The notes under the pieces: generated by a model
The model's input: the letters and a program-made list of their open reading frames with translations, nothing else
The model's database searches: none
Told to the model about the DNA's origin: nothing
Shown: piece by piece, positions 1-64,000 of the stretch
Layout of the letters: the number at the start of each line of letters is the position of its first letter
Numbering within the stretch: position 1 is the stretch's first letter
Made by a program: the position numbers and the translations under genes
Sequence record: PX246730.1
Source: a phage
Length of the DNA stretch: 64,000 nucleotides
Direction: 5' to 3' (one strand)

Positions 1-78
1 CTATTTAAACAGATATCTTTCTGGATATCTATCTTTTATCTTAAAAGCCTTTTAAGAGGTCTTATAAGAGGCATACCA

Positions 79-450
79 ATGAAAAACAGAACAAACAAAG
101 GCCAGTTTAAAAAAGGCCAGTCTGGAAACCCATCTGGAAGACCAAAAGGCTCTCGTAACAAAAGCTCTCTCGTAAAAGCTCAACTGACCATTGATAATTC
201 TGCTGAGTTTGCTGCAAAGTTGTTTGAGGCGATTGTTACAAGGGACGCTGCTAAGCTTGCAGAGTTCGGTTTGACGACTGACGATGTAAACCTGAAGTCG
301 ATGATGGAAGCTGGTAAAACTATCATGACCCACTCAGCAGGTGAGATGAAAGCCATTGCAGCAGATACTAAGAAGACCCCTGATAACGGTGGTCAGTCTC
401 AGACAGATAACAAACCAACGTTCTCTGCTGTAGCGACTCTCAAAAAATAA
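79..450 (+). CDS. hypothetical protein (123 aa, basic Gly/Lys-rich N-terminus)
   Basis: ORF track; no recognisable catalytic motif. Confidence 0.45.
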   Translation: MKNRTNKGQFKKGQSGNPSGRPKGSRNKSSLVKAQLTIDNSAEFAAKLFEAIVTRDAAKLAEFGLTTDDVNLKSMMEAGKTIMTHSAGEMKAIAADTKKTPDNGGQSQTDNKPTFSAVATLKK

Positions 451-462
451 TTTTAAAAGGTG

Positions 463-492
463 TTGACAGACTCTACAAAGTTGCTCTAAAGT
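463..492 (+). promoter_or_regulatory. sigma70-like promoter candidate (TTGACA-N18-TAAAGT)
   Basis: TTGACA at 463-468, -10-like hexamer about 487-492, upstream of CDS at 532. Confidence 0.4.
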
Positions 493-531
493 CTGTCACA
501 TCAAACAACAAATGAGAGAAGAGAGTAAAAT

Positions 532-1947
532 ATGAGCGAGTTATTCAAACATGCGCACCTTCATGCAGGTCGAACTGAAAATGGTGCTGTAAACCATACT
601 TCATCAATGTCTGCTCTGGTAGACTTCTACAAAGCCGCTGGCTCAAGCCGTAGCAATGTAGAAATCTTACCAGACCTGTTCTACAAAGCTTTGCGTGAGG
701 ATGTTGATGTTGCAGTTCGTATTTTACTGCATATGCGAGATGTACGAGAAGGTATGGGTGAGCGTAAAGCCTTCAGAACTGTTTTGCTTCAAGCGATTGA
801 AGACAAAGTTTTAGAGCCTACACAGGTTCTTCGCATTATGGATAAGATTGCAGAGCTTGGTCGTTTTGATGACTTCAAAATCTTCGTAGGTACTCGTTTT
901 GAGACAGATGCCTTTAAGCATTTAGAAGCAGCATTACTAGACCCTGAGACAGCAGGTTTAGCAGCCAAGTGGTTACCACGAGTAAAACCACGACACAAAC
1001 AGTTTGTAAAACGTTTCTGTAAGTTTGCAAACTTAAGCGAGAAAGAGTATCGCACACTGTTATCTGCACTGTCTGATACGGTTGAGCAAAAAATCTCTGC
1101 TAATGAGTTTGGTAAGATTGATTACAGTAAGATTCCTTCTCTTGCTGCTGCACGTTACCAAAAACTCTTTAACCGTAAAGATGGAGAACGCTACAAAGCT
1201 TACATTGAGTCGCTATCAAAAGGTGAAGCTAAGATTAATGCTGGTGCTGTCTACCCATACGATGTGATTAAATCTATCAAGCATGGTAATGCAGATGTTG
1301 CTAATGAGCAGTGGAAAGCACTACCAAACTGGATGGCAGAAGGTGAGAACATCTTGTGTATGACTGATGTCTCAAGCTCAATGTCTTGGGTGAATCTTGG
1401 TTCAATCACGGCTCTTGATATTGGTGTATCTCTTGCCCTGTATGTAGCAGAACGCAATACTGGTTGCTTTAAGAATGAGTTAATGGTTTATTCAACAAAC
1501 CCTCATTTCATTGAACTGAGTGGTGATTTACGAAACCGTCATCGTCAGGTGATGCGACACGTTGAATATGGTTCAACTAACTTACAAGCAGCTTTTGACC
1601 GTATTCTTGAGACAGGTAAAAGAAACAACTTGACTCAGAAAGATATGCCAAGTAAGCTTATCATCTTCTCAGATATGGAATTCAATCAGGTTGATGGAGC
1701 TAATGGTCGTACAAACTTTGAAGCAATTCAGAGTAAGTACAAAAAAGCTGGATATGAGATGCCACAACTGGTATTCTGGTACTTAGCAAACCGTAATGGT
1801 ACTTGCGAAGTGTCTGTTAAGGATAACGGTGTAGCAATGGTATCTGGTTTCTCTCCAGCCACTTTAAAAGCTCTGCTTGGTGGTGAGAAGTTTGACCCAA
1901 CCAGCGTAATGCTCAAAGCAGTAATGATTGACCGTTACATCTGGTAA
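532..1947 (+). CDS. vWA-domain protein (471 aa), possibly TROVE/Ro60-like architecture
   Basis: C-terminal MIDAS-like motif D-V-S-S-S (CMTDVSSSMSW) typical of von Willebrand A domains; about 270 aa helical N-terminal region. Confidence 0.6.
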   Translation: MSELFKHAHLHAGRTENGAVNHTSSMSALVDFYKAAGSSRSNVEILPDLFYKALREDVDVAVRILLHMRDVREGMGERKAFRTVLLQAIEDKVLEPTQVLRIMDKIAELGRFDDFKIFVGTRFETDAFKHLEAALLDPETAGLAAKWLPRVKPRHKQFVKRFCKFANLSEKEYRTLLSALSDTVEQKISANEFGKIDYSKIPSLAAARYQKLFNRKDGERYKAYIESLSKGEAKINAGAVYPYDVIKSIKHGNADVANEQWKALPNWMAEGENILCMTDVSSSMSWVNLGSITALDIGVSLALYVAERNTGCFKNELMVYSTNPHFIELSGDLRNRHRQVMRHVEYGSTNLQAAFDRILETGKRNNLTQKDMPSKLIIFSDMEFNQVDGANGRTNFEAIQSKYKKAGYEMPQLVFWYLANRNGTCEVSVKDNGVAMVSGFSPATLKALLGGEKFDPTSVMLKAVMIDRYIW

Positions 1948-1965
1948 AAAGTTTTAAAAAGGGTA

Positions 1966-1994
1966 TTGACAATGTGTTTGATACCCTTTAATAT
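1966..1994 (+). promoter_or_regulatory. sigma70-like promoter (TTGACA-N17-TAATAT)
   Basis: -35 TTGACA 1966-1971, 17 bp spacer, -10 TAATAT 1989-1994. Confidence 0.55.
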
Positions 1995-2056
1995 GTCCTA
2001 CATAGAAACGAAATGAGAGCTTTTCTAAGATACTGAAAAATATTTTAAAAAAGTTC

Positions 2057-2086
2057 TTGACAACCACTAAAAAATAATGTTAAAGT
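2057..2086 (+). promoter_or_regulatory. sigma70-like promoter candidate preceding tRNA cluster
   Basis: TTGACA 2057-2062, -10-like TAAAGT about 2081-2086, immediately upstream of first tRNA. Confidence 0.4.
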
Positions 2087-2112
2087 GGTTACATAGAGTT
2101 TGAAAAGTTTAT

Positions 2113-2186
2113 CTCTGTTTAGCTCAGCTTGGTAGAGCGTTCCGTTTGGGGCGGTAAGGCCGGAGGTTCAAGTCCTCCAACAGAGA
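2113..2186 (+). tRNA. tRNA-Pro(TGG)
   Basis: 7 bp acceptor CTCTGTT/AACAGAG, D-stem GCTC/GAGC, anticodon loop ttTGGgg, T-arm GGAGG-TTCAAGT-CCTCC, CCA encoded. Confidence 0.7.
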
Positions 2187-2196
2187 CCAAATTAAT

Positions 2197-2271
2197 GTTC
2201 CAGTAGACAAAATGGTATAGTCACCACTCTTTCAAAGTGGATATTTGAGGGTTCAAATCCCTTCTGGAACG
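2197..2271 (+). tRNA. tRNA-Glu(TTC)
   Basis: acceptor GTTCCAG/CTGGAAC, anticodon stem CCACT/AGTGG with loop ctTTCaa, T-loop TTCAAAT, CCA encoded. Confidence 0.7.
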
Positions 2272-2285
2272 CCAGTTTTGACAGA

Positions 2286-2352
2286 AGACCAATTGCAGCA
2301 AACTTAATCTTATTCATCTGAAGGTAAATCGGACAAAGAAGAGATTTGGTCT
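2286..2352 (+). repeat. spacer hairpin element copy a (CAGAAGACCAA ... TTGGTCTGG)
   Basis: inverted repeat AGACCAA/TTGGTCT flanking about 55 nt; conserved internal motif cagcaaaCTTAA; first of four paralogous copies. Confidence 0.6.
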
Positions 2353-2365
2353 GGTCATTAAGAAT

Positions 2366-2439
2366 TGCGGGTATAGAGAAAGGGCGTCTCACATGTCTCA
2401 TTAGCATGGTATCGGCAGGTTCGACTCCTGCACCCGCCT
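2366..2439 (+). tRNA. tRNA with CAT anticodon (Met, fMet or Ile2)
   Basis: acceptor pairs with ACCCGCC with 1:72 mismatch, D-stem GAGA/TCTC, anticodon stem CATGT/GCATG with loop ctCATta, T-arm GCAGG-TTCGACT-CCTGC. Confidence 0.55.
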
Positions 2440-2452
2440 CCAAATTTACAGA

Positions 2453-2511
2453 AGACCGTTTACAGCAATACTTATTAAATTTTTAGCGGAAAAAATTGAA
2501 AGATACGGTCT
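2453..2511 (+). repeat. spacer hairpin element copy b (AGACCGT ... ACGGTCT)
   Basis: same conserved 5' motif tttacagaagaccgtttacagcaa and 3' ggtctggtaat as copies a, c, d. Confidence 0.6.
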
Positions 2512-2526
2512 GGTAATACTAAACAT

Positions 2527-2600
2527 GGTTAGGAAGCACATAAGGTATGTGCGGTCGCCTGTTAAGCGAATGGCACAGGGTTCGAATCCCTGACTAACCG
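2527..2600 (+). tRNA. tRNA-Asn(GTT)
   Basis: acceptor GGTTAGG/ACTAACC (6 of 7 bp), anticodon loop ctGTTaa, T-arm CAGGG-TTCGAAT-CCCTG. Confidence 0.6.
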
Positions 2601-2611
2601 CAAAATTTAAA

Positions 2612-2698
2612 TGTGTCGTTATCCCGTAGATGGTAGCGGTGGGGACTGTAAATCCCTTGTCATTGAGACTCGGTAGGTTCGACTCCTACACGGCACAC
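2612..2698 (+). tRNA. tRNA-Tyr(GTA)
   Basis: acceptor TGTGTCG/CGGCACA, anticodon stem GGGGA/TCCCT with loop ctGTAaa, long variable arm, T-loop TTCGACT, CCA encoded. Confidence 0.7.
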
Positions 2699-2764
2699 CA
2701 ATTTTGAGAGGGCTATTTAGCCCCTCCCTTAAAGAGTTCTTACGAGTATTCTTTAAAGGAGCAG

Positions 2765-2833
2765 AAGACCAAATACAGCAAGTTACTTAAAATTTCAAGC
2801 CAATTTAATTTTGAAAAATTTAAAACTTGGTCT
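2765..2833 (+). repeat. spacer hairpin element copy c (AGACCAA ... TTGGTCT)
   Basis: conserved gcagaagaccaaatacagcaagttacttaa and cttggtctgg. Confidence 0.6.
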
Positions 2834-2852
2834 GGCTCAACAAATTTACAGA

Positions 2853-2978
2853 AGACCGTTTACAGCAAAACTTAAACAATCTATTTCTCTGGTAAAGAAA
2901 AGGCGAAGGTTCGATTCCTTCACTCGGCAGATGTCGAGTTGGTGTAATGGTAGCACTTAAGATGATAAACAACGGTCT
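2853..2978 (+). repeat. spacer hairpin element copy d, enclosing tRNA-like pieces
   Basis: inverted repeat AGACCGT (2853-2859) / ACGGTCT (2972-2978) flanks the permuted tRNA-Thr-like segment. Confidence 0.6.
2884..2957 (+). tRNA. tRNA-Thr(GGT)-like, apparently circularly permuted (3' two-thirds upstream of 5' third)
   Basis: 2884-2929: anticodon arm TTTCT-ctGGTaa-AGAAA, T-arm GAAGG-TTCGATT-CCTTC, 3' acceptor ACTCGGC plus discriminator; 2933-2957: 5' acceptor GTCGAGT (pairs 7 of 7 with ACTCGGC incl. one GU) plus complete D-arm GTGT-aatggta-GCAC. Confidence 0.35.
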
Positions 2979-3129
2979 GGTAATTATCTTTGTAGATAAG
3001 TTATTAAGCTTACCTGTGAGTATGCGACCACAAAGGGTGAAAGGGTAAATTCTAGATTTAAACCCAACAAGGCACATCGCTACAGACCTTAAGCAAGTCT
3101 GGGTAGCTTATCTACAAAGATAATTTAAT

Positions 3130-3202
3130 GGAAGTGTAGCAGAATGGTGATGCGGCAGACTTTTAATCTGACAGGCGATGGGTTCGAATCCCTCCACTTC
3201 TA
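3130..3202 (+). tRNA. tRNA-Lys(TTT) (probable)
   Basis: acceptor GGAAGTG/CACTTCT, anticodon loop ctTTTaa, T-loop TTCGAAT, CCA encoded; T-stem imperfect. Confidence 0.55.
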
Positions 3203-3209
3203 CCAATAT

Positions 3210-3283
3210 GGTTCAGTCGCAGATAAGGTAATGCAGGGGTCTCATAAGCCCTATGAATGTGGGTTCGATTCCCATCTGAACCT
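3210..3283 (+). tRNA. tRNA with CAT anticodon (Met, fMet or Ile2)
   Basis: perfect acceptor GGTTCAG/CTGAACC, anticodon stem GGGGT/GCCCT with loop ctCATaa, T-arm GTGGG-TTCGATT-CCCAT, CCA encoded. Confidence 0.65.
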
Positions 3284-3288
3284 CCAAT

Positions 3289-3361
3289 GCTGTGAAAGCA
3301 CATATGGATGTGCATTCGGCTGATAACCGAAAGGAAGAAGGTTCGAATCCTTCTCACAGTA
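3289..3361 (+). tRNA. tRNA-Ile(GAT)
   Basis: acceptor GCTGTGA/TCACAGT, D-stem GCAC/GTGC, anticodon stem TTCGG/CCGAA with loop ctGATaa, T-arm GAAGG-TTCGAAT-CCTTC, CCA encoded. Confidence 0.75.
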
Positions 3362-3379
3362 CCAATTTCAATAAAGTTG

Positions 3380-3408
3380 TTGACACTGAGATGTGACTAC
3401 TTTATAGT
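3380..3408 (+). promoter_or_regulatory. sigma70-like promoter (TTGACA-N17-TATAGT) inside tRNA cluster
   Basis: -35 TTGACA 3380-3385, -10 TATAGT 3403-3408. Confidence 0.55.
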
Positions 3409-3613
3409 AACCTTAGTTTTCGTTGCGTAGCGTCTATTTTGCAAATTTAAAATAAATGCAAACGACAATGTTTTTCTGGCAGTAGCTTGATAGGCTAAAC
3501 ACCAGTGAGGTCTTCCAATCCCTCATCAAAGAATTTGGCGTACTAGCCCACGGTATGATTAATAAGGTGGGCATCTTTAAGGGCTTTCTAAGAGAGTCTT
3601 TAAAGATTAATTA

Positions 3614-3692
3614 CGGGGCGTATCTCATCTGTCTTCTAAACAGACGTTAACCGAGTAAGTGGAGTATGCGGGTTCGAGTCCTGCCGCCTCGA
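3614..3692 (+). tRNA. tRNA-like element with TCT (Arg-type) anticodon loop, atypical D region
   Basis: acceptor CGGGGCG/CGCCTCG, perfect anticodon arm TCTGT-ctTCTaa-ACAGA, T-loop TTCGAGT, CCA encoded; only 7 nt between acceptor and anticodon stem, 22 nt before T-arm. Confidence 0.4.
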
Positions 3693-3838
3693 CCAATTTA
3701 GTTAGCAGATTACTTAGACGACCTAAGCGGGTCTTCCTGTAGGGAGGTGGTCTGTATCTCATGTTTTCCAGAACATGTAAATAATCTGAGAAGGGGCTTT
3801 ACAGTGTTGAGATAATACGGTAAGCTTCGAATTATAGT

Positions 3839-3918
3839 ATGGGACGATGTTAAGACTCTAAGGCATGAGCAACGGCTTCCAACACCGTTTCAAAGGGGTT
3901 CGACTCCTCCGTCCCATG
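3839..3918 (+). tRNA. tRNA, anticodon unresolved (possibly Trp CCA)
   Basis: perfect acceptor ATGGGAC/GTCCCAT, T-loop TTCGACT, CCA encoded; anticodon region ACGG-cttCCAaca-CCGT has a 9-nt loop. Confidence 0.45.
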
Positions 3919-3934
3919 CCAAAGTCTTATTAGG

Positions 3935-4022
3935 GGTAGGTAGCGGCTAATGGTAGCCAAACTGTCTTGAAAACAGTTGCCACTGTAGAGATACGGTGAG
4001 GGTTCGACTTCTTTACTTACCG
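3935..4022 (+). tRNA. tRNA-Ser(TGA)
   Basis: acceptor GGTAGGT/ACTTACC, anticodon arm ACTGT-ctTGAaa-ACAGT, long variable arm, T-loop TTCGACT. Confidence 0.7.
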
Positions 4023-4178
4023 CCTAATAAGATTTTAAAGCCAAGCTTCATTCGGATGTTGCTTTGGTATCCCTCGTGTTGTCGAACACACTAATAAAGC
4101 ACCTAGTAGGTGTCACGGAGAAGAGATAATATCAAGCTCTCCAAAGGTTCTAGTCACCGGATTAAACAAGACTATGCA

Positions 4179-4200
4179 AAGACCTTTTTAGGTCTTTTTA
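4179..4200 (+). terminator. hairpin plus T-run (possible intrinsic terminator or processing site)
   Basis: AAGACC-ttttta-GGTCTT followed by TTTA. Confidence 0.4.
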
Positions 4201-4278
4201 GAGGGCTTCTAAGGTTATTACAGCTTGTTGTGGAACCTTGTTGCTTAGGTTCTTAGAAGTTCTCTAAAAAGATTTAAT

Positions 4279-4353
4279 GGGAGATTGACGGTAATTGGTA
4301 AACCTATCTCGCTTAGAACGAGATGTTTGAGGGTTCGAATCCCTTGTCTCCTA
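4279..4353 (+). tRNA. tRNA-Leu(TAG), short variable loop
   Basis: acceptor GGGAGAT/GTCTCCT, anticodon arm ATCTCG-ctTAGaa-CGAGAT, T-arm GAGGG-TTCGAAT-CCCTT, CCA encoded. Confidence 0.55.
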
Positions 4354-4363
4354 CCAAATTAAT

Positions 4364-4436
4364 GCAGGTGTAGCAAAATGGTTATGCGGCTGACTCTTAA
4401 TCAGTAAGACGATGGGTTCAATTCCCTCCACCTGTA
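4364..4436 (+). tRNA. tRNA-Lys(CTT) (probable)
   Basis: acceptor GCAGGTG/CACCTGT, D-stem GCA/TGC, anticodon arm GCTGA-ctCTTaa-TCAGT, T-loop TTCAATT, CCA encoded. Confidence 0.6.
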
Positions 4437-4445
4437 CCAGATATT

Positions 4446-4518
4446 GGGGATGTAGTTTACATGGTTAAAACATAAGTTTTGCAAAATTAAGTACAGGGTT
4501 CAATTCCCTGCTTCTCCA
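4446..4518 (+). tRNA. tRNA-Ala(TGC)
   Basis: acceptor with G3:T70 wobble pair (Ala identity element), D-stem GTTT/AAAC, anticodon loop ttTGCaa, T-arm CAGGG-TTCAATT-CCCTG, CCA encoded. Confidence 0.65.
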
Positions 4519-4527
4519 CCAATTAGT

Positions 4528-4599
4528 GCATCCATAGTTTAAACGGGAAAATTACAGTCTTCCAAACTGAGGTTGAGGGTTCGATTCCCTCTGGATGCT
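4528..4599 (+). tRNA. tRNA-Gly(TCC)
   Basis: perfect acceptor GCATCCA/TGGATGC, anticodon arm CAGT-ctTCCaa-ACTG, T-arm GAGGG-TTCGATT-CCCTC, CCA encoded. Confidence 0.7.
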
Positions 4600-4608
4600 C
4601 CAAATAAT

Positions 4609-4682
4609 GCTGCTTTCGTATAATTGGCTATTACACATCCCTTGTAAGGATGGAAATGCAGGTTCGAGTCCTGTGAGCAGCA
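4609..4682 (+). tRNA. tRNA-Thr(TGT)
   Basis: acceptor GCTGCTT/GAGCAGC, anticodon arm CATCC-ctTGTaa-GGATG, T-arm GCAGG-TTCGAGT-CCTGT, CCA encoded. Confidence 0.75.
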
Positions 4683-4780
4683 CCAATTCAGAGGTCAAGT
4701 GAAAGACCGCTGGTGTCAACTGAAGACCGTAACAAATTCCACGGAGTTGAGTTAGCGGCACAACTTCAGACCTCTTTCAC

Positions 4781-4852
4781 ACTCGCTTAGTTTATATGGT
4801 AAAACACCACCCTTACAAGATGAAGAAAAAGGTTCAAGTCCTTTAGTGAGTA
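4781..4852 (+). tRNA. tRNA-Val(TAC) (tentative; weak anticodon stem)
   Basis: acceptor ACTCGCT/AGTGAGT, D-stem GTTT/AAAC, loop ctTACaa, perfect T-arm AAAGG-TTCAAGT-CCTTT, CCA encoded. Confidence 0.45.
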
Positions 4853-4856
4853 CCAT

Positions 4857-4931
4857 GTTCCAGTATCCCAATTGGCAGAGGATGCAAGCTCAAACCTTGT
4901 ACTAGTGACGGTTCGAATCCGTCTTGGAACA
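4857..4931 (+). tRNA. tRNA-Leu(CAA), short variable loop
   Basis: acceptor GTTCCAG/TTGGAAC, D-stem TCC/GGA with 11-nt loop, anticodon arm GCAAG-ctCAAac-CTTGT, T-arm GACGG-TTCGAAT-CCGTC, CCA encoded. Confidence 0.55.
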
Positions 4932-4939
4932 CCAATTTT

Positions 4940-5012
4940 GCAGGATTAGTTCAAATGGATAGAGCAACAGTCTACGAAGCTGTTAATAGGGGTTCGAATC
5001 CCTTATCCTGCG
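4940..5012 (+). tRNA. tRNA-Arg(ACG)
   Basis: perfect acceptor GCAGGAT/ATCCTGC, anticodon arm ACAGT-ctACGaa-GCTGT, T-arm TAGGG-TTCGAAT-CCCTT, CCA encoded. Confidence 0.75.
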
Positions 5013-5034
5013 CCAATTTAAAGAGGCTATTTAG

Positions 5035-5592
5035 ATGAGATATTTGAAGTATGCTTCATGGATTTTCTTAGCTTTGTTAGAGCCATTTGCAGCAATCTTA
5101 GCAGTAATTTTAGCACCCTTTGTGGTTCCATTCTACAGTGAAAAGAAAGGACACTTACCTTTTGGATTCAGATGGATGGAGACTTATGATAACCCAATTG
5201 ATGGTGACAAAGGCCACGTTGAGAGATGGGCTAAGATTAGAAAGATTGGTAAGCTCGGTGTTTATATGCAGAGAGTTGGATGGCTCTGGAGAAACAAAGC
5301 TTATAACTTCTCTTACCATGTGCTAGGAAGAGATGTAAAAGATGTTACTAAGTGGAAAGGTAATATCAACGTAAGTTCTAACCCTGAAGATAATCAGACA
5401 GGTTATCTCCTAATGTGGAACAGTAATGCTTGGGGATTATTCGCTTTTACCCCATCAATTAAAATCTTTGGTAAACAATTCTACTGGAGAATTTATGTTG
5501 GATGGAAACTTAAAAGTGTTGTCCCAGAAGAAAGAGCATTCTCAAGGGAAAGAGTTATGTTGGCATTCTTTATTCATCCACTAAGAAAGTAA
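5035..5592 (+). CDS. hypothetical membrane protein (185 aa) embedded in tRNA cluster
   Basis: ORF track; hydrophobic N-terminal segment (IFLALLEPFAAILAVILAPFVVPF); Trp/aromatic-rich. Confidence 0.5.
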   Translation: MRYLKYASWIFLALLEPFAAILAVILAPFVVPFYSEKKGHLPFGFRWMETYDNPIDGDKGHVERWAKIRKIGKLGVYMQRVGWLWRNKAYNFSYHVLGRDVKDVTKWKGNINVSSNPEDNQTGYLLMWNSNAWGLFAFTPSIKIFGKQFYWRIYVGWKLKSVVPEERAFSRERVMLAFFIHPLRK

Positions 5593-5600
5593 AGATTTAA

Positions 5601-5673
5601 AGGGGATTAGTTTACAAGGTTAAAACCTCGGTCTTTGAAATCGAAGAAGTTGGTTCAATTCCAACATCCCCCA
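5601..5673 (+). tRNA. tRNA-Gln(TTG)
   Basis: acceptor AGGGGAT/ATCCCCC (1:72 mismatch), D-stem GTTT/AAAC, anticodon arm TCGGT-ctTTGaa-ATCGA, T-arm GTTGG-TTCAATT-CCAAC, CCA encoded. Confidence 0.6.
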
Positions 5674-5678
5674 CCAAT

Positions 5679-5754
5679 GCTCCATTACTCCAATTGGCAG
5701 AGAGGCCAGACTTAAAATCTGTGTTATGTATCGGTTCGAATCCGATATGGAGTA
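5679..5754 (+). tRNA. tRNA-Leu(TAA), short variable loop
   Basis: acceptor GCTCCAT/ATGGAGT, D-arm paralogous to the CAA tRNA (caattggcaga), loop ctTAAaa, T-arm ATCGG-TTCGAAT-CCGAT, CCA encoded. Confidence 0.55.
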
Positions 5755-5762
5755 CCAAATTT

Positions 5763-5835
5763 AGCGGTATAGCATAACTGGCAATGCAGCAGTCTCTGAA
5801 GCTGTCCTATTAAGGTTCAAATCCTTATGCCGCTG
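5763..5835 (+). tRNA. tRNA-Gln(CTG)
   Basis: acceptor AGCGGTA/TGCCGCT, anticodon arm GCAGT-ctCTGaa-GCTGT, T-arm TAAGG-TTCAAAT-CCTTA, CCA encoded. Confidence 0.6.
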
Positions 5836-5869
5836 CCACTTCTAAGGGTTCTTACGAGAGTCCTTAAAT

Positions 5870-5942
5870 GTGGCCTTATCATAAAAGGTAATGACCCATG
5901 CTGTGAACATGGTCTATACGGGTTCAAATCCCGTAGGTCACC
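5870..5942 (+). tRNA. tRNA-His(GTG)
   Basis: acceptor GTGGCCT/AGGTCAC, anticodon arm CCATG-ctGTGaa-CATGG, T-arm ACGGG-TTCAAAT-CCCGT, CCA encoded. Confidence 0.75.
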
Positions 5943-5950
5943 CCAATTTA

Positions 5951-6024
5951 TAGTCCAAGTAGCTTATATGGTAAAGCGCGTGTCTGAAAAACATGAGAAG
6001 AGGGTTCAAATCCCACTGGACTAC
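5951..6024 (+). tRNA. tRNA-Phe(GAA)
   Basis: acceptor TAGTCCA/TGGACTA, anticodon arm CGTGT-ctGAAaa-ACATG, T-loop TTCAAAT. Confidence 0.7.
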
Positions 6025-6042
6025 CAATTTCAAAGGTGCTTA

Positions 6043-6777
6043 ATGAAAGAGATGACAGAACAAGGTAAGGAGATTTTTAATCTCTTAAAAACCGGTAGAG
6101 GGTTTTCTAATCCCCTTATTACTGGTGCAGCAGTTCTCGGTGGAACCGTAGCTGCCTCTACATCACTTGTAAGCTCTATTAGCTCTGTAACAGACCCTAC
6201 AATAAAAGATAAGCTTGTTGCTGCTGGGCTTACAACAGTCCTCCTAAACAGCTTTACAACAAGCCTGACAAGCACTACAGCAACTACTAAGACCCTGACA
6301 GACTACGGTCAAAAGTCTATTGATGAGTTTTCATCACGTATGCAGGTAGCAAAGGGATACTCCAATGTTATGGGTGCAGCAGGAGAACAAGTTGGTTGTA
6401 CACCATTCAGTGGTATTATGGGTGTTGCTACAGAGTATGGTCAAAAAGCTATTGACATGATGAACAGTACACTAGATAGTGTTAATGGTGTGTTAAGTGA
6501 CTTACAAGATGCTATTGATAAGGGTCTTGATACTGTTTCTGATTTAGCTAACCAAGCTGTTAGTAAGATTAATGAAGGTATCTCGAAGATTACAGCTTAT
6601 GCAGATGAAGTTGTGCAGATGATTGAAGAAGAAGCTGCCCTTATTGCAGAGTACCTTAAAACGAATATCAATGGGTTCTTAGCAGGTATCTTACCAGACT
6701 GGTTTGATGATGCCTGTAAAACTGGTGTAATTGACACTATTGCAACACCAGAAATGAAGAGCGCATTACAGAAATAA
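6043..6777 (+). CDS. hypothetical Ser/Thr-rich protein (244 aa)
   Basis: ORF 5827-6777 trimmed to ATG at 6043 because upstream part overlaps tRNA-His/Phe; no motif recognised. Confidence 0.5.
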   Translation: MKEMTEQGKEIFNLLKTGRGFSNPLITGAAVLGGTVAASTSLVSSISSVTDPTIKDKLVAAGLTTVLLNSFTTSLTSTTATTKTLTDYGQKSIDEFSSRMQVAKGYSNVMGAAGEQVGCTPFSGIMGVATEYGQKAIDMMNSTLDSVNGVLSDLQDAIDKGLDTVSDLANQAVSKINEGISKITAYADEVVQMIEEEAALIAEYLKTNINGFLAGILPDWFDDACKTGVIDTIATPEMKSALQK

Positions 6778-6778
6778 T

Positions 6779-6868
6779 GGAAGATTAACCCTAAAAGGTA
6801 AGGGAGCAGTTTGCTAAACTGCCAGTAGCTGAGAAATCGGTGTACCAGTTCAAGTCTGGTATCTTCCT
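6779..6868 (+). tRNA. tRNA-Ser(GCT)
   Basis: perfect acceptor GGAAGAT/ATCTTCC, perfect anticodon arm GCAGT-ttGCTaa-ACTGC, long variable arm, T-arm ACCAG-TTCAAGT-CTGGT, CCA encoded. Confidence 0.8.
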
Positions 6869-6875
6869 CCAATTT

Positions 6876-6948
6876 GAATCCGTGACAGAAATGGATATGT
6901 GCCTGTCTGCAAAACAGGTTTATAAGGGTTCGAGTCCCTTCGGATTCT
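6876..6948 (+). tRNA. tRNA-Cys(GCA)
   Basis: perfect acceptor GAATCCG/CGGATTC, perfect anticodon arm CCTGT-ctGCAaa-ACAGG, T-arm AAGGG-TTCGAGT-CCCTT, CCA encoded. Confidence 0.8.
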
Positions 6949-6988
6949 CCAAGTTATTTTACTCTCTCTCAATTAAAATAATAATAAT

Positions 6989-7048
6989 GCCCTGCTATAA
7001 GTATTCTTCCTTTCGCTACCGAAGAGTATTTTTAGACAGGGCTTTTTT
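6989..7048 (+). terminator. long hairpin plus T6 run, likely terminator at end of tRNA operon
   Basis: GCCCTG ... CAGGGC stem followed by TTTTTT (7043-7048). Confidence 0.55.
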
Positions 7049-7113
7049 ACAGAGTTATACTTTATAGGAAGACTTATACAGTATGTCTCTGACGTACATT
7101 GTGGTTTCTCCTT

Positions 7114-7137
7114 GACGGTCTCTGTGCCGTCTTTTTT
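7114..7137 (+). terminator. intrinsic terminator-like hairpin
   Basis: GACGG-tctctgtg-CCGTC followed by TTTTTT. Confidence 0.5.
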
Positions 7138-7173
7138 AAGGAGAAACAAGATTAATTATTTGGAGAAAACATA

Positions 7174-7374
7174 ATGAGTGAGAACGTTTATAAAGAACTT
7201 TATGAAGCTAACAAGAAGTTAGAGTTTATGCAGAATACTATCATGGCAATTGCAGATAGATTATCTGTAGCAACAGGTATTGATATTAAAGAAGCATCTA
7301 TGGATGCACTTCTTGATGCTGTTGATGCAAAGTTCGAAGTTAAGAAAGAAGAGACTGCTACAGACTCTGAATAA
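7174..7374 (+). CDS. hypothetical protein (66 aa)
   Basis: ORF track, RBS-like GGAG upstream; immediately precedes terminase. Confidence 0.45.
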   Translation: MSENVYKELYEANKKLEFMQNTIMAIADRLSVATGIDIKEASMDALLDAVDAKFEVKKEETATDSE

Positions 7375-7395
7375 TTCTATTTGCGGAGGCGCTTA

Positions 7396-8997
7396 ATGGA
7401 CTTAAATGCTGTTAAGCAGAAGCGAGTGGAAGATGTTAGGAAAGTCCTAGCTGGAGAGTTGGGGCTTTCTGATGAAGTAAAAGAAATTATCAAATCATTC
7501 GGTAAAGACCCCTCTAAATTCCTTCCAACTCAAATTCTGACTTTATTAAGATATACACCAGACCAAGTTCGCCTCATCTTTAAATTGATGACTGATAAGA
7601 ACTATGTAGCCCCTCAACCGGGTTCTCAAGAGGTCTTTTTAAATACTAATGCTGACTTGGTTCTTTATGGTGGTGCTGCTGGTGCTGGTAAAACTGCTGC
7701 ATTGTTAATGGACTCTTTAAGGTTTATTGAAGACCCTAACTATAATGCTGTATATTTCCGTCGAAACACAACACAGTTACAAGGTGGTTTATGGCCTGCT
7801 GCAAAGAAACTATTTGGTAAGTTTGGTGGGGTTCCTCACGAGCAGAAAATGACTATCACATTCCCTTCTGGGGCGACTATCAAGTTTACCTACCTAGAAC
7901 TTGAAAAGCACGCTGAAGGTCATCAGGGTATTGAATACTCAGCTATTTACTTTGACGAAGGTACACACTTCTCTGCTTCACAGATTTCATACCTACAAAC
8001 CCGTCTACGTTCTGGTGCTGAAGGTGATTCATACATGAAGATTTCCATGAACCCAGACAGAGACCACTTTATTTATGATTGGGTAGAACCATTCCTAGAT
8101 GAAGAAGGTTATCCAGACCCTGAAAAGTGTGGTCGTATTCGTTGGTATGTAATGAACGATGGTGTGATGGTTTCTGATTGGGAGAGAGACAAGATTCTTG
8201 AAATGTTCCCTCTTGAGATTCCTCAAACATACACCTTCATTTCTGGTACGATTGATGATAACCCAATTCTTGACTTCTTAGAACCAAAGTATCGTGGTAA
8301 GCTTGAAAACAACACTCCTGTAAACGTTGCAAGACTTCGTTTCGGTAACTGGAAGGCTCGTGCAGAAGGTTCAAACTATTGGCAAAGACAATGGTGTGAA
8401 ATTGTTGATTCACTCCCAGAAGATGTATTTGATGTTAGAGCATGGGACTTAGCAGCAACTTTACCATCTGAGGTTAACCCTAATCCAGACTGGACAGCAG
8501 GTGTTAAGATGGGTAAATCTAAAAAAGACGGTTGCTATTATATCATTGATGTAGTAAGATTTAGAGATAGACCCTCTGGAGTCGAAACACAAATTAATTT
8601 GACTGCTGAAAGTGACGGTAAGCGAACTGGTATTTTTATCCCTCAAGACCCAGGCGCTGCTGGTAAATCCTACGCAACATCCCTCATCAGGAAACTTGCC
8701 GAGAAAGGTTATCGAGCAAGAGCTAAACCAACAAATAAAGATAAAGTTACCCGATTTGCGGGGTTTTCTGCTGCTTCTGAAGCTGGACTTGTAAAAGTCT
8801 TGAGAGGTAGCTGGAATGAAGCTTACTTCCAAGAGCTTGAAGGCTTTTGTGGTGATGGTAAAACTAAAGATGACCAAGTGGATGCTACCAGTGATGCTTT
8901 CAACAGTCTTAACGAAGTTAAATTATTCAAGCCACCATCAATGGGTGCTCACACAGACTTAGTGAGAGGAAACCCATATGAGGGGCTTAGACGTTGA
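7396..8997 (+). CDS. terminase large subunit
   Basis: Walker A-like VLYGGAAGAGKT near N-terminus; position ahead of portal; ATG at 7396 preceded by GGAGG (track ORF starts at TTG 7381). Confidence 0.85.
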   Translation: MDLNAVKQKRVEDVRKVLAGELGLSDEVKEIIKSFGKDPSKFLPTQILTLLRYTPDQVRLIFKLMTDKNYVAPQPGSQEVFLNTNADLVLYGGAAGAGKTAALLMDSLRFIEDPNYNAVYFRRNTTQLQGGLWPAAKKLFGKFGGVPHEQKMTITFPSGATIKFTYLELEKHAEGHQGIEYSAIYFDEGTHFSASQISYLQTRLRSGAEGDSYMKISMNPDRDHFIYDWVEPFLDEEGYPDPEKCGRIRWYVMNDGVMVSDWERDKILEMFPLEIPQTYTFISGTIDDNPILDFLEPKYRGKLENNTPVNVARLRFGNWKARAEGSNYWQRQWCEIVDSLPEDVFDVRAWDLAATLPSEVNPNPDWTAGVKMGKSKKDGCYYIIDVVRFRDRPSGVETQINLTAESDGKRTGIFIPQDPGAAGKSYATSLIRKLAEKGYRARAKPTNKDKVTRFAGFSAASEAGLVKVLRGSWNEAYFQELEGFCGDGKTKDDQVDATSDAFNSLNEVKLFKPPSMGAHTDLVRGNPYEGLRR

Positions 8998-9013
8998 TAG
9001 CTAGGTGAGAAGA

Positions 9014-10480
9014 ATGGCAGATATTACAGAAACACAAGAAAGCTTACCACCATTTAGAATGGGTGAAGTAGGTTCTTTGGGTCTGAAGGTTAAGAATGGA
9101 AGAATCTATGAAGAACCTCGTCAGGCACTAAGGTTCCCTGAAAGTATTAAAACTTTCCAATTAATGATGCGTGACCCTGCTGTAGCAGCATCTGTAAATA
9201 TTATTAAGATGTTTGTCAGAAAAGTCAACTGGAGATTCGTACCTCCAAAGGGAAAAGAGCAAGACCCTAAAATGCTTGAAAGAGCAGACTTCTTTAATTC
9301 TTTAATGGATGACATGGAGCATGATTGGGCAGATTTTATTAACTCTGTAATGTCATTCTGCACTTATGGGTTCTGTGTTAACGAAAAGGTTTATAAGAAA
9401 CGTCAGGGTAAAAAAGGAAAGTACCAGTCAAAATTTGATGATGGTCTAATTGGGTGGGCTAAATTACCAATCAGAAACCAATCAACACTTGATAAGTGGT
9501 ATTTTGACGAAGACTTTAGAAAAGTTACTGGTGTCAGACAGAATCTGAGAAATGTTTCACATATTGCTGGAGCAATTAATCTTGGAGAAAGACCACTAAC
9601 AAGAAAACTTCCACGAGCTAAATTCATGCTGTTTAAGTATGATGATGAGTATGGTAACCCAGAAGGTCGTTCACCATTGCTTAATGCTTATGTACCGTGG
9701 AAGTATAAAGTTCAGATTGAAGAGTACGAAGCTGTTGGTGTTTCAAGAGACTTGGTAGGTATGCCAAAGATTGGTTTACCACCAGATTATCTGGATGAAA
9801 ATGCAGAACCTGAAAAGAAAGCTTTCGTACAATACTGCAAAACTGTTGTTAATGATATGATTGCTAATGACAGAGCAGGTTTAATCTGGCCTAGATATAT
9901 TGACCCAGATACTAAAGAGGATATTTTTGAGTTCTCATTAGTTTCTAGACAGGGTGCTAAAGCATACGATACAGGTTCTATTATTGACAGATATTCCAAG
10001 CAGATTATGATGGCATTTATGTCAGATGTTCTTGCTATGGGTCAGTCAAAATATGGTTCATTCTCTCTTGCAGATTCTAAGACAAGCTTACTAGCAATGT
10101 CAGTAGATATTCTGCTGAAGCAAATTAAGAACGTAATTAACCGTGATTTAGTTGCACAGACTTATGCTCTTAATATGTGGGATGATGAAGAACATGTGCA
10201 AATCACATATGATGATATCGAAACCCCAGACCTTGAAGTAATTGGTTCTTATATCCAGAAGACTGTTGCAGTAGGTGCTTTGGAAGTTGACAAAGAGCTA
10301 TCTAACAAACTTAGAGAGCATATTGGTCTTCCTCCTGCTGATGAGTCTCAGCCAGTATCTGAAAAGCTTTCTCCAAATAGCCAAAGCCGTTCAGGAGATG
10401 GTTATAAGACCGCTGGGGAAGGTACTGCAAAGACACCTTCAGCGAAAGACCCAAGCACAGCAAATAAGGCAAATAAATAA
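9014..10480 (+). CDS. portal protein (probable)
   Basis: about 490 aa ORF directly after terminase, acidic/Gly-rich C-terminus; synteny. Confidence 0.65.
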   Translation: MADITETQESLPPFRMGEVGSLGLKVKNGRIYEEPRQALRFPESIKTFQLMMRDPAVAASVNIIKMFVRKVNWRFVPPKGKEQDPKMLERADFFNSLMDDMEHDWADFINSVMSFCTYGFCVNEKVYKKRQGKKGKYQSKFDDGLIGWAKLPIRNQSTLDKWYFDEDFRKVTGVRQNLRNVSHIAGAINLGERPLTRKLPRAKFMLFKYDDEYGNPEGRSPLLNAYVPWKYKVQIEEYEAVGVSRDLVGMPKIGLPPDYLDENAEPEKKAFVQYCKTVVNDMIANDRAGLIWPRYIDPDTKEDIFEFSLVSRQGAKAYDTGSIIDRYSKQIMMAFMSDVLAMGQSKYGSFSLADSKTSLLAMSVDILLKQIKNVINRDLVAQTYALNMWDDEEHVQITYDDIETPDLEVIGSYIQKTVAVGALEVDKELSNKLREHIGLPPADESQPVSEKLSPNSQSRSGDGYKTAGEGTAKTPSAKDPSTANKANK

Positions 10481-10980
10481 TGGCTGAAGTTATCTCTATT
10501 TCAAATGCTACACGAGTGCATTCGTATAGGGGTGTCCTTATCATTACTGATAAGTTATCTGTAGAGGCTGGCTCAAGGGTCAGCCTTTCAGGTTATGTTA
10601 GTGATGGTGGAACCTCTGACGTTTTCACTATTTGCAGGTTACTTGATGCTTCAATGAGTGGAAAACCGTTTATTTCAGGAAATTGTAGTGAAATTGTTAA
10701 AATTCCATTTGACAGTTCATGCCTTTTGGGTGTAAAGTTATATAACTGCGAGAATAAACGTATCAATGTTAATAGCATTGAAGCCGCTTTCATTACCCTC
10801 GACACTGCATTTCAATCTCCAATGACAGTTGATAAAGAAACAAACAGACTTGAATACATTTTTTCACAAAATGATTACAAAGTACTTGTCAAAGGTAAAG
10901 TATATGATATGATTGTAAATGTGGTAGATGAATCTGGTAACCATTCAACAGTCCTTAAACAAAAAGTAAGGTTTAATTAA
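10480..10980 (+). CDS. hypothetical head-module protein
   Basis: ORF track; ATGA start-stop overlap with portal. Confidence 0.5.
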   Translation: MAEVISISNATRVHSYRGVLIITDKLSVEAGSRVSLSGYVSDGGTSDVFTICRLLDASMSGKPFISGNCSEIVKIPFDSSCLLGVKLYNCENKRINVNSIEAAFITLDTAFQSPMTVDKETNRLEYIFSQNDYKVLVKGKVYDMIVNVVDESGNHSTVLKQKVRFN

Positions 10981-11312
10981 TGGGAACATTAACTATTGAT
11001 GGTAAGAATAAAATCCTCGCCACGCTAACCCCAACGACTATTATTTTACACAATGTAGACCCAACGGCAGACCCTACAGCAAATAAGGTTACTCAGCCAG
11101 TGGCTATTTATTTTTCTGAACCGGATAATGGCTTAATTGCCTCAGAAGACACAGTTAACATTACTGTTCCAGCTTCTGTAACGGTCTCACACTATAGCTT
11201 GTGGGATGCTAACGATAAATGCGTGGCAACTGGTGCTCTTAGCAAACCTCAATTCTTTGCTGAAGAAGGTATCTATGTTATCTCTTCAGTCTCTGTAGAT
11301 TTAAACAAATAG
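10980..11312 (+). CDS. hypothetical head-module protein
   Basis: ORF track; translationally coupled. Confidence 0.5.
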   Translation: MGTLTIDGKNKILATLTPTTIILHNVDPTADPTANKVTQPVAIYFSEPDNGLIASEDTVNITVPASVTVSHYSLWDANDKCVATGALSKPQFFAEEGIYVISSVSVDLNK

Positions 11313-11323
11313 GGTGAGTAAAA

Positions 11324-12670
11324 ATGAGTTCGAATATCTTCAGACTTGCTGATAGATTATTCAACCAACCTTTACTAGCCACTGAATCATTAGCTCACTC
11401 AGCAGCAACTTATGTGAATAACAGATTGCTGGGTGATGTCCAAGCAGCAGTAAACTTTGATAAACCCAAAGGTGAAGCAAGAAGTCTTTTAAAAGTAAAA
11501 GATGACATTGCTATTATCCCTATTATGGGTGGTTTAACCCATCGCATGACATTCATTGATGCAATGTGTACAGGTGGATTAAGCTCTTATGAGGGTTTAC
11601 GTAGAGGCTTTGACGAAGCTTTAGCAGATGAGTCAATTAAGACTATCGTTCTGCATATTGATTCAGGTGGTGGTGAAGCTTCAGGTTGCTTTGAATTAGC
11701 ACGTCACATTATGGCTTCAAGAGGCCAAAAGAAAATTATTGCTTATGTAGATGAGTTCGCTTGTTCCGCTGCATACGCTCTTGCATCTTCTGCTGAAGAA
11801 ATTATTGCATCACCAGATGCAGATGTTGGTTCTATTGGTGTAATTATGGTTCATCAGGAATTAACTAAGGCATTTGAAAAGAATGGCGTAACAATTAACG
11901 TCATCAAAGCTGGTGAGTTTAAAGGTATGGGTTCACCATTCCAAGCACTTTCAGAAGAAAGCAAAGAAAGACTTCAAAAGAGAATTAATGATACCTACGC
12001 AACCTTTACAGGTTTTGTAGCCGAATCCCGTAATCTCTCTGAAGAAGCTGTAAAGAATACTGAGGCGAATGTTTATTCTGCTCAGGAAGCTCTTGAACTT
12101 GGTTTAATTAACTCAATCATGTCTCAAGATGATTTCTTAAATTACTTACAAGGTTCTGAAGAGGCTCCTGTAAGTTTAAACGTTAACAATTCAGGTGAAG
12201 AAATGACTGAACAAGAAAAGCAAGAACTAGAAGCTTTGCGTCTTCAGGTTGCTCAAATGAAAGCTAAAGAACAGGAAGCTGCTTTGTCAGATTTGACTAA
12301 TAAGATTTCTGCTTCTGCTGAAGCTTTTGGATTTGATGCAAAAGAAGCTGCAACGACTATTTTAGGTGCTGGTCTTGATAACCCTCTGAGTGTTCTGTTT
12401 ATGAATGCTATGGAAGGTGCTAACCAGAAACTTAATGAAACTATCGCGTCCCATGCTTCTGCAATGGAAGAAAAAGAATCAGAAATTACCAAGCTGAAAG
12501 AAACTGCTGGTGCTGTTCTTGAACATTCCAACGCTATGGAAGAAGTGGGTAATGACGGTGAAGCTGATTTGGTTGAAGAAGAAAAAGAACCAGCTAAGAA
12601 TGCTTCCGAAGACACTGCTGAACAACGCAAACTGGCTCTCCAGAATGCTCTAAAATCTCTTATCAAATAA
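11324..12670 (+). CDS. prohead protease (S49/ClpP-fold) fused to scaffold-like coiled-coil C-terminus
   Basis: motifs resembling SppA/ClpP serine peptidases (IPIMGG, HIDSGGGEASG, DEFACSAAYALAS); Glu/Ala/Lys-rich helical C-terminal half. Confidence 0.6.
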   Translation: MSSNIFRLADRLFNQPLLATESLAHSAATYVNNRLLGDVQAAVNFDKPKGEARSLLKVKDDIAIIPIMGGLTHRMTFIDAMCTGGLSSYEGLRRGFDEALADESIKTIVLHIDSGGGEASGCFELARHIMASRGQKKIIAYVDEFACSAAYALASSAEEIIASPDADVGSIGVIMVHQELTKAFEKNGVTINVIKAGEFKGMGSPFQALSEESKERLQKRINDTYATFTGFVAESRNLSEEAVKNTEANVYSAQEALELGLINSIMSQDDFLNYLQGSEEAPVSLNVNNSGEEMTEQEKQELEALRLQVAQMKAKEQEAALSDLTNKISASAEAFGFDAKEAATTILGAGLDNPLSVLFMNAMEGANQKLNETIASHASAMEEKESEITKLKETAGAVLEHSNAMEEVGNDGEADLVEEEKEPAKNASEDTAEQRKLALQNALKSLIK

Positions 12671-12681
12671 GGAACACAATA

Positions 12682-13059
12682 ATGGCATATCAAGGTTTTA
12701 CTAAGTTAGGTAACAGAGAACCTCTGAATGATATCATTCTTTGGGAACAGATTACCCCAACAGGCCACTCTCGCAAAGAGTACACTCCGGTTGCTTCAAC
12801 AGAATACCGTGTAGGTGAAGTTCTGAAAGCAGATGGTACTAAGGTTACAGCAGGGCAAGAAGCTCAGGCTGACTCTGTATGTATCGTTAACTTCTACGCA
12901 GACTCACAACTGTCTTATCATGGTCAGTTGAAAGTGGTAGGTATCTACCGTGATGCAGAACTGAAAGACATGCTTACTCTTGAGGCAAGCGTTGACGCTG
13001 CCGCAGTCAAGAAAGCTCTAGCTGCTAAAGGTATTGATTTCGTACCAACTGGCCTGTAA
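12682..13059 (+). CDS. hypothetical head protein (decoration-like position)
   Basis: ORF between protease and capsid genes. Confidence 0.45.
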   Translation: MAYQGFTKLGNREPLNDIILWEQITPTGHSRKEYTPVASTEYRVGEVLKADGTKVTAGQEAQADSVCIVNFYADSQLSYHGQLKVVGIYRDAELKDMLTLEASVDAAAVKKALAAKGIDFVPTGL

Positions 13060-13092
13060 TAACAATAATAAGACATTCTGGAGAATTTTACA

Positions 13093-14205
13093 ATGTTGAC
13101 TAATTCTGAAAAAAGCAGATTTTTCCTTGCTGACCTGACTGGTGAAGTCCAGTCTATCCCAAATACTTATGGGTATATTTCCAACTTAGGTCTGTTCCGT
13201 TCAGCACCAATCACCCAAACTACTTTCCTGATGGACTTGACTGATTGGGATGTTAGCTTGCTTGATGCGGTAGACCGTGATAGCCGTAAAGCAGAGACTA
13301 GCGCACCTGAGCGTGTTCGTCAAATCAGCTTCCCAATGATGTACTTCAAAGAAGTTGAAAGCATTACTCCTGATGAGATTCAGGGTGTACGTCAGCCAGG
13401 CACTGCAAATGAACTGACTACTGAAGCTGTAGTACGTGCTAAGAAGCTGATGAAGATTCGTACCAAGTTCGATATTACTCGTGAGTTCCTGTTTATGCAA
13501 GCTCTGAAGGGTAAAGTTGTTGATGCTCGTGGTACTCTGTACGCTGACCTGTACAAGCAGTTCGACGTTGAGAAGAAGACTATTCACTTCGACCTTGACA
13601 ATCCTAATGCTGACATCGACGCTGCTATTGAAGAACTGCGTATGCACATGGAAGACGAAGCTAAGACTGGCACTGTAATCAACGGTGAAGAAATTCACGT
13701 AGTTGTTGACCGTGTATTCTTCAGCAAACTGGTTAAGCATCCTAAGATTCGTGACGCTTATCTTGCACAGCAGACTCCACTGGCTTGGCAACAGATTACT
13801 GGTTCTCTGAGAACTGGTGGTGCTGACGGCGTTCAGGCTCATATGAACACTTTCTACTACGGTGGTGTTAAGTTTGTCCAGTACAACGGTAAGTTCAAAG
13901 ACAAGCGTGGTAAGGTTCACACTCTGGTTAGCATTGATGGTGTTACTCAGGATGGAACTGTAGGTGTAGGACATGCTTTCCCTAACGTTTCTATGCTGGG
14001 TGAAGCAAACAACATCTTCGAAGTGGCATATGGCCCATGTCCTAAGATGGGTTATGCGAATACACTTGGTCAGGAACTGTACGTATTCGAATACGAAAAA
14101 GACCGTGACGAAGGTATCGACTTTGAAGCTCACTCTTACATGCTGCCATACTGTACTCGTCCTCAGTTGCTGGTAGATGTTCGTTCTGACGCTAAAGGCG
14201 AATAA
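13093..14205 (+). CDS. major capsid protein (probable)
   Basis: 370 aa ORF after protease/scaffold, high-expression codon usage; synteny. Confidence 0.6.
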   Translation: MLTNSEKSRFFLADLTGEVQSIPNTYGYISNLGLFRSAPITQTTFLMDLTDWDVSLLDAVDRDSRKAETSAPERVRQISFPMMYFKEVESITPDEIQGVRQPGTANELTTEAVVRAKKLMKIRTKFDITREFLFMQALKGKVVDARGTLYADLYKQFDVEKKTIHFDLDNPNADIDAAIEELRMHMEDEAKTGTVINGEEIHVVVDRVFFSKLVKHPKIRDAYLAQQTPLAWQQITGSLRTGGADGVQAHMNTFYYGGVKFVQYNGKFKDKRGKVHTLVSIDGVTQDGTVGVGHAFPNVSMLGEANNIFEVAYGPCPKMGYANTLGQELYVFEYEKDRDEGIDFEAHSYMLPYCTRPQLLVDVRSDAKGE

Positions 14206-14226
14206 TATTCTTAAGGAGGGTTATGA

Positions 14227-14676
14227 ATGTGTTATACAGGCGACCCAGCCAATAACCCTCTTGATAGAGTAAGAATCCTCTGCACAGACACTAATAATGA
14301 TGAAATTCTTATTGAACAGTCTGTGCTAGAGTGGTTCTATCTAGAATCTGGAAAGGATGAAAAGAAAGCAGCCATCAAAGCTCTTAAATATTTACTCTTT
14401 CAAGTAGCCAAGATGGGAGATGAGAAGGTTGGTGGTGTTTATTTACGTAACTCTTCCAGATTCAAGTCTCTGAAAGCTGTTTATGACGACCTTGTTAAAA
14501 GCTCTGTTTCAGGACTACCCTATGTAGGTGGTATTAATCAGTGTGATATTGACATGCGTCGTCATAATCCTTGCTCTGTCAAGAAATACACAGAATATGG
14601 TGATGCTGCCAGATACGAAGGCAGAGATTACTGCAACCGTGTTAATGGCGTATTTATTATCGAGCGAGATGAATAA
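14227..14676 (+). CDS. hypothetical protein (149 aa)
   Basis: ORF track. Confidence 0.5.
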   Translation: MCYTGDPANNPLDRVRILCTDTNNDEILIEQSVLEWFYLESGKDEKKAAIKALKYLLFQVAKMGDEKVGGVYLRNSSRFKSLKAVYDDLVKSSVSGLPYVGGINQCDIDMRRHNPCSVKKYTEYGDAARYEGRDYCNRVNGVFIIERDE

Positions 14677-15158
14677 TGGTTAAAAGGGTTATTCACCCCG
14701 CTAGAGCAAAATTAGTCGGGGCTATGAAGAACTTGCAAACGGCTAATGCTCAAGTTGGGTATTTTCAAGAACAAGGTCAACATAGCTCTGGTTTTTCTTA
14801 TCCTGCTTTAATGTATTTACAAGAAGTTATTGGGGTTCCTTCAGCTTCTGGTAAAGTATATCGTAGGTTGTTTGAAATCACTATGATGCTAAACAAACAG
14901 ACCTTGTTAGAGCAGACTAAGAAGAATCTATATAAGCAACTTAGTAGTCTTAACACAGACCCTTCAAATACCTTAGAAGCATTTGCAAAGAATGCTCAAA
15001 AGGCAATTAAAAGGGGCTTTGGTAATTCTGCTATCCTCCCTCCTAACGCACCTTCCACAGTCAAGAAAAAAGGCTTTAACGCACCTCTTGTTGAGACAGG
15101 TGACTTAAGAGATAATCTTGCTTATAAAATTTCTACTAAGAAGGGTATTAAGAAATGA
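14676..15158 (+). CDS. head-tail joining protein (putative)
   Basis: position between capsid and tail genes; ATGA overlap. Confidence 0.4.
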   Translation: MVKRVIHPARAKLVGAMKNLQTANAQVGYFQEQGQHSSGFSYPALMYLQEVIGVPSASGKVYRRLFEITMMLNKQTLLEQTKKNLYKQLSSLNTDPSNTLEAFAKNAQKAIKRGFGNSAILPPNAPSTVKKKGFNAPLVETGDLRDNLAYKISTKKGIKK

Positions 15159-15556
15159 GACTCTTAAACAGACACAGCTTTGTAGTAAAGCGTAAAGTCT
15201 CTGAAGACGGTTATTACAATGATGATGGTGATTGGGTAGCTTCACAAGATATTGTAGAGGTTAACTGCAAAGGTAATATCCAGCCATACATTAAAGGTTC
15301 TGTAAAGAACGGTACACAGATTGCTTTACCGGAAGGTATCAGGCTTACCGATACAAGAATCCTGTATACCACATATAAACTTAGAACTTCAGATGATGTA
15401 GAGTGGAATGAGTCTGATATTGTTATGATTGATGGTCATGAGTATGAAGTATTTATGACTATGGATTGGTCACAGCAATTAGCCCATACGTCCCATTATG
15501 AATATATCATTATTAGAAGGGATAAAATGAATGCAGTTAGAAACAGCAGAACTTGA
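15155..15556 (+). CDS. head-tail joining protein (putative)
   Basis: synteny; overlapping start. Confidence 0.4.
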   Translation: MRLLNRHSFVVKRKVSEDGYYNDDGDWVASQDIVEVNCKGNIQPYIKGSVKNGTQIALPEGIRLTDTRILYTTYKLRTSDDVEWNESDIVMIDGHEYEVFMTMDWSQQLAHTSHYEYIIIRRDKMNAVRNSRT

Positions 15557-16130
15557 AAAAGGTCTAGTTAGAACCTTAGTGGATGTTATTGGTCACAGAT
15601 TGGCTCGTGATAAGAATAATAGACCAAATGTAATTAGAGCTTACCCTTCTGATAACTCAAATGACAAAGGTTTAAAACCTGACCAGCCATTTATTACCGT
15701 ATACTGTCAAGATGCTGCAACACCTTATGGTTGGGTTCTTGATAAGTTTGTTGAGGATGATGTAGTTTGCTACAGAATTGCTTTTCAGATTCCAGTATTA
15801 ATTACGGTAAATGGCAAAGGTGCTCACAGTATTATGCTTGAGCTTAAACAAAGATTAGAGATGAGTTCAGTCAGAGATTTAATCCTTGAAGAAACAGGAG
15901 CTACAGTACTGGACACTGGAGCAATCCCAAATGATTACACTTATCTCAATACAGATTTCGAAAATTCTGCACCTCTTGTTGTAACTCTTGTAAAAAACTC
16001 AGTCCTGAAAGATGAACGTGGAAGTATTATTGAGCGTGTCATTGTTGATGGTGAGTTAGTTTATGAAGAAGGACAAGAGCCACCAGAATATACTATCCAT
16101 CTAGATGTAGACTCCAAAGGGGTAAAATAA
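15531..16130 (+). CDS. tail completion/neck protein (putative)
   Basis: synteny. Confidence 0.4.
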   Translation: MQLETAELEKGLVRTLVDVIGHRLARDKNNRPNVIRAYPSDNSNDKGLKPDQPFITVYCQDAATPYGWVLDKFVEDDVVCYRIAFQIPVLITVNGKGAHSIMLELKQRLEMSSVRDLILEETGATVLDTGAIPNDYTYLNTDFENSAPLVVTLVKNSVLKDERGSIIERVIVDGELVYEEGQEPPEYTIHLDVDSKGVK

Positions 16131-17483
16131 ATGTGGAATCCAATTGTTAATGTAGATATTACATTGAACACCGCAGGAACTACAAGAGAAGGTTTTGGTT
16201 TGCCACTATTCTTAGCTTCAACAGATAACTTTGAAGAAAGAGTACGTGGCTACACTTCCTTAACTGAAGTTGCTGAAGATTTCGATGAGAGGTCTGCTGC
16301 ATATAAGGCTGCTAAACAACTTTGGAGTCAGACTCCTAAAGTAACTCAGCTTTATATTGGTAGACGTGCTATGCAGTACACTGTATCAATTCCTGATGCC
16401 GTTGCTGAAAGTACAGACTATTCAATTACTGTAGCTGCTGGCGGTGGAATTTCTCAACCATATCAGTATACAGCACAAAGCTCAGATACTGCTGAGGTAG
16501 TTTTGCAACAGTTTAAAACACAGATTGAAGCTGACCCAACAATCAAAGATAAGGTTTCTGTGAACGTAACTGGTAGTGGTGCTTCTACCACAATGATTAT
16601 TACTAAAGCTGGTGATAATGACTTTGTGAAAGTAACAACCACAGCACAGACTGTATATATTGCAGGTACAACTGCTGATACAGCATCAACTGCTCTGGCA
16701 GCCATTGAGGCTTATTCTACCGACTGGTATTTCATTGCAGCAGAAGACAGAACTCAACAGTTTGTCTTAGCAATGGCTTCTGAGATTCAGGCTCGTAAGA
16801 AAATCTTCTTCACTGCTAACTCTGATGTAACAGCACTGCAAGGTACAGAATTAGCCAGTGCAAATGATGTTCCAGCACAGCTTGCTAAGAGTATGTATAC
16901 TCGCACAGTTTGCTTGTGGCATCACGCAGCGGCAGAAGACTATCCAGAAATGGCATACATTGCTTATGGTGCTCCATACGATGCAGGTTCAATTGCTTGG
17001 GGTAATGCTCAGTTAACTGGTGTAGCAGCTTCTCTACAACCATCTAATAAGAGACCTCTGACAAGTATTCAGAAGTCTGCTTTAGATGCACGTCACTGTA
17101 ACTTTATTGACCTTGATGGTGGTGTTCCAGTGGTTCGTAGAGGGATTACTTCTGGTGGGGAATGGATTGATATCATCCGTGGTGTTGACTGGTTAGAATC
17201 AGACCTGAAAACTTCTCTGAGAGACTTGCTAATTAACCAGAAGGGTGGTAAGATTACTTATGATGATACTGGTATTACCCGTATTCGTCAAGTCATTGAA
17301 ACCTCTCTGCAAAGAGCAGTCAACAGAAACTTCCTGTCATCTTACACAGTTAATGTTCCTAAAGCCTCTCAAGTTGCTTTGGCAGACAAGAAAGCGCGTA
17401 TCCTGAAAGACGTTACCTTCGCAGGTATCTTAGCAGGGGCTATCTTGGATGTTGACTTGAAAGGTACAGTGGCTTACGAATAA
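16131..17483 (+). CDS. tail sheath protein (putative)
   Basis: 450 aa ORF immediately upstream of tube, chaperone pair and tape measure; order typical of contractile tails. Confidence 0.5.
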   Translation: MWNPIVNVDITLNTAGTTREGFGLPLFLASTDNFEERVRGYTSLTEVAEDFDERSAAYKAAKQLWSQTPKVTQLYIGRRAMQYTVSIPDAVAESTDYSITVAAGGGISQPYQYTAQSSDTAEVVLQQFKTQIEADPTIKDKVSVNVTGSGASTTMIITKAGDNDFVKVTTTAQTVYIAGTTADTASTALAAIEAYSTDWYFIAAEDRTQQFVLAMASEIQARKKIFFTANSDVTALQGTELASANDVPAQLAKSMYTRTVCLWHHAAAEDYPEMAYIAYGAPYDAGSIAWGNAQLTGVAASLQPSNKRPLTSIQKSALDARHCNFIDLDGGVPVVRRGITSGGEWIDIIRGVDWLESDLKTSLRDLLINQKGGKITYDDTGITRIRQVIETSLQRAVNRNFLSSYTVNVPKASQVALADKKARILKDVTFAGILAGAILDVDLKGTVAYE

Positions 17484-17498
17484 TAGAGGTAAATTGGA

Positions 17499-17945
17499 AT
17501 GGCTATGTATCAGCAATATTCCCCTAAAGACGTTGTATGTAGCTGGAATGGTATTGCCATTGAAGGCTTTGCCCCAGACTCATTCTTACGTCTACAGAGA
17601 ACATCACCACTTATCACACCAGTTGTAGGTGCGGGTGGTCAGGTTGCTCTGACAAGAAATGCAGACAAGACAGGTACTATCGAGATTGAGCTAATGCAGA
17701 CTTCTCTCTCTAACCAGATGCTTTCTGCAATTCAAGCTAAACAAGACAATATGGAACTTGAAGAAGATATCTCTTCTAACTTCGTAATCTACGACCCATC
17801 AGGCTCTGTTCTGGCAACTGGTATTAATGCTTGGTTGCAGGAATTACCACAGATTGAACTTGGTCGTGACCAGAACTCTAAAACTTGGATTTTTGGTTGT
17901 GAGAAGCTAGACTACACTTCTACAATTCCAGCGTCAAGTGTTTAA
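17499..17945 (+). CDS. tail tube protein (putative)
   Basis: 148 aa ORF between sheath and chaperones; followed by strong terminator. Confidence 0.5.
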   Translation: MAMYQQYSPKDVVCSWNGIAIEGFAPDSFLRLQRTSPLITPVVGAGGQVALTRNADKTGTIEIELMQTSLSNQMLSAIQAKQDNMELEEDISSNFVIYDPSGSVLATGINAWLQELPQIELGRDQNSKTWIFGCEKLDYTSTIPASSV

Positions 17946-17956
17946 TAAATCCTATA

Positions 17957-17990
17957 AGGGGGAGACTTTAAAAGGTCTTCCCCTTTTTTT
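17957..17990 (+). terminator. intrinsic terminator
   Basis: GGGGGAGAC ... GTCTTCCCC hairpin followed by TTTTTTT. Confidence 0.7.
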
Positions 17991-18019
17991 GTTTCTTTTA
18001 AAAGTATTAAGGAATCACA

Positions 18020-18418
18020 ATGAAAACAGAATTTAGAGTAATTAATGGTAAGAAAGTAAATATCGTTCTGCTTGGGGCAAGAGATGGTATTAAGATGTCT
18101 ATGAAGTTGGGTAAAATTGTTGTTCCAACTTTTGCGCAGATGCTGTCAAGTCTGACTGACAAGGGTAAGAAAGAAGCTCCGACGGTTCCATTCAAAGAGC
18201 TTGTTGAAGCTTGTTTTGACAGAATTGAAGAAATTAACCTTGAAGAAATGGCTACCCTGTTATTTCAAGGGGCAACTGTTGATGACTTCCCACTTAATAT
18301 TGATACGTACTTCCAAGCAAACTACGGTGAATTTATTGATTACTTAGCATTTGCGCTGGAGGCAAACTTCGGAAGTTTTTTCGAAGCAAGCATTTTCAAA
18401 AGCCTAACTTCTCAGTAA
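18020..18418 (+). CDS. tail assembly chaperone (G-like)
   Basis: small acidic ORF upstream of tape measure; slippery heptamer near 3' end. Confidence 0.6.
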   Translation: MKTEFRVINGKKVNIVLLGARDGIKMSMKLGKIVVPTFAQMLSSLTDKGKKEAPTVPFKELVEACFDRIEEINLEEMATLLFQGATVDDFPLNIDTYFQANYGEFIDYLAFALEANFGSFFEASIFKSLTSQ

Positions 18419-18420
18419 AC

Positions 18421-18659
18421 ATGGGTAACACTCTACAGACACCACTGACTGATGCTGCTGTAGAGTCAACCTATGAAGAAGCAGACGAGATGAAATTTGT
18501 GCTTGCTATTTATGGTATGGAAGGGTGTAAAGAAACACTTGACCAACTCTTTGCTATGACATTCTCTGATTTATTATCATTGAGACAATTTCTTGAAATT
18601 CAGAGGTCGTATAAAGAGGAAATTGCTTACAACGAACTTAGAAGAGCAGGAAAAATGTA

Positions 18660-18660
<1 letters not shown>
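18421..18660 (+). CDS. tail assembly chaperone -1 frame extension (GT-like)
   Basis: ORF in -1 frame relative to 18020-18418, open from about 18373; T TTT TTC slippery site at 18376-18382. Confidence 0.5.
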
Positions 18661-26661
<8,001 letters not shown>

Positions 26662-26663
26662 TA

Positions 26664-27836
26664 ATGGCAGTAGGTGAAATTCAAATTAGTGCCTTGCCTC
26701 AAGCAGCCTTACCAATTGACCTTAGTGATATCTTCCATCTTAAGCAGGGTATTGAGGATAAGAGATGTACTCTTGAGCAATTACTTGCTCCACACTCAAG
26801 CCTAAGAAATAACCCTCATGGTGTTACTAAAACACAAATTGGTTTAGATAATGTTATTAATGCTCTTCAGTTAGTTGCTGCAAATAACTTATCAGATATT
26901 GTTGATGTATCTGAGGCAAGAGCAAATCTACAGATTATGTCTTCCGAAGAGGTCAATAGTCTTGTTCAACAGCATATTAATGATAAGAGTAACCCGCACA
27001 ATACAACTAAGGCACAGGTCGGGTTGAGTAATGTCCAGAACTGGACAACATCTAACCTTTATAATGAAGATGCAGATAAGTACGCTACAGCAAGAGCAGT
27101 AAATAACTTGTACAAGGCTGTTCAGGCTTCTTATCCAGTAGGTACTATCCATCTTTCTATGAACTCTGCAAACCCTTCTACATATTTAATTTGTGGAGGT
27201 ACTTGGGAGTTAGTTTCAAAAGGTAGGGCATTAGTTGGTTATGACTCTGATACAAGACCAGCAGGTTCTGTATTTGGTGCTTCAACTGTCACTTTGTCAG
27301 TTAATAATATGCCTCAACACTCTCACTCTGTATCTCTTAGTGGTGGTGGTCATACCCATAATGCAACTGTGTCAATTTCAGCTTTTGACTATGGGACTAA
27401 GACTACCAACTCTTTTGACTATGGAACAAAGGATACCAATACAACTGGTAACCATACACACAACGTATCAGGGAACACAAGTACAAATGGCACTCACAAC
27501 CATGATGTATACCCTAGAGAAAATGATGGTACTGGTAATGCTGTAGCTGACTCTGATGGTGGTGGTGCATGGAGAACATCAAGAACTTCTAGTGACGGTG
27601 CACACTCACATAGTTTTAGCGTTACATCTGGTACATCTGGTAACCACAGCCACTCTGTAGGTATTGGTGCTCACAGCCACACAGTCGGTATTGGTTCACA
27701 TACACACAGTGGTACTGTGACAGTTTCTTCTTCTGAGCATACACATAGTGGGAACACTAACAGTGTTGGTGGAGGTCAGGCAGTTAATATTGAACAGCCA
27801 TCCTTCGTACTATATGTGTGGCAGAGAACAGCTTAA
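26664..27836 (+). CDS. tail fibre protein with His-x-His repeat tip
   Basis: C-terminal repeats [55 protein letters not shown] resembling metal-binding HxH motifs of T-even fibre tips. Confidence 0.6.
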   Translation: MAVGEIQISALPQAALPIDLSDIFHLKQGIEDKRCTLEQLLAPHSSLRNNPHGVTKTQIGLDNVINALQLVAANNLSDIVDVSEARANLQIMSSEEVNSLVQQHINDKSNPHNTTKAQVGLSNVQNWTTSNLYNEDADKYATARAVNNLYKAVQASYPVGTIHLSMNSANPSTYLICGGTWELVSKGRALVGYDSDTRPAGSVFGASTVTLSVNNMPQHSHSVSLSGGGHTHNATVSISAFDYGTKTTNSFDYGTKDTNTTGNHTHNVSGNTSTNGTHNHDVYPRENDGTGNAVADSDGGGAWRTSRTSSDGAHSHSFSVTSGTSGNHSHSVGIGAHSHTVGIGSHTHSGTVTVSSSEHTHSGNTNSVGGGQAVNIEQPSFVLYVWQRTA

Positions 27837-27845
27837 TTTCTTTAC

Positions 27846-27868
27846 AGGGGCTTTATAGCCCCTTTTAA
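27846..27868 (+). terminator. intrinsic terminator
   Basis: GGGGCT-ttata-AGCCCC followed by TTTT. Confidence 0.6.
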
Positions 27869-27882
27869 GAGGAAAAATTATA

Positions 27883-30240
27883 ATGGCAGATTACAAGTTG
27901 AGTGAATTAAACTCAATTGATACAATTCGTTCAGATGACCTTCTTCATGTCAGGGTTAAAAAGAGACCTGAGATGTTGGGTGATGAAGACCGTCGAATGA
28001 CCTATCAAGACTTCTTAGCATCTTTTAAACTTGAAAGATTTGTTCAGATTGCTGGTAGTACTATGACGGGTGACTTAGGGATTGTTAAGTTACTTTATGG
28101 TGGTAAGGCAGTATTTGACCCTACAGGTTCTTCTGAAATTACTATTGGGGATGTTTTAAAGACTTTTAAACTTAACGCAAGTGGTCTTAAACTAACTATT
28201 GCAGATGCTTCAAGGTCAGCAACTGTTTATCATACTCTGAATAAGCCAAGTCCTAATGAGCTTGGTATGAGAACTAATGAAGAGAATGACGCAAGATATG
28301 CAAGACTTGCTGTAAATAATACCTTCAGGGGCACTCAAACTATTTTATCTGATAATGAAGCACTTATTGTTAAGAATAACACACAGGGTATGCCACTAGG
28401 TATTCGTGGTCGAGATGCAGATGGAGCTAATAGATGGTATTTTGGCAATGATAATAGAGACTCAAATACTCTTGTATTATCGAATGTAAAGACTGGTGTT
28501 TCAATTGGTATTCTTGAAAATTTGGTGTCAGTCAACAGAACTCTTCAAATTGCTGGTCAAGTTCAGCCTTCAAGTTTTGCTAACTTAGATGCTAGATACT
28601 TTACTCAGACGGCAGCTAATCAGAGATTTGCACAGTTAGCTGCTGATAATACTTTCAGAGGCGCGAACACATTTACCCGACTAAGTGTTTTCAAAAAAGA
28701 TGGTGAGGCGATTAGGCTACAGAATAACAATGCTACACAGCCATTGTACATTATGGCGATGGATAGCGAAGGTGCCAAAAGATGGTACGTTGGTAATACT
28801 GATAGTAGTGGTAACGTAGTTCTAGAAAACTACAAAACTGGTGGAAAAATTACTGTAGGGACAAGTGTTAATATCAATAAAACACTAACTGTAACTGGTC
28901 AGGTTCAGCCTTCTGACTGGGCTAACATTGACTCTAGATACATTCCAGCAGCTACTTTGAGTAATCTTGCTAAACTCAGTGACATGAATACCTTTAGGTC
29001 TGCACAAATTATTACACAAAATGGTTCATTGTTGCGACTAAAAAACACTGTTCAGGATAATGAACTGTACTTGTCTGGTCATAATGCTGATAATGTGAGA
29101 AGGTGGTACATCGGGACTGCTGATAGAACACACCCATCTAGATTCATTATCCACAATGATAAAACTGTGACCACTATTTTTATGGAAGATGACTTTTTGC
29201 TAAATAAAACTGTAAGGATTACTGGTCAAGTTCAGCCTTCAGATTGGGCTAACATTGATGCAAGATACTACGGTAAATCAGAAACTGATTCGAAGTATTT
29301 CTGGTCAGCATCCAGAGGTCTGGTAGAAGAGACTGAAGGTGGTGTAGCTTGGAATCAACCTTCAGGAATCTATCTTGAGACAACTGAGACTGGTTGGTCA
29401 AACCGCTTAGTCTTGCACCTGTTTGCTAATACGACAGCATCGACACCATCTGCACAATTAAGGTTTGATTACAGAAATGGTGGAATGTGGTATAGAACAG
29501 CCAGAGATGCAAATGGTTTTGAGATTGAATGGTCTAGGGTTTACACTAGCGCCGACAAACCAACCCCTGCTGAGATTGGTGCATACACTAAAGCAGAAAC
29601 TGACCAGAAGATTGCACAGGCAATTAGTGACTCCACAGACCTTAATAAAATCTATCCAGTAGGTATTGTAACATGGTTTAATAGTAATGTTGACCCTAAT
29701 ACAGCACTACCTGGGTTAACTTGGACGTACCTTAACAATGGTGTTGGTAGGACTATCAGGATTGCAGCAGCAAATGGTTCAGATGTTGCTACAACTGGTG
29801 GTTCAGATTCTGTGACGTTAGCTGTTGGTAACTTACCATCACACACCCATAGTTTCTCTGCAACTACTTCATCTTTTGATTATGGTACGAAGGGAACTAA
29901 CACTACGGGTGGACACACTCACTCTGGTAGTGGTTCTACTAGCACAAATGGTGAGCACACCCACTACATTGAGGCGTGGAACGGTACTGGTAGAGGTGGT
30001 GATAAGATGTCATCATATGCCGTATCATACAGGACGGGTGGGAGTTATACTAATGCAGCAGGGAACCACAGTCATACTTTCTCTTTTGGTACTAGTGGTG
30101 CTGGTGACCATTCCCACTCTGTAGGCATTGGTGCTCACAGCCACACAGTTAGTGGTAACACTGGTGGTACAGGTTCTGGTTCAGCATTTAGTGTTACTAA
30201 CCAGTTCTACAAGTTAATGGCTTGGGTAAGAACTGCTTAA
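27883..30240 (+). CDS. long tail fibre protein with internal repeats and HxH tip
   Basis: 785 aa; three repeats of (I/V)(A/T)GQVQPS(D/S)(W/F)AN(I/L)D(A/S)RY; C-terminal HxH block and terminal WVRTA matching 26664 protein (WQRTA). Confidence 0.6.
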
Positions 30241-30247
30241 TCCCTTG

Positions 30248-30276
30248 TTGACTGATTGTTAAGATGGTGTTAATAT
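30248..30276 (+). promoter_or_regulatory. sigma70-like promoter (TTGACT-N17-TAATAT)
   Basis: -35 30248-30253, -10 30271-30276. Confidence 0.5.
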
Positions 30277-30319
30277 TCTTTATAGGTATTCTCACCATCT
30301 TGGCTGATGAGGTGATTAA

Positions 30320-30514
30320 ATGCCTACAATCCTAGCAATTCTTCTAAAAAATCTAGGTAGCTTCTTCTGGAAACTCATTTTATCCCTTCTAAGTGAATAC
30401 ATGATTGAGAAAGTGTTCTTTAAGCTTGCAAGATACCTTGCGAGTAAAACAGACACACCTATTGATGATGAGTTCGTAGATAACTTAGAAAAAGCTTTTA
30501 AGGGGGAGAAATAA
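30320..30514 (+). CDS. small hydrophobic protein (64 aa; holin-like?)
   Basis: N-terminal hydrophobic segment; position after fibres. Confidence 0.35.
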   Translation: MPTILAILLKNLGSFFWKLILSLLSEYMIEKVFFKLARYLASKTDTPIDDEFVDNLEKAFKGEK

Positions 30515-30886
30515 ATGAAGTGGCTAGAGGAAGCTTTTAAAAATAATATTGGTGCAATTGTAGTTGGTATTTTTAGTGTTATTGGGATGTATACCACGAT
30601 GCAAGTCTCAAGTGGTAAGCAAGAAGTATCTGTCACAACAAAGTTACAGCAGCTAGATAATTATTCCAAAAGTAACTATTCAGCTATTCGTGATTTGCAG
30701 TCTGACATGAGACTGATTCAGCTAGGGATGGAGAACCAGAAAGTTCAGTTAGAGAATGTTAAGGGTGAAAACGCAAAACTTACCAAAACTCTTGATAAAT
30801 TCTCTGACAGTGTGAATAATCTGGCTCAATCAGTATCAGCCCTCCAAGCTATTACTGAGAAGAACACAAAGAATACTGAAAAGTAA
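30515..30886 (+). CDS. membrane-anchored coiled-coil protein (123 aa; spanin-like?)
   Basis: TM segment IGAIVVGIFSVIGMY followed by heptad-rich region. Confidence 0.35.
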   Translation: MKWLEEAFKNNIGAIVVGIFSVIGMYTTMQVSSGKQEVSVTTKLQQLDNYSKSNYSAIRDLQSDMRLIQLGMENQKVQLENVKGENAKLTKTLDKFSDSVNNLAQSVSALQAITEKNTKNTEK

Positions 30887-30893
30887 AGTTTAA

Positions 30894-30925
30894 GGCTCCT
30901 TTTGATGGGAGCCTTTTTTGTTTTT
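30894..30925. terminator. bidirectional intrinsic terminator between convergent gene blocks
   Basis: GGCTCC-ttttgat-GGGAGCC flanked by A/T runs on both strands. Confidence 0.65.
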
Positions 30926-31823
30926 ACTTACCTACTGACAAAGGCGCTTCAATCTTTCCTGCATGTTGGTAGTTGTTAATTCCACCGATAAAATCACTTG
31001 CAGTAAGGTGTTTTAAATCACTTAGAGTGTTAAGCTGCACACCAATCTCAAAAGTAGGTGCATGGAACTCTTCATTATTCATCAGTTCATAAACCTGTTT
31101 CATATGGTTCTGATAAATCTGAGTATCTCCAAAGACACCTATCAAGTACCGTGGAGTGTATCCAGTCATCTTGCAAAGAACTTCCAGAATAAAACCATAA
31201 GATGCAATGTTAAACGGAAGTCCTAAAAAGGTGTCTACAGAACGTTGATACCATTGTAAGTCAACTTCACCTTCGTTAGTGATATAAATCTGAAACAGAA
31301 CATGACAAGGTGCTAAAGCCATTGAGTTAGCTGCAATATCTGCTGCATTCCAAGCATTAACAAGCATGTAACGGTCTGTGATATCACCTTTCATCTTCGT
31401 TACTAAGGTCTCTAACTGGTCTACAACACAACCATTATGACCTTCAAAGTTTCTCCACTGAACCCCGTAGATTCTCCCACCTGCATCCTCTAACCAGTCT
31501 TGTTCAGAAGAATAGTTAGAGCTTAACCAGCGTTTAAAATCATCTGACCAGATAGTCCAGCGTTCCCCATCATTTTCACCCCAAGTGCGATAACGGAGTT
31601 CACCAAGTTTATTCTCGCCATTCATGAACCATAAAGCTTCCCCAATAACTTGCCGTGTAAACACCTGTTTAGATGTTAAGAGTGGGAAACCAGTTCGCAT
31701 ATCAAAACGAAACTGTGGTGGAGCAAATGCAGAGATAACATCTCCAGTTCGTGTAGTACGCAGTTCACCAACGGATAAAACATGGTTCAGGATATTTTTG
31801 TAACTCAAATCAGCTTGTGACAT
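30924..31823 (-). CDS. thyA: thymidylate synthase
   Basis: motifs LAPCH, QRSVD, GLPFNIASY. Confidence 0.85.
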   Translation of the reverse strand: MSQADLSYKNILNHVLSVGELRTTRTGDVISAFAPPQFRFDMRTGFPLLTSKQVFTRQVIGEALWFMNGENKLGELRYRTWGENDGERWTIWSDDFKRWLSSNYSSEQDWLEDAGGRIYGVQWRNFEGHNGCVVDQLETLVTKMKGDITDRYMLVNAWNAADIAANSMALAPCHVLFQIYITNEGEVDLQWYQRSVDTFLGLPFNIASYGFILEVLCKMTGYTPRYLIGVFGDTQIYQNHMKQVYELMNNEEFHAPTFEIGVQLNTLSDLKHLTASDFIGGINNYQHAGKIEAPLSVGK

Positions 31824-31824
31824 A

Positions 31825-32370
31825 TCAAAAGTGTCCTTTTACTTGTGGAACATAAATTTCAAAGGTTGCTTTACCATCATCCGATGGCCTTGACTGTACC
31901 TTTGCAAATACACGGCTATCATACAGCTTCTCAAAGAAGTTTTCAAAAGGTAAATACACAGTGGCCTCTTCAGTAACTTTATGGAAAACTGTATGGAAAA
32001 CTACACCAGCATACGGTAAAGCACTGACAAGAACACCTGCACCACCAATTACAAAGACATCTTCATCAATAGAGCTATCAAGATACTTCAAAAATGCTCC
32101 AAATGACTCTTTGCTGGCCTTAGCATACATTACATCATCTTTGTCAAAGTCTATACCCAAATATGGAACAGAGTTCGTTAAGACGAGGTTTGTGCGTTCT
32201 GGTAAAGGTTTACTACCCAGAGTCTTAAAAGTTTCATTACCCATGACTACTAAGTTGTCTTTAGTGAGTCTCTTAAACTCTTGCATATCCTGTTTATGTC
32301 GAGGCCACGGCATACCAGTTGGAGTACCAAACTCCCCATTTTCACCACTTGCAAAGATTAATTTAATCAT
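31825..32370 (-). CDS. folA: dihydrofolate reductase
   Basis: N-terminal IFA..NG.FG...MPW motif, about 180 aa, adjacent to thyA. Confidence 0.8.
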   Translation of the reverse strand: MIKLIFASGENGEFGTPTGMPWPRHKQDMQEFKRLTKDNLVVMGNETFKTLGSKPLPERTNLVLTNSVPYLGIDFDKDDVMYAKASKESFGAFLKYLDSSIDEDVFVIGGAGVLVSALPYAGVVFHTVFHKVTEEATVYLPFENFFEKLYDSRVFAKVQSRPSDDGKATFEIYVPQVKGHF

Positions 32371-32627
32371 TTTGTAAACCCTTTCTTAATGAACCAGTTG
32401 ATAACATTCTTCACAGCTTTATTGCTATGGTAGATTAAGTGCGGTGTAGGTTGGTATAAACCATAAGCCCAGAAAGCAATGATTTCATTACATCCTGTAC
32501 ACCTTGTACTCTCTTCAGCAATATGACCGTTGACTATTTCACTTACCTCGCCTTGTAAGTCTGTACACCCACAATGTGGGCATCGGATAGGTGTTCCATC
32601 AGACTCATAGCAGTGTTCAATTTTCAT
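32367..32627 (-). CDS. zinc-ribbon protein (86 aa)
   Basis: CPHCGC ... CTGC cysteine pairs. Confidence 0.45.
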   Translation of the reverse strand: MKIEHCYESDGTPIRCPHCGCTDLQGEVSEIVNGHIAEESTRCTGCNEIIAFWAYGLYQPTPHLIYHSNKAVKNVINWFIKKGFTK

Positions 32628-33143
32628 CTATTTAACCTCAAAAACTGGCTCAAGAACCAATATAAAGTCTACACAGTCATCTTCTTCATCCAGAATACCA
32701 TCAAAGTTCTTAGGAACGAAGTCGAAGAGGCTCATCACAAAGCAGTCAGAAGTGACCTTGATAGTTCCTCCCATGTTCTCTACAGTTAACACTGTACGAC
32801 TTTCTTTTACCTCCCTCAGAAGATTACCCACAAAGTCATCTAAGAAGTACTTCATTAGTGACTTAAAACCTTTAGGATAATCTGTACCAGAGTATGTTTC
32901 AATCTGAGGCACAAGCTTAACATTTATACTAGTCTTTGTTAAGAACGTGTTAGAGAACATACTATCAGGTAACTTACAAACACTCTTTCCAGTACCTTCA
33001 TGTTCAATCTCAACAAAACCAGCTTCGTCGCCACATGTAACTATTTTAAAAGATGCTTCATTCTCATACTGTGAAGCCATAAACTTTTTAAGCATCTCTT
33101 TAAGGAAATCTGCATGAGCATCTTGTAAGTAGATATCAATCAT
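32628..33143 (-). CDS. hypothetical protein (171 aa)
   Basis: ORF track. Confidence 0.45.
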   Translation of the reverse strand: MIDIYLQDAHADFLKEMLKKFMASQYENEASFKIVTCGDEAGFVEIEHEGTGKSVCKLPDSMFSNTFLTKTSINVKLVPQIETYSGTDYPKGFKSLMKYFLDDFVGNLLREVKESRTVLTVENMGGTIKVTSDCFVMSLFDFVPKNFDGILDEEDDCVDFILVLEPVFEVK

Positions 33144-33156
33144 AGTTAATCACCTA

Positions 33157-33516
33157 TTATGGGAACAAACACTTAATGTCATCGTTTTTGAAAACGAAAC
33201 TTGTGTAGTTATGACCATCAACATCCAACCAAACAGCCTGAACATCTACACCATCAAGATTCTGGTAAAGCTCTTTGATGAAGTGGTCTTTCACAATCTG
33301 GCTACTAGTGGTTTCCAGCTTGATGTTTGAGATTGCTGAACCTACAGCCATATAGCCCATGACACGTTTCTTCTCAGTGTGCTTAATCTTACCATCTTTG
33401 TAAGCCATAATGAGATTGGAGAGAACCTTCACACCATAATACTTTTCAAGGTGAGTTGGTACGCCATAAAAGCCTAATGCGAAGTTTTCAGAGTGGATAA
33501 TGTTTTCACGTTTCAT
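33157..33516 (-). CDS. hypothetical protein (119 aa)
   Basis: ORF track. Confidence 0.45.
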   Translation of the reverse strand: MKRENIIHSENFALGFYGVPTHLEKYYGVKVLSNLIMAYKDGKIKHTEKKRVMGYMAVGSAISNIKLETTSSQIVKDHFIKELYQNLDGVDVQAVWLDVDGHNYTSFVFKNDDIKCLFP

Positions 33517-33517
33517 A

Positions 33518-33817
33518 TTAATCTGCCAACCTTAAATTGAAATTAACACCAAATTTTTCACACACTTCCAACATATACTCAAGAGAGACATTACCAGTGA
33601 GGTGGATTATGTTGGATACACGAGCCTGAGAGATACCACAAATTTTAGCAACTTGCTCTTGAGAAAGACCTCTGGATTTAATCTCTCTCTTAAAACGATG
33701 TGCAACGAAATCTCTCATTTCGTCTACATCCATTGGACAAATATAACTCTCCATTTCAGCCTCTCTGTCAGCCCCCCAATCATCTTGTGGAGCATAAGGG
33801 TCAAAAACCTCATTCAT
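33518..33817 (-). CDS. HTH (XRE/Cro-type) DNA-binding protein
   Basis: helix-turn-helix signature GLSQEQVAKICGISQARVSNI; start trimmed to internal Met. Confidence 0.55.
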   Translation of the reverse strand: MNEVFDPYAPQDDWGADREAEMESYICPMDVDEMRDFVAHRFKREIKSRGLSQEQVAKICGISQARVSNIIHLTGNVSLEYMLEVCEKFGVNFNLRLAD

Positions 33818-34022
33818 CTTTCTTCTTCCGTTTTCGTGAAGTGTCAATCAATGAATCTATGTTTGTAGCCCTAACCTTTTCACGTTCATCATTAAGATAA
33901 TCATCAAGAGTCTTTTCAATCTGTGAATCATCTTGACAGATAACGGTAAAGACTGTAAAGCCATCTGTATCGTCAATTATCTTACCATAACCGCTTCTGG
34001 GATGTAACTTTTTAAGAGCCAT
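33810..34022 (-). CDS. hypothetical protein (70 aa)
   Basis: ORF track. Confidence 0.35.
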   Translation of the reverse strand: MALKKLHPRSGYGKIIDDTDGFTVFTVICQDDSQIEKTLDDYLNDEREKVRATNIDSLIDTSRKRKKKDE

Positions 34023-34023
34023 A

Positions 34024-34407
34024 TTAGATACCTGTACAGCTTCTGTTTTCTAAGAAATACTCAACACCATACATAGCTTTTTGCATCAAATCTTCTTTAA
34101 ACTGAATACGATGATTGAGCATAGTTTGTACATCAATATCGTCATGGTGTTTCTCTTTAATATTTGCAGATTGTAGGAAATACTCTGCAAGAACACGATA
34201 CTGATAGTCAGTTACCTTATCAGTCATCTCTGTCAAAGACTCTTCAGAGATTGGTTTAAGTAACTCACCATTAGATAGAGCAACACCTTTTACAATCTGG
34301 CAAGTGTCTTCTGGGACACCTGATAAGTCCACATTTGGGAGTTCTGTTGCATTGACTGGTAAATTCATTGCCATAACCATTGCAGCAGCTAATAAAATCT
34401 TTTTCAT
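34024..34407 (-). CDS. secreted/periplasmic protein (127 aa)
   Basis: signal peptide-like N-terminus MKKILLAAAMVMAMNLPVNA. Confidence 0.5.
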   Translation of the reverse strand: MKKILLAAAMVMAMNLPVNATELPNVDLSGVPEDTCQIVKGVALSNGELLKPISEESLTEMTDKVTDYQYRVLAEYFLQSANIKEKHHDDIDVQTMLNHRIQFKEDLMQKAMYGVEYFLENRSCTGI

Positions 34408-34499
34408 AATGACCTCAAAGTTATATTAAATTTTGTATTACATTGAGTATAAAATAAGCTATAACACCTGACTTGTCAACAGATTTTATAGCTTATTTA

Positions 34500-34930
34500 G
34501 CAGATTTTTTATAAGGCTACTGCCATCCTTCCATACATTACCTTACCACACCCTACCATACCTAACCAAACTACACCATACCATACCTAACCAAACTACA
34601 CCATACAATACCTTTTTAAAAGACCTTGTTTAAAGGCCTTTTAAAAAGGTAAGTCTCATTTTAATGTAGCTGAGACTAACTACCCATACATTACCTTACC
34701 ATACCAGACCTCACCCTACCTTAACTTACCTTACTCTATCCTACCAAACACCACTTAAAAACCCTCTTAGAAGACTCTTAAGTGATGTAATCGGATTTTT
34801 ATGTAGCTCCGATTAACTACCCATACCAAGCCTAACCTGACCGCACCAAACCTTACAACACCACACCATACCAAACCTCATTAAAAGACCCTCTTAAAGA
34901 CCTTTTAAAAAGGAGCCTCCGAAGAGGCTA
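34500..34930. repeat. long intergenic repeat region, copy 1 (G-free A/C-rich tracts plus hairpins)
   Basis: blocks 34500-34542, 34617-34705, 34752-34787 near-identical to 36049-36091, 36151-36239, 36316-36351. Confidence 0.8.
34901..34930 (-). terminator. intrinsic terminator (minus strand)
   Basis: on minus strand AGCCTC-ttcg-GAGGCT followed by CCTTTTT. Confidence 0.55.
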
Positions 34931-34940
34931 CCTAGTCAAC

Positions 34941-35381
34941 TTAGAAAGGTTTTCTACGTTGCTTGTTAATGTTAGCTTTCATAGCAGCTAAATGGTTTTG
35001 CTGTTCAATCAGTCGTGAACGTTCTTGATGACTAAGTGCCATAGTGTTCACATTCTCAATCGCTTGAGTGGCTTGCTTTAAAGCGCGACCAATCTTACCA
35101 GACATTTTACGTTTTGCAATAGTTGCTTGATGCTTAGGTTCAACCACACGATAACCAACACCCATTGAAGCAACCAGATAAATCTTCTCTTCTTTAAGAA
35201 GCTTCTCAATAAACTTCTCAAGTCGGTTTAGACGTGTAAGCGCATAAGCCTTCATTTCATCTTCGTACTTAACAATGTCGCCTTGATAAGTTGGCTTCAC
35301 AATACCTAAGAAGGTATCCATCTCAGAGTGTGATACAGTGTCACCGTAACTAAACTTTGCTGCTAATGCTTTTGTATTCAT
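34941..35381 (-). CDS. hypothetical protein (146 aa)
   Basis: ORF track; flanked by long direct repeats. Confidence 0.5.
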   Translation of the reverse strand: MNTKALAAKFSYGDTVSHSEMDTFLGIVKPTYQGDIVKYEDEMKAYALTRLNRLEKFIEKLLKEEKIYLVASMGVGYRVVEPKHQATIAKRKMSGKIGRALKQATQAIENVNTMALSHQERSRLIEQQNHLAAMKANINKQRRKPF

Positions 35382-35383
35382 AA

Positions 35384-35989
<606 letters not shown>

Positions 35990-36048
35990 TTAGTTGATTG
36001 TTAAGTTGTTTGTAAAGAACCCTCAACAGAAGACTCTTTAGAAACTTG

Positions 36049-36351
36049 GCAGATTTTTTATAAGGCTACTGCCATCCTTCCATACATTACCAAACAGTAC
36101 CGTGCCACAACACACCATACCCAACCCCACCTAACTCTACCACACCTCATTAAAAGACCTTGTTTAAAGACCTTTTAAAAAGGTAAGTCTCATTTTAATG
36201 TAGCTGAGACTAACTACCCATACATTACCTTACCATACCGTACTTTACCTTACCGTACCGTACTTTACCCTACCGTACCGGACAATACTTAACCCGACCT
36301 CGCCCTACCGGACATCACTTAAAAACCCTTTTAAAAGACTCTTAAGTGATG
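36049..36351. repeat. long intergenic repeat region, copy 2
   Basis: near-identical blocks shared with 34500-34787; contains G-free tract ccgtactttacc repeats. Confidence 0.8.
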
Positions 36352-36416
36352 CTGGTGAGTACCCGTTGGTTTATGCTGCTCAGTATACTCACCAAATTTT
36401 CTATGTCAACAACTTT

Positions 36417-37520
36417 TTATTCGTAGTCTCGAATAACTAACCCAACAGGGAACTGTAAAGAACCTTTACGAGTCATCTTCTGGAACTGAACCGTTAAAGG
36501 CTTCCCGATAAACTCTTCAGGATGTTCAGCAAGATACTGTTTCTTCTCATGAGTAGTCTTCCATGAGACATCTACAAAGACGTTAGGAAGAGTCTCTACA
36601 ACAAACTTGCCATGACCACGCTTATCAGTCTTTACACCAGTCACTTTAAACTCTTCAGTGTGCATCTTCTTGTGCTTAATCAAGAAGTATGAACGGTGAC
36701 AACACTCATAGAAGGAGTCTTCAGAGATTGAACGGTACATTGCACCTTCAAACTTAGCTTCAACCCACTTATCATGAGCTTCATCGAACTCTTCCCAAGA
36801 ATTTACACGACGAGACTTAACAGGGACAACTTTACAACCATCTCTCAAATCATTCAATGGTGAAGTCTCAATAATATCTCTACGCTCAGGCCACGTTTTA
36901 GTACTGTCACAGATATCATACCAGTAGAACTTAAGTAAGTGTCTGTCAGGATTGTCTTCATTTTTAATCATGGAGACAATATCTTCTAAGTCCCAACCAT
37001 GAGCATAAATCTCTCCATCAAATTCATCAACATCTTTGTGGAGCCTTAACATTGCCATAATGTCGGGTATTAGTTCAGTAGGGATTTTATAAACAGTATT
37101 TTCACGAGAGTATGCTGTGAATACACTACCAATGCTTAAGTGTCTTGAAATTCTACAACGGACACCATCAAGTTTTGGTTGAGCATCAGCAGGGAACTTC
37201 AGATACTTTGCATGACTAACCTTTGCAGCATCATGAGCAAGCTGTACACCTACCTTCTCAGTATTCTGTGCAGACTCTTTTGTGTAAGCGTAACCTTTGC
37301 GGTCAACTTGCTTTTTATACTTAGCAGCAACTTCAAAGAGAGCTTGCTGTTCAGCGTTACGCTCATTCTTTTTACCGATGTTTTTAGGTTCTGCTGTATA
37401 CTCTTCAAACATCATCTTGCCATTTTCTTTACCATAGGTTGTAATAACTTTGTCACCTACAGCAACACACGACCAGACGTTGAAGGAACCATCTTTATTT
37501 TGTTTGTACAGAATTGTCAT
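36417..37520 (-). CDS. ATP-dependent DNA ligase
   Basis: ligase motif I KxDGxR (PKLDGVRC); about 367 aa. Confidence 0.75.
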   Translation of the reverse strand: MTILYKQNKDGSFNVWSCVAVGDKVITTYGKENGKMMFEEYTAEPKNIGKKNERNAEQQALFEVAAKYKKQVDRKGYAYTKESAQNTEKVGVQLAHDAAKVSHAKYLKFPADAQPKLDGVRCRISRHLSIGSVFTAYSRENTVYKIPTELIPDIMAMLRLHKDVDEFDGEIYAHGWDLEDIVSMIKNEDNPDRHLLKFYWYDICDSTKTWPERRDIIETSPLNDLRDGCKVVPVKSRRVNSWEEFDEAHDKWVEAKFEGAMYRSISEDSFYECCHRSYFLIKHKKMHTEEFKVTGVKTDKRGHGKFVVETLPNVFVDVSWKTTHEKKQYLAEHPEEFIGKPLTVQFQKMTRKGSLQFPVGLVIRDYE

Positions 37521-37723
37521 TTTCTCTTACCACCAATTTCTACGTCAATAACTTGAACATCGCCAGCAACATCAAACTTATGAATGATGCTTTCCACAGT
37601 GTAAGTCCAATCCTCAATGCGAACCAACTCACCTTCTCGTGGGACGATTGGATTACGTTGAGCTACCGTTGTAGTGGAGTGAACAACATCATAACGGTAG
37701 ATATAGTTTACTAGGACTTCCAT
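37517..37723 (-). CDS. hypothetical protein (68 aa)
   Basis: ORF track. Confidence 0.4.
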   Translation of the reverse strand: MEVLVNYIYRYDVVHSTTTVAQRNPIVPREGELVRIEDWTYTVESIIHKFDVAGDVQVIDVEIGGKRK

Positions 37724-37732
37724 AGTTTTTCC

Positions 37733-37966
37733 TTAAAAGGGTAAGTCGATATCAATACGTTCACCCTTAAGGACTCCAGTACGGTCTTTTGCAATCTTCC
37801 CTTCAACAATAAGAATGTGTGCAGACCTTAAAGTGTCACTGTTAAAGGCTTTTACGAACTTACTAGGCATCACTACAATGGACATCTCCTGAATCAACTC
37901 TGGAGTATAGCAATTGTCGTGAAGTTGCTGAATAACGTCTGCAAGTGTCATTTTTGATGTCTCCAA
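37733..37966 (-). CDS. hypothetical protein (77 aa)
   Basis: ORF track. Confidence 0.4.
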   Translation of the reverse strand: METSKMTLADVIQQLHDNCYTPELIQEMSIVVMPSKFVKAFNSDTLRSAHILIVEGKIAKDRTGVLKGERIDIDLPF

Positions 37967-38157
37967 TACTCAATGTCAATAAGTTCTTGTGCAATGCTTT
38001 TCAGATTACCTTTCAAGAAAACCTTCTCAGAACCTGAAAGAGATGAATTGTCAATTAACCTGTTCATTCTCTCAAACAACTTCTGTTTACGATTCTTGAT
38101 AGTTTCCTTTGAAGCATCTTTCATCATCGCTGCATGGGTTCTTCCACGGTGGCTCAT
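37948..38157 (-). CDS. hypothetical protein (69 aa)
   Basis: ORF track. Confidence 0.4.
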   Translation of the reverse strand: MSHRGRTHAAMMKDASKETIKNRKQKLFERMNRLIDNSSLSGSEKVFLKGNLKSIAQELIDIEYWRHQK

Positions 38158-38208
38158 AAGCCCTCCTATACAAGATGTAGTATAAGGTACTCTTCCCTGA
38201 GCACCTTG

Positions 38209-38724
38209 TCAACTTAGTTTTGCAAACTCTCCGTGAAGTTTAATAGCAGCTTCACAGTAAGCTTTATGGGCTTCTTCTTCTGTTGTGTATGTCCCTATAT
38301 GTATAGTCTTGCCATTATGGTTAATCTGGGCTTTCCACTTACCAGACTTACTTCTACTTGTACCTTTTAAGTTTTTTGATGTTCTAGGTTGTCTCCTATT
38401 AGACATATTCTGTTCTTTTGTGGCCTCTCTTAGATTGTCCCAAGCGTTATTCAAACCATCTCCATCTTTGTGGTCAATTTGCTTATCAGGCCACTTGCCT
38501 GTCATCCAGAACCAAGCAATTCGGTGATTGCCTGTCCTGTATCCTAAAATCTGTGTGTGCATATACACACCAGACCTTGTGCGCTTAATTGCTCCGGCTT
38601 GGCTTCCAATAACCACCCTACTACTGTGTGGAGGTCTGCCAATCCATGTTAAGACCCCTGTTTCGGGGTCATAATCTAACCAAGATTTTAACTGTTCATG
38701 TGTGAATCCACAATCTCTCATCAA
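38209..38724 (-). CDS. HNH endonuclease with AP2 DNA-binding domain (free-standing homing endonuclease-like)
   Basis: HNH signature IDHKDGDGLNNAWDNLREATKEQN; AP2-like SKSGKWKAQINHNGKTIHIGTYTTEEEAHKAYCEAAIKLHGEFA; 4-nt overlap with polymerase exon 2. Confidence 0.7.
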   Translation of the reverse strand: MMRDCGFTHEQLKSWLDYDPETGVLTWIGRPPHSSRVVIGSQAGAIKRTRSGVYMHTQILGYRTGNHRIAWFWMTGKWPDKQIDHKDGDGLNNAWDNLREATKEQNMSNRRQPRTSKNLKGTSRSKSGKWKAQINHNGKTIHIGTYTTEEEAHKAYCEAAIKLHGEFAKLS

Positions 38725-39285
38725 TGTACCTCATACCACGATTTACCAACCTTTGCTGTACCAGTTACAAGTGTTTCTTTCCTCAAACCTAAGTTTTTTG
38801 AAGCTTGTCCATACATCCAGTCAGCAATTGCTTTCATATCCTGTGTCATACCCTCTGGACATTCCCAACTATTTTCATCGTGATATGCCAGAAGTAACCT
38901 TGCTCCGATAGCTGGTTTTCGAGCATTCAGTTTTGTCAGGCCATCTTCACAGGCTTTTCTTGCTGCTAGGTTGATGGCCTCATTCTGAATCTGGGCTTCC
39001 GAACTCATCAAGAGGTAGTTCAGTAGTTTATGTGGAGATTTGCACCATATCCATGCTCCAGCGACCCTGATATAACCACCTTTAGCAATTGAAGAATTCT
39101 TCCCAAAAACCTCTTCCAGAGCCTTTTTAGACGCCTTAAAATCGGCTTCTAAGCTATCAAGTAACTTCTTAATCTTTGGCAGACGCATATAGTAAGTTTG
39201 TTTAGTCAATGCACCTTCTTCCGTAGATGATGCTTTGATAGTTTTTGCAAACTTCTCATCACCTGCACCAAACAATACATCTGGT
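38721..39285 (-). CDS. DNA polymerase (family A) exon 2
   Basis: FGAGDEK (motif B continuation) and YHDE motif C; frame open upstream only to 39284. Confidence 0.75.
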
Positions 39286-39553
39286 CAATACACTCGCAAG
39301 GTGTACCAGTTCTCTTATGAACTTCTCCGCATTTCTACGGAGTGTCGGACTATATCACGTAGTAGTAATACTACCGTTGCACTTGGGAATGGTCATTAGC
39401 TTACCACCCTACTCTACTCAGTTCATACATTAAGTATGCTTTTCGATAGTCTCTGAACGTTCCTCTTAAGAGGCTTCGCTGCTGATTACCATATCTTTAC
39501 AGACTTAGGCTTCCAGCAATTCACAACGTTTTACATGCGCCACTGACGCATAA
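39286..39553 (-). mobile_element. group I intron in DNA polymerase gene (no internal ORF)
   Basis: on minus strand, in order: P-like AATTGCTGGAAG (about 39510-39521), Q-like AATCAGCAGC (39478-39487), R GTTCAGAGACTA (39447-39459), S GATATAGTCC (39346-39356); 5' exon ends in U, intron ends in G. Confidence 0.7.
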
Positions 39554-41718
39554 ATGCCATTTTTGGCTTTCTTACGACCTTTTGTAATCTCGTGGAGAAG
39601 TTCCTCATCCTGTGTCTCCCTACAACGAACAATGTCTTCTTCCTTGTTCAGACCAAAGTAAATACTGTTCAGTGTATGCGCATCAGTCCCTGTGTAGACT
39701 TCATAGAGGTCGTTCTCAGCATCATAACGAAGATACTTGTCAGTTTCTGGATTAAGATACTTATCGAGATGCTTGCAATAGTATCTACCGTCATCTTGCT
39801 TAGTGAACTCTACTGACTCTTTACCCTCAGTTACTGCTTTGGTGAACTCTTTATCACCCATAAAGTTACAAAGGAGAACTAGCTGTGCAGAGTTCTGGTC
39901 AACTGAAACGATATTAGTCCCTTCCTCGCAAATCCACACCTCCCTCATAGGCGCTCCATAGACAGCAGCACCAGACGGTACGTTTACAATACCATATTGT
40001 GTCATACGTCCAGTTGAAGTACCAAACACCATTGCACCAGCACTAAGGCGACCATCAGGACGAATCTGGTTCAACCAACCTTTTTCATCATCCTTTGAGT
40101 TCTCAATAGTTCTACGTCGGTGCATCAAAGTATAGTACTTAGCAATCTTCTGTCCAAGCTCACCTTCAATCGTGTCATAAGATGACTCAGTAAGCTTTGG
40201 TGAAGTACGGATTAAACAAGGCTCAAGCAAATCTGTGTATTTTTTCACAGACCAGTTATGCTCAATGTACTGTACACCTTCATGCTCAACATAGCTCAAA
40301 CCACACCGCTCAACCATTTCCTGCCACTTAGGATGTTTTGTAATCATCTTTTTATTGTCTTTGAAACGACAAACCTTAACAGGGCGACCGTCTGAGTCTT
40401 TCTTGTAGTTCCAGTCATCTGGAATCCAACCAACTGATTTCAAGTAGTCTTTAACAACTGCTACCTGAGTCATACGAGAAACTTCAAACTCAATTGGTGT
40501 ATATGGTGCATCAATCAAACCTGTGTAGCGACTTGACTCAAGTTCAAAGTGGTTAACAACATGACTGTTATAGTACTTCACGGTTTTGACTGTTTTTACT
40601 GGCTTCCAGTCTTTGCATTTCTTACCAATCTTTGCGTTCAAATCATTGCAAATTGCACGAGCATCCTTCATTGCTACAAAGCCTTCCTTGTACTCTTCAC
40701 CAGTTACAGAGTTGGTTGGTGTATAGCAATTTCTCTTTTCAATGTTAAAAATCTTTGTAGTTGGCTTACCAAATGGTTTGATTTCGTATGTCTGCATCTC
40801 ACCGTTACGTACCTGTTGACGATACTTTGTCTTAGGATACTTGGTAATTCTTTTCAGTCCATCTGCATGACCAAACGTTTCAACATACTCATTCCAAGCT
40901 TTTGCAAACTCTTCTCCAGTCACTTTACCTTTGGTCTTAATAGTTGGAGGAAGGTGTGGTTCAACCTCTGAAGCAAGCTCATTAGTCAACTTGTCAAGTT
41001 CCTTTACATGGAACTCCATAAGCTCCTTATCAGCTTTCCAACCATTGATAGCCTGTTGACTCATCCAGAAAGATGTTTCTTTAGCTCGCATGTAGGTTTC
41101 ATAAGTGTCTATGCCACACTTCTTAAGCTTGAGATACTCGTTATCAAGTGCCCGTTTAGTTTTGGCGTTAATACGGATATCTTCTACAACACGAGTGAAG
41201 ATTTCTGCATTCCACACACCCCAATGTTCAATCTCTGGTTTACGAACACCAACACGAGCACCCCATGCAGCCAAACCATGAGCACCTTTATAGCCCTTTG
41301 GAGTTGGTCTATCCATCCACTGAACACGAGACTGAATAAGAGAATCCTGAAAGAAATTACTCCACGGCTTACACTTTGGATTATCAAAGTTCCATAAATC
41401 AGGTGCAATGTGATTGAAAACCCACCAGTCATAACCGAGACCATTATGGATGCAAAGGCGTTTTGCCTTTAACGCAAATTCAACACCTTCACGTAAGCCG
41501 CCCTTGATGTACTTGGTATACTTGTGACCGAGGATAGGCTCATCTGTAAAGACCCATACAGGTGGCTCTTCATCGTCAGATTTATAGTCTGCGAAAGCCA
41601 TTACGTGAACTTTAGTGAACTCAAGGAGTAAACCATCAGTTTCTGTATCACCAACCAAATGTAAGTTTTTAAAATCTACGTTTTCCATTTTCACTCCCTC
41701 TAAAATCATTAACCACAT
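39554..41718 (-). CDS. DNA polymerase (family A) exon 1, with 3'-5' exonuclease domain
   Basis: Exo I motif GDTETDGL; polymerase motif A region VDQNSAQLVLL; motif B start RKKAKNGI; ORF continues into intron to stop at 39505. Confidence 0.75.
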
Positions 41719-41944
41719 ACATTACTGCAAAAAATTATAAAAAGCAAGTTGACAATGTACTTGACAAGGTGTTAATCTTTGCGAAGTGGGTTTTTACTTA
41801 AAAGGTTACTTAACAGTTTAACTATACAGATACTTTAAAACTCTTAAAAGATTATTTAATAGCTTTTAAAAGCTTTAAAGTATAACGTATAGAATACGTT
41901 AAGATAAAAGATTAAAACTTAATAGTTACTTAAAAGAGGCTTAC

Positions 41945-42367
41945 ATGCAGAAAATGTTTGTTCACCCAGACATAGCTGACTTTGTTAGAGCTTTGCAGAA
42001 GTTGGAAGAACTTGACATTGCTGCTCAACGGGAATATGCTCACCATCACAGGAGGATGGTTGATATACAACATGAGATAGAGTTGTCTGAAAACTATGAA
42101 GATGACTTAAAATGCTCTGTATTTGAGCATATGAAAGATGTTGCTACAGCGAGACGTAAAGCTAAAGACACAGTTGCTTTACTAGATTCTCTTAAAAAGA
42201 GGTTGCAAAGTGGTACAGACCTGTGTAATCTAGCGTCACTGATTAACGATGTTGAAACTTCTTGGGATAGGCACTATTATCCACGTTCTGAAAAGACACT
42301 TGACTTTTCTTCATCTGAAAACTTAAAATGTTCTAGAAAGAAACTTAACCAACTGAGAGAGAAATAA
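41945..42367 (+). CDS. hypothetical protein (140 aa)
   Basis: ORF track. Confidence 0.45.
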   Translation: MQKMFVHPDIADFVRALQKLEELDIAAQREYAHHHRRMVDIQHEIELSENYEDDLKCSVFEHMKDVATARRKAKDTVALLDSLKKRLQSGTDLCNLASLINDVETSWDRHYYPRSEKTLDFSSSENLKCSRKKLNQLREK

Positions 42368-42368
42368 T

Positions 42369-43169
42369 ATGAATATTGATGTAGAAAAGATGCTTGAAGA
42401 GAAAGGTGTTGATGAAGCATTCTTAATCAATGCCGTAGAAAGCATGGCTATGATTCTTCGTGGTAATAACTACACAGAACAGTTTATGCCTGCAAGCTAT
42501 AACTTGCCTGAAGACAAGTCTGATAACGGTGCTTTTGCAGAACAGGTTAATATGATGCTATGCGACAAAACACTTGCTTTAGCATCTATCGTTGTAGGTG
42601 TTGATGCTCTTGCAGAGTTCATTTTTTATGAAATGCAGAAAAATGACTATATTGCCATGACCGCTGAAGAAAAAGACTTGCTACTACTCGCAGGTAATGA
42701 TGAACTAATCGACCTGTTAATTTCATCAACGAGTGCTGTTATGGCTGTTCTTGAGAAGCGCATGGAAGAGAAACTTTCACGATATGAAAAACTTGATTGG
42801 GGTGTAGAAGAATTAAACCCACGAATCAAAGAGATTATCCAGCAAACTAAAAAGTCTTTGGAAGAAGCTGTTGAAAATGACTCTGTAGCTGACATTGAAC
42901 CACTTCAGGTGAAAGTTGCACTGATGATTCCAGCTATCTCTACGATGATGAATATCGTTGCACTAATCCAACTTTCACAGATGATGGGTGTGAGTATTGA
43001 GTTCATTGAGGAAATGACTGGTGGCGTTAGTATGCAAGCAATCAATGATGTTTTGGTGAATATTGGTGCTTCAATCATTGAAGAGAAGCTACGCATTAAC
43101 TTCGGTGATGATTTTGTGAAGCAAATCTCAGCTATGGCTGAAAAAGAGTATGCTGACCAACTGCACTAA
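42369..43169 (+). CDS. hypothetical protein (266 aa)
   Basis: ORF track. Confidence 0.45.
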   Translation: MNIDVEKMLEEKGVDEAFLINAVESMAMILRGNNYTEQFMPASYNLPEDKSDNGAFAEQVNMMLCDKTLALASIVVGVDALAEFIFYEMQKNDYIAMTAEEKDLLLLAGNDELIDLLISSTSAVMAVLEKRMEEKLSRYEKLDWGVEELNPRIKEIIQQTKKSLEEAVENDSVADIEPLQVKVALMIPAISTMMNIVALIQLSQMMGVSIEFIEEMTGGVSMQAINDVLVNIGASIIEEKLRINFGDDFVKQISAMAEKEYADQLH

Positions 43170-43187
43170 GTCTTTATAAATCTTACA

Positions 43188-43212
43188 AGCCTCCTTAGTT
43201 GGGGGCTTTTTA
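43188..43212 (+). terminator. intrinsic terminator
   Basis: AGCCTCC-ttagtt-GGGGGCT followed by TTTTT. Confidence 0.6.
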
Positions 43213-43230
43213 GTAATTAAGGGAGATAAA

Positions 43231-43974
43231 ATGAGTAATATTATTGCATTTACTGGAAAGGCACGTTCTGGAAAAGACACCTCGTGTTCTATTGTGAAGA
43301 ACATCTTAGAAGATGAATACGGCTATAATGTTGCCATAATGGCTTATGCAGACAACCTTAAGCTATCTGCATCAAAGATATTTGACCTGACTTGGAATGA
43401 CCTGTATGGTGAAACTAAAGAGACTCCACAGGTTTTTGACTTATCATATCATGAACTGATGTTCAAAGTTACAGAAGCTATGGAGTTCACCTTCAAAGGT
43501 GAGCGTTACCATATGGATTTTAAGCTTATGTCAGAGTTAACAGGACGATTGATTATGGAGCTTAAGAAAGTCTCTAAACCAACTCTATTGACACGTCTGG
43601 GATTTAGCAAGAAGTATAAATTCTCATCAAGACAAATTCAACAGATTTGGGGCACTGAAGTTATCCGTAAAGTTATGGGTGACAAGTTCTGGGCTAAAGA
43701 CCTTGAAAAACGAATGGCTCGCTTCTTTGAATCTTGTTCACTTATGAATCAAGAGGGTGTTGTTTTAATCAGTGACTTAAGGTTTGACTCTGAAGCTGAG
43801 TGGTTGAGTAGATTTGCACACCAGATTATTGAAGTAAAAAGAGACAATGTGGACAAGGTTTCATCACATGTTTCAGAAAATGGAATTTCTACCAAATATG
43901 CGCGTGACATTATCCATAATAATGGTACTCTTGCAGACCTTGAAAGTAAGCTAAGAGCTATCCTGAAGATTTAA
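43231..43974 (+). CDS. P-loop kinase, putative deoxynucleoside monophosphate kinase
   Basis: N-terminal P-loop FTGKARSGKDT. Confidence 0.5.
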   Translation: MSNIIAFTGKARSGKDTSCSIVKNILEDEYGYNVAIMAYADNLKLSASKIFDLTWNDLYGETKETPQVFDLSYHELMFKVTEAMEFTFKGERYHMDFKLMSELTGRLIMELKKVSKPTLLTRLGFSKKYKFSSRQIQQIWGTEVIRKVMGDKFWAKDLEKRMARFFESCSLMNQEGVVLISDLRFDSEAEWLSRFAHQIIEVKRDNVDKVSSHVSENGISTKYARDIIHNNGTLADLESKLRAILKI

Positions 43975-43982
43975 AAGAGAGA

Positions 43983-44183
43983 ATGAAGATGAGAGTAAAA
44001 GACAATTTTAAAGTTATTGACCACCGTTTAGTGGAACTCTCATCTCTTTCCAATGAGGTAATGATTGAACGTCTTAAGAGAGTTGAATCACGAAGGAAAG
44101 AGATTGCAGATGAAATTCATGAACTGGACAAGATTGAAAATGGATTGAAGGCAGAACTACAACGAAGAGGTGCTAATGTCTAA
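43983..44183 (+). CDS. hypothetical protein (66 aa)
   Basis: ORF track. Confidence 0.4.
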   Translation: MKMRVKDNFKVIDHRLVELSSLSNEVMIERLKRVESRRKEIADEIHELDKIENGLKAELQRRGANV

Positions 44184-46161
44184 AGGTCGTAAATTGAAAG
44201 AGGCTGGTCAGTTTATTGGTCATTGTGCATGTCCACGTTGTGGTTCATCAGATGCTGGTTCAATCTATCATCATGACGATGATTCTTATTCGATGACTTG
44301 CTTTAGCTGTAACAAAGGTTTCCCAGAGTGGGATTTTGATAAAGGACAAATCGTGAGCACTTATTCTACTGGTTCAGACAATAAAAACCGTACTTTCCGT
44401 GGAATGGATTTAGACGATGTAAAAGAAAACCTAGAAGCAATGGACTTGAAAGACAGGAAGATTCCTGCAAAAGTCCTTGAACGTTTGGGTATCAAGGTTG
44501 ACATTGATAGTGACGGTGAAATTGATGCACATTTCTACCCAACTTACAAACGTAATGAAGATGGCAAGCTAGAGCATGTTGGCTACCGTGTTCGTCACCG
44601 TTACCCAGAAGACCATCCAAAAGAACACCTACGTGGTAAGCTAAAAGACTTTTCAGGTGGTGTTGGAGACATTAAAGGTGAACTGGCAATGTTCGGTTCA
44701 TGGATTGCTCCAGAAGGTGGCAACCGTTTATTCATCTGGGAAGGTGAGATGGAATGCGCTACAGCAATCTACATGACTTCTCTGGCAATTAAAGATAAGT
44801 CTCGTCGTAAGAATTACTGTCACGTATCTGTTCCATCAGGTGCAAACATTAAGTCTATCAAAGACAACTATCAGTACATCACATCATTTGATGAAATTTA
44901 CTTGTGCTTTGATAACGATGAAGCAGGTGCTAAAGCCACTAAAGAGGCTGCTGGCATTCTCCCTATCGAGAAGGTTCGTTTATTCCAGTATCCAGAGGGT
45001 GTAAAAGACCTTAACGAGTGGTGGACAAAGTTCTATAAAGAAAAAGATACAGTTCTGGAAGGATTTAAGCAGCGTATCTACAATGCACCTCGTTACTGTC
45101 CTGCTGGTATCAAGAACTTCGCAGATGGTTTTGAGGCAATGAAGAATCGTGGTCAAATTCCATTGATTCCTTTCCCAGAGTCTTTCGGAGATTTGAACAG
45201 GCTGACTTATGGTGGTTATGGATTAGGTGAGATTACAACTCTGGCAGCACCATCTTCAGTGGGTAAATCAGCTTACACTCGTGAGATGATTTATTCAGCT
45301 TGGAAAGAAACTGATTACAATATCGGTGTAATTCCTGTAGAAGATACTTACGAAGAACTTATGGAAATGCTCTGTGCAATCCACCTGAGCAAGCAGATTT
45401 CTGAGATTCCTTATGACGAACGTGATTGGGATGAACTAAAAGGGGCACACGCAGAACTGTCTAAAGGTCGTCGTATCCACATCGTTGACCATCAAGGGGC
45501 AATTGACCAAGATAACTTGCTGGAATTTGTCGACTATCTTGTTAACAGTTTAGACTGTAAGATTATTATTCTTGACCCTATTACGTTGGCTCTGTCACGT
45601 TCCGATACGGATGAAGAGGAAGTTTTGTCTGAGCTATTGCGTCGTTGCAAACGCTACCAGTATGCACAGGTGAACGTCTGTCACGTCCGTAAGAGTGCAG
45701 GTGGTCAGAAAGCCAACTCTGAAGGTGGAGATATCTCTGAAGAGGATATCAAAGGCTCTGGTGCGTATTTCCAGATTTCTATGAACAACATTCTGTTAAT
45801 GCGTAACAAGGTTGACCCAGACCCTGTTAAGAAAAACTTGACAAAAATCAAGCTAACTAAATGTCGTCGTCACGGTAAGTCAACGGGTATTGCTGGTCAT
45901 ACTTGGTACAATCCAGATACAGGACGCCTCATCAAAGCATCTGGTTGTGGGGTTGACATTGATGGTGCAGCAGAAAATATTCGCCAACAGTTTGGTATTG
46001 GTGAAGCTGAAGACCATTACGATGACTCTTTACCGCATTATGAGGATGAAGTGTTTGACCGTGAGACTGGTGAAGTCTATACTGAAGAGCAGCGTCAAAG
46101 CTCAACGATTCCACCTGTATTAAGTGAGGATGCAGATGACTGCCCATTCGAAACTGAGTGA
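44170..46161 (+). CDS. DNA primase-helicase (putative)
   Basis: N-terminal zinc-binding CxxC...CxxC (CACPRCGSSD ... CFSCNKGF); central P-loop-like AAPSSVGKSAYTRE. Confidence 0.6.
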   Translation: MLMSKGRKLKEAGQFIGHCACPRCGSSDAGSIYHHDDDSYSMTCFSCNKGFPEWDFDKGQIVSTYSTGSDNKNRTFRGMDLDDVKENLEAMDLKDRKIPAKVLERLGIKVDIDSDGEIDAHFYPTYKRNEDGKLEHVGYRVRHRYPEDHPKEHLRGKLKDFSGGVGDIKGELAMFGSWIAPEGGNRLFIWEGEMECATAIYMTSLAIKDKSRRKNYCHVSVPSGANIKSIKDNYQYITSFDEIYLCFDNDEAGAKATKEAAGILPIEKVRLFQYPEGVKDLNEWWTKFYKEKDTVLEGFKQRIYNAPRYCPAGIKNFADGFEAMKNRGQIPLIPFPESFGDLNRLTYGGYGLGEITTLAAPSSVGKSAYTREMIYSAWKETDYNIGVIPVEDTYEELMEMLCAIHLSKQISEIPYDERDWDELKGAHAELSKGRRIHIVDHQGAIDQDNLLEFVDYLVNSLDCKIIILDPITLALSRSDTDEEEVLSELLRRCKRYQYAQVNVCHVRKSAGGQKANSEGGDISEEDIKGSGAYFQISMNNILLMRNKVDPDPVKKNLTKIKLTKCRRHGKSTGIAGHTWYNPDTGRLIKASGCGVDIDGAAENIRQQFGIGEAEDHYDDSLPHYEDEVFDRETGEVYTEEQRQSSTIPPVLSEDADDCPFETE

Positions 46162-46417
46162 TAGCTATAAAAGAGAGGGGTTCACACCCTTCTTTGAAGA
46201 AAAAAGTTTAAATAAATTTCGGGAAGAGTGTTTGACAAAGATTGATAGGTTCTATAGAATGCTCTACATGAAATGTGATGGAGGTGTTGAGGTAGAAGAA
46301 AAGTTCCATCACAGTATTATCACAGCCACTATTACTATACCTGAACGTAATATTGGTTGGCTGTTTATAATGAAAGAAAATGTGTTTGAATATCAAGTAT
46401 ATCGGAGAATATCATGA
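46124..46417 (+). CDS. hypothetical ORF overlapping primase 3' end (doubtful)
   Basis: ORF track only; contains a promoter-like sequence. Confidence 0.25.
   Translation: MRMQMTAHSKLSDSYKREGFTPFFEEKSLNKFREECLTKIDRFYRMLYMKCDGGVEVEEKFHHSIITATITIPERNIGWLFIMKENVFEYQVYRRIS
46232..46260 (+). promoter_or_regulatory. sigma70-like promoter candidate (TTGACA-N17-TAGAAT)
   Basis: -35 46232-46237, -10 46255-46260. Confidence 0.4.
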
Positions 46418-46563
46418 AACACTCTAAAGCATTTGAAAAAGTTTTTGGGGATTCCTTAAAAGCCACTGCTGGAAAACCAGCAAAATACTATGAAGAAAAA
46501 CGTGTAAGAACTGGAAAAACTGCACGTAAAGCAGCTTCTAAAGATAAGCACAACTTCCAGTAA
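46414..46563 (+). CDS. small basic protein (49 aa), not in ORF track
   Basis: ATG at 46414 with GGAG 7-10 nt upstream; Lys/Arg-rich. Confidence 0.3.
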   Translation: MKHSKAFEKVFGDSLKATAGKPAKYYEEKRVRTGKTARKAASKDKHNFQ

Positions 46564-46570
46564 TTAATGT

Positions 46571-46599
46571 TTGACAATAGAGTATCAACAAATTAGAAT
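46571..46599 (+). promoter_or_regulatory. sigma70-like promoter (TTGACA-N17-TAGAAT)
   Basis: -35 46571-46576, -10 46594-46599, upstream of CDS at 46636. Confidence 0.55.
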
Positions 46600-46635
46600 T
46601 GGTACTCTTCATAAATTGAGATAGAGGTTTAAATA

Positions 46636-47493
46636 ATGTCTAAAGTTGTTAAAATGAAAGCTCCGGTAGAGAAGTACAATGGTACTGAACGTCAAACTCT
46701 GCGTTACCTTCTGAAAGATGTTTGGTTTTATTACCTGAACACTTCACCACGTCCGGGAAAAGGCAAATCCATTGATAAGAAATTCCCAGGCAAAGATTGT
46801 AACTACAGCGTATCAATTCTGGCAGAAGACGGTAACAAACTGTTTAAAGAGTTTACTAAGTCTAAGAAGAACCCAGAAGGCTGGGATAAAGTCACTACTG
46901 AAGCAGTTGATGCAGACGACTTCGAAGAGAAGTTTGGTTGTAAACCACCTTTTGAAGCAGACACTTACTACATCTTGAAAGTAAGTCGTGCAGCAGCTTA
47001 TAAAGATGGTGCTGTATGGACAGCTAAACAGTCATTCCCTGTTATGCTTATTGAAGAAGTAAATGGTAAGCGTGTAGCTGTTAAACAGCCGATGAAGAAA
47101 ATCAAAGCTCAAGCATCTGACAAACATGAAGATGACAAGAACTATGATGTAATTCATCCAGATATTGCAGTCGGTAACGGTTCTTTTGGTAGTGTGATTC
47201 TTTCTACTCACTTCTACACTTTTGAGAACAATGTTCTGACAAAACCTATTCAGGAACAGTTTATCATTGATACTCTTGTACCTTACACTGGTGGTAACGG
47301 TGCTAATGGCGAACCTGAACTGGATGAAGACGAACTGGCTATGCTTGGTCTTGATGGTGTTGAAGATAACGGTGAAATCACTGAAGAAGACGCAAAAGAC
47401 CACAAACCTTCGAATGATTCTGATGATGGTGACGATGAAGACTTGCCAGACCCAGATGACGAAGAGGATGAAGACTTCGATACAGAAGACTAA
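46636..47493 (+). CDS. ssDNA-binding protein-like (acidic C-terminal tail)
   Basis: highly acidic C-terminus DDGDDEDLPDPDDEEDEDFDTED; position within replication module. Confidence 0.4.
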   Translation: MSKVVKMKAPVEKYNGTERQTLRYLLKDVWFYYLNTSPRPGKGKSIDKKFPGKDCNYSVSILAEDGNKLFKEFTKSKKNPEGWDKVTTEAVDADDFEEKFGCKPPFEADTYYILKVSRAAAYKDGAVWTAKQSFPVMLIEEVNGKRVAVKQPMKKIKAQASDKHEDDKNYDVIHPDIAVGNGSFGSVILSTHFYTFENNVLTKPIQEQFIIDTLVPYTGGNGANGEPELDEDELAMLGLDGVEDNGEITEEDAKDHKPSNDSDDGDDEDLPDPDDEEDEDFDTED

Positions 47494-47510
47494 TCTATAA
47501 AAGTTACTTT

Positions 47511-47541
47511 AAAGCCCTGTACTTAGTATGGGGCTTTTTCA
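47511..47541 (+). terminator. intrinsic terminator
   Basis: AGCCC ... GGGGCT hairpin followed by TTTTT. Confidence 0.55.
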
Positions 47542-47555
47542 TATGGAGAGCCATA

Positions 47556-48596
47556 ATGGAGAAGTACACATTAACAAAGCTTCCCGATTCAGTTACACAT
47601 GTCTTTATTGACTCTGACAGTATTGCCTATAAAGGTGCTTGTGTAGTTGAGAAAGCAAAATATAAATATGTCAATAAACTCACAGCAGAAGAATCTGAGC
47701 CATTTGATAATGCGAAAGATGCTGCAAGATGGTTAGCAGACCAGAGAATCCTTGTGGAAGAGCTTGGCCTGACATTTGATGAAGATGAATGGGAAAGACA
47801 GACTTGGAAAGAAGCTAAGAGTGAAAAAGAAGCTATCATGGCTACTCAACAGGTGCTTCAGGAATGGCTTAAGATTGTTGGTAAAGAGAGAACTTGGGTA
47901 GGCTATTTAACAGAGAAAGGTGTGCATAAACATAAAGACATTAAAGGTCTTGAGCACCAATATCAAGGTAACCGTAAAGATGCTGTCACACCAACACACT
48001 TAGTTGCTTGTCGTGAGTATCTTCTGTCAAGACCAGAGTTCAAGCTCTTAAAGGGTGGCTTCGAAGCCGATTCAATCGTAATTGCTAAAGCTGAAAAGAT
48101 GGGTAAGAAAGCTGCTCTTATGAGTATTGACAAAGACCTTCGACAAGCTGAAGGGACTTATTGTATTGATATGACTTATGAAAAATCACCATTAATTTTT
48201 ATTGCTGACAACAATGTTGGTGATATCTGGGATTGTCCTATCAAATCAAAACCAAAAGCTGCAAAAACAGTTGGTGTAGGTTTTAAATTCTTGTGTTATC
48301 AGGCTGTTGCTGGAGATAATGCAGACAACTACTTCGGCCTAAAAGGGGCTGGTAAAGTAGCTGTGATGAATGCTTTAGATGGTAAAGAGACCTACAAAGA
48401 GTGTCTTGATGCTATCTATGAACTCTATGCTAAAAAAGACTCTTATACCTATGTGTCATGGGATGGACAAACTGTTACAAAGACACCGTTAGAGTTAATG
48501 GAACAGCATTTCTGGATAGCATATCAAGAGAGAAATCCAAAAGACAATTTCTCTTTCAAGAAATATAATTGGGAGCCGTGTATGAATGAAGATTAA
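47556..48596 (+). CDS. 5'-3' exonuclease / flap endonuclease (RNase H-like)
   Basis: N-terminal VFIDSDSIAY and helix-3-turn-helix GDNADNYFGLKGAGKVA matching FEN-family GDxSDNxPGxxGxGxKTA. Confidence 0.6.
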   Translation: MEKYTLTKLPDSVTHVFIDSDSIAYKGACVVEKAKYKYVNKLTAEESEPFDNAKDAARWLADQRILVEELGLTFDEDEWERQTWKEAKSEKEAIMATQQVLQEWLKIVGKERTWVGYLTEKGVHKHKDIKGLEHQYQGNRKDAVTPTHLVACREYLLSRPEFKLLKGGFEADSIVIAKAEKMGKKAALMSIDKDLRQAEGTYCIDMTYEKSPLIFIADNNVGDIWDCPIKSKPKAAKTVGVGFKFLCYQAVAGDNADNYFGLKGAGKVAVMNALDGKETYKECLDAIYELYAKKDSYTYVSWDGQTVTKTPLELMEQHFWIAYQERNPKDNFSFKKYNWEPCMNED

Positions 48597-49083
48597 AGGA
48601 TTTGGCAATTGCCCTACCTACGGTCATTGGGTATCTTTATGTGGGGAAGTTGACCCCACTAAACATTTTGGCTTTGTCTATTTAGTACACTGTAAGAAGA
48701 CTGGACAATATTATATAGGAAAGAAACAGCTTAACAGTGTGAACAAAAGAAAAGTTGCTGGGAAGACTCGGAAGAAGGTAGTCACTAAGGAAAGTGATTG
48801 GATGACTTACGAAACCTCTTCTGAGTATATTAAAAAAGATATTGAGAGCTTTGGAAAAGAATTTTTTGACTTTTACATTATCCAAACCTACTACACGAAA
48901 GGTGGTCTAGTTTATGGTGAAGCAAACCTCCAACATAAATTCGATGTAATGACAAAAAGGATTGACTCTAAGCTCAGACTCTTCTACAATGCCAATATTG
49001 CAGCAATTAAGTTTATTACTAAAGAAACTTATGAAGATGCTGAAAAAAGAATCCATAAGGTAATGAAAGCAAACTGTACTTGA
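48586..49083 (+). CDS. GIY-YIG-like endonuclease domain protein (putative)
   Basis: FVYLVHCKKTGQYYIGKK resembles GIY-(10-11)-YIG motif. Confidence 0.4.
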   Translation: MKIKGFGNCPTYGHWVSLCGEVDPTKHFGFVYLVHCKKTGQYYIGKKQLNSVNKRKVAGKTRKKVVTKESDWMTYETSSEYIKKDIESFGKEFFDFYIIQTYYTKGGLVYGEANLQHKFDVMTKRIDSKLRLFYNANIAAIKFITKETYEDAEKRIHKVMKANCT

Positions 49084-49089
49084 TAACTA

Positions 49090-49335
49090 TTGAGAGAGAA
49101 TAAAATGTTTAACAAAAGTAAAGCTGTGAGTCATGTAGCAAAGGTTGACAGCAAGATTGAAGAACTTGAGCGCATTCTTGCAAATGCCAGAGAGTCAATA
49201 ATTAAAGAAGTTGAAGCTGTTGAGTCTCAAATGCAGCACCTAATGCTTAAACGTCAAGAGCTACGTGAGCATCTGGAATATATTGAAACACGAGAGCTAA
49301 AGGTTAACAGATTTTTAAGGAGTCCAAATGTTTAA
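49090..49335 (+). CDS. hypothetical coiled-coil protein (81 aa)
   Basis: ORF track. Confidence 0.4.
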   Translation: MRENKMFNKSKAVSHVAKVDSKIEELERILANARESIIKEVEAVESQMQHLMLKRQELREHLEYIETRELKVNRFLRSPNV

Positions 49336-50083
49336 CTCAAGAGAAGCAGTAAAAAACTGGAATCTTCGTTGTGGAAACACTCAAAAGCAACCTTACAGTG
49401 ATGAGTATTGGGAATCTTTAAAATCCCAGTCTCTGTGTATGCTTGAAGAAGCAAAAGAGCTTGTAAAAGCAATTGAAGAAAAAGACCCCATTGAGACACT
49501 GGATGCTCAGGCAGATTTGCAATATGTTCTTGATGGTCTGATTTATCTGTCACAACATGACCATAACGGTGCTATGAAAGCTGTTTGCCATAATAATGAC
49601 CTGAAGTACACAGATGACTATGAAGAAGCTTTAAAACGTCTTGCAGATATTGAGAAGCGTACTGGTCAAGAGTGTATCATCAGAATGTCAGTGGTTGATG
49701 GTAAAGAGTGGTATGCGATTGTCCGTGCAGCCGATGGGAAGATTATGAAGCAATCAAATCTCCCTAAAGTACAGCTTGGTGAATACATTGTAGAGCTTGA
49801 AAGCCAAGAACTTTTTGTGGTAGTATCTGATACATGCGTTATCTGCAAAGGTATTGTATGTAGCTTAAAGGATTTGGGTGTAGATGGTTTTGTAGAAGTT
49901 AATCCAATTACCTCTAAAGCAGATAAAGATTTCTGTAAAGAGAATGGACTATGGATTGCAGATATTGTCTACTACGATGGTGAGCAGTTCCATGTAACCT
50001 CATACCCGAAACTGAATTATGATGCTAATAACCTGAAGTGCTGGTTAAAAGGGGTTGGTTATAATGGATTCACAGAACATTAA
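49328..50083 (+). CDS. hypothetical protein (251 aa)
   Basis: ORF track. Confidence 0.45.
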   Translation: MFNSREAVKNWNLRCGNTQKQPYSDEYWESLKSQSLCMLEEAKELVKAIEEKDPIETLDAQADLQYVLDGLIYLSQHDHNGAMKAVCHNNDLKYTDDYEEALKRLADIEKRTGQECIIRMSVVDGKEWYAIVRAADGKIMKQSNLPKVQLGEYIVELESQELFVVVSDTCVICKGIVCSLKDLGVDGFVEVNPITSKADKDFCKENGLWIADIVYYDGEQFHVTSYPKLNYDANNLKCWLKGVGYNGFTEH

Positions 50084-50387
50084 TAAAGAAGGTGTGGCTC
50101 AGAAGAGCCACTTCTCAAACTACAATATCTCTATGACGGTGTTTATGAATGACCCGTTACTTGAGAAGTATGGTGAGACTCCAGATACACTTCTGGATAA
50201 TGAACAAGTTTTAAAAGCAGTCCTGTACAAATACGGGATTGATATTGAGAAAGAGTATTCCTTTGAAATCTGCCAACACAGAAATACTTTTGGTAAAGTT
50301 GTGATGGCTCCACTTTTTATGGGTGTAGAAAGGACTGACTACGGTTGGTTATATCTAAAAAGAAACTTGGAGAAATACCGTGTCTAA
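50064..50387 (+). CDS. hypothetical protein
   Basis: ORF track, start trimmed to internal ATG. Confidence 0.4.
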   Translation: MDSQNINKEGVAQKSHFSNYNISMTVFMNDPLLEKYGETPDTLLDNEQVLKAVLYKYGIDIEKEYSFEICQHRNTFGKVVMAPLFMGVERTDYGWLYLKRNLEKYRV

Positions 50388-50718
50388 AGCAAAAAAGCTA
50401 TCTTATGATGACATTATCTCAGGTGCTAAGCTAGGTGTTGACAGTATCGGACAAGACGTTAAGCACGGAGACACAGTTATGTACTGTGATGACCGAAGAG
50501 GTAGAAGTGCAATCTTGTTTGGAAGAATTGTTTGCAAGATGCGAGGTAATTATGTTGTTGCAGACATGGATGTGAACGTTACACAAAAACTTGAAACACT
50601 TATGGATGATAATACATCATCATGGTTCTCCCTGAATTGTATGCACACTTCTTCAGTCACAAAAGTAAGTGATAAGTTTTACGATATGTGGCAGAATGAG
50701 CAAATTTTCAAGATTTAA
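50380..50718 (+). CDS. hypothetical protein (112 aa)
   Basis: ORF track. Confidence 0.4.
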   Translation: MSKAKKLSYDDIISGAKLGVDSIGQDVKHGDTVMYCDDRRGRSAILFGRIVCKMRGNYVVADMDVNVTQKLETLMDDNTSSWFSLNCMHTSSVTKVSDKFYDMWQNEQIFKI

Positions 50719-50723
50719 ACTAG

Positions 50724-50747
50724 GGAGCCTCTTCGGAGGCTCTTTTC
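50724..50747 (+). terminator. intrinsic terminator
   Basis: GAGCCTC-ttcg-GAGGCTC followed by TTTTC. Confidence 0.65.
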
Positions 50748-50764
50748 ATCTGTAGGATTCAAAA

Positions 50765-52999
50765 ATGATTAAGACAATTAAAAAATCAAATGGTACAGTA
50801 GTAAACTTTGACCCAGAAAGATTGAATAAGTGGGCATCATGGGCAGATAAGCGTGGAATTATCTGGTCAGAAGTCACTATGGAAGCCATGAAACGTGTCT
50901 ATGAAGGTTGCACTACAAAAGAGATGCACCAAGCCATGATTGATGTTTGTGTTGATAAACAAACTCAAGAGTACTCAGATATGGCTGGACGGCTACTTCT
51001 AGGAATTATCTACAAAGAAGCCTTTGGAGGTTTTACTAAGGTTCCTACGCTGATTACCTTCGTTAAAAATATGGAGAGAGCAGGACTTTGGGAGAAGATG
51101 GATTATTCACAGGAAGAGCTTGAATACCTGCAAGGTTACATCGTGCACTCAAAAGATATCTCTTACGGCTATGCAGTATTGAAACAGTTCAGAGACAAGT
51201 ATGGTATCCGTGATATTAAAACTGGAAGACTTTTTGAGTCACCGCAATTTATGTTTATGGGTATGGCTATGAAAGCCTTTGAGAAGCAACCAAAGCACCG
51301 TAGACTGCAAGATGTTATCAAGCTGTACACTTACCTATCTGACCTGAAGATTAACGCTCCTACGCCTTATCTGAATGGTTTAAGAGCCACTAAATCAGGT
51401 TATGCGTCATGCTGTTTGATTAAGGCGAATGATACCGCTGAATCACTTGGTATTGCTGCAAAGGTTGCTTATGATATGACTACAAAGCAAGCTGGTATTG
51501 GGATGCTGATGGAAACTCGCACCATTGGCGATGGTATCCGTCAAAATACTATTGAGCATATGGGTAAACTGCCTTATTACAAGCTTGTACGTTCATCTGT
51601 AGAGGCAAACAAACAGAAGAGCCGTGGTGGTTCAGCTAACAACTTCTACACTGCTCTAGACCCACAGATTGAAGATTTACTGCGTTTGAAGCACCCTACA
51701 ACGGTTCCTTCTAAACGTATTAATGAGATGGACTACTCATTCGGCACAAACGATTATTTCTGGCAGTGTGTTCAGTATGATACAGACTGGTTGCTATTCT
51801 CTTACAAAGATGCACCAAAACTCTATGACATGTTCTACACAGCATCTGCTGATGAGTTTGCTATGGCAGTTGGTCACGCAGTGCATTCAGGAGTTAAGCA
51901 CAGACGAGTCAAGGCTCGTGAAATTGCTAAGCTGTTTATTCAACAGCGTTATGCAACAGGCCGTGTGTACCCATTCTTCACAAATAATGCAAACACACAT
52001 ACACCATTTAAAGAACCATTGAAGATGTCAAATCTTTGTATGGAAATTGTGTTGCCAGTGTATGGTTTTGAGAAAGAGACAGACCTTTACAGAGATGATG
52101 CTGTGAAAGAGGATGGTGAGGTAGCTCTTTGCTTCCTAGCTAGTTTGGTTGCAGGGAGAATTTCAGAAGATGAATACGCTGACGTTGCTTATTATGCTCT
52201 TGCAATGGTTGACTCCGTTATTGACCTTATGGATTATCCGTATCCGTCGATGCGTAACCATGTTCAGAAGCGTCGTTCTGTTGGGATTGGCCTTACAAAT
52301 GTGGCTCATTACCTTGCGAAGAACTACGTGAACTACTCTTCACGAGCAGGTAAAACGAAACTTCATGAACTTGCAGAGATGCACTCTTACTATCTGCATG
52401 AAGCTTCTCTGAGACTTGCTAAAGAGCGTGGCGTTCCAGAGTACATGAAGTTCACTAAGTATCCTGAAGGCTGGGTTCCTCCAAAGACAGCTAACAAGAG
52501 GATTGATGAAAAGCATGATGCAAAACTACGATATGATTGGGATGACTTAGCACAACGTATCAAAGAAAATGGTGGAATCCGAAACTCTGTATTAGAAGCT
52601 TACATGCCTAATGAGAGTTCTTCACTAGCAACTAATACGACAAATGGCTTGTACCCAATTCGTGACTTTATTTTAACTAAAAAGTCTGCAACTGGTAACG
52701 TACTGTTTATTGTTCCAGATTATGAAGAGTTGAAGTATGTCTATGAAATTGCTTGGGATATCGACACCTTTGACATGATTGACTGTTATGCAATTGTTCA
52801 AAAGTTCACTGGTCAAGCTATCTCTTCAGATTTCTATGTTGACTACGCAAAGTCTAAGAAGGTATCATTGGCTCAAGCTTTGAAGTACATGATTTATGCC
52901 AACTCGGTAGGTATGAAAACCATGTACTACCTTAACAGTCGCATTGGTGTAGGTAAATCTGCACTGCAAGATGCTTATTGCGAGGGTTGTGGTGTTTAG
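50765..52999 (+). CDS. nrdA: ribonucleotide reductase class Ia large subunit
   Basis: 744 aa, N-terminal ATP-cone-like region, followed by nrdB and glutaredoxin. Confidence 0.75.
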   Translation: MIKTIKKSNGTVVNFDPERLNKWASWADKRGIIWSEVTMEAMKRVYEGCTTKEMHQAMIDVCVDKQTQEYSDMAGRLLLGIIYKEAFGGFTKVPTLITFVKNMERAGLWEKMDYSQEELEYLQGYIVHSKDISYGYAVLKQFRDKYGIRDIKTGRLFESPQFMFMGMAMKAFEKQPKHRRLQDVIKLYTYLSDLKINAPTPYLNGLRATKSGYASCCLIKANDTAESLGIAAKVAYDMTTKQAGIGMLMETRTIGDGIRQNTIEHMGKLPYYKLVRSSVEANKQKSRGGSANNFYTALDPQIEDLLRLKHPTTVPSKRINEMDYSFGTNDYFWQCVQYDTDWLLFSYKDAPKLYDMFYTASADEFAMAVGHAVHSGVKHRRVKAREIAKLFIQQRYATGRVYPFFTNNANTHTPFKEPLKMSNLCMEIVLPVYGFEKETDLYRDDAVKEDGEVALCFLASLVAGRISEDEYADVAYYALAMVDSVIDLMDYPYPSMRNHVQKRRSVGIGLTNVAHYLAKNYVNYSSRAGKTKLHELAEMHSYYLHEASLRLAKERGVPEYMKFTKYPEGWVPPKTANKRIDEKHDAKLRYDWDDLAQRIKENGGIRNSVLEAYMPNESSSLATNTTNGLYPIRDFILTKKSATGNVLFIVPDYEELKYVYEIAWDIDTFDMIDCYAIVQKFTGQAISSDFYVDYAKSKKVSLAQALKYMIYANSVGMKTMYYLNSRIGVGKSALQDAYCEGCGV

Positions 53000-53054
53000 T
53001 TTTAACAACTATGAGGGTCGTAAAAGACCCTCTAAAAATAACTTTGGAGAGACC

Positions 53055-53312
53055 ATGAAAGATTTAATAGAAAAACATGAGCGACCTATATACTTGCTAC
53101 ACAAGCCTCGGAAAACGATGTACTATGTGAGTAGCACAGATATGATGATAAAACAAAAGGATGACTCATGGGTTGCTGGTATCTCTTACATCTCTACAGC
53201 AGATGGTAAAATCTACGCAAGACCTTATGAGATGTTTAACAAAGAGAATTGGGAAGTTTTAGACAGGAAACAAGCCTCAGAAATGATAAAGAAAGGAGAA
53301 ATCACGCTATGA
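53055..53312 (+). CDS. hypothetical small protein between nrdA and nrdB
   Basis: ORF track 52971-53312 trimmed to internal Met. Confidence 0.3.
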   Translation: MKDLIEKHERPIYLLHKPRKTMYYVSSTDMMIKQKDDSWVAGISYISTADGKIYARPYEMFNKENWEVLDRKQASEMIKKGEITL

Positions 53313-54382
53313 TTAACCAGCACCCAATCTTTTTAGGTGGTGAGAGAAAAACTTTTGACTCACTTAATAAACACTACCCAAAAATCTTTGAGCTTTATAA
53401 ACAACAAAAAGCACAAGATTGGTCAGAAGATGAGTTCCCTTTTGAACAATCCCGTCTTGATTTTGAGAGTGTCCCAGCATCAATGTCAGGTGTAATGCTT
53501 GAGATTCTTAAGTGGCAGTGGGAAGCAGATACTCAAGTTGCTAAAAGTTTAGCGTTTGCCTTTGCACCATTCATCTCTGATGACATCTATGCGACTGCAA
53601 TTATGAAGCAGTCTGAGATTGAAAACCTACATGCTCTTACTTACTCAGAGATTGTAAGGCAATGTATTAAAAACCCTGAAACAATCTTAGATGAGATTAA
53701 CCAGAATGTTGCTGTACAAGACCGATTAAAAACTGTGAATCGTGTTCTTGAAGAATTACTGGATGAAGGTATAAACTATCGTCTGAGTTATGTGCGTGAC
53801 TCACTTCTGGACAAAGACCCTTTACACTTCCATAAAGTGATTCTAAAAGGTCTCTTTGCAGTGACTGCACTGGAAGGTATATCTTTCATGGCATCCTTTG
53901 CATGTACCTTTGCACTTGATGCTCAAGATAAATTTCAGGGTATTGCTCAAGCTGTCCAGAAAATTATGCTTGACGAAATCCTTCACACTAAAATTGATAT
54001 TGAAGTTTTAAAAGAAACTTTAAGAGATGATGAGTGGCAGAAAGCTTTTCAACAAATTCTTCCAGAGATTAAAGTAATCTTAGATGAAGTAGTTGAAAGT
54101 GAAGAGAAATGGTCGTATTATATCTTCTCCGAAGGACGTGCTGTAGTTGGCTTAAATACAAAGCTTCTTCATGAGTGGGTTTACTATAATGCTGCCCCAC
54201 TGTATGATATGTTTGGCATTCCCAGAGATTTTGTAGCTCCTAAAGAACCACCTTTGAAGTACATGATTAAGAAGATGGAAATTGATAAAGAGCAGAATGC
54301 TAATCAGGAGCAACAGAACGGTGCGTACCTATTGAATACTGTTGTAGATGATTTGAATAGTGGATTTTTAGAGGTTCCTTAA
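53309..54382 (+). CDS. nrdB: ribonucleotide reductase class Ia small subunit
   Basis: about 357 aa from ATG at 53309 with AAAGGAG RBS; position after nrdA. Confidence 0.7.
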   Translation: MINQHPIFLGGERKTFDSLNKHYPKIFELYKQQKAQDWSEDEFPFEQSRLDFESVPASMSGVMLEILKWQWEADTQVAKSLAFAFAPFISDDIYATAIMKQSEIENLHALTYSEIVRQCIKNPETILDEINQNVAVQDRLKTVNRVLEELLDEGINYRLSYVRDSLLDKDPLHFHKVILKGLFAVTALEGISFMASFACTFALDAQDKFQGIAQAVQKIMLDEILHTKIDIEVLKETLRDDEWQKAFQQILPEIKVILDEVVESEEKWSYYIFSEGRAVVGLNTKLLHEWVYYNAAPLYDMFGIPRDFVAPKEPPLKYMIKKMEIDKEQNANQEQQNGAYLLNTVVDDLNSGFLEVP

Positions 54383-54624
54383 TGACTTATGTAATTTACT
54401 CCAAAACTGGATGCCCTCAGTGTGAGACTGCAAAGAATTTTGCAAAAGCTCGTGGTATTGACCATGTTGTGAGAATGTTAGGGCAGGATTATGAGCTATC
54501 AGAACTAATGGATATTGCACAGATGCCAGTTCGTCAGATGCCATTCATTATGAAAACTGATGGACAAAACCTAAAACCTGTTGGGACGCTACAGAATTTT
54601 ATGGCAGAGGTGAATAATGCTTAA
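54382..54624 (+). CDS. glutaredoxin/NrdH-like redoxin
   Basis: 80 aa with CPQC active-site motif near N-terminus. Confidence 0.6.
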   Translation: MTYVIYSKTGCPQCETAKNFAKARGIDHVVRMLGQDYELSELMDIAQMPVRQMPFIMKTDGQNLKPVGTLQNFMAEVNNA

Positions 54625-54823
54625 ACGCCTTTGGGAAGGTTTGGTTATTGATGCACCAGTTATTGTAATTGGTATGCTTATTGCTAACCTATTTACTGAC
54701 TTTAAACAAGGTTTGTTGTTTGGAGTCATGTTACTATGGGTTATATTTGAAATATTAGAGATACAGTTAGGTATCACTGAAAAACTAAGAGAACTCTTTG
54801 CGAAGTTTTCTAAAAAGATTTAA
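54617..54823 (+). CDS. small membrane protein (68 aa)
   Basis: hydrophobic ORF. Confidence 0.35.
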   Translation: MLKRLWEGLVIDAPVIVIGMLIANLFTDFKQGLLFGVMLLWVIFEILEIQLGITEKLRELFAKFSKKI

Positions 54824-54829
54824 AATGAA

Positions 54830-54853
54830 AGGGTCTCTTCGGAGACCTTTTTA
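54830..54853 (+). terminator. intrinsic terminator
   Basis: GGTCTC-ttcg-GAGACC followed by TTTTT. Confidence 0.65.
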
Positions 54854-54871
54854 ACATGTAAAGGGGCAATA

Positions 54872-56068
54872 ATGAACAAAGTACAGATTATTAAAAAGAA
54901 TGGCTCACTCGAAGAACCTGATATCAAAAAAGTTTTAGTAGCAGTCACAAAGTCAGCTAACAGAGTTGGTTATAAAGAGCTTCCACCAGATGTTACTCAA
55001 GCTCTTGAGTCAGCATTTATGAGGATTCTGGTAAAGTCCACTAAGCAGAATAATTTGCTAATTTCTGTAAATGATATTCACAGTATTGTTGAAGGTGCTT
55101 TGGCAGAAGTCAATCACGAGATTTATGAGTCTTACTCAACATACAGAAATTATCGTAAAGAGGTTGCTCAAAATTGGGATGAGCTTTACCAAAAGACTAA
55201 AGACACACTCTTCTTAGGTGACCGTGAAAACGCTAACTTTGACAGTAGTTTAATTTCTACAAAAGGCTCAATTATTCGTGGTTACCTGACTAAAGAAATC
55301 TTTAAACAGTACCATTTAACACCAGAGGAACTCGAATCCATTGAAAAAGGGTTTATCTACATCCATGACTTAAGAGACCTAATTTTTGGTGGGATTAACT
55401 GTTGCCTGTTTGACATTGGTAAAGTACTGAAAGGTGGCTTTGAAATGTCTGGCATCGAATACTGTGAACCAAAATCTGTACTGTCAGCCTTACAAGTTAT
55501 TGGTGATGTAGTTCTTTCAGCAACTGCACAGCAATTTGGTGGCTTTACTTTAGCAGAGATTGATAAGGTACTTGTACCGTATGCTAAGAAGTCTCTACGC
55601 TATCATGCTGAGAAAGCAGCATCTTATGGTATTCCTAAAGAACATTACCACAATTATGTCATGGAGCAGCTACAGATTGAACTGACTCAAGGTTTCCAGT
55701 CACTTGAAATGAAACTAAACACTGTGCCTTGTAGTCGTGGGGATTTTGCATTCACAACTTTGACATTCGGGTTGCTTGACTCAGATATGTCCAATGAAGA
55801 TAACCGACTGCAATATATGATTGCAAGTACTCTCCTAGATGTTCGTATGAATGGACAAGGTAAGAGCAAGAAGCCTGTTGTATTCCCTAAACTGGTTTAT
55901 ATTTATGACCAGAAGAGACACGATGAGAATATCTGTCAAGGCCACCTGTACAGTAAAGCTATTGAGTGTTGCTCTAAAGCTATGTATCCAGATTTCTTAA
56001 GTGTATCTGGTCATGGTGCTGTAGCAGAGGCTTTTGAGCGTTCTGGTAAGGTTATTTCACCGATGGGT
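54872..56068 (+). CDS. nrdD: anaerobic ribonucleotide reductase exon 1
   Basis: N-terminal ATP-cone-like region; ORF ends SPMG then in-frame stop inside intron. Confidence 0.75.
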
Positions 56069-56384
56069 TAACAAGCTCTATAGCTCATCTAAAACGTGCC
56101 TAAACAGGGAAACTCTACAGATGTAGACAATCCTGTGCTAAATGATGTATGATGTAAGAAACTATACAACATAGGAGTCTTACATGCCAAATAACTTCGA
56201 ATACGAGTTTGAATACATCTAAATGCCGAACGACTAACCGTGATGAATGTAGCGGTGTAGGGTCAAGCGACTCGAAATGGTACGCTACTTAGAAATAAGT
56301 AGAAGATATAGTCTGGACTTACTGGCGACAGTAAGCAGCTTGAATAAAGCGGGGTAAGCTTAGCGAACTTACCTGAACAACAAG
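56069..56384 (+). mobile_element. group I intron in nrdD (316 nt, no internal ORF)
   Basis: P-like CAGGGAAA (56105-56112), Q-like AATCCTGTGC (56129-56138), R-like CGAACGACTAAC (56227-56238), S AAGATATAGTC (56303-56313); 5' exon ends in T, intron ends in G; splicing gives in-frame SPMG|CRAFLSP. Confidence 0.7.
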
Positions 56385-57332
56385 TGTAGAGCATTTTTAT
56401 CACCATACCATAACGAATATGGTGAAGAGTTTTATGTAGGTCGTGCTAACATTGGTGCTGTATCTTTGAACTTGCCAATGATTTACCAGTATTCTAAAGA
56501 TAATGGTTTAGATTTCTGGAAAGAGCTTGATAAGTACCTAGAGATGATTCGCAGCTTCCATAAGAAACGCTACGAAATGATTGCTAATATGCCAGCAAGT
56601 TCTAACCCTCTTGCATTCACACAAGGTGGTCTGTACAAAGGGAATAAGAAACCTACTGACAAGGTTGGTTGGGATATCGTGAAGTCCTTCACAGCTTCTT
56701 TTGGGGTTACTGCGCTTGATGAGTTGTCTGTTCTTGCTGAAGGTAAACGACTTCATGAAGCTGGAAGCTGTAGTTTTGCATACGATGTTCTGGAATACAT
56801 CAACATGAAAACTGAAGAGTTTAAAAACGAAGACGGCTTCTTATATGCAGTCTATGGCACTCCAGCAGAATCACTTTGTGGAACTCAGCTAAAACAGTTC
56901 AGAGATATGTTTGGCGTTATCAAAGGTGTTTCTGACAAGGAATATTTTACAAACAGTTTCCATATGAATGTTGCAGCAAACATCTCACCATTTGAGAAGC
57001 AGGACTTAGAAGAACCATTCTTCCATATCTGTAGAGGTGGCAGAATCCAGTATGTAAGGGTAGCTAACCCAGAAAACTTAACAGCACTTAAAAGTTGTAT
57101 TACAAGAGGGATGTTGAAAGGTTTTTATCAGGGACTTAACTTTGACTTAGCAATCTGTGAACATTGTGGTAACAGACCAAAGGCTGATGTTGAAGAATGT
57201 GAGGTTTGTCATTCACATGATATCTCTGTGATTAACAGGGTGTGTGGGTACTTGTCATTCACAAAAATTAAAGGTCAGTCTCGAATGAATGACGCTAAGA
57301 TGGCAGAAATTAAGGATAGGATTTCTATGTAA
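56385..57332 (+). CDS. nrdD: anaerobic ribonucleotide reductase exon 2
   Basis: C-terminal Zn site CEHCGN...CEVCHSHD and glycyl-radical motif RVCGYL; combined length 714 aa. Confidence 0.75.
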   Translation, partial: CRAFLSPYHNEYGEEFYVGRANIGAVSLNLPMIYQYSKDNGLDFWKELDKYLEMIRSFHKKRYEMIANMPASSNPLAFTQGGLYKGNKKPTDKVGWDIVKSFTASFGVTALDELSVLAEGKRLHEAGSCSFAYDVLEYINMKTEEFKNEDGFLYAVYGTPAESLCGTQLKQFRDMFGVIKGVSDKEYFTNSFHMNVAANISPFEKQDLEEPFFHICRGGRIQYVRVANPENLTALKSCITRGMLKGFYQGLNFDLAICEHCGNRPKADVEECEVCHSHDISVINRVCGYLSFTKIKGQSRMNDAKMAEIKDRISM

Positions 57333-57343
57333 AACTTGACAAG

Positions 57344-57730
57344 GTGGTGTGGGTCTTGATAGGCTTACATCACCTTTTTATTTGGAGTTACATTATGGAC
57401 TTGTGGCTTTATGTAGCAGTTTGTGGGGTTGTATGTCTGATAATCTTATTTATTCTTGGAGTAATGCGATTTAGAGACATCATACAGTCAGATTTTTTAC
57501 CTGAGTTTGCCATGATAGTTGGGGTTATTACCCTTTGTGTCTTGGCGGTGTTCTATTCATACAAAGCTGTGATATGGATGGAGGCAAACAATTGTGTAAA
57601 AACTCATCAGCATCGTGAGGTTACTTATTATGTGAGTGTACTTAGTGGTAGCACCACTATACTTGTCCCACAAACTTCTGTAGAGTATCTTTACACATGC
57701 GATAATGGTAAAACTATATGGTGGAATTAA
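57344..57730 (+). CDS. hypothetical membrane protein
   Basis: multiple hydrophobic segments. Confidence 0.4.
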   Translation: MVWVLIGLHHLFIWSYIMDLWLYVAVCGVVCLIILFILGVMRFRDIIQSDFLPEFAMIVGVITLCVLAVFYSYKAVIWMEANNCVKTHQHREVTYYVSVLSGSTTILVPQTSVEYLYTCDNGKTIWWN

Positions 57731-57933
57731 CAATGACAACACTCTTAAAAGTATTGATACCCATACTGCATATAGCAGTCTTCTTCTTTGGGGTTAGTGT
57801 TATGGTATGGGGTTTTTCAGACCCACAATGGGGTTTCTCATATCATGGTCAGATGGATTTATGGTCATGCTTCAAACCATTTTTAGGGTTAGCTATAGCA
57901 TTCAGTGCATTACCAACTAAGGTGAAATTATGA
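57718..57933 (+). CDS. hypothetical membrane protein (71 aa)
   Basis: hydrophobic ORF. Confidence 0.35.
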   Translation: MVELTMTTLLKVLIPILHIAVFFFGVSVMVWGFSDPQWGFSYHGQMDLWSCFKPFLGLAIAFSALPTKVKL

Positions 57934-58325
57934 TTAAGTTAAACCAAAAACAGTTAGAGTGGCTTAAAGATTACGCCTCAGAGTGTGGCTCTTGCGAAAA
58001 GAATCACGTCAGGTACTCAACATTCCATACGACCTTTACATTGTATATCAGCGACAACGTTCTAATCGATTCCGTAGAAGATGGTGTAGCATTGCCTAAT
58101 GAATTACTTGATAAATTAGCTGTAGTCACTGGAACGTGGAGTGAAGAAGATGGTCATGAACTATCTAACGATATTGTCTTCTACAGTCTTGAAAACATTA
58201 TGAATCCAGAGTACATTATGCTAATGACTTGTGCACAAGACTGTGTACCATTACAAAACTTCATTAAAGAGCACTGTGAAGAATTTATTACTAAACAGGT
58301 TCCTTGTCAGGTGGTGTTTGAATGA
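57930..58325 (+). CDS. hypothetical protein (131 aa)
   Basis: ORF track. Confidence 0.4.
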   Translation: MIKLNQKQLEWLKDYASECGSCEKNHVRYSTFHTTFTLYISDNVLIDSVEDGVALPNELLDKLAVVTGTWSEEDGHELSNDIVFYSLENIMNPEYIMLMTCAQDCVPLQNFIKEHCEEFITKQVPCQVVFE

Positions 58326-58621
58326 GTAAAACAATTCGAAGAAAAGGTTTAAAGAACGTTCATGGACTTTATGAGTGGAGAAATGAGGTACGTAACAGAG
58401 AAAATGCTTCAGAGGTCTACTATCACTCTGATATGATGTCCAGAAAAGGTGGCTCTTATGACTTCACAAGTCAGCCTTGTAGAGAGATTAAGAAGGCTAC
58501 TAAACGTCTTACAAGAACACAAATAAGGCAGCTTTCTAAGACATCCTTCTTAGATGAAGATTTTGACATTGATAGTAAGTCTCCAAAGAAAGCTGCTCAG
58601 AGCACTTATATGTATTGGTGA
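58322..58621 (+). CDS. hypothetical protein (99 aa)
   Basis: ORF track. Confidence 0.4.
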   Translation: MSKTIRRKGLKNVHGLYEWRNEVRNRENASEVYYHSDMMSRKGGSYDFTSQPCREIKKATKRLTRTQIRQLSKTSFLDEDFDIDSKSPKKAAQSTYMYW

Positions 58622-58630
58622 GGTAACTAG

Positions 58631-59116
58631 ATGAATTACATGGAGATTAGACAATTTGACACAGCTAATGGTGAAGGGGTTCGTGTAAGCCTCTTCGTAG
58701 CTGGTTGTAAGCATCACTGTGAAGGCTGCTTTAACAGGGAGTCTTGGAAGTTTAATGCTGGTAAAGAGTTTACTTATGCAAATCTCTACGGAATCATCCA
58801 GTTAATGGGTGACAATGCTGTCAGTGGGCTGTCAATACTTGGTGGAGAACCTCTGGATGATAGAAATATTCAAGAGGTTACCAATATATGTAAACGTATT
58901 AAAACTGTTTATCCAGAGAAGACTATATGGCTCTGGACAGGTTTTCAGTTACACGAAAAAATTCACCTAGATGTAATGAAATATGTTGACGTGGTGATTG
59001 ATGGTAAGTATGATTCATCTAAACCAACAGTTAAACCATATCGTGGTTCTGATAACCAAAACCTCTGGAGAAAAGAGTATGGATGGCAAGGCGACTGTCA
59101 ATGGCGAGCCGAATGA
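58631..59116 (+). CDS. nrdG: anaerobic ribonucleotide reductase activating protein (radical SAM)
   Basis: CKHHCEGC cysteine motif, about 160 aa, downstream of nrdD. Confidence 0.75.
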   Translation: MNYMEIRQFDTANGEGVRVSLFVAGCKHHCEGCFNRESWKFNAGKEFTYANLYGIIQLMGDNAVSGLSILGGEPLDDRNIQEVTNICKRIKTVYPEKTIWLWTGFQLHEKIHLDVMKYVDVVIDGKYDSSKPTVKPYRGSDNQNLWRKEYGWQGDCQWRAE

Positions 59117-59354
59117 TTATTCTGGCAAGTGGACTTACGACATCAACAAGTTAGATGCTTGGATGATTTACACAAGAGAAAAATTTGGTGCACATTCATT
59201 ATGTGCTCTTGCAACGATTGTAAAGAATGTCACCTTTATCATTCATGAATCTGATAAGTTTGGAGACCTCTACATAATTCAAAACATCAGAGAAGGTATA
59301 ACTCCAATCGGTATCACTGAAGAAGAGCTTCATAAGTTCTGTATCAAACTTTAA
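59079..59354 (+). CDS. hypothetical protein
   Basis: ORF track 58998-59354 trimmed to ATG at 59079 with GGAG upstream. Confidence 0.35.
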   Translation: MDGKATVNGEPNDYSGKWTYDINKLDAWMIYTREKFGAHSLCALATIVKNVTFIIHESDKFGDLYIIQNIREGITPIGITEEELHKFCIKL

Positions 59355-59357
59355 TGA

Positions 59358-59636
59358 GTGAGACTAAAAATGGGAATTTTAGGTAATATGAAAGCTGGCT
59401 TCTTGAAGGCACTGGCAAAAGCAGCAGCAATCATTTCTATGACTGGAAAGCAGGTTGGTGTGGATGCTTCAGCAATTGCACAGGTTCTTGCAAGCCAAAT
59501 TGAACAGCAGCCTTACATCCACGTTGGACGTGGTAAAGGTGGTAAAAAACAAGCACATCGACCAACTGGTGCAGCAGCTATTAAACGAGCAGCTAAGAAA
59601 GCTCGTAACCGTAAACGCAATAAGAAGGCTAAATAA
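59358..59636 (+). CDS. small basic protein (Lys/Arg-rich C-terminus)
   Basis: ORF track. Confidence 0.4.
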   Translation: MRLKMGILGNMKAGFLKALAKAAAIISMTGKQVGVDASAIAQVLASQIEQQPYIHVGRGKGGKKQAHRPTGAAAIKRAAKKARNRKRNKKAK

Positions 59637-59638
59637 TC

Positions 59639-59959
59639 ATGAGCAAAGTTTATAACACTCGCAAATTACAGATTTTCGTACTGTGCCAGTTTATGGCTAA
59701 AGAATACAACTTCTACTATTGTGGCACAGGTTTTATTAGCGACGATGACGGTTCATACCTACCATTCAAAGAAGCTGTAAAGCTCTTTAATGAAGAGAAA
59801 AGCTCTAAGAAAGATATTGAAAAGGTTAAACTAACCTACAGCAAGAAAGATAAGAAGATTATCTGCCTAGATAACTTTGTAAAAGTTACTGGAGAAGCAA
59901 AAGAGTTTATGGATGAGAGTGAGATTTCATTCACAAGCATCTTGAAAGTAGCTCAGTAA
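59639..59959 (+). CDS. hypothetical protein (106 aa)
   Basis: ORF track. Confidence 0.4.
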   Translation: MSKVYNTRKLQIFVLCQFMAKEYNFYYCGTGFISDDDGSYLPFKEAVKLFNEEKSSKKDIEKVKLTYSKKDKKIICLDNFVKVTGEAKEFMDESEISFTSILKVAQ

Positions 59960-60010
59960 ACAGATACTATAAGGGGACTGTAAAGGTTCCCTTTTTATTT
60001 TGGAGATAAA

Positions 60011-60526
60011 ATGTATCTGTCAAACCTGAAACGTTCTGCTGCAATGTCTGTCCTAAGACTGAGCTTTGAGGAACGTCAAGAGTTCATTGACTCCCACCAA
60101 TATGACCCTTCTAACTCTAATCACATGATTCTCTGGAATCGTGACAGCACTCGTGAAAGAGCACTATTCCGCTATTACCCACATTACACCATAGATAATC
60201 TGTATGAATGTTTTGTTGTGAAGAACACTATTGCAGTGCTCAATAAGCTTTGTAGATACACAGGTAACCAGTCCTTCACATTAGGTCACCACAAGCCTGT
60301 TACAAAAGGTGGTGAACATCACTGTGCAAACTGGTTTATTCAGACTAAACTTGATAACCAGAAGCAAGGAGATAGTCTTCTAAGCACACCGAAGATGACC
60401 TATGAAGAGCAAGAGAAATATATCAAAAATAATATGCCAGATGTGCTTGACAACAACTATACAGATTTGGCAATATCTCTCCTGTTGAAGTTCGAGGCAG
60501 TTTATAGGGCAACTTACAATGGCTAA
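60011..60526 (+). CDS. HNH-like nuclease domain protein (putative)
   Basis: CRYTGNQSFTLGHHKPVTKGGEHHCANWFIQTKLDNQKQGD resembles HNH pattern (C..G...HH.P...GG....N......N). Confidence 0.4.
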   Translation: MYLSNLKRSAAMSVLRLSFEERQEFIDSHQYDPSNSNHMILWNRDSTRERALFRYYPHYTIDNLYECFVVKNTIAVLNKLCRYTGNQSFTLGHHKPVTKGGEHHCANWFIQTKLDNQKQGDSLLSTPKMTYEEQEKYIKNNMPDVLDNNYTDLAISLLLKFEAVYRATYNG

Positions 60527-60641
60527 AACCTGTACCAGACAGCACAGGTAACTGTAGTGTACTTTATCACGTTGTAGACCCTACAAAATGCAAATCTGCA
60601 ATGGCAGTGACAAACGTAACTTTTGATTGAGAGAGAAAACT

Positions 60642-61523
60642 ATGAAAACATCTATCCGTGTTACAGTTCATTCACCAACTAAAGGGACTCATGAAGAAGA
60701 GTTTAACATCGTACAATTTCCTTCTGGTGAGATTGGTGGGCACTTTTCGCCAGAGTTTGTCGATTTTACTACTTATGCAGCATCATCCATCAACAATGTG
60801 ATTATGATTGTAAAAGGTTATGATAAGGACACATTGTTTGCTGTGGCGCTTGCTAAAGAAGCAATTGATGATTTAGTTCCTCATGATTATGCTCTGAAGA
60901 CTGTCATTTTTTACTACTTGCCGAATGCACGATATGACCGTCACATGTTTAAAGGCGACGCAGCAGCTTTAAAGGTTTTTGCTAAACAAATTAATGCAAT
61001 GGGGTTTGGCGCAGTCTGTGCAGTTGACCCTCATAGTTACGTTCCAGATAACCTGTTTAACTGCTTCCAGAGTATCCCTCAAAAGGAAATTGCAGTCCAC
61101 TATGCAAATGACCCACTGGTTGATTACTTAGTCGCCCCAGATGCAGGTGCTTCTAAGAAGATTGCAGAGACTGCTAAAGAGGTGGATAAACCATATATCA
61201 CAATGTCTAAAGTACGCAACCTTAAGACTGGTGAAATTACTGGTATGCGAATCCTTGATGATGTTGATTTGACAGATAAAACTGTTATGATTCTTGATGA
61301 TATCTGTGATGGTGGTCGAACCTTCATAGAAGCAGCTAAACATCTTCGTGAAGCAGGTGCAAAACGTGTGGAACTCTATGTAACACATGGCATCTTCTCT
61401 AAAGGTGTTGAAAATTTACTTGACAATGGTATTGACCATATCTACACTACAAACTCTTTAGGCGAAGCTAAAGACCGTGGCTTAACACATTATAGCCAAG
61501 TTACTGTAGCAAACCTTGATTGA
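60642..61523 (+). CDS. ribose-phosphate pyrophosphokinase (Prs) family protein
   Basis: Prs-like motifs VDPHSYVPDN, LVAPDAGASKK, MILDDICDGGRT; ATG at 60642 after GAGAGAGAAAA. Confidence 0.75.
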   Translation: MKTSIRVTVHSPTKGTHEEEFNIVQFPSGEIGGHFSPEFVDFTTYAASSINNVIMIVKGYDKDTLFAVALAKEAIDDLVPHDYALKTVIFYYLPNARYDRHMFKGDAAALKVFAKQINAMGFGAVCAVDPHSYVPDNLFNCFQSIPQKEIAVHYANDPLVDYLVAPDAGASKKIAETAKEVDKPYITMSKVRNLKTGEITGMRILDDVDLTDKTVMILDDICDGGRTFIEAAKHLREAGAKRVELYVTHGIFSKGVENLLDNGIDHIYTTNSLGEAKDRGLTHYSQVTVANLD

Positions 61524-61531
61524 AAGTTTAT

Positions 61532-61554
61532 AGGGGCTTAAAAGCCCCATTTTG
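61532..61554 (+). terminator. intrinsic terminator-like hairpin
   Basis: GGGGCTT-aaa-AGCCCC followed by ATTTTG. Confidence 0.45.
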
Positions 61555-61568
61555 AGAGAGATTAAAAG

Positions 61569-63350
61569 ATGACTAAATCACTTTATGCAGTACCAGTAGG
61601 TTTAAACGCAGATGCTTACAAATCTGGTCATGTTTACCAGTATCCTAGTGCAACAGAGTACTTGATGTTCAACCTGACACCACGCAGTGATAAATGGTTT
61701 AACAGTCCTTTAGCAATTGACGGTGTAGTGGCTTTTGGTATTCAACGTTTCGTTAAAGATTACTTGATAGACCACTGGAACGCCACTTTCTTTGAACGTG
61801 ATAAAAAAGAAGCAATTGATGAAATCTTAGAAGTCATGAATGGTGTTCTGGGTAAAGATGCTATCGGTCGAGAGCACTGGGAAGCACTTCACGACTTAGG
61901 TTATCTGCCAGTCGAAGTATACGCTGTAGAAGAAGGCACAGTTGTTCCGATGCGTGTCCCAATGATTGTCTTCCAGAACACTGTTTCAGGTTTCCATTGG
62001 GTAGCGGGGTATCTGGAAGATGCTTTCTCTGCTGAGATTTGGAAGGCTTGTACCATTGCAACTATTGCATTGCATTATAAACGCATCTGTAAGAAGTGGG
62101 CTGACCTTACTTGCGACAACGACTTACATTTACCTTATCAGTGCCATGACTTTGCTATGCGTGGTATGTCCGGCTTTACTGATGACGCATTTAACGCTGT
62201 AGGCCACTTAACCAGCTTTAAAGGAACTGATAGCTTCCCTGCTGTATACACGGCTAAACGCATCTATGGGCAGTCTTACCCAATCTCTGATATTGGTAGT
62301 TCTGTACCAGCCACTGAACACTCTGTAATGTGTGCAAACATTGCTTGGGAAGGTGGTAATGAGTTGATTGAAGAAGAAAGACGCTTTAAAGGTGAGTTAC
62401 AAACCTTCCGTCGATTCTTAACAGAAACTTACCCAACTGGTATTGCAAGTGTTGTTTCAGATACTTATAACTTCTGGAGAACTGTATCAGAAATCTTACC
62501 ATCGCTTCGTAAAGAGATTATGGAACGTGATGGCAAACTGGTCATTCGTCCTGACTCTGGAGACCCTGTACATATTGTCACAGGTTATAAAGCAATCCAC
62601 TTAGAATGTGCTAAGAAGGCTTATTACGAGCACCTAAGCAAGCTTGAAGCCAGCGACACAATGTTGAACGCTGTTCTGAACATGAAGCTTGAAAACATCA
62701 ATTATGGTATTGCTGGATGGCTACTGTCAGAAGGCTACGAAATGGTTGTTGACAGAGAAGACTTTGAAGTTGCTGATACAGTGTTGTTGAAAAACGCTTA
62801 TATGGTTGGTTCTGCAAATGTTGTAACACGTCCTGTAGCAGAGATTGATGGGGCTATTAAGACCCTGTATAACATCTTTGGAGGGACTATCAACTCTAAA
62901 GGCTTTAAGGTACTGGATGAGCACATTGGCCTTATCTATGGTGACTCTATCACGTTGGAACGTGCAAACGAAATCCTGAAGCGTTTGTATGAAATGGGTT
63001 TTGCAAGCTCTAACGTAGTGTTTGGTGTAGGTTCTTACACTTACCAGTACATGACTCGTGACACCTTTGCATTTGCTGTCAAAGCAACTCTTGCAAGCAT
63101 TGGTGGTAAAGAGATTATGCTTGCAAAAGACCCTAAAACAGATAGCGGTGTTAAGAAGTCTGCTTTTGGTGGTGTAGCGCCCATGTGGGATGGGGATAAG
63201 CTGAAAGCTGTAGATGGCTATGGATTCCAGAGCTTTGCAGATGTGCTTGAACATCCAGCTTGTGCTTTACGTTTAGTCTTTAGTGACTCTGAGCAGTTCG
63301 GTTACACAACTCTTGGTGATATTCGAAATAATATTGACAAGCAGCTTTAA
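61569..63350 (+). CDS. nicotinamide phosphoribosyltransferase (Nampt/NadV) family protein
   Basis: 593 aa; N-terminal YxxxxY..GH region and overall resemblance to Nampt-family enzymes; immediately downstream of Prs-like gene. Confidence 0.7.
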   Translation: MTKSLYAVPVGLNADAYKSGHVYQYPSATEYLMFNLTPRSDKWFNSPLAIDGVVAFGIQRFVKDYLIDHWNATFFERDKKEAIDEILEVMNGVLGKDAIGREHWEALHDLGYLPVEVYAVEEGTVVPMRVPMIVFQNTVSGFHWVAGYLEDAFSAEIWKACTIATIALHYKRICKKWADLTCDNDLHLPYQCHDFAMRGMSGFTDDAFNAVGHLTSFKGTDSFPAVYTAKRIYGQSYPISDIGSSVPATEHSVMCANIAWEGGNELIEEERRFKGELQTFRRFLTETYPTGIASVVSDTYNFWRTVSEILPSLRKEIMERDGKLVIRPDSGDPVHIVTGYKAIHLECAKKAYYEHLSKLEASDTMLNAVLNMKLENINYGIAGWLLSEGYEMVVDREDFEVADTVLLKNAYMVGSANVVTRPVAEIDGAIKTLYNIFGGTINSKGFKVLDEHIGLIYGDSITLERANEILKRLYEMGFASSNVVFGVGSYTYQYMTRDTFAFAVKATLASIGGKEIMLAKDPKTDSGVKKSAFGGVAPMWDGDKLKAVDGYGFQSFADVLEHPACALRLVFSDSEQFGYTTLGDIRNNIDKQL

Positions 63351-63364
63351 AAGTATATGATAAG

Positions 63365-63390
63365 AGGCTCCTACGGGAGCCTTTTTAATT
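63365..63390 (+). terminator. intrinsic terminator
   Basis: GGCTCC-tacg-GGAGCC followed by TTTTTAATTT. Confidence 0.65.
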
Positions 63391-63403
63391 TCTGGAGAAG
63401 ATT

Positions 63404-63739
63404 ATGAAAATCAAAGAAATGAACATCAACATTGTCTTAGAAGAACGCTGGGAGAACATTAAGAAGCCTGAAAATGGTCATAAGTTCCTTAACAAAATTT
63501 TAGTAGCAGCTAAAGAAGAACTGACTGGTAAGATTGCAGCAGCAATCACAATAAAGGTCTGTGTAAAAGGTCTTCCAGACAATCACCAATTTGCACTTGA
63601 CGAGTTTAAAGAAAGCTTCTACAATCCAAACAAACAGATGCTTGAAAGTAACTTTGCAGTATCTACAAGTATCGTTCATGACAGAAGCTTTATCCTTTAC
63701 AAGAATATGAGAGGTGAGTCATGCAAGCATATTGGATAG
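63404..63739 (+). CDS. hypothetical protein (111 aa)
   Basis: ORF track. Confidence 0.45.
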   Translation: MKIKEMNINIVLEERWENIKKPENGHKFLNKILVAAKEELTGKIAAAITIKVCVKGLPDNHQFALDEFKESFYNPNKQMLESNFAVSTSIVHDRSFILYKNMRGESCKHIG

Positions 63740-63897
63740 AAATTTTACTGTCACTTGGTAGTGTAGCAGTATTTGTTTACCTTCTTTGCAAGTACTATGC
63801 AGAACACAAAAAATGTGACTTCTGTAATGGAGAAGGTTATACAAGAGCAGGTTGTTGCCCTGTGTGTGGCGGTTCTGGTAAAATGTTTAATAAGTAA
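63721..63897 (+). CDS. small membrane/zinc-ribbon protein (58 aa), not in ORF track
   Basis: hydrophobic N-terminus then CDFCNGEG...CCPVCGGSG. Confidence 0.3.
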   Translation: MQAYWIEILLSLGSVAVFVYLLCKYYAEHKKCDFCNGEGYTRAGCCPVCGGSGKMFNK

Positions 63898-63926
63898 TTC
63901 AACAGTAAATTAAGAGGAAAGTATTA

Positions 63927-64000
63927 TGCGCATGGTAAACGACCACGCAGAAGTGATTAAGAGTTCAACTTCTTTGGAGACATCTCAAGCACAGATTACA
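63927..64000 (+). CDS. partial CDS (5' end only; continues beyond window)
   Basis: ATG at 63927 preceded by AGGAAAG; open to window end. Confidence 0.3.

Follow-up and report, generated by a model that had tools for sequence, protein, structure and literature searches.

Two fibre genes at the baseplate locus

The window, by which we mean the whole 64,000-nt stretch of phage DNA analysed, belongs to a VpaE1-like Felixounavirus (Ounavirinae), and its DNA is 92–97% identical to, and collinear with, VpaE1 positions 23370–88403. For the locus described here we computed gene identity, homology, conservation, repeat structure and cassette borders. An initial annotation had placed two tail-fibre genes in it, and both ORFs were confirmed exactly, a short tail fibre (STF) gene at 26664–27836 (390 aa) and a long tail fibre (LTF) gene at 27883–30240 (785 aa); these and all features below lie on the plus strand. 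STF matches phrog_2097 (tail fibre, E = 1.6e-137), its database proteins are 96% identical, and its nucleotide identity to VpaE1 is 92–100% (97.3% to gp74 for the 3' half). LTF matches phrog_4277 over its full length (E = 0), with a best database protein that is merely 82% identical. A query comprising both fibre genes and their flanks matched 262 phage records, nearly all Felixounavirus, the best annotated as tail fibre (×2), and each fibre gene has a separate conserved set of orthologues across the subfamily. A scan for promoters and terminators inside the region gave background-level signals.

Three same-strand ORFs lie upstream of the fibre genes, encoding proteins of 489 aa (wedge 2), 285 aa (wedge 1) and 100 aa (LTF platform). 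Wedge 2 was matched to Bas63 'Wedge protein 2 (gp023)' in PDB 9NDY (E = 0), and the 100-aa protein (26359–26661; phrog_4141) matches chain S of the same entry, 'LTF platform protein (gp025)', over its full length (E = 3.7e-65). The latter is the baseplate attachment point of the long fibre and part of the same apparatus as both fibres. Because these matches lie upstream, the fibre genes could be assigned by position to the short (gp26) and long (gp27) fibres, and Bas63 likewise has its two fibre genes after wedge 2, wedge 1 and LTF platform. From this position and the published description of the Bas63 fibres, we infer that STF and LTF are the counterparts of Bas63 gp26 and gp27; the positional equivalents in VpaE1 are gp74 and gp75. 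Cryo-EM of Bas63 shows both fibres as parts of the virion, STF on wedge 2 and LTF on the LTF platform (PMC12609058), and VpaE1 gp74 and gp75 were found in the virion by mass spectrometry (PMC4690856).

The N-terminal part of STF (aa 1–153, 26664–27122) carries two NPHxxTKxQxGLxNV motifs, at aa 50 and 110, and is helical in the AF2 model. By analogy with Bas63 (PMC12609058), it would comprise a baseplate-binding region and a helical shaft. The N-terminal region of LTF (aa 1–135, 27883–28287) is near-invariant in the genus (conservation 0.83–1.00 among 31 homologues). A Pfam search of these 135 residues gave no match; the role of the corresponding region in Bas63 suggests a baseplate-binding domain plus a first shaft module.

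Behind this region, LTF holds three tandem units of 100–114 aa, in line with the initial annotation. All three are modelled as equivalent five-strand beta modules: unit 1 (aa 136–235, 28288–28587) with pLDDT of 70–81, and units 2 (aa 236–349, 28588–28929) and 3 (aa 350–458, 28930–29256) with pLDDT of 76–89 and 76–86. Each unit matches PF20744 (E = 1.1e-12, 1.5e-15 and 2.3e-12), and each scored alone exceeds the gathering cutoff of 21.7 (48.2, 57.4 and 47.2 bits); the whole LTF scores 171 bits over three stretches. While BLAST of LTF against itself returned the identity match alone, unit-against-unit BLAST revealed the triplication, at 36–44% identity (E = 2.5e-26 for units 1 and 2, 4.2e-20 for 1 and 3, 5.6e-23 for 2 and 3). 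The motif GQVQPS(D/S)WAN(I/L)D(A/S)RY, on which the units were said to be centred, does recur in the copies, except that copy 1 has SF instead of (D/S)W, but it marks the junction between units and not their middle. In the DNA, a family of 66-nt repeats at 28534, 28876 and 29203 (spacing 342 and 327 nt) is 68–82% identical, so the triplication is old and not recent. We also considered a CRISPR-like or other non-coding origin for the DNA repeats of the region and rejected it, as all of them are in frame within the two ORFs.

The Bas63 LTF has five gp34-like beta-helix repeats (PMC12609058; Sci Adv 2025), of which three are the sequence-similar units seen here. An HMM built from the three units and run against LTF, STF and T4 gp37 detected no further convincing copy (best E = 0.04), so sequence does not reveal the two further modules that Bas63 leads one to expect. 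Their sole trace is the linker KP(S/T)PxE(L/I)G, which occurs both after aa ~120 and after aa ~560 (E = 1.9e-4). The three units match PF20744 (gp37_trimer) and the T4 gp34 rod (4UXG, 5NXH; E about 1e-4 in a Foldseek search with the low-confidence LTF model), the same structural comparison that the Bas63 paper makes. T4 gp37 itself, in contrast, has no PF20744 match at E ≤ 0.01, and BLAST of the units against it showed no similarity. The distal shaft module (aa 459–587, 29257–29643) is of another kind: residues 485–585 match PF12604 gp37_C (E = 3.2e-14, 53.3 bits against a cutoff of 22.5), and residues 479–578 resemble phage Mu S 331–427 (8JU3, PF12604; phmmer E = 5.5e-21, Foldseek E = 3.7e-5). 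In Mu a different receptor-binding end follows, whereas here the module is followed by a collar and needle. The three PF20744 units and the flanking modules may be trimeric beta modules, forming the shaft and determining how long the fibre is. As in Bas63, the LTF shaft consists of repeated beta modules, and shaft and head vary across the genus; window positions 28327–29557, in the shaft, have no megablast match to VpaE1.

Tips of the T4 gp37 type

Searched with phmmer against the T4 tip structure 2XGF, STF matched over aa 146–362 (E = 1.9e-28) and LTF over aa 651–764 (E = 1.8e-50). Foldseek with the STF model retrieved the gp10 collar alone, weakly (E = 0.023), and not 2XGF, so the tip assignment is by sequence homology. 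On that basis, both fibres end in a T4 gp37-type tip, with a collar, an inserted HxH needle and a head; the initial annotation had proposed tips of the metal-coordinating T-even type. The likeness to domains D10–D11 of T4 gp37 (2XGF; PMC6957217) extends to the reversal of the chain, and the T4 domain borders used here are taken from that work. There are also differences: the collars are just 24–35% identical to that of T4, the remainder of each fibre protein is unrelated to gp37, and the fibres here are single polypeptides directly on the baseplate rather than the distal half of a four-protein fibre.

The collar of STF begins with aa 154–217 (27123–27314), which match PF21939 Gp10_C (E = 3.1e-17, 64 bits against a cutoff of 27). 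This portion is modelled with pLDDT of 70–91, and Foldseek superimposes it on the T4 gp10 C-domain 2FKK with an rmsd of 2.9 Å over 89 columns (probability 1.0, E = 0.023). The corresponding portion of LTF (aa 588–652, 29644–29838) is genus-invariant (conservation 0.96–1.00) and 37% identical to the STF collar; its PF21939 score (24.7 bits, E = 5e-5) falls slightly under the cutoff of 27. The outgoing needle strand follows. In STF it spans aa 218–280 (27315–27503), with approximate borders drawn from the alignment to T4 gp37 882–931, and contains HxH pairs at 219, 230, 264 and 278 and a tandem FDYGTK duplication; in LTF it spans aa 653–694 (29839–29964), has HxH at 654, 678 and 692, is 88% identical to the T4 gp37 stem-up, and overlaps a PF03335 Phage_fiber repeat at aa 687–700. 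Next are the heads, predicted to contact the receptor, at aa ~281–310 of STF (27504–27593) and aa 695–722 of LTF (29965–30048). The returning strands occupy aa 311–368 of STF (27594–27767; HxH at 314, 328, 337, 346 and 359; aligned to T4 gp37 960–1009) and aa 723–765 of LTF (30049–30177; HxH at 729, 743 and 752; 84% identical to the T4 stem-down). Each protein then closes with a short C-terminal segment, aa 369–390 of STF (27768–27833) and aa 766–785 of LTF (30178–30237).

Dense HxH repeats had been noted in both fibres, and they far exceed chance. STF has nine HxH pairs, compared to a mean of 1.41 and a maximum of 7 in shuffled sequences, and LTF has six, compared to a mean of 0.38; none of 20,000 shuffles reached either count. 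In the tip regions, 18 of 19 histidines in STF and 12 of 12 in LTF belong to such pairs, usually in the context G-x-H-[ST]-H-[ST]. All 12 HxH histidines of LTF are invariant among 31 homologues, and 9 of the 18 in STF show conservation of 90% or more, up to invariance, in a more divergent set of 33 sequences (H219/221, 264, 314/316 and 328/330 are listed). The pairs of both fibres align one-to-one, on both strands, with the Fe-binding HxH of T4 gp37 (2XGF). Relative to T4, STF has one extra pair on each needle strand and LTF one fewer, gains and losses that imply matched length changes on both strands. As in Bas63, LTF has six pairs, the head-proximal one at H692/H694 (H693/H695 in Bas63), and STF has nine where seven were reported.

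The model we propose adds trimer formation, iron binding, receptor specificity and a crossover mechanism to these observations. Each fibre would be a homotrimer whose last 200–240 residues form the tip, a collar domain with a long six-stranded beta needle inserted. The chain would run outward to the small head, reverse, and return to close the collar. At each HxH level, by homology with T4, one iron ion on the fibre axis would be held by the pairs of all three chains, giving an expected six sites in the long fibre and nine in the short one, versus seven in T4; these sites would lock the trimer together. The invariance of the histidines is, indirectly, consistent with a homotrimer in which six histidines bind one Fe per HxH level, as expected by analogy with T4. 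The monomer AF2 models (mean pLDDT 61.7 for STF and 46.9 for LTF, and below 50 at STF 258–330 and LTF 579–785) are usable for the STF collar and the three LTF beta modules alone, and they are uninformative on HxH geometry.

The two C-termini had been called near-identical. That holds for the last pentapeptide, where four of five residues agree, but over the last ~20 aa the identity is just 35%; the final ten residues of STF read FVLYVWQRTA, and LTF ends in WVRTA. W386 and R388 of STF are invariant in 33 homologues, and the whole LTF segment is invariant in 31. Both segments align to the end of D10 in T4 gp37, where the chain turns back at the head and residues 1010–1026, the final 17, rejoin the collar domain (PMC6957217). 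By this analogy, WxRTA forms the strand that closes the collar and is not the receptor-binding end that it had been taken for; both proteins would share it because the returning chain closes the collar. Receptor contact would instead fall to the head, midway along the HxH region, and this head is not the same in the two fibres.

Judged from their alignment, the two tips are paralogous (~200 aa, 42% identity, E = 3e-21). Similarity is uneven along it: stems are 66–76% identical, collars 35–37%, and the heads show 8 identities in 20 gapped columns. The STF head is also unlike that of T4 (7 of 20 in a gapped alignment) and is the block of lowest conservation among STF homologues (0.25–0.38; pLDDT below 50). 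Between the N-terminal parts (150 aa of STF against 590 aa of LTF), no local alignment is significant (best E = 0.45). These comparisons support duplication of the tip scaffold and not of the head that would determine specificity, and the initial proposal of duplicated receptor-binding tips stands for the scaffold alone.

A T4-like cassette and the alternatives

Within LTF, a stretch of ~285 nt (29866–30149) covering distal needle and head is shared with T4 gene 37 (megablast 92.3% identity to AF158101, 159245–159516). Its borders are sharp: inside, 25–30 of 30 nucleotides per 30-nt block are identical, versus about 33–50% in the flanks. In protein, LTF aa 661–757 are 89.7% identical over 97 aa to T4 gp37 898–994, the sole differences being S911T, S930T, V941R, N944D, I951V, A955T, N959Y, S976G, T990S and A994S. 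The head itself is the T4 allele (23 of 28 identical to T4 gp37 932–959), without the HHxH of Bas63. A T4-type head occurs in ~20 independent Felixounavirus records (86–100% protein identity), including VpaE1, REP5-12, NBEco005, AYO145A, IME338 and L27; for several, the isolation host was E. coli B or BL21.

The 3' border of the cassette coincides with a His-box. This DNA, encoding 16 residues in STF (27637–27685), has a 90% identical copy in LTF (30101–30149), which makes it a candidate crossover site; the overlapping STF positions 27650–27701 are 90% identical over 52 nt to a Tequatrovirus gene. Recombination at His-boxes was reportedly put forward by Tetart et al. in 1998. Since FDYGTK and His-box repeats bound the LTF cassette, it was probably exchanged by recombination at these conserved motifs. 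The cassette would then illustrate a naturally swappable adhesin module with His-box repeats at its borders.

For this genus, earlier papers (VpaE1 2015, Bas63 2025) have described the arrangement with two fibres, the T4-like HxH tip of each, and the shaft built of repeated modules. In Bas63, cryo-EM shows a collar, an HxH needle and a head on both fibres (PMC12609058), and the published description of its T4 gp37-like tips fits the two proteins here. The VpaE1 paper reported that the C-termini of gp74 and gp75 are homologous to the T4 gp37 adhesin (Viruses 2015), quoting 54% identity for the whole tip and calling the proteins 'only distantly related'; unlike the present analysis, it did not single out the ~90% identical cassette (PMC4690856).

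We are confident that the region encodes the ordinary two baseplate fibres of a VpaE1-like Felixounavirus, with T4 gp37-type tips and a head cassette in LTF shared with T4. A simple tandem duplication leaving two redundant receptor-binding tips of the same specificity would account for the 42% identity of the C-terminal ~200 aa (E = 3e-21), the 66–76% identical stems, the 49-nt His-box stretch that is 90% identical in DNA, and the WxRTA end on both. We consider it unlikely, given that the heads barely align, the collars are just 35–37% identical, the N-terminal parts lack significant similarity, and the needles are of unequal length (nine versus six HxH). In Bas63, moreover, the two fibres attach to different baseplate proteins (PMC12609058), and across the subfamily the orthologues form a separate conserved set for each gene.

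Nor does composition readily explain the HxH pairs. In favour of low complexity as their source, the region is biased and repetitive, as a Gly/Ser/Thr/His-rich fibre would be, and the metal role is a predicted one. Yet 30 of 31 tip histidines lie in pairs, those of LTF are invariant while their neighbours vary, half of those in STF (9 of 18) are fully or at least 90% conserved in a set that diverges far more, and the pairs correspond one-to-one to the Fe-coordinating HxH of T4, where H929A and H931A are lethal (PMC6957217). A purely compositional feature without a metal-binding role is therefore very improbable. Most improbable of all is that the T4-like stretch of LTF reflects a chimeric assembly, T4 contamination or convergence and not an exchange of genes. 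In favour of such a reading, laboratories are often contaminated with T4, and the patch covers just ~285 nt and begins and ends abruptly. Against an artefact, it is 92% and not 100% identical to T4, lies in frame between genus-invariant flanks, and recurs in the ~20 independently sequenced genomes; convergence cannot yield 92% nucleotide identity over 272 nt.

Assembly and receptor

The T4 gp37 tip needs the chaperone gp38. By tblastn with T4 gp38, no homologue was found in the 64,000-nt window (best E = 0.23) or in the complete VpaE1 genome (best E = 0.32). With the chaperone absent, assembly must differ from that in T4; the absence bears on assembly, not on fold. One possibility, which we put forward tentatively at somewhat less than even odds, is that the T4 distal needle and head form a free-standing ~285-nt cassette that moves between the unrelated myovirus families Straboviridae and Ounavirinae via His-box/FDYGTK recombination and folds in Felixounavirus as a functional iron-bound trimer without help from any chaperone like gp38. 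The need for gp38 would in that case stem from the T4 context and not from the needle itself.

All ten T4-essential residues (PMC6957217) are kept in LTF, including head residues I933, N937, G938, G940, G942, G943, S947 and Y949. Because of this, the LTF head most likely recognises the glucose-terminated, truncated LPS core of the E. coli B type, and the T4-like head cassette thus offers a testable, though indirect, receptor prediction. The prediction agrees with the B-restricted host range of VpaE1, whose LTF head is 97.9% identical in protein to the one here. VpaE1 fails to infect K-12, a host on which T4 uses OmpC (PMC4690856). That a 98% identical head is found without K-12 infection suggests that the five head substitutions or the second fibre change the outcome. 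For host-range work, the targets would be the mid-sequence heads (STF aa ~281–310 and LTF aa 695–722) rather than the C-terminal residues.

Two fibre genes in a Felixounavirus baseplate cluster

The genes for the short and long tail fibres (STF, 26664-27836; LTF, 27883-30240) lie on the same strand, separated by 46 nt, and encode proteins of 390 and 785 aa. The 4-kb fibre region has matches in 262 phage records, and nearly all of these come from Felix O1-like phages of E. coli and Salmonella; positions 23370-88403 of phage VpaE1 are collinear with the whole window at 92-97% identity. On these sequence grounds, the window is assigned to a Felixounavirus (Ounavirinae) genome. Directly upstream of STF are three ORFs of 489, 285 and 100 aa; the first matches 'Wedge protein 2 (gp023)' (E 0) in the solved baseplate of the related phage Bas63 (PDB 9NDY), and the last matches its 'LTF platform protein (gp025)' (E 3.7e-65). 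The gene order in the cryo-EM study of Bas63 is wedge 2 (gp23), wedge 1 (gp24, 285 residues), LTF platform (gp25), STF (gp26) and LTF (gp27) (PMC12609058). Position after the wedge and platform genes, together with family, identifies the 390-aa product as STF and the 785-aa product as LTF, with PHROG assignments in agreement; the two correspond to gp74 and gp75 of VpaE1.

Every element of the initial annotation is present: the two ORFs, the HxH pairs, the W-x-R-T-A ends and the triplication. The finding itself is already known, since its essentials have been published for the genus: gp37 homology was reported in 2015, and the 2025 work gave the full architecture, gp34-like repeats and HxH counts included. 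Two modest additions to the literature consulted are a sharply bounded, ~90% identical T4 cassette in the LTF tip and the failure to find a gp38-type chaperone in the window or the VpaE1 genome.

Two small ORFs of unknown function follow LTF on the plus strand, at 30320-30514 (64 aa, phrog_402) and 30515-30886 (123 aa, phrog_4038). Both products are of membrane type and begin with hydrophobic segments; for the second there is a faint match to an Rz-like spanin (E 0.009). A role in lysis or in the membrane, and not as chaperones of the fibres, is possible for the two. A strong terminator-like hairpin on the plus strand (30892-30915; 9-bp stem with five GC pairs, and a T-run) ends the rightward structural operon, adjoining thyA (30924-31823, minus strand). 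Here the operon meets the convergent thymidylate synthase/dihydrofolate reductase genes, and the sign of the GC skew flips at the junction.

Tip anatomy and the relationship of the two fibres

STF and LTF contain nine and six HxH pairs, compared to chance expectations of 1.4 and 0.4. These counts were reached in none of 20,000 residue shuffles, whether each whole protein or the tip region alone was shuffled, bearing out the claim that both tips are HxH-rich. All but one of the 31 tip histidines belong to such pairs, mostly in the form G-x-H-[S/T]-H-[S/T]. The proposed tip type was also right: STF aa 146-362 and LTF aa 651-764 are homologous to the T4 gp37 tip (2XGF; E 1.9e-28 and 1.8e-50, respectively). 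Pfam searches returned a gp10-type collar in STF (PF21939, 64 bits) and the Phage_fiber HxH repeat.

In T4 gp37 (PMC6957217), collar D10 comprises residues 811-881 and 1010-1026, with needle D11 (882-1009) inserted into it and the head at 932-959. Mapping these borders through sequence alignment delimits, in STF and LTF respectively, the N-terminal portion of the collar (aa 154-217 and 588-652), an outgoing stem (218-280 and 653-694), the head (~281-310 and 695-722), a returning stem (311-368 and 723-765) and a collar-closing strand (369-390 and 766-785). The seven pairs that bind Fe in T4 correspond one-to-one to the HxH pairs of the fibres. Relative to T4, STF has one additional pair per strand (aa 230, 359); in LTF the outgoing strand is shorter, and the returning strand is missing its collar-proximal pair. 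These gains and losses indicate that needle length varies through matched changes on both strands. All 12 HxH histidines of LTF are invariant among 31 homologues; in STF, 9 of 18 are invariant or at least 90% conserved among 33 homologues, a set more divergent than that for LTF. A tandem FDYGTK duplication in STF (27384-27431, aa 241-256) accompanies the additional HxH level. Farther upstream, STF carries the motif NPHxxTKxQxGLxNV twice (26811-26855, aa 50-64; 26991-27035, aa 110-124); this is probably what the Bas63 authors call the 'triple alpha-helix and turn' motif.

The similar C-termini (YVWQRTA in STF, MAWVRTA in LTF) had been read, together with the HxH repeats, as a sign of duplicated receptor-binding tips. 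W-x-R-T-A does occur in both fibres; the STF family keeps W386 and R388 without exception, and in the LTF family the entire last 20 aa are invariant. However, since the chain turns back at the head, this end is part of the collar and does not form the receptor-binding end. Aligning the two tips, as had been proposed, gave 66-76% identity in the stems and 35-37% in the collars, whereas the heads agree at just 8 of 20 gapped columns. Within each fibre family, too, the heads are the least conserved blocks. Between the N-terminal parts of STF and LTF, even the best local alignment is not significant (E 0.45). High identity in the stems and low identity in the heads argue that the scaffold is paralogous and that the specificity-determining part was not duplicated, contrary to the notion of duplicated receptor-binding heads.

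A T4-like cassette in the long-fibre tip

LTF aa 661-757 are 89.7% identical to residues 898-994 of T4 gp37. At the DNA level, 29866-30149 is ~92% identical to T4 gene 37, and identity is 33-50% just outside. The 5' border of this cassette lies at the FDYGTK repeat and the 3' border at a His-box sequence of 16 protein letters. The 49-nt His-box DNA is 90% identical between STF (27637-27685) and LTF (30101-30149), and over 52 nt of an overlapping STF stretch (27650-27701) there is 90% identity to the fibre gene of a Tequatrovirus. The 49-nt stretch is a plausible candidate for a shared crossover site. An assembly artefact could be ruled out, because independent isolates carry the allele and identity is 92% rather than 100%. 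The most economical explanation is that fibre genes of T4 and Felixounavirus exchanged the cassette by recombination at conserved motifs. Such recombination was reportedly proposed for T-even adhesins by Tetart et al. in 1998.

The T4-type allele is not genus-wide, being found in only ~20 of ~250 Felixounavirus records; carriers include NBEco005 (100%), REP5-12, VpaE1, L27, IME338 and AYO145A, and for several the isolation host was E. coli B or BL21. The VpaE1 paper gave the tip as '54% identity, only distantly related' to gp37, a figure that averages over the ~90% cassette.

Alanine substitutions in T4 gp37 are lethal at H929, H931, I933, N937, G938, G940, G942, G943, S947 and Y949 (PMC6957217), and all ten residues are kept in LTF. 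The LTF head differs from that of T4 only by V941R, N944D, I951V, A955T and N959Y; four of the five (V941, N944, I951, N959) are listed there as positions where T4 tolerates alanine. By analogy, we can only infer that the LTF head may recognise a glucose-terminated truncated LPS core. In line with this, VpaE1 is restricted to E. coli B (PMC4690856). Against it, VpaE1 does not infect K-12, although T4 can use OmpC there (PMC4690856).

Folding of the T4 gp37 tip requires gp38 (and gp57A) (PMC6957217). Although the LTF needle and head share 90% identity with this gp38-dependent tip, a tblastn search with T4 gp38 detected no homologue in either the window or the complete genome of VpaE1 (best E 0.23 and 0.32, respectively). 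Among the 15 of 348 matches listed from a phage collection, gp38 relatives occur in T4-like and P2-, Mu- or lambda-like genomes.

The long-fibre shaft

Three tandem units of ~100 aa had been described in the long fibre, and pairwise BLAST confirms them: aa 136-235, 236-349 and 350-458 match one another at E 2.5e-26, 4.2e-20 and 5.6e-23 (36-44% identity), and they are joined by 15-letter junction motifs. The triplication is judged ancient, because in the DNA the repeat can still be recognised only over the 66 nt that surround the junction motif (68-82% identity). Each unit alone matches Pfam PF20744 above the cutoff (E 1e-12 to 1e-15). The name of this family, 'gp37 trimerization region', can mislead, as T4 gp37 gave no match to it at E <= 0.01; it probably stems from 'gp37' annotations in Felix O1-like phages.

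The LTF monomer model is poor overall (mean pLDDT 46.9). Its confident parts are the three units (pLDDT 70-89), modelled as an identical succession of five short strands with a helix before each. Foldseek hits for the model include the rod of T4 gp34 (4UXG, 5NXH; E about 1e-4) and Mu fibre 8JU3, and LTF aa 485-585 correspond to PF12604, a Mu S-type module. This fits the published shaft of Bas63 LTF with its five beta-helix repeat domains, three of which are the units described here; the other two were not recognisable by sequence as copies of these units in LTF.

Conservation among the 31 LTF homologues is 0.33-0.67 in the module bodies and 0.8-0.9 at the junction motifs, so that hypervariable bodies alternate with conserved 15-letter junctions. 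This pattern points to shuffling of individual modules or to selection acting on the surface of the shaft. The shaft is 33-67% identical to those of NBEco005, REP8 and VpaE1, and megablast finds no VpaE1 match for 28327-29557 (LTF aa ~150-560), the one long part of the window where this is so. Yet 28909-29200 is 95-97% identical to phage TH10, and the best full-length match to LTF among 5.8 billion proteins is 82%. Taken together, these comparisons indicate that LTF is a domain-wise mosaic, and the Bas63 authors likewise describe domain-wise mosaicism of LTF in the genus.

Follow-up and report, generated by a model that had tools for sequence, protein, structure and literature searches.

What kind of element joins long plus-strand runs without a single G to small hairpins that share a loop and differ in their stems? 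The question is raised by IGR-1, a 533-bp non-coding gap (34408-34940) with a minus-strand gene on either side, in the 64-kb window, the whole stretch of DNA that was analysed. The window belongs to a Felix-O1-like myophage (Felixounavirus), and the 12 kb around the repeat arrays are 93-95% identical to Escherichia phages REP5-REP11 and to many relatives from Salmonella, Shigella and Citrobacter. These repeats go unmentioned in the Felix O1 genome paper and in a paper on a Felix-like genome. An earlier note on this DNA had inferred a structured RNA from the minus strand, a reading that is correct but incomplete. Our analysis indicates with high confidence that the tracts and hairpins belong to a SUSP1-clade locus of the type II VIPR (Viral Interference Programmable Repeat) system as it appears on the plus strand, with five predicted vrRNA genes on the minus strand. 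The feature is real but already explained, since VIPR was described in 2026 preprints and in the sister phage SUSP1; the locus is a natural instance of a known system and not a new kind.

The arrays are situated among replication genes (ligase, polymerase and thymidylate synthase). Elsewhere in the window, 24 tRNA genes cluster on the plus strand at 2113-6951, as is typical of Felix-O1-like phages, and two group I introns (39325-39608, minus strand; 56011-56335, plus strand) exceed the gathering threshold of Rfam. The former lies within the DNA polymerase region, for which relatives carry a two-piece annotation, and a nearby ORF (38209-38724) appears from its sequence to be homing endonuclease-like.

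The long G-free stretches that the earlier note had reported on the plus strand are real. Across the whole window, only four plus-strand runs of at least 45 nt lack G, at 34523-34621 (99 nt), 34708-34769 (62 nt), 36105-36155 (51 nt) and 41681-41726 (46 nt), and no C-, A- or T-free run on that strand is longer than 43 nt. The 99-nt run exceeded all 300 shuffles within 1-kb blocks (mean 47 nt, maximum 74 nt); the 62-nt run taken alone did not exceed the same shuffles. The tracts are periodic, with an autocorrelation of 0.46-0.48 at lags 5, 10 and 15 against 0.19-0.34 at other lags, and period-5 arrays within them were also called by Tandem Repeats Finder. The 46-nt run, which overlaps a minus-strand gene start, belongs to a divergent-promoter gap (41681-41950) at a switch in gene orientation, with TTTAAAAGCT-type repeats; this gap has no GGYNN periodicity and was rejected as a VIPR array.

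Pentamer guides and folded tails on the minus strand

All local genes have the minus strand as their sense strand, and in that orientation IGR-1 resolves into three vrRNA modules, and a second gap of 430 bp located 1 kb away (IGR-2, 35987-36416) into two more. The array in IGR-2 (36047-36309) is paralogous to that in IGR-1, with 82% identity over 262 nt in a self-comparison, and the two gaps bracket a two-gene cassette, vipr-vap1. The five vrRNA genes are named U1 and U2 upstream of the cassette and D3, D2 and D1 downstream of it (Table 1), with predicted sizes of 89-124 nt for guide plus tail. The 99-nt G-free run is the reverse complement of vrRNA D1. Canonical GGY units make up 65-91% of each guide, and the other 9-35% read AGU, UGU, GUU or GAU. 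The earlier note had missed the pentamer code, a pseudoknot formed by the hairpin loop, a third tail type (34498-34532) and the paralogous array. Guide D1 contains a 25-nt tandem duplication (34548-34613, 2.6 copies, 95% match), which adds five units to a guide that has 11 units in sister phages and shows how slippage in the 5-nt register changes guide length.

The comparison set comprised 39 orthologous gaps from 25 related loci, and code statistics were taken over 775 units in 67 distinct orthologous tracts. G occupies position 1 in 84% of the units (A or U in 16%) and position 2 in 98.5%, and T or C occupies position 3 in 100%, figures that are somewhat inflated by a unit parser demanding two of three GGY matches per unit; positions 4 and 5 (NN) are close to random, with 15% C. 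The gaps measure 249-598 bp and contain one to three modules each. Conservation in related genomes, which the earlier note had expected of hairpins and tracts alike, was found in part: the hairpins and the AT-rich spacers are near-invariant, but the tracts cannot be aligned between phages even though the flanking genes are 94-99% identical, and only a GGY every 5 nt is kept. Nor is G-freeness an essential property, since the C at NN positions of orthologous tracts is a plus-strand G and GGC units occur as well. Judged from these tracts, the conserved property is GGY every five bases, and G-freeness is a local extreme. The window is an extreme case because its NN pairs happen to lack C, helped by the 25-nt duplication.

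Each guide is followed by a constant segment of 34-35 nt with a stem and a pseudoknot, in which CUAC of the hairpin loop pairs with GUAG just upstream of the stem. The two hairpins noted earlier lie at the positions claimed for them, with AGTCTCA (34652-34658) facing TGAGACT (34671-34677) and AATCGGA (34789-34795) facing TCCGATT (34808-34814). Their shared motif, ATGTAGC-N7-AACTACCCATAC, occurs in three copies in the window (34664, 34801 and 36198), against zero expected by chance. The stems differ at three of seven pairs and all three differences are compensated, as had been proposed. Among all tails compared, the stem 1 classes are AGUCUCA/UGAGACU, AAUCGRA/UYCGAUU, UGGCAG/CUGCYA and UGGUAG/CUACCA, and the pseudoknot classes are GUAG/CUAC, AAGG/CCUU and GUGG/CCAC.

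Selection for structure, suggested earlier from the two stems, is borne out by tails from related phages. In 14 distinct A/B tails, all of the 154 cells pair (154/154, 100%), with three of seven stem pairs changed on both sides, against 23-34% when the partner columns are slid. Eight C/C' tails pair in 97.5% of cells and are compensated at two of six stem pairs and two of four pseudoknot pairs; over the A/B and C/C' sets, sliding lowers pairing to 23-52%. Most of this covariation lies between paralogous tail classes and not in gradual change of orthologues, so independent covariation events are few. When IMG/VR was scanned for the hairpin motif and the stems were left free to vary, only the window's two stem types came up, so that no orthologous covariation was gained. 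In most sister phages, an A.C mismatch of the type B stem on the plus strand is a G.U wobble on the minus strand, from which it follows that the tail structure works on the minus strand, the one the earlier note had favoured; in one phage the type B stem is fully compensated to A-U in place of the wobble. Rfam 15 returned nothing near a gathering score for the region 34350-36450 (best 21 bits against a threshold of 44) and nothing relevant at gathering thresholds over the whole window or at E-value thresholds in the region; vrRNAs are absent from Rfam 15.

The sigma-70-like promoter in IGR-2 stands at the upstream end of that gap, ahead of the upstream vrRNA pair and vipr, and is kept in all orthologous gaps compared. 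The AT-rich inverted repeat in IGR-1 folds in both strand models and is conserved among orthologues, and similar spacers occur at 34754-34786, 34879-34913 and 36148-36185. Such spacers could be a processing or termination signal.

Table 1 Features of the vrRNA arrays and the vipr-vap1 cassette (window coordinates)
Feature	Position	Strand	Remarks
Sigma-70-like promoter (putative)	36382..36409	-	TTGACA-16-TATACT; 11 of 12 consensus matches; consensus match only
vrRNA U1 (predicted)	36186..36309	-	Guide 36309-36220, 18 GGYNN units (13 canonical); type A tail 36219-36186
vrRNA U2 (predicted)	36047..36146	-	Guide 36146-36082, 13 units; type C tail 36081-36047
vipr, 195 aa	35384..35971	-	ATG at 35971 is residue 1 of the solved protein
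vap1-like accessory gene, 146 aa	34941..35381	-	Directly downstream of vipr (2 nt)
Intrinsic-terminator-like hairpin	34914..34929	-	AGCCTCTTCGGAGGCT then T run; directly after vap1, at start of IGR-1
vrRNA D3 (predicted)	34789..34877	-	Guide 34877-34823, 11 units; type B tail 34822-34789 (second hairpin of the earlier note)
vrRNA D2 (predicted)	34652..34745	-	Guide 34745-34686, 12 units, several non-canonical; type A tail 34685-34652 (first noted hairpin)
AT-rich 19-bp inverted repeat	34609..34651		95% complementary; between D2 tail and D1 guide
vrRNA D1 (predicted)	34498..34612	-	Guide 34612-34533, 16 units; type C tail 34532-34498
Sigma-70-like promoter of next gene (34024-34407)	34451..34479	-	Marks array end; promoter annotation in phage AYO145A

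The vipr-vap1 cassette, the published system and its distribution

VIPR was reported in two non-peer-reviewed bioRxiv preprints of April-June 2026 (10.64898/2026.04.26.720920 and 10.64898/2026.04.26.720927). According to their available text, the system comprises Vipr, a protein of minimal RAMP fold (RRM core, G-loop and thumb), usually an accessory vap, and vrRNAs of about 100 nt that co-purify with Vipr and repress transcription of their targets (10.64898/2026.04.26.720920,.720927). A vrRNA carries 9-16 YNNGG repeats with conserved GGY and hypervariable NN, followed by a constant 3' tail that has a pseudoknot in the SUSP1 clade; each repeat is bound by one Vipr protomer, which sequesters GGY and presents NN, and the NN pairs read double-stranded DNA as xNNxNN, every third target base being skipped, with the result that transcription is silenced (10.64898/2026.04.26.720920,.720927). 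Changing GGY to AGY or GAY is reported to abolish silencing (10.64898/2026.04.26.720920/.720927). The vipr-vap1 operon of SUSP1 has one vrRNA upstream and three downstream, and most natural targets are located on a satellite with a baseplate hub that shares 72% identity with the phage's (10.64898/2026.04.26.720920,.720927). The authors propose that VIPR predates CRISPR (10.64898/2026.04.26.720920,.720927).

The window's Vipr is identical at 191 of 195 residues (98%) to PDB 36pp, "SUSP1 Vipr protein" (E 7e-128); its mechanical ORF extends to 35986, with a GTG start and 200 aa. All RNA and DNA contact residues named in the available text of the structural preprint (10.64898/2026.04.26.720927) are present, namely H17, K33, R39, E71, M72, K82, K88, R138, C173, D177, W178 and R179, as is the G-loop, CGVGDWRP. 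Vipr was assigned to phrog_4652 and to no Pfam family. The vap1-like gene (phrog_5926) occupies the position of vap in the published two-gene VIPR operon, and the other vipr-positive Felixounavirus loci that carry it, the SUSP2 contig included, share its first 160 nt at 95-99% identity; its product gave no Pfam match and no PDB sequence match.

If the published mechanism holds for this locus, the five minus-strand vrRNAs would be transcribed, each as a guide of 11-18 GGYNN units with a hairpin and pseudoknot tail of 34-35 nt. One Vipr protomer would bury the GGY of each repeat and expose its NN, and the NN pairs would together read double-stranded DNA as xNNxNN and so on, one base skipped per unit, leading to silencing of transcription. 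Several features count against the VIPR reading: the three downstream vrRNAs sit behind the terminator-like hairpin, U1, with 18 units, lies beyond the published range, D1 combines its duplication with a marginal match, and D3 has no target. Since AGY and GAY triplets are reported to abolish silencing while the window has non-GGY units, some of its guides or units may be impaired.

A tblastn search recovered Vipr from just 130 phage records, of which 118 come from close relatives. By contrast, 231-266 Felixounavirus records contain the array sequence or the genes around it; about half of the Felixounavirus records are without vipr and have kept the arrays, so arrays can persist without Vipr. 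In at least 33 records the array lies directly between the flanking genes, with no cassette, and of eight guides taken from such orphan arrays, five retain satellite matches of at least 80%. A two-vrRNA array occupies the same site in the cassette-less loci L007, L015, L040, L084 and L125 (a merged gap from the gene for a 127-aa protein to ligase), and NC_027329 SP116, JN225449 UAB_Phi87 and MZ501086 JohannRWettstein are cassette-less examples; Bas63 is another phage with orphan vrRNAs and no vipr. Loss or gain of the cassette could occur through the direct repeats on either side of it. Upstream of vipr, this phage and most relatives have two tract-plus-tail modules.

Beyond Felixounavirus, an IMG/VR scan for seven in-phase ACC triplets recovered more than 120 contigs, many from unrelated phages, with several to about 20 tracts each and diverse NN. 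In the three arrays inspected, a gene ending in G-x-G-D-(W/F)-R-P abuts the array, like the 200-aa ORF of the window, and tblastn placed Vipr homologues of 20-43% identity beside (ACCNN)n arrays in at least 29 unrelated contigs of this set. By this sampling, the genetic linkage of Vipr and array is independent of phage type. Unrelated viral contigs (L146, L222, L136, L152, L156, L215, L135, L143 and others) have much larger (GGYNN)n arrays, with as many as about 20 tracts; these have very short spacers (e.g. CATTAGCC or AAATTAAATTCATTAAACC) in place of hairpin tails and lie directly downstream of a distant Vipr homologue in all three cases inspected; they are probably other VIPR types. Phage heid (L126) has no further copies of the array in its first 45 kb. 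Its 1.7-kb non-coding region at 23201-24883, with CTTAACAA-like repeats, G-free and C-free runs of its own and several annotated repeat_regions, was rejected as a vrRNA array, being unrelated in sequence, and may be a genome-end region.

Matches to satellite islands and rival vrRNA genes

Copies of the phage's baseplate-hub gene (20873-21670), with 70-96% identity, were found in 474 of 5,426 complete E. coli genomes. Each copy lies in a satellite-like island of about 11 kb with recombinases, a tape-measure gene and, in most of those sampled, a DNA methyltransferase. The islands are inserted in a DUF72 gene between yecN and yecD, at the mdtG-lpxL locus, between yciI and tonB, and at other sites; NZ_CP104526 (2020586-2032106) provides an example. 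The islands L245, L253 and L255 carry a vrRNA of their own, of 12-13 units, without Vipr, and tblastn found no Vipr in 12 satellite loci.

Each guide's NN pairs, with 0-3 free bases between them, were scored for identity at every offset of 12 of the 474 islands. At a skip of 1 nt, U1 matched a satellite gene of about 185 aa at 32 of 36 NN positions (89%), U2 matched satellite DNA at 25 of 26 (96%), and D2 matched the gene for a satellite helix-turn-helix protein at 21 of 24 (88%); in the U1 and D2 matches, it is the third codon base that is skipped. Under skip rules of 0, 2 or 3 nt, the best matches reached only 21-23/36 (U1), 17-18/26 (U2) and 17-18/24 (D2), and the maxima with shuffled units were 26, 21 and 20, respectively. 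Other skip rules or shuffled guides attain at most 81%, against 88-96% for the three real guides. Both upstream guides have strong satellite matches. The 11 units at the 3' end of D1 match a satellite helix-turn-helix gene at 19 of 22 positions, which is marginal (shuffle maximum 18) and off the wobble phase. For D3, no target above background was found in the 12 satellites and 2 Mb of other loci, and an exact xNN scan of IMG/VR gave zero hits.

The same rule extends to the clade. With six satellites, 34 of 61 distinct clade guides matched at 80% or more at skip 1, against one or two under other rules or shuffles, and with 12 satellites the count was 38 of 61. No self-target of 80% NN or more was found in the 64-kb window, where the best matches reached 64-73% (23/36, 19/26, 16/22, 17/24 and 21/32). 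The published one-base-skip code is thereby supported, having been re-derived independently from public genomes. These matches suggest that the phage would use VIPR to silence a parasitic satellite and rival VIPR loci.

The target of U2 is not a protein gene but the last two repeats and C'-type tail of the satellites' vrRNA gene. Against the islands that bear a vrRNA without vipr, U2 scores 24-25/26 (L245 7188-7226, L253 2148-2186 and L255 2282-2320), and against the C' tails of the upstream vrRNA in IGR-2 it scores 22-25/26 in 18 of 18 other vipr-positive relatives sampled. The tails of its own phage are matched at only 19/26: the vipr-proximal upstream tail is of type C in this phage alone, against C' in the 18 other sampled loci, and this C-type tail at the vipr-proximal position lowers the self-match. 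A tentative interpretation, to which we give somewhat less than even weight, is that U2 acts as an anti-VIPR guide paired with a handle swap; seen alongside the vipr-less arrays of about half the genus, this would make Vipr a shared resource that phages and satellites hijack and defend by targeting and swapping handles. A handle-directed guide coupled to a handle swap goes beyond the available text of the preprints and is our inference.

Alternative readings and related systems

An alternative that we hold to be improbable keeps VIPR but places the locus in decay, with arrays that are relics evolving by slippage and some or no guides functional here. The 9-35% of non-canonical units per guide would fit such a history, as would the internal duplication of D1, the lack of a target for D3 and the retention of arrays without vipr in about half of the Felixounavirus records. 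It is opposed by an intact Vipr with every contact residue, by the 88-96% matches of three guides to satellite DNA with the skipped base in wobble phase, by fully paired tails and by the near-invariance of G at position 2 and the pyrimidine at position 3. For D1 and D3, a partly decayed VIPR locus is possible. Plain slippage products were rejected, as they leave the strict conservation of G2 and Y3 next to free NN, the linkage to Vipr in unrelated phages and the foreign matches in a 3-nt register unexplained.

Readings without a guide function fare far worse. Were the region a replication origin, the tracts would be iterons, or a G-rich non-template strand favouring an R-loop primer, and the hairpins would be single-strand initiation signals. 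Its position among replication genes suits this idea, as does a strong strand asymmetry with transcription toward G-rich RNA, as in R-loop origins, of which those of ColE1 and T4 are examples. However, just three of five bases are conserved while the rest turns over completely between sister phages, module number varies from one to three, the arrays come after Vipr homologues in unrelated phages regardless of gene context, and the variable bases match foreign DNA in a 3-nt register that no origin model predicts. We consider an origin highly implausible, and the origin tests that the earlier note had advised were misdirected, since VIPR guide RNAs account for both features, the tracts as their guides and the hairpins as their 3' handles. 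An iteron-type origin was rejected specifically on its 3-nt core, with 40% of the unit free, its variable copy number and an adjacent protein that is Vipr and not an initiator. The chances of a Rho-related function are just as slim. A C-rich, G-free plus strand could load Rho against antisense transcription, or a C-free sense RNA could be a Rho-proof untranslated spacer, and, with its CC at 5-nt intervals and the hairpins behind it, the 99-nt G-free tract does resemble an ideal rut with a pause site. Yet G-freeness is unconserved, orthologous tracts carrying plus-strand G at variable positions and as GCC; no promoter was found in the region on the plus strand, which is antisense to the local genes, and the wobble evidence puts the structure on the minus strand. 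A Rho-dependent terminator was accordingly rejected, the C-rich, G-poor stretch of 70 nt or more being present in the window but not kept in orthologues. Tandem two-tetrad G-quadruplexes, formed by a (GGNNN)n strand as a structural or regulatory signal without a protein code, have even less chance of being correct: GG doublets with 3-nt loops fit the minimal motif, but the pyrimidine at position 3 and the strict 5-nt register are conserved though unneeded, the guanines are held by Vipr in the published structure and the matches of NN to targets are left unexplained. An RNA sponge of CsrA or TRAP type and ToxI-like antitoxin repeats were also rejected. The origin, rut, quadruplex, sponge and ToxI-like readings were set aside for three reasons: NN is hypervariable, the arrays are associated with Vipr, and the guides match targets.

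As a type II VIPR locus, the window agrees with the SUSP1 clade in its 98% identical Vipr, its vrRNA-flanked vipr-vap operon, its GGY/NN pentamers and the hairpin and pseudoknot of the 3' tail, and also in targets on E. coli satellite islands read by a 1-nt skip, with no self-targeting. It departs in having two upstream vrRNAs, against one reported for SUSP1, an 18-unit U1 against the reported 9-16, 9-35% non-GGY units and a different guide set. VIPR is a newly reported, minimal form of RNA-guided recognition of double-stranded DNA, to which this locus adds modestly: a second upstream vrRNA, tolerated non-GGY units, a candidate anti-handle guide with its handle swap, and widespread vipr-less arrays. 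These points are leads on how VIPR loci compete and decay.

Class 1 CRISPR-Cas (Cas7 on crRNA) resembles VIPR, as the available text of the preprints has it, in a RAMP-fold protein that polymerises along the guide with a thumb that flips bases periodically, in a variable guide capped by a constant handle and in arrays that alternate constant and variable segments; that text reports no cas1, cas2 or other cas genes for VIPR loci (10.64898/2026.04.26.720920,.720927). The CRISPR spacer is contiguous, whereas the variable segment of VIPR is a 5-nt-periodic code in a 5:3 register; the constant part is the repeat in CRISPR and the 3' tail in VIPR, and VIPR is encoded by phages and satellites. We know of no acquisition machinery for VIPR.

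The leader RNA of trp in Bacillus, bound by TRAP, contains 11 G/UAG triplets spaced 2-3 nt apart. As in VIPR, a homo-oligomer reads a conserved triplet about every 5 nt with the spacer bases free, and this analogy was the reason why a partner protein was looked for. The two systems have no relationship in sequence or fold. TRAP is a closed ring whose triplets serve binding only and whose spacers are uninformative, whereas in VIPR the spacers are the information and the protein forms an open helical filament on DNA.

Follow-up and report, generated by a model that had tools for sequence, protein, structure and literature searches.

A free-standing HNH-AP2 endonuclease gene beside a split DNA polymerase gene in Felixounavirus phages: a candidate homing cassette that may spread independently of the neighbouring intron

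Introduction

Homing endonucleases that join an N-terminal HNH_3 nuclease domain to a C-terminal AP2 domain were described by Magnani et al. (2004) for Tetrahymena, Trichodesmium, RB49 and Felix O1, and IPA-HNH of ICP1 is a related enzyme. In collaborative homing, known from T3/T7-like phages and from S-PM2, a free-standing endonuclease gene lies beside a gene whose intron carries no open reading frame (Bonocora & Shub 2009; Zeng et al. 2009; as recounted in PMC3984707, PMC2790892 and PMC10448857). In trans-homing of the MobE type, the free-standing HNH endonuclease lies within recombination distance of an immobile intron and cuts apart from the intron insertion site. Moreover, nuclease genes sit at the boundaries of genetic exchange (PMC10448857). 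The genome paper of Felix O1 reported six HNH genes and no introns.

Here, we analysed a window of 64,000 nt of phage DNA (sequence record PX246730.1), in which a reading of the sequence alone had placed an HNH-AP2 endonuclease gene directly behind an intron-containing polymerase gene and had proposed collaborative homing. We compared this locus with those of related phages and of metagenome contigs. The best explanation, to which we give a probability of about 0.6, is independent intronless homing of an HNH-AP2 cassette into a hot-spot slot.

Results

A group I intron that lacks an ORF splits the DNA polymerase gene

The window belongs to a Felix O1-like myovirus of the genus Felixounavirus, and its region 37500-42000 has matches in 262 phage records and shares 97% identity with Escherichia phage phiWec172. 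Elsewhere in the window, 22 tRNA genes at the Rfam gathering score are clustered at 2113..6948 (plus strand), as expected for Felix O1-like phages. The records MG065664.1, MG065668.1 and GU169904.1, which bear the names Campylobacter phage A132/A126 and Staphylococcus phage SA1, hold Felixounavirus sequence that is 96-100% identical to the locus, and they may be mixed or mislabelled assemblies.

The ORF list and Pfam showed a family A DNA polymerase gene that is split into exon ORFs 39505..41718 and 38721..39275. The group I intron covariance model RF00028 matched between them at 64.2 bits (Rfam gathering score 50). The intron bounds given by Rfam (39608..39325) were dropped for 39545..39278, which were obtained by alignment to the uninterrupted polymerase of phage heid. 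The features of the split gene are as follows:

39546..41709, minus strand: DNA polymerase exon 1; the ATG at 41709 yields a 906-aa product, and the ORF also opens at 41718
39278..39545, minus strand: group I intron without an ORF, 268 nt, splitting the motif B / O-helix codons (RKKAKNGIYA/LLFGAG)
39535..39540, minus strand: internal guide sequence GCGCAU (intron positions 6-11), read from the sequence; P1 hairpin in the predicted fold
39466..39469, minus strand: intron hairpin loop, the insertion point in relatives, between intron positions 77 and 80
38721..39277, minus strand: DNA polymerase exon 2, including the stop TGA (38723-38721)
38742..39940, minus strand: hypervariable 3′ polymerase block, 'type W' in the window, about 75% identical in nucleotides to the 'type H' of many relatives, against 94-100% for the rest of the gene

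Splicing out the 268 nt restored the reading frame and gave a 2721-nt gene for 906 aa that is colinear with the heid protein. By reading of the sequence and by the predicted fold, the exon-1 end AUGCGU would pair with GCGCAU to form P1, with a U.G pair at the 5′ splice site, and the last base of the intron is G. The claim that the neighbouring intron lacks its own endonuclease ORF stands: the ORF list shows none inside these 268 nt, which are too short for one and are overlapped only by antisense chance ORFs.

GenBank relatives routinely annotate the spliced polymerase as two separate 'DNA polymerase' CDSs, the first of which reads through into the intron to a stop (39505 in the window), and small spurious ORFs are sometimes called within the intron. 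Annotators should be warned that the 'two DNA polymerase genes' of many such genomes are a single spliced gene. The Felixounavirus polymerase intron was not described in any of the literature that we searched. At 56011..56335 (plus strand), Rfam indicates another group I intron (53.7 bits against the gathering score of 50). It lies between ORFs 54872..56071 and 56466..57332, which, judging by their translations, look like the two parts of a split anaerobic ribonucleotide reductase gene (nrdD-like); the gap shows no evident endonuclease ORF.

Intron relatives carry an Endo VII-family ORF

PMBT20 and EC6 share the ribozyme of the window, which is about 99% identical and invariant outside the insertion hairpin, while their exon flanks are just 78-81% identical to those of the window. 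This disparity indicates recent homing of the intron. At the hairpin loop, relatives hold a 537-539-nt insert encoding an Endo VII-family endonuclease, and the insert protein of PMBT20 and EC6 matches Pfam Endonuclease_7 at 71 bits. This ORF of 160-170 aa, annotated 'endonuclease VII', lies at 4486..4971 of the PMBT20 locus (L017) and at 3772..4254 of the EC6 locus (L021), and it probably serves the intron as its homing endonuclease. An Endo VII catalytic motif is likewise used by F-CphI of cyanophage S-PM2.

The intron of EC106 is 311 nt long and retains a longer hairpin with a remnant resembling the 3′ end of the Endo VII ORF, so at least this ORF-less form appears to be a deletion derivative. 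In EC6 and pEP20, the ORF-containing intron was found although the position 3′ of the polymerase gene, where the HNH-AP2 gene lies in the window, is empty. Since the intron occurs there and carries its own Endo VII ORF, it does not, to judge from this distribution, depend on the HNH-AP2 gene and is a separate mobile element.

All intron-containing alleles share the junction GCGT/TATTG (the slash marks the insertion site), and naive alleles read GCAC/TGCTG. On a type H background, the GCGT/TATTG junction would represent a co-conversion tract of a few bases only. We also considered the cluster of silent differences at type W intron-less insertion sites as resistance mutations, but these are equally explained by a short co-conversion tract from a type H-like intron donor.

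The HNH-AP2 gene overlaps the polymerase stop codon

ORF 38209..38724 (minus strand) is present in the window as described, and the following features lie in or at it:

38209..38721, minus strand: HNH-AP2 endonuclease gene, allele 'a'; 170 aa from the ATG at 38721, CDS of 513 nt (the mechanical ORF opens at TTG 38724)
38404..38526, minus strand: HNH_3 nuclease domain with the motif IDH...NLR...EQN, of the His-Asn-Asn type as in I-HmuI, with a weak match to 1u3e (I-HmuI)
38230..38358, minus strand: AP2 DNA-binding domain (Pfam), matched by the solved AP2 domains of WRI1 and ERF1
38209..38277, minus strand: last 69 nt of the endonuclease gene (EEAHKAYCEAAIKLHGEFAKLS), with 91-100% identity among the otherwise divergent alleles a, c, d and b′
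38198..38212, minus strand: conserved TTGACAAGGTGCTCA motif, which overlaps the endonuclease stop codon

Domains were assigned from Pfam scores exceeding the curated thresholds. HNH_3 (PF13392) matched at 54.7 bits against a cutoff of 24.8 (aa 67-107 of the 171-aa ORF), and AP2 (PF00847) matched at the C-terminus at 37.1 bits against 33.3 (aa 123-165), which bears out the view that a protein with an HNH nuclease and an AP2 DNA-binding domain adjoins the split polymerase gene. Among solved structures, AP2/ERF domains of plants are nearest in sequence, with a weak match also to the nicking endonuclease I-HmuI (1u3e); given the I-HmuI-type motif, the enzyme probably nicks DNA. The identical 513-nt CDS is annotated in heid, PMBT20, EC106 and Michonne. 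The ORF is a real and probably active free-standing HNH-AP2 homing endonuclease gene.

A 4-nt overlap with the polymerase stop had been noted earlier, and this holds only when the gene is started at TTG 38724; from the ATG (38721-38719), as relatives annotate it, the gene shares one base with the polymerase stop TGA (TGATG). GAGGT sits 6 nt before this ATG, and a sigma-70 scan found no promoter-like site between the intron and the endonuclease gene. On these three features, the endonuclease gene would be expressed via translational coupling to the polymerase gene, which we counted in favour of independent intronless homing.

One slot holds diverged alleles or nothing

Among the relatives, a single slot runs from the polymerase stop to the conserved TTGACAAGGTGCTCA (TTGACA) motif, its right edge. 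It is either empty or filled by one of at least four HNH-AP2 alleles, which are homologous but diverged:

Allele a: the window, heid
Allele b: HY02, REP10, bumzen; variant b′ in SUSP1/2
Allele c: Tf, LNA1 and also HMD-P8
Allele d: Felix O1, FO1a gp94
Empty, with the motif 5-6 nt after the polymerase stop: AYO145A, wV8, EC6, pEP20

The empty junction of AYO145A and wV8 contains ...TGGCTTGAGGTACACTAATTAGTATTGACAAGG... in place of a gene. Some allele fills the slot in about 159 of about 262 related records, and the gene is absent from roughly 40% of close relatives; the HNH-AP2 gene is polymorphic in its presence at a fixed site. The four alleles tested all carry HNH_3 and AP2. Divergence among them is strong in the N-terminus, in the nuclease region and in the beta-sheet of AP2, and their last 23 residues are almost identical; with allele b, the conserved tail shows about 80% identity over a longer stretch. 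The 69-nt tail likely serves as an arm for recombination when cassettes are exchanged.

One record, AYO145A, has a promoter annotated where TTGACAAGGTGCTCA matches. The sigma-70 scan did not call TTGACA as a promoter, the best -10-like hexamer being 22 nt away, and we therefore treat TTGACA as a conserved motif only. Just 3′ of the slot, a 69-aa ORF at 37948..38157 (minus strand), which is similar to Felix O1 gp93, varies in its presence among close relatives: HY02, wV8, EC6 and SP116 lack it, and UAB_Phi87, Michonne and pEP20 have an extra small ORF at this position.

Allele a is under strong purifying selection, with a dN/dS of about 0.05 for the window even against Michonne at a dS of 1.2, and this selection holds across genera. 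This constraint is stronger than expected of a purely selfish gene under the classical homing cycle, and it could point to some advantage for the phage. The protein might then be retained not for its own spread but for interference with co-infecting relatives or for a DNA-binding or regulatory role of the AP2 domain. An intron endonuclease that confers a competitive advantage on its phage has been reported (PMC11620839), which would agree with such a role; however, the absence of the gene from so many close relatives and its replacement in many others mark it as dispensable, and we consider retention for phage benefit improbable.

Allele a co-occurs with unaltered insertion sites

The layout of the locus is formally that described for collaborative homing (PMC3984707, PMC10448857), as the sequence-only reading stated. 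In its strict form, the enzyme would cleave the intron-less insertion site, the intron would protect its carrier, and gene and intron would be inherited together. We therefore give the polymerase state of the 50 allele-a records among the matches listed, which were retrieved with the endonuclease gene plus both exon flanks as the query and counted from BLAST spans, RefSeq/GenBank duplicates included:

Polymerase uninterrupted: 26/50
Intron of 268 nt: 8/50
Intron of 311 nt: 2/50
ORF-containing intron of about 805 nt: 14/50

The proposal that the endonuclease cleaves intron-less alleles and so mobilises the intron runs against these counts, in which 26 of the 50 records are intron-less with an unaltered insertion site. 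The intron-less state was confirmed directly in heid, LF82P3, Michonne, SP116 and the IMG/VR and metagenome contigs L004, L014 and L030, and L018, L019 and L024 are further allele-a carriers with an uninterrupted polymerase gene. From 89 nt upstream to 49 nt downstream, heid and the endonuclease-less contig L013 have the same insertion-site sequence, so an enzyme encoded by allele a could not cut the insertion site without cutting its own genome. Moreover, both common intron-less site variants, type H (heid) and type W (SP116), coexist with allele a. The association of allele a with the intron is weak (24/50 against about 73/212 others; odds ratio 1.76, p 0.10, in a naive test on non-independent records), and joint inheritance of the endonuclease gene and the intron was not found.

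Strict collaborative homing can draw on the likeness to the T3/T7-like and S-PM2 cases (PMC3984707, PMC10448857), on the distance of 555 nt from the insertion site to the start of the endonuclease gene and on a recombination breakpoint that coincides with the insertion site in FO1a. Against the unaltered sites, their two variants and the weak association, it is not supported for allele a, and we regard it as very unlikely. These records are best explained if the intron insertion site is not a target of the allele a enzyme. All polymerase states and both block types were found together with allele a, which we counted for a spread independent of the intron.

Mosaic boundaries coincide with the ends of the cassette

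We aligned the 8-kb loci of relatives with MAFFT and found identity breakpoints at four places: at about 39940, at the intron insertion site (FO1a), at the polymerase stop and at the start of the 69-nt tail. The polymerases of the window and heid share 99% identity over their first 590 residues, against 79-82% over the last approximately 315. This divergence of the 3′ polymerase module (motif B onward) between allele types, about 75% identity in nucleotides, exceeds that of the remaining gene between genera, which is 84% identical to SUSP1/2 and Michonne. Identity to allele-a carriers leaps from 55-83% to 93-100% exactly at the polymerase stop, the differences common to all allele-a as against all endonuclease-less genomes lie only in the last 15 nt of the polymerase gene, and allele a was found on both type W and type H exon blocks. 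From the fixed differences and the mosaic boundaries, we infer a target near the insertion point of the cassette. Such a pattern would be expected of a cassette that takes only very short flanking tracts along when it moves and has its target at or near the empty junction, and it agrees with the placing of nuclease genes at boundaries of exchange (PMC10448857).

The window haplotype, with its type W block, 268-nt intron and allele a, resembles a genome of the REP10 type after exchange of allele b for allele a, with apparent crossovers at the polymerase stop and in the conserved tail. If the target is the empty junction only, such an allele-for-allele replacement (window versus REP10) would have to come about through ordinary recombination in the conserved flanks.

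ORF-less introns adjoin occupied slots

The combinations of intron form and slot state were counted as follows, the record counts being read from the span and piece numbers of BLAST tables:

ORF-less intron with allele a: 10 records among the matches listed
ORF-less intron with allele b: 32 records among the matches listed
ORF-less intron with allele c: at least 3 records (LNA1, HMD-P8, Tf)
ORF-less intron with an empty slot: 0 found among the matches listed
Intron with Endo VII ORF and an empty slot: at least 21 records
Intron with Endo VII ORF and allele a: 14 records among the matches listed

Every typed ORF-less intron thus adjoins an occupied slot (at least 45 occupied against 0 empty, among about 95 intron-containing records in the matches listed), although these represent few independent lineages and leave out about 9 intron-containing records. 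This pattern is suggestive and hints at a functional link between the slot and the intron. The metagenomes held 18 related loci, all of them intron-less and hence uninformative on this pattern; retrieval from IMG/VR with the exon-2 protein gave 16 loci.

Trans-homing or endonuclease turnover, of the MobE / I-TevIII type, would produce such a pattern. The slot enzyme would cut near its own site, and conversion tracts would sometimes span the 555 nt to the intron, so that an intron that has lost its ORF could hitch-hike; selection on the intronic ORF would be relaxed, leaving ORF-less introns beside free-standing genes. The mechanism is documented for T4 mobE (PMC2790892), turnover was proposed by Barth et al. 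(PMC10448857), the endonuclease gene lies within co-conversion distance of the non-autonomous intron, and the ORF remnant in the 311-nt EC106 intron marks that form as a deletion derivative. However, only about six distinct haplotype combinations underlie the pattern, and with about 60% slot occupancy chance could give it. The mosaic boundary of allele a at the polymerase stop also argues that long tracts into the polymerase gene are not the rule, and an ORF-less intron, being immune to re-invasion, can persist without drive. We regard trans-homing or turnover as a secondary possibility of fairly low probability.

The other alleles may differ from allele a in this respect. All 43 allele b records among the matches listed are on the type W block, and 32 of these have the 268-nt intron. 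In a comparison of L025 (bumzen), L002 (HY02), L020 (REP10), L033, L022 (FO1a) and L044, alleles b and d never occurred without either the intron or a recoded insertion site (GCCC/TGTTATTTGGAGCC; GCCC/TGTTATTTGGAGCCGGAGAC). Alleles b and d, and not the allele a of the window, therefore appear to be the better candidates for an insertion-site-directed endonuclease. In a turnover system, the intron would lose its Endo VII ORF only where an HNH-AP2 gene 555 nt downstream carries it; the alleles would differ in target, b and d may be true insertion-site cutters (real collaborative homing), and allele a would be a later replacement. We regard this as a possible reading, though a distinctly less probable one than independent homing. 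If true, sequenced and culturable phages of Felixounavirus would provide three intron forms, at least three polymerase 3′ blocks and no fewer than four endonuclease alleles, and the origin of collaborative homing would be directly testable in them.

Discussion

Independent intronless homing accounts for the locus in the following way. The free-standing HNH-AP2 gene would be the allele a cassette in a hot-spot slot that extends from the polymerase stop to the TTGACA motif. During mixed infection, the DNA of a relative would be cut or nicked by the enzyme at the empty polymerase-stop/intergenic junction or close to it, and repair would then copy in the endonuclease gene together with a very short co-conversion tract. 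The intron would be a separate mobile element which in relatives has its own Endo VII-type endonuclease, and of which the window holds an ORF-less copy on a type W block.

By itself, the endonuclease gene is ordinary: members of its family had been reported from Felix O1 before, and relatives bear the annotation of HNH homing endonucleases. What makes the locus valuable is the population picture, in which an allelic endonuclease slot adjoins a polymerase module of hypervariable sequence and an intron that occurs both with an ORF of its own and without one. These are easily grown coliphages and Salmonella phages, so collaborative homing, trans-homing and turnover can be tested by simple crosses.

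Among known systems, the HNH-AP2 homing endonucleases share with the window gene the N-terminal HNH_3 and C-terminal AP2 domains, and both are free-standing and polymorphic in their presence. Felix O1 (FO1a gp94) holds a homologous allele in the same slot, to which the window allele is only distantly similar outside the last 23 residues. The nicking enzymes I-HmuI, I-BasI and I-PfoP3I of phage polymerase introns have in common with the window gene the His-Asn-Asn HNH motif (weak 1u3e match) and the association with a family A polymerase; however, they are intron-encoded and have no AP2 domain, and in the Felix O1-like group the intronic endonuclease is of the Endo VII family.

The collaborative-homing system of T3/T7-like phages, in which an HNH gene lies 3′ of DNA polymerase gene 5, has a family A polymerase as the host gene, as here. 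Like F-CphI/psbA of S-PM2, it also sets a free-standing endonuclease gene beside a gene with an ORF-less intron, again as here. Its defining cleavage of the insertion site, however, appears contradicted in this locus by the co-occurrence of the gene with intact, unaltered sites. MobE-type trans-homing likewise involves a free-standing HNH endonuclease within recombination distance of an immobile intron, and a cut site apart from the intron insertion site, as proposed here. Unlike that type, the window intron is without any ORF remnant, and the mosaic boundaries of allele a stop at the polymerase stop codon.

The 'HEG islands' described by Barth, Dunham & Seed 2023 (PMC10448857) resemble this locus in that the endonuclease gene and the intron site bracket an exchanged polymerase block. 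They differ in being from another phage group, whereas the Felixounavirus locus is a single slot with an allelic series of homologous genes that share a conserved 3′ end.

Follow-up and report, generated by a model that had tools for sequence, protein, structure and literature searches.

The window analysed here, a 64,000-nucleotide stretch of phage DNA (sequence record PX246730.1), comes from a Felixounavirus, a Felix O1-like myophage of the Ounavirinae. Its polymerase region shares 96–97% identity with those of phiWec172, vB_Si_35FD, KEP1, REP5-12 and many other Felix O1-like myophages. The minus strand carries the gene for a family A DNA polymerase, followed by an HNH-AP2 endonuclease gene, small ORFs and the gene for an ATP-dependent DNA ligase. 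The HNH-AP2 gene (38209–38724, minus strand) encodes a free-standing homing endonuclease (Pfam HNH_3, 54.7 bits; AP2, 37.1 bits), and its start codon shares a base with the stop codon of the polymerase (TGATG). Elsewhere in the window, 22 tRNA genes are clustered at 2113–6948 on the plus strand (Rfam scores of 33–60 bits), which fits the 22 tRNAs reported for Felix O1. The reading frame of the polymerase is interrupted. The first ORF (41718..39505, minus strand) encodes 737 aa and ends at a TAA stop at 39507–39505, and another frame, shifted by 2, is open on the same strand between 39284 and 38721 and matches the C-terminal part of the Pfam DNA_pol_A domain. An earlier note on this DNA, made from the sequence alone, had read both the stop at 39505 and the resumption in another frame at 39284 correctly, and had proposed that a group I intron splits the gene.

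The covariance search that the earlier note had suggested as a check was run with the Rfam group I model and returned a match to RF00028 at 39608..39325 of the minus strand. With 64.2 bits (gathering score, 50) and E = 5.7e-14, it far exceeds what chance would produce. It includes the alignment of the core elements R and S, both of which were found where the note had placed them. The interrupting element is a true group I intron, 268 nt long and without a gene of its own; on the coding strand, no ORF of at least 20 aa was found inside it except the read-through from exon 1, in agreement with the note. The ends of the Rfam match are not those of the intron. Position 39608 was rejected as the intron start, as the P1 and P2 columns of the model had been made to fit 63 nt of exon 1; at the other end the match stops at P9, 47 nt before the 3′ splice site.

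The intron was delimited by comparison with intron-less alleles. Candidate junctions were those at which exon 1 ends in U and the intron ends in G, the frame is kept and no stop is created. There were 51 such junctions, and only 39546/39277 (a slash marks the splice junction here and below) reproduces NGIYALLFGAGDEK and KNGIYALLFGAGDEK. The intron-less phages AN17P8, FGS030, Z31 and wV8 (4/4) read uninterrupted KNGIYALLFGAGDEK and have IYALLFGAG; over a 400-nt junction probe the first three were 93–95% identical and wV8 77%. The peptide formed at 39546/39277, AKNGIYALLFGAGDEK, is the same as in these relatives. When a probe for the 3′ junction was used in a megablast search, the alignments of the intron-less relatives began at probe positions 124–129, corresponding to window positions 39277–39272. 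Because only this junction restores the intron-less peptide, the intron was assigned to 39545..39278; exon 1 ends in ...GCGU at 39546, and the intron ends in ...GAUG at 39278. A Leu codon is split (U/UA), so that the ligated message would read ...GCG U/UA UUG..., and the predicted sequence at the ligated exons is GGCATTTATGCGT/TATTGTTTGG (also given as AATGGCATTTATGCGT/TATTGTTTGGTGCAGG). In the intron-less phages the uninterrupted site is TACGCCCTGTTATTT. The flanking exon bases are TATGCGT/TATTG in intron-containing alleles versus TACGCCCTGTTA or TATGCACTGCTG in intron-less ones; the differences are synonymous, and the bases of the intron-containing alleles are those required by P1 and P10.

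This position lies in motif B, the O-helix, of the polymerase, as the earlier note had recognized: the codon that it interrupts is the counterpart of T7 F528 in the alignment. In a phmmer comparison, the spliced sequence GRKKAKNGIYALLFGAGDEKF aligned straight across the junction to residues 517–537 of T7 DNA polymerase (TRDNAKTFIYGFLYGAGDEKI), and the RxxxKxxxY/FxxxY/F motif of family A polymerases was aligned across the splice junction. Splicing at 39546/39277 leaves the O-helix intact (RKKAKNGIYALLFGAGDEK), keeps the R, K, Y and F residues in register with T7, and fits T7 AKTFIYGFLYGAGDEK better than the junction proposed before. With the O-helix aligned by eye, we take the insertion site to correspond approximately to L764 of Pol I.

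The earlier proposal was right about the U-ending exon, the G-ending intron and the length of 268 nt, but not about the ends themselves, which it placed at 39553..39286 and considered good to a few nucleotides; on the coding strand, each lies 8 nt upstream of the true position. Splicing there (exon 1 ending at 39554, exon 2 starting at 39285) would likewise obey the U...G rule, keep the frame and give a 909-aa product, with the junction peptide AKNGI/PDVLFGAGDEK (NGIPDVLFGAGDEK, AKNGIPDVLFGAGDEK, KNGIPDVLFGAGDEK). However, IYAL would become IPDV, putting a proline at the conserved O-helix tyrosine (T7 Y526) in a segment that 4/4 intron-less relatives read as IYALLFGAG. Moreover, no guide was found for an exon ending in ...AUGGCAU, the best duplex reaching −4.0 kcal/mol versus −8.4 kcal/mol for P1 at the corrected junction, and the alignments of the intron-less relatives do not begin at 39285. 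We regard use of this junction as extremely improbable.

The secondary structure deduced for the intron is given in Table 1. P1 comprises 7–8 bp and includes the U.G pair expected at the 5′ splice site (U39546.G39540); its free energy is −8.7 kcal/mol as a hairpin and −8.4 kcal/mol as a duplex. The first five intron bases, CAGUG (39545–39541), form the P1 loop and the 5′ strand of P10, for which the candidate is a weak 5-bp pairing (−1.1 kcal/mol) with UAUUG (39277–39273) of exon 2. P2 is absent from the window intron in the structure read from the sequence. The elements follow in the order P3, P4, P5/P5a, P6/P6a, P7 5′ strand, P7.1, P7.2, P3 3′ strand, P8, P7 3′ strand, P9, P9.1, P9.2 and omega-G. 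The intron belongs to subgroup IA and is IA2-like, because P7 and the 3′ strand of P3 are separated by two hairpins, P7.1 and P7.2. For IA2 introns, a G-U-A link between P7.1 and P7.2 is quoted in PMC3428280; the linker found here is 14 nt long (AACUGAGUAGAGUA), contains GUA twice and is invariant across the family. An outer extension of P7.1 (UCG/UGA) was rejected, as it is broken in relatives. The minimum-free-energy fold of the whole intron recovered P3–P9.1 but preferred to P1 a pairing of the two splice-site regions, AUGCGUC at the 5′ site (39546–39552) with GAUGUAU at the 3′ site (39272–39282), which reaches −7.2 kcal/mol. This alternative might hold both splice sites together or compete with P1.

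Table 1. Features of the interrupted polymerase gene and of its intron in the window.
Feature	Position	Strand	Description or evidence
Exon 1, family A DNA polymerase	39546..41718	-	Exonuclease domain, long insert, palm/fingers to ...RKKAKNGIYA plus U of the Leu codon
Group I intron, 268 nt, IA2-like, ORF-less	39278..39545	-	Rfam, intron-less alleles, covariation; starts CAGUGGCGCAUG, ends ...ACCAGAUG, omega-G 39278
Exon 2, polymerase	38721..39277	-	Starts UA UUG UUU GGU... (Leu completed, then LFGAGDEK...); TGA at 38723-38721
R element	39458-39447	-	GTTCAGAGACTA
S element	39356-39347	-	GATATAGTCC
P1	39534..39552	-	Exon UAUGCGU (39552-39546) with internal guide sequence GCGCAUG (39540-39534)
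P3	39528-39522 with 39381-39375	-	Encloses P4 through P7.2
P4	39518-39513 with 39485-39480	-	R2 covariation
P5/P5a	39510-39488	-	R2 covariation
P6/P6a	39457..39479	-	Minimal hairpin GCCUCUUAAGAGG, 4-bp P6a; place of endonuclease gene insertion in relatives
P7 5′ strand	39451-39447	-	Within the region enclosed by P3
P7.1	39438-39424	-	Between P7 5′ strand and P3 3′ strand
P7.2	39409-39387	-	Between P7 5′ strand and P3 3′ strand
P8	39374-39359	-	Rfam, covariation
J8/7 and P7 3′ strand, UAGUC	39352-39348	-	Inside the S element
P9	39342-39325	-	Rfam, covariation
P9.1	39322-39309	-	Peripheral; invariant among felixounaviruses
P9.2	39307-39283	-	Peripheral; invariant among felixounaviruses; followed by terminal AGAUG and omega-G

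The structure was examined for covariation with two covariance models, R1 and R2, which were built from felixounavirus sequences and the hand-drawn structure, together with a scan of IMG/VR with the 21-mer GTTCAGAGACTATCGAAAAGC, which yielded 32 loci in a range of diverse phages; R1 aligned 28 distinct sequences and R2 aligned 40. For R1 (P7, P7.1, P7.2, P8 and P9), 94.7% of cells were paired and 25/30 pairs had changed on both sides, with slid controls at 30–45%; for R2 (P3–P6, P7.1 and P7.2), the values were 92.6% and 37/38, with slid controls at 32–47%. The alignments were fitted to their own models and are thus biased toward the structure, although the margins are large. All 12 pairs of P7.1 and P7.2 covary. 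P7 is conserved and does not covary, and P1, P10, P9.1 and P9.2, which are invariant among the felixounavirus copies, lie outside the covariation and rest on sequence logic. Within the felixounaviruses themselves, compensatory changes were found in P8 (U-A to C-G in Meda and VpaE1, U-A to U.G in EC6), in P6a (U-A to C-G) and in P7.2 (G.U to G-C). The block GUUCAGAGACUAUCGAAAAGC...GAACUGAGUAGAGUAG, whose conserved parts are J7/7.1 and J7.1/7.2, hardly varies among the group I introns that many unrelated IMG/VR phage contigs carry (L013–L038). These include crAss-like phages, with a different polymerase and a GIY-YIG endonuclease, and others with a topoisomerase-like exon 2 (ILPxFGK). One crAss-like element, cr3_1, was considered as an intron at the same site and rejected: its core is similar, but it resides in an unrelated polymerase and carries a GIY-YIG endonuclease.

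In the mechanism that we propose, the exon 1 end UAUGCGU would pair with the guide GCGCAUG to form P1 in the pre-mRNA, and a free guanosine bound at P7 would attack after U39546. The freed exon 1 would then attack after the terminal G39278, with P10 (CAGUG/UAUUG) aligning exon 2, and ligation would restore the Leu codon and a 909-aa polymerase. If the RNA were left unspliced, the frame from exon 1 would end at the TAA inside the intron, giving a truncated 737-aa protein that breaks off in the O-helix, without the remainder of the polymerase domain. Ribosomes entering from exon 1 would reach this in-frame stop 40 nt into the intron and could in doing so disturb P1 to P4.

Most database records annotate the two parts as separate CDSs ("DNA polymerase" twice, or "DNA polymerase subunit" in Mushroom), and naturally split family A polymerases exist elsewhere, so that the 737-aa product and a second polypeptide of about 185 aa might together form the enzyme with no splicing at all. 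This arrangement appears very unlikely here. The break sits in the middle of the O-helix, and near the 5′ end of exon 2 there is neither an ATG nor a GTG start, the sole candidate being a TTG at 39275 that lies inside the motif and has no Shine-Dalgarno sequence upstream. Furthermore, the RNA between the two frames forms a complete group I ribozyme with covarying helices, and taking it out gives back exactly the ancestral protein: the 909-aa spliced product shows 99% identity and 0 gaps against the polymerase of the intron-less phage Z31.

The intron might also be a decayed, splicing-defective remnant, with the polymerase a pseudogene in the window genome. It lacks a homing endonuclease gene, either through loss or because none was ever acquired, and degenerate copies do occur in relatives (a two-piece endonuclease in VpaE1, a deletion in Mushroom). 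However, every core helix is intact, as are the guide sequence, the U.G pair and omega-G. In addition, the same intron is present in many independently isolated plaque-forming phages, and the exons are obviously under purifying selection, given that their protein is 99% identical to the polymerase of Z31, which has no intron. Such decay of the window copy is in our view scarcely credible. Isolated lytic phages, including vB_Si_35FD, Meda, REP5-12 and others, carry a 96.6–99.3% identical intron in the polymerase gene, and each intron-carrying record has one place only that matches the polymerase region. Alongside the observed RNA fold, covariation, exact junction and patchy distribution, we strongly infer from the sequences that splicing occurs, because these plaque-forming isolates carry the intron in a presumably essential gene, and splicing is presumably efficient. 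In the literature searched, no report was found of experimental splicing of a felixounavirus polymerase intron. Overall, we put at roughly 93% the probability that the group I intron self-splices from the polymerase pre-mRNA and restores a 909-aa polymerase with an intact O-helix.

All intron copies examined in felixounaviruses share the same splice junctions and an identical P1 sequence, and four forms were distinguished. The first, of 268 nt and ORF-less, is that of the window, Meda and many others. The second, of ~800 nt, carries in an extended P6a an ORF of 160 aa (Pfam Endonuclease_7, 71 bits); this Endo VII-type ORF was detected in 41 felixounavirus records at an identity of at least 77%. 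Its carriers, Escherichia phages EC6 and JH2 and Salmonella phage FSL SP-010, have the intron at the same site, with the same splice junctions and ribozyme core (97–99% identity outside P6a), whereas the window has a 4-bp P6a hairpin at that place. In the third form, seen in VpaE1 (2617–3077 of locus L006), the ORF gives two separate matches, carries two overlapping CDS annotations and is apparently frameshifted. In the fourth, the 311-nt intron of Salmonella phage Mushroom, the ORF has been deleted between two CCTAA repeats, leaving a long P6a stem and the last three codons (1575–1640 of locus L007). The VpaE1 and Mushroom copies are decay intermediates of the intron endonuclease gene. The intron was present in roughly 110–120 of about 260–300 felixounavirus records (~40–45%), a count that is approximate because it is contaminated by short matches from other phages. 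Presence and absence vary at one precise site among near relatives, whose intron-less genes are 93–95% identical over the 400-nt junction region. The window intron cannot move on its own, because it has no endonuclease gene, and it could be either a derivative produced by loss of that gene or a form that preceded its invasion. We also considered whether the HNH-AP2 gene travels with the intron ("collaborative homing"), but all four combinations of presence and absence were seen and there was no association.

Pseudomonas phage LUZ24 and the T7-like Pectobacterium phage Jarilo also carry group I introns in the O-helix coding region of their family A polymerases; the LUZ24 intron is attributed to Ceyssens et al. 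(2008), as cited in PMC6083498. The junctions in both phages were deduced from the U/G rule, restoration of the frame and P1 pairing. They place the Jarilo intron at about 2296–3025 of NC_047963 (L043), with the peptide AKTF/IYGFLYGAGDEK, and the LUZ24 intron at about 1830–2503 of NC_010325 (L044), with AKTFI-Y-AFIYGAGDAK. In T7 numbering, the codons interrupted are F524 in Jarilo (TT/T), Y526 in LUZ24 (T/AT) and the F528 equivalent in the window (T/TA), and the three sites span 11 nt. The Endo VII-type endonucleases of the LUZ24 and Jarilo introns share 51–52% identity with that of EC6 and are its nearest relatives outside the genus, and Jarilo has the same 14-nt P9.1 sequence as the window (GTTCATAAGAGAAC). 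The Jarilo polymerase intron gave no Rfam match at the gathering score, and our own covariance models reached neither the Jarilo nor the LUZ24 ribozyme core, which are too diverged. The introns of the Felix O1, LUZ24 and Jarilo types might represent one lineage of intron and endonuclease that was re-targeted to three O-helix positions within 11 nt in three unrelated phage groups, the ORF-less window copy being mobilised in trans by endonuclease-bearing co-infecting relatives or by the adjoining HNH-AP2 endonuclease; we offer this as a speculation that is rather unlikely to hold in full.

Other polymerase introns were listed in 2012 by E. coli Pol I position: 674 for SPO1, SP82, Bastille and Pf-WMP3, 676 for phiL7, and 881 for PhiI and W31, and self-splicing of these introns has been proven experimentally (PMC3428280). 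Like the window intron, they are of IA2 type and lie in highly conserved polymerase motifs, with the endonuclease, if any, in P6a; they differ in occupying other sites and in encoding HNH-type endonucleases, whereas the felixounavirus family uses the Endo VII type. The td, nrdB and nrdD introns of T4 are IA2 introns as well. T4 is also a virulent enterobacterial myophage whose introns reside in genes of DNA or nucleotide metabolism and are patchy among relatives, but the host genes differ, there is no close sequence similarity, and T4 has an intron-free polymerase of family B. The window itself contains another group I intron, at 56011–56335 of the plus strand (Rfam, 53.7 bits; E = 8e-11), where it splits nrdD, the gene for the anaerobic ribonucleotide reductase. 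The flanking ORFs, 54872–56071 and 56466–57332, match positions 1–250 and 284–560 of the Pfam NRDD profile, respectively, and no ORF of at least 80 aa was found in the gap. In the Meda genome paper, nrdD is described as interrupted by an HNH endonuclease (PMC6486253).

The polymerase intron is a known kind of element and is already on record for Felixounavirus. The 2019 announcement of Salmonella phage Meda (Microbiol Resour Announc) described an intron without HNH in the polymerase gene (PMC6486253), and the GenBank record (MH586731) annotates the polymerase CDS as a join. The Meda intron is at the same site, 268 nt long, ORF-less and near-identical to that of the window, with few substitutions, some of them compensatory (P8, P7.2); the spliced Meda protein, with either junction, had no exact match in the sequence collection searched. 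Fang et al. (2018, Mob DNA 9:27; PMC6083498) listed Endo VII-motif "DHHRN" proteins of JH2, EC6, FSL SP-010 and 2 JES-2013 as intron-encoded. Introns are absent according to the paper on the Felix O1 genome (PMC3185647), the SPJ41 paper counts "two introns" among the non-coding RNAs, and a 2021 comparative study that included vB_Si_35FD left the intron unmentioned and discussed the endonuclease VII of FSL SP-107 by way of T4 mismatch repair. Most of the roughly 110–120 intron-bearing public genomes list the polymerase as two genes or name the endonuclease "DNA polymerase I" or a repair enzyme. In the EC6 record (JX560968), the intron endonuclease is "DNA polymerase I" and both polymerase exons are "hypothetical protein". 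Two records labelled Campylobacter phage A132 and A126 (MG065664, MG065668) match the polymerase region at 96.7%, the A132 intron being 100% identical, and one Staphylococcus-labelled record also matches the Felixounavirus polymerase region; these records are probably mislabelled or contaminated.

The window intron leaves the understanding of group I introns unchanged, and its main value is for annotation: the exact junction (GCGU/UAUUG, with Leu as U/UA) allows the 909-aa polymerase to be annotated correctly. Felixounaviruses are candidates for therapy and biocontrol, so that correct gene models are useful. For the family, the series from full endonuclease through two-piece and deleted forms to the minimal P6a hairpin provides a natural example of the cycle of gain and loss of a homing element.

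Follow-up and report, generated by a model that had tools for sequence, protein, structure and literature searches.

A group I intron without its endonuclease gene interrupts nrdD, the anaerobic ribonucleotide reductase gene of a Felixounavirus phage

The 316 nt at positions 56069-56384 of the window (the whole 64,000-nt stretch of phage DNA analysed here, sequence record PX246730.1) very probably constitute a functional, splicing-competent group I intron of the T4 td/nrdD-like family, located in the nrdD gene of a Felixounavirus (Felix O1-like myophage). The ribozyme membership of the insert, its structure, its exact boundaries, the deletion that it has undergone and its polymorphism in the phage population were observed directly. 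The window copy is an endonuclease-less derivative of a mobile intron and is unable to home alone; the label 'mobile' fits the intron lineage, not this copy. It is an ordinary T4-type phage group I intron, already annotated in a sister phage, and involves no new mechanism. The main value of the finding lies in annotation and teaching. The exact junction corrects the annotation of most of the ~95 intron-carrying felixounavirus records, which give two genes or a pseudogene. The genus provides a natural allele series (intronless, intron with endonuclease, two independent endonuclease deletions) which, together with an exon 2 haplotype, is convenient for following the cycle of homing-endonuclease gain, decay and loss in therapeutic-type phages.

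The interrupted nrdD gene and the intron boundaries

Over the nrdD region (54872-57332), identity to many Salmonella and Escherichia Felixounavirus phages is 96-96.5%, and the gene order (nrdB, glutaredoxin, small membrane protein, nrdD, small ORFs, nrdG) matches that of Felixounavirus relatives. The gene and its insert are divided as follows.

54872..56068, + strand: nrdD exon 1, 399 codons, ATP-cone and the N-terminal portion of the NrdD barrel (from the ORF list, the wV8 register and Pfam)
56069..56384, + strand: group I intron, 316 nt, T4 td-like (IA2-type), no P2 (from Rfam RF00028, intronless alleles and our own covariance model)
56385..57332, + strand: nrdD exon 2, 315 codons and stop, opening at the catalytic Cys codon (CRAFLSPY...)

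The ORF containing exon 1 (54872-56071) closes with CCG ATG GGT (..SPMG) followed by TAA at 56069-71, the last exon base being T. Exon 2 starts with TGT AGA GCA (CRA), and the frame from 56385 (CRAFLSPYHNEYGEEFYVGRANIG...) is open to the stop at 57332. Comparison with intronless alleles fixes the boundaries to within 1 nt, with a T at both 56069 and 56385; 56069-56384 was chosen because group I introns must end in G. The intron opens with an in-frame UAA and closes with ...AACAAG, with the omega-G at 56384. The first-pass annotation had exon 1 ending in T and the intron ending in G, as is the case at T56068 and G56384.

Excision of the 316 nt restores an intact nrdD. Joining 54872-56068 to 56385-57332 yields a 2145-nt ORF of 714 residues, the in-frame product that had been predicted. 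The spliced gene is equal in length and register to the uninterrupted nrdD of phage wV8 and aligns with it without gaps (1987/2145 nt identical); the two exons are contiguous at the proposed junction, so that the orthologue alignment named earlier as a check agrees with the splice. In translation, 694 of 715 positions are identical including the stop (97% amino-acid identity). The nrdD genes of Felix O1, AYO145A and DaR-2019a are uninterrupted at the same junction, as in wV8, giving four intronless alleles.

Pfam NRDD (PF13597) matches the spliced protein without a break over residues 119-712 (E = 8e-114), in addition to the N-terminal ATP-cone. Exon 2 holds the C-terminal zinc site (CxxC...CxxC) and the glycyl-radical motif (RVCGY) that had been reported for it. 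With an NRDD domain across the junction, the catalytic Cys, the Zn-ribbon cysteines and RVCGY, the product is a class III ribonucleotide reductase. Class III reductase is required only anaerobically, and most sister phages simply have nrdD without an intron; to call nrdD an essential gene, as was done at first, is too strong.

Across the junction the spliced NrdD aligns to solved NrdD structures, with PMGCR(S/A)FL conserved at this point; PMGCR aligns to PDB entry 9d3x, and T4 chain 1h78 was likewise matched. In the T4-type NrdD, assembled to 605 residues, the Cys of PMGCR is position 290 and the Gly of RxCGY is position 580. These are reportedly the thiyl-radical cysteine and the glycyl-radical glycine of T4 NrdD (Logan et al. 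1999). By this alignment the intron is inserted directly 5' of the codon for the catalytic thiyl-radical cysteine (the equivalent of T4 Cys290), between the Gly and Cys of SPMG/CR. An invariant codon of this kind is a typical target for homing elements, as with the Twort nrdE introns (PMC3653736).

In Rfam searches, RF00028 matched 56011-56335 with 53.7 bits, only 3.7 bits above the gathering score of 50 (E = 8e-11 for the whole window, 7.5e-13 for a local search). The limits of the match do not coincide with the true ends of the intron: the generic model places its P1/P2 wrongly, within exon 1, and stops at P9, which leaves P9.1 and P9.2 uncovered. Together with the exact excision relative to wV8, this match bears out the group I intron in nrdD that had been proposed at 56069-56384. 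The allele of phage RPN213 scored 60.4 bits. For the pSJ21, T4-type JB75 and F96 loci no RF00028 match reached the gathering score; ORF insertions disrupt the model there, and the result is uninformative for these loci. Our own covariance model (R1) matches 56069-56384 end to end.

A second intron, in the polymerase gene, had also been claimed, and Rfam located it on the opposite strand. It was recorded with the following features outside nrdD.

39325-39608, - strand: second group I intron, Rfam 64.2 bits, splitting the family-A DNA polymerase gene
39505-41718 and 38721-39275, - strand: ORFs flanking the polymerase intron, the downstream exon matching Pfam DNA_pol_A positions 218-381
38209-38724, - strand: free-standing 171-aa ORF immediately 3' of the polymerase gene, domains HNH_3 and AP2
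2113-6948, + strand: array of 22 tRNA genes (Rfam), expected for a Felix O1-like genome

The ORF at 38209-38724 is a candidate homing endonuclease outside any intron. The polymerase intron is polymorphic among felixounaviruses, with intronless, ORF-less and endonuclease-containing alleles.

Ribozyme structure and covariation

The helices and conserved elements of the nrdD intron, all on the + strand, are listed below.

56076..56088: internal guide sequence, contiguous, all 6 + 7 pairs standard
56095-100 / 56279-84: P3, with compensatory changes
56102-12: element P, AAACAGGGAAA
56104-09 / 56131-36: P4, with compensatory changes
56114-18 / 56123-27: P5 hairpin, with compensatory changes
56129-38: element Q, AAUCCUGUGC
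56137-38 / 56225-26: P6, found in the minimum-energy fold
56144-50 / 56213-19: P6a, all seven pairs changed on both sides; stem and loop occupy 56144..56219
56228-36: element R, GAACGACUA
56232-36 / 56309-13: P7, the guanosine-binding helix (GACUA / UAGUC), invariant in eight sequences
56238-41 / 56252-55: P7.1
56260-64 / 56269-73: P7.2
56285-91 / 56296-302: P8 with a GAAA loop, 6/7 pairs compensatory
56303-13: element S, AAGAUAUAGUC
56318-24 / 56329-35: P9 with a GCGA tetraloop, 4/7 pairs compensatory
56338-41 / 56347-50: P9.1
56352-58 / 56368-74: P9.2, 4/7 pairs compensatory

All pairs in these helices are standard. The guide sequence accounts for both splice sites. In P1, the six bases that close exon 1, AUGGGU (56063-68), pair with GCUCAU (56083-88) over 6 bp, with a U.G pair at the cleavage site (U56068.G56083); in P10, the seven bases that open exon 2, UGUAGAG (56385-91), pair over 7 bp with CUCUAUA (56076-82). 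The intron ends at G56384. P2 is absent from the window intron. P3-P4-P5-P6 and P7-P3'-P8-P7'-P9 make up the core, which contains the P3/P7 pseudoknot. The conserved elements P, Q, R and S, noted at first only as similar to such elements, were found in canonical order. The 3' tail that follows the helices is GAACAACAAG. P7.1 (56238-55) and P7.2 (56260-73) lie between P7 and P3', and the sequence is similar to that of T4 introns; both features agree with subgroup IA2. The P7.1/P7.2 layout is that of the T4 td, nrdB and nrdD introns, for which IA2 is the subgroup label (Michel & Westhof 1990).

An unconstrained minimum-energy fold of the 316 nt recovers P3, P4, P5, P6, P6a, P7.1, P7.2, P8, P9 and P9.2. 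Its energy is -81.1 kcal/mol (z = -3.15 relative to shuffles), and none of 100 shuffles was as stable. The hexamer AACAAG was observed at both intron ends (56070-75 and 56379-84). In the minimum-energy fold, CAAGCU (56072-77) can pair with AGCUUG (56337-42) as an alternative to P9.1.

For covariation analysis, a covariance model was built from six introns with the ORF loop trimmed and was then searched against the fetched loci. The plain MAFFT alignment of these six introns was out of register in P6a, P7.2, P8 and P9.1 and was used as the seed for the covariance model only. Pair counts were taken from a covariance-model re-alignment of eight full-length ORF-less introns: those of the window, RPN213, contigs L013 and L016, Aeromonas phages 4L372D and phiA047, the T4-type nrdD core and contig L009 (record labelled Campylobacter phage A138), of which only the 3' half would align. 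Standard pairs fill 96.5% of the pair cells in the eight introns; sliding the 3' partners by 1-3 columns lowers this to 34-41%. The percentage paired is inflated by the fitting of the alignment to the model structure, but the margin is large all the same. Compensatory changes, i.e. changes on both sides, are present in 34 of the 65 pairs and are abundant in P3, P6a, P8, P9 and P9.2. The observed covariation score was not reached in any of 500 shuffles.

Splicing would proceed by the usual group I steps. In the pre-mRNA, the guide (56076-88) would form P1 with the 3' end of exon 1, placing the U.G pair at the cleavage site, and P10 with the 5' end of exon 2. A free guanosine bound in P7 would attack after U56068, and the freed exon 1 would then attack after the terminal G56384, joining ...AUGGGU to UGUAGAG...; the predicted ligated junction is ...CCGAUGGGU/UGUAGAGCA.... 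Spliced mRNA would be translated to the 714-residue NrdD, and translation of unspliced RNA would terminate at the UAA that opens the intron. We infer splicing itself from conservation, and the homing and co-conversion discussed below are likewise inferred.

Loss of the endonuclease, distribution and alternative explanations

In many sister phages the intron is 742 nt long and carries a 154-aa HNH ORF (Pfam HNH_3) in the P6a loop. This full-length protein is an I-HmuI-like HNH homing endonuclease. Alignment with the pSJ21 allele gives the window intron as the 742-nt form minus 426 nt (142 codons), removed in frame. A remnant was left in place.

56173..56222, + strand: endonuclease remnant, comprising a Shine-Dalgarno sequence AGGAG (56173-77), an ATG (56184) and a 12-codon stub, MPNNFEYEFEYI followed by a stop (56184-56222)

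The sequence retained around the deletion comprises AGGAG and ATG CCA AA on the 5' side and T AAC TTC GAA TAC GAG TTT GAA TAC ATC TAA on the 3' side; the last codons of the stub double as the 3' strand of P6a. Parsimony favours deletion as the direction of change, because an empty intron would carry no ribosome-binding site, start codon or homologous C-terminal codons. The window copy has the Shine-Dalgarno sequence and the 12-codon stub only, and no intact endonuclease. In RPN213, a different deletion of 450 nt has taken the start region too and leaves an intron of 292 nt. As the two deletions differ, the endonuclease gene was lost at least twice, and in both cases the ribozyme was spared. 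In the window, the in-frame loss of 426 nt from the HNH ORF in the P6a loop left the ribozyme intact and would have removed autonomous homing.

A hairpin of 8 bp is predicted around the start codon of the stub (-9.8 kcal/mol), and a weaker one (-5.7) in the alleles that contain the ORF. Hairpins that sequester the ribosome-binding site are described for the T4 intron endonucleases (PMC2988022), and the hairpin predicted here bears a resemblance to them.

Among felixounaviruses, the intron occurs at the same site in Bas63 JohannRWettstein (MZ501086.1) and in Salmonella phages pSJ21, UAB_Phi87 and Mushroom, the ribozyme parts being 96-99% identical; these copies differ from that of the window (316 nt) in being 742 nt long and in encoding the 154-aa HNH endonuclease. 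The deletion form of 316 nt is common to REP5, SEP1, D1-2 and EC6 among others. The junction region is present in about 213-232 records of the phage collection. In 94 records the intron is covered to 80% or more with an identity of at least 95%, the RPN213 variant coming in addition, and 61 related phage records contain the complete HNH ORF. Counted as records, which were not dereplicated, ~40% carry the intron, about a third of these are without the endonuclease and ~60% are intronless (including Felix O1 and wV8).

Exon sequences flanking the junction were compared over 150 nt on each side in four intronless and about 17 intron-carrying alleles, the latter partly redundant. The last 150 nt of exon 1 show no intron-linked differences (4 versus 17 alleles). 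Exon 2 contains a block of intron-linked differences within +3..+54, with fixed differences at +9, +12, +18 and +54 (4 versus 17 alleles); in these first ~54 nt (56385-56438) the substitutions are silent or near-silent. One intron-linked variant, +3 T, strengthens P10. An asymmetric exon 2 haplotype is the expected trace of co-conversion, and could have arisen in homing from a diverged donor; the asymmetry suggests that the endonuclease cuts downstream of the insertion site. Alternatively, the haplotype looks like target-site divergence.

Parts of this picture exist in earlier records. The record of BASEL phage Bas63 (MZ501086.1) gives nrdD as a joined CDS that skips the intron with its endonuclease; '1 intron' is listed for this phage in the BASEL S5 table. 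A split nrdD with a homing endonuclease was reported for UAB_Phi87 (PMC4837284), endonuclease indels have been mentioned (PMC3728262), and a 2023 paper contains a bare mention of 'two introns' in SPJ41 (PMC9951933). The Felix O1 genome paper reports no introns in the type phage of the genus (PMC3185647), which is true for Felix O1 itself, not for the genus. In the literature on Felixounavirus, no experimental splicing study or description of the RNA structure was found. Intron-carrying felixounavirus nrdD genes (loci L001, L002, L004, L007 and L008) are usually annotated as two CDSs or as a non-coding misc_feature. In the two-CDS form, the second CDS is started at an internal TTG or ATG and so leaves out the catalytic Cys, a systematic misannotation. 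Four records under other host names, GU169904.1 (Staphylococcus phage SA1) and MG065664, MG065684 and MG065690 (Campylobacter phages A132, A138 and A135), contain Felixounavirus-like nrdD (93-98%) or Vequintavirinae sequence and are probably contaminated or mislabelled assemblies.

The database annotations would fit a splicing-dead relic, in which nrdD is a pseudogene or a two-piece gene that is tolerated as the class Ia reductase (nrdAB, just upstream) suffices aerobically. Most GenBank records indeed show two CDSs or a misc_feature 'similar to' nrdD, and the decay of the endonuclease and the lack of experimental splicing data in our literature search point in the same direction, but the elements of the catalytic core are all intact and the intron is at least 95% conserved over about 94 records. 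Its helices carry compensatory change, not decay, and two independent deletions took the ORF and spared the ribozyme. Both exons have kept an open frame in register, with 97% identity to intact genes, and in a two-piece gene a start at TTG 56466, the first possible one in exon 2, would lose the catalytic Cys400 together with 27 residues. We consider a dead relic very improbable. The chance that the insert is of another kind, i.e. an intein, a group II intron or a translational bypass element, is negligible: the interruption of a conserved gene speaks for these elements and nothing more does, whereas the first codon of the insert is TAA, no in-frame ORF spans it, RF00028 is the sole Rfam match in 55900-56500 even at E <= 1, and 316 nt with a full P3-P9 core are incompatible with a group II intron or a gene-60-type 50-nt bypass. 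Intein, bypass and other RNA families were ruled out by the opening stop codon and the RF00028-only Rfam result.

A splicing-competent intron might still be mobile as a passenger, spreading in trans at mixed infection when the HNH endonuclease of a sister phage, or a free-standing endonuclease, cuts an intronless nrdD. This would extend the main explanation and does not contradict it. The same 316-nt allele is present in many otherwise diverged felixounaviruses (loci L002, L007, L008, L022 and L023), alleles with the endonuclease and alleles without the intron circulate side by side in the same hosts, and trans-homing is documented in T4, where mobE mobilizes the defective nrdB intron (PMC2988022). 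Vertical descent with ordinary recombination could explain the distribution equally well, however, and passenger mobility is a possibility that we place on the unlikely side. A further proposal, which we consider more doubtful still, is that the endonuclease-less intron is kept by selection as immunity or as a conditional switch and is not en route to loss. Two independent HNH deletions spared every ribozyme helix, and the 316-nt allele is widespread. The disrupted homing site could give nrdD cheap immunity against the HNH endonuclease of a co-infecting felixounavirus. As a conditional switch, the intron could couple the making of the oxygen-sensitive reductase to translation or growth state, with a possible part for the ribosome-binding site, hairpin and 12-codon stub that it has retained.

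Comparison with introns of T4 and other phages

The nrdD intron of the window was compared with related introns in other phage genes, at the same site in distant nrdD genes and in T4. Introns with related cores interrupt RecT genes (contigs L015, L025 and L029), a terminase large-subunit gene (L016) and a terminase gene (L034, Aeromonas phage 4L372D). The 24-nt P7-P7.1 module is identical in L015, L025, L029 and L016 and differs by one base in L034. As these RecT and terminase genes belong to unrelated viral contigs, one ribozyme scaffold has colonized many conserved phage genes. The introns of Twort nrdE, SPbeta nrdE/F and T4 nrdB likewise occupy conserved, functionally critical codons of nucleotide-metabolism genes (PMC3653736), but in other genes, at other sites and in other intron subfamilies.

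Introns before the same Cys codon were found in Vibrio phage F96 (OZ196197.1; ..YMG/CRS..) and in IMG/VR contig 3300010279_000001 (L013; ..SMG/CRS..), the latter a 137-kb phage with an ORF-less 251-nt intron. In both, P1 (AUGGGU/GCUCAU) is identical to that of the window intron and the P7-P7.1 module is identical over 24 nt, whereas the host NrdD proteins share only about 29% identity and the helices contain many compensatory changes. The HNH protein of the F96 intron is 39% identical to the felixounavirus HNH protein; the P10 guide of F96 differs, being altered to fit its own exon 2 (GAUUGGCA/UGCCGAUC, 8 pairs). The same-site introns support lateral spread of intron and endonuclease into the conserved nrdD site. 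The nrdD gene of F96 (L006, 51-4185) is split by its annotation into five CDS pieces, between which lie two HNH ORFs (828-1757 and 2528-3034). Its second interruption is the intron at the Cys codon of the window, and a further endonuclease-containing interruption is located upstream.

The parallel with the T4 nrdD intron, drawn in the first-pass annotation, holds in part. The host gene is the same, the ribozyme cores are homologous and the 5' region lacks P2 in both: the T4-type nrdD core scores 186.7 bits with our own model and is 87.5% identical over about 105 nt. The insertion site and the endonuclease are different. The T4-type intron (JB75 locus) interrupts the Tyr codon of ...AYE/YEVNTL, corresponding to window residues ~279/280, and the window intron lies at 399/400, so that the sites are ~120 codons apart, with that of T4 upstream. 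Orthology with the T4 nrdD (sunY) intron insertion was ruled out by this tblastn mapping. The T4 nrdD intron encodes I-TevII, a GIY-YIG endonuclease, in an ORF 3' of the core (PMC2988022); the relatives of the window intron encode an HNH endonuclease, and the window copy none.

The T4 td intron (group IA2, I-TevI) is about 71% identical over ~160 nt of the 3' half (window intron positions 152-311). It resembles the window intron in having P7.1/P7.2, P9.1/P9.2 and a GNRA loop on P9, as well as an ORF in P6a and a UAA immediately after the 5' splice site (PMC2988022). The start region of the endonuclease is within a predicted hairpin in each case (of the remnant in the window, of the full ORF in its relatives). 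The td intron differs from that of the window in its host gene, which encodes thymidylate synthase, in the presence of a P2 helix and in its endonuclease, which is of the GIY-YIG and not the HNH type.
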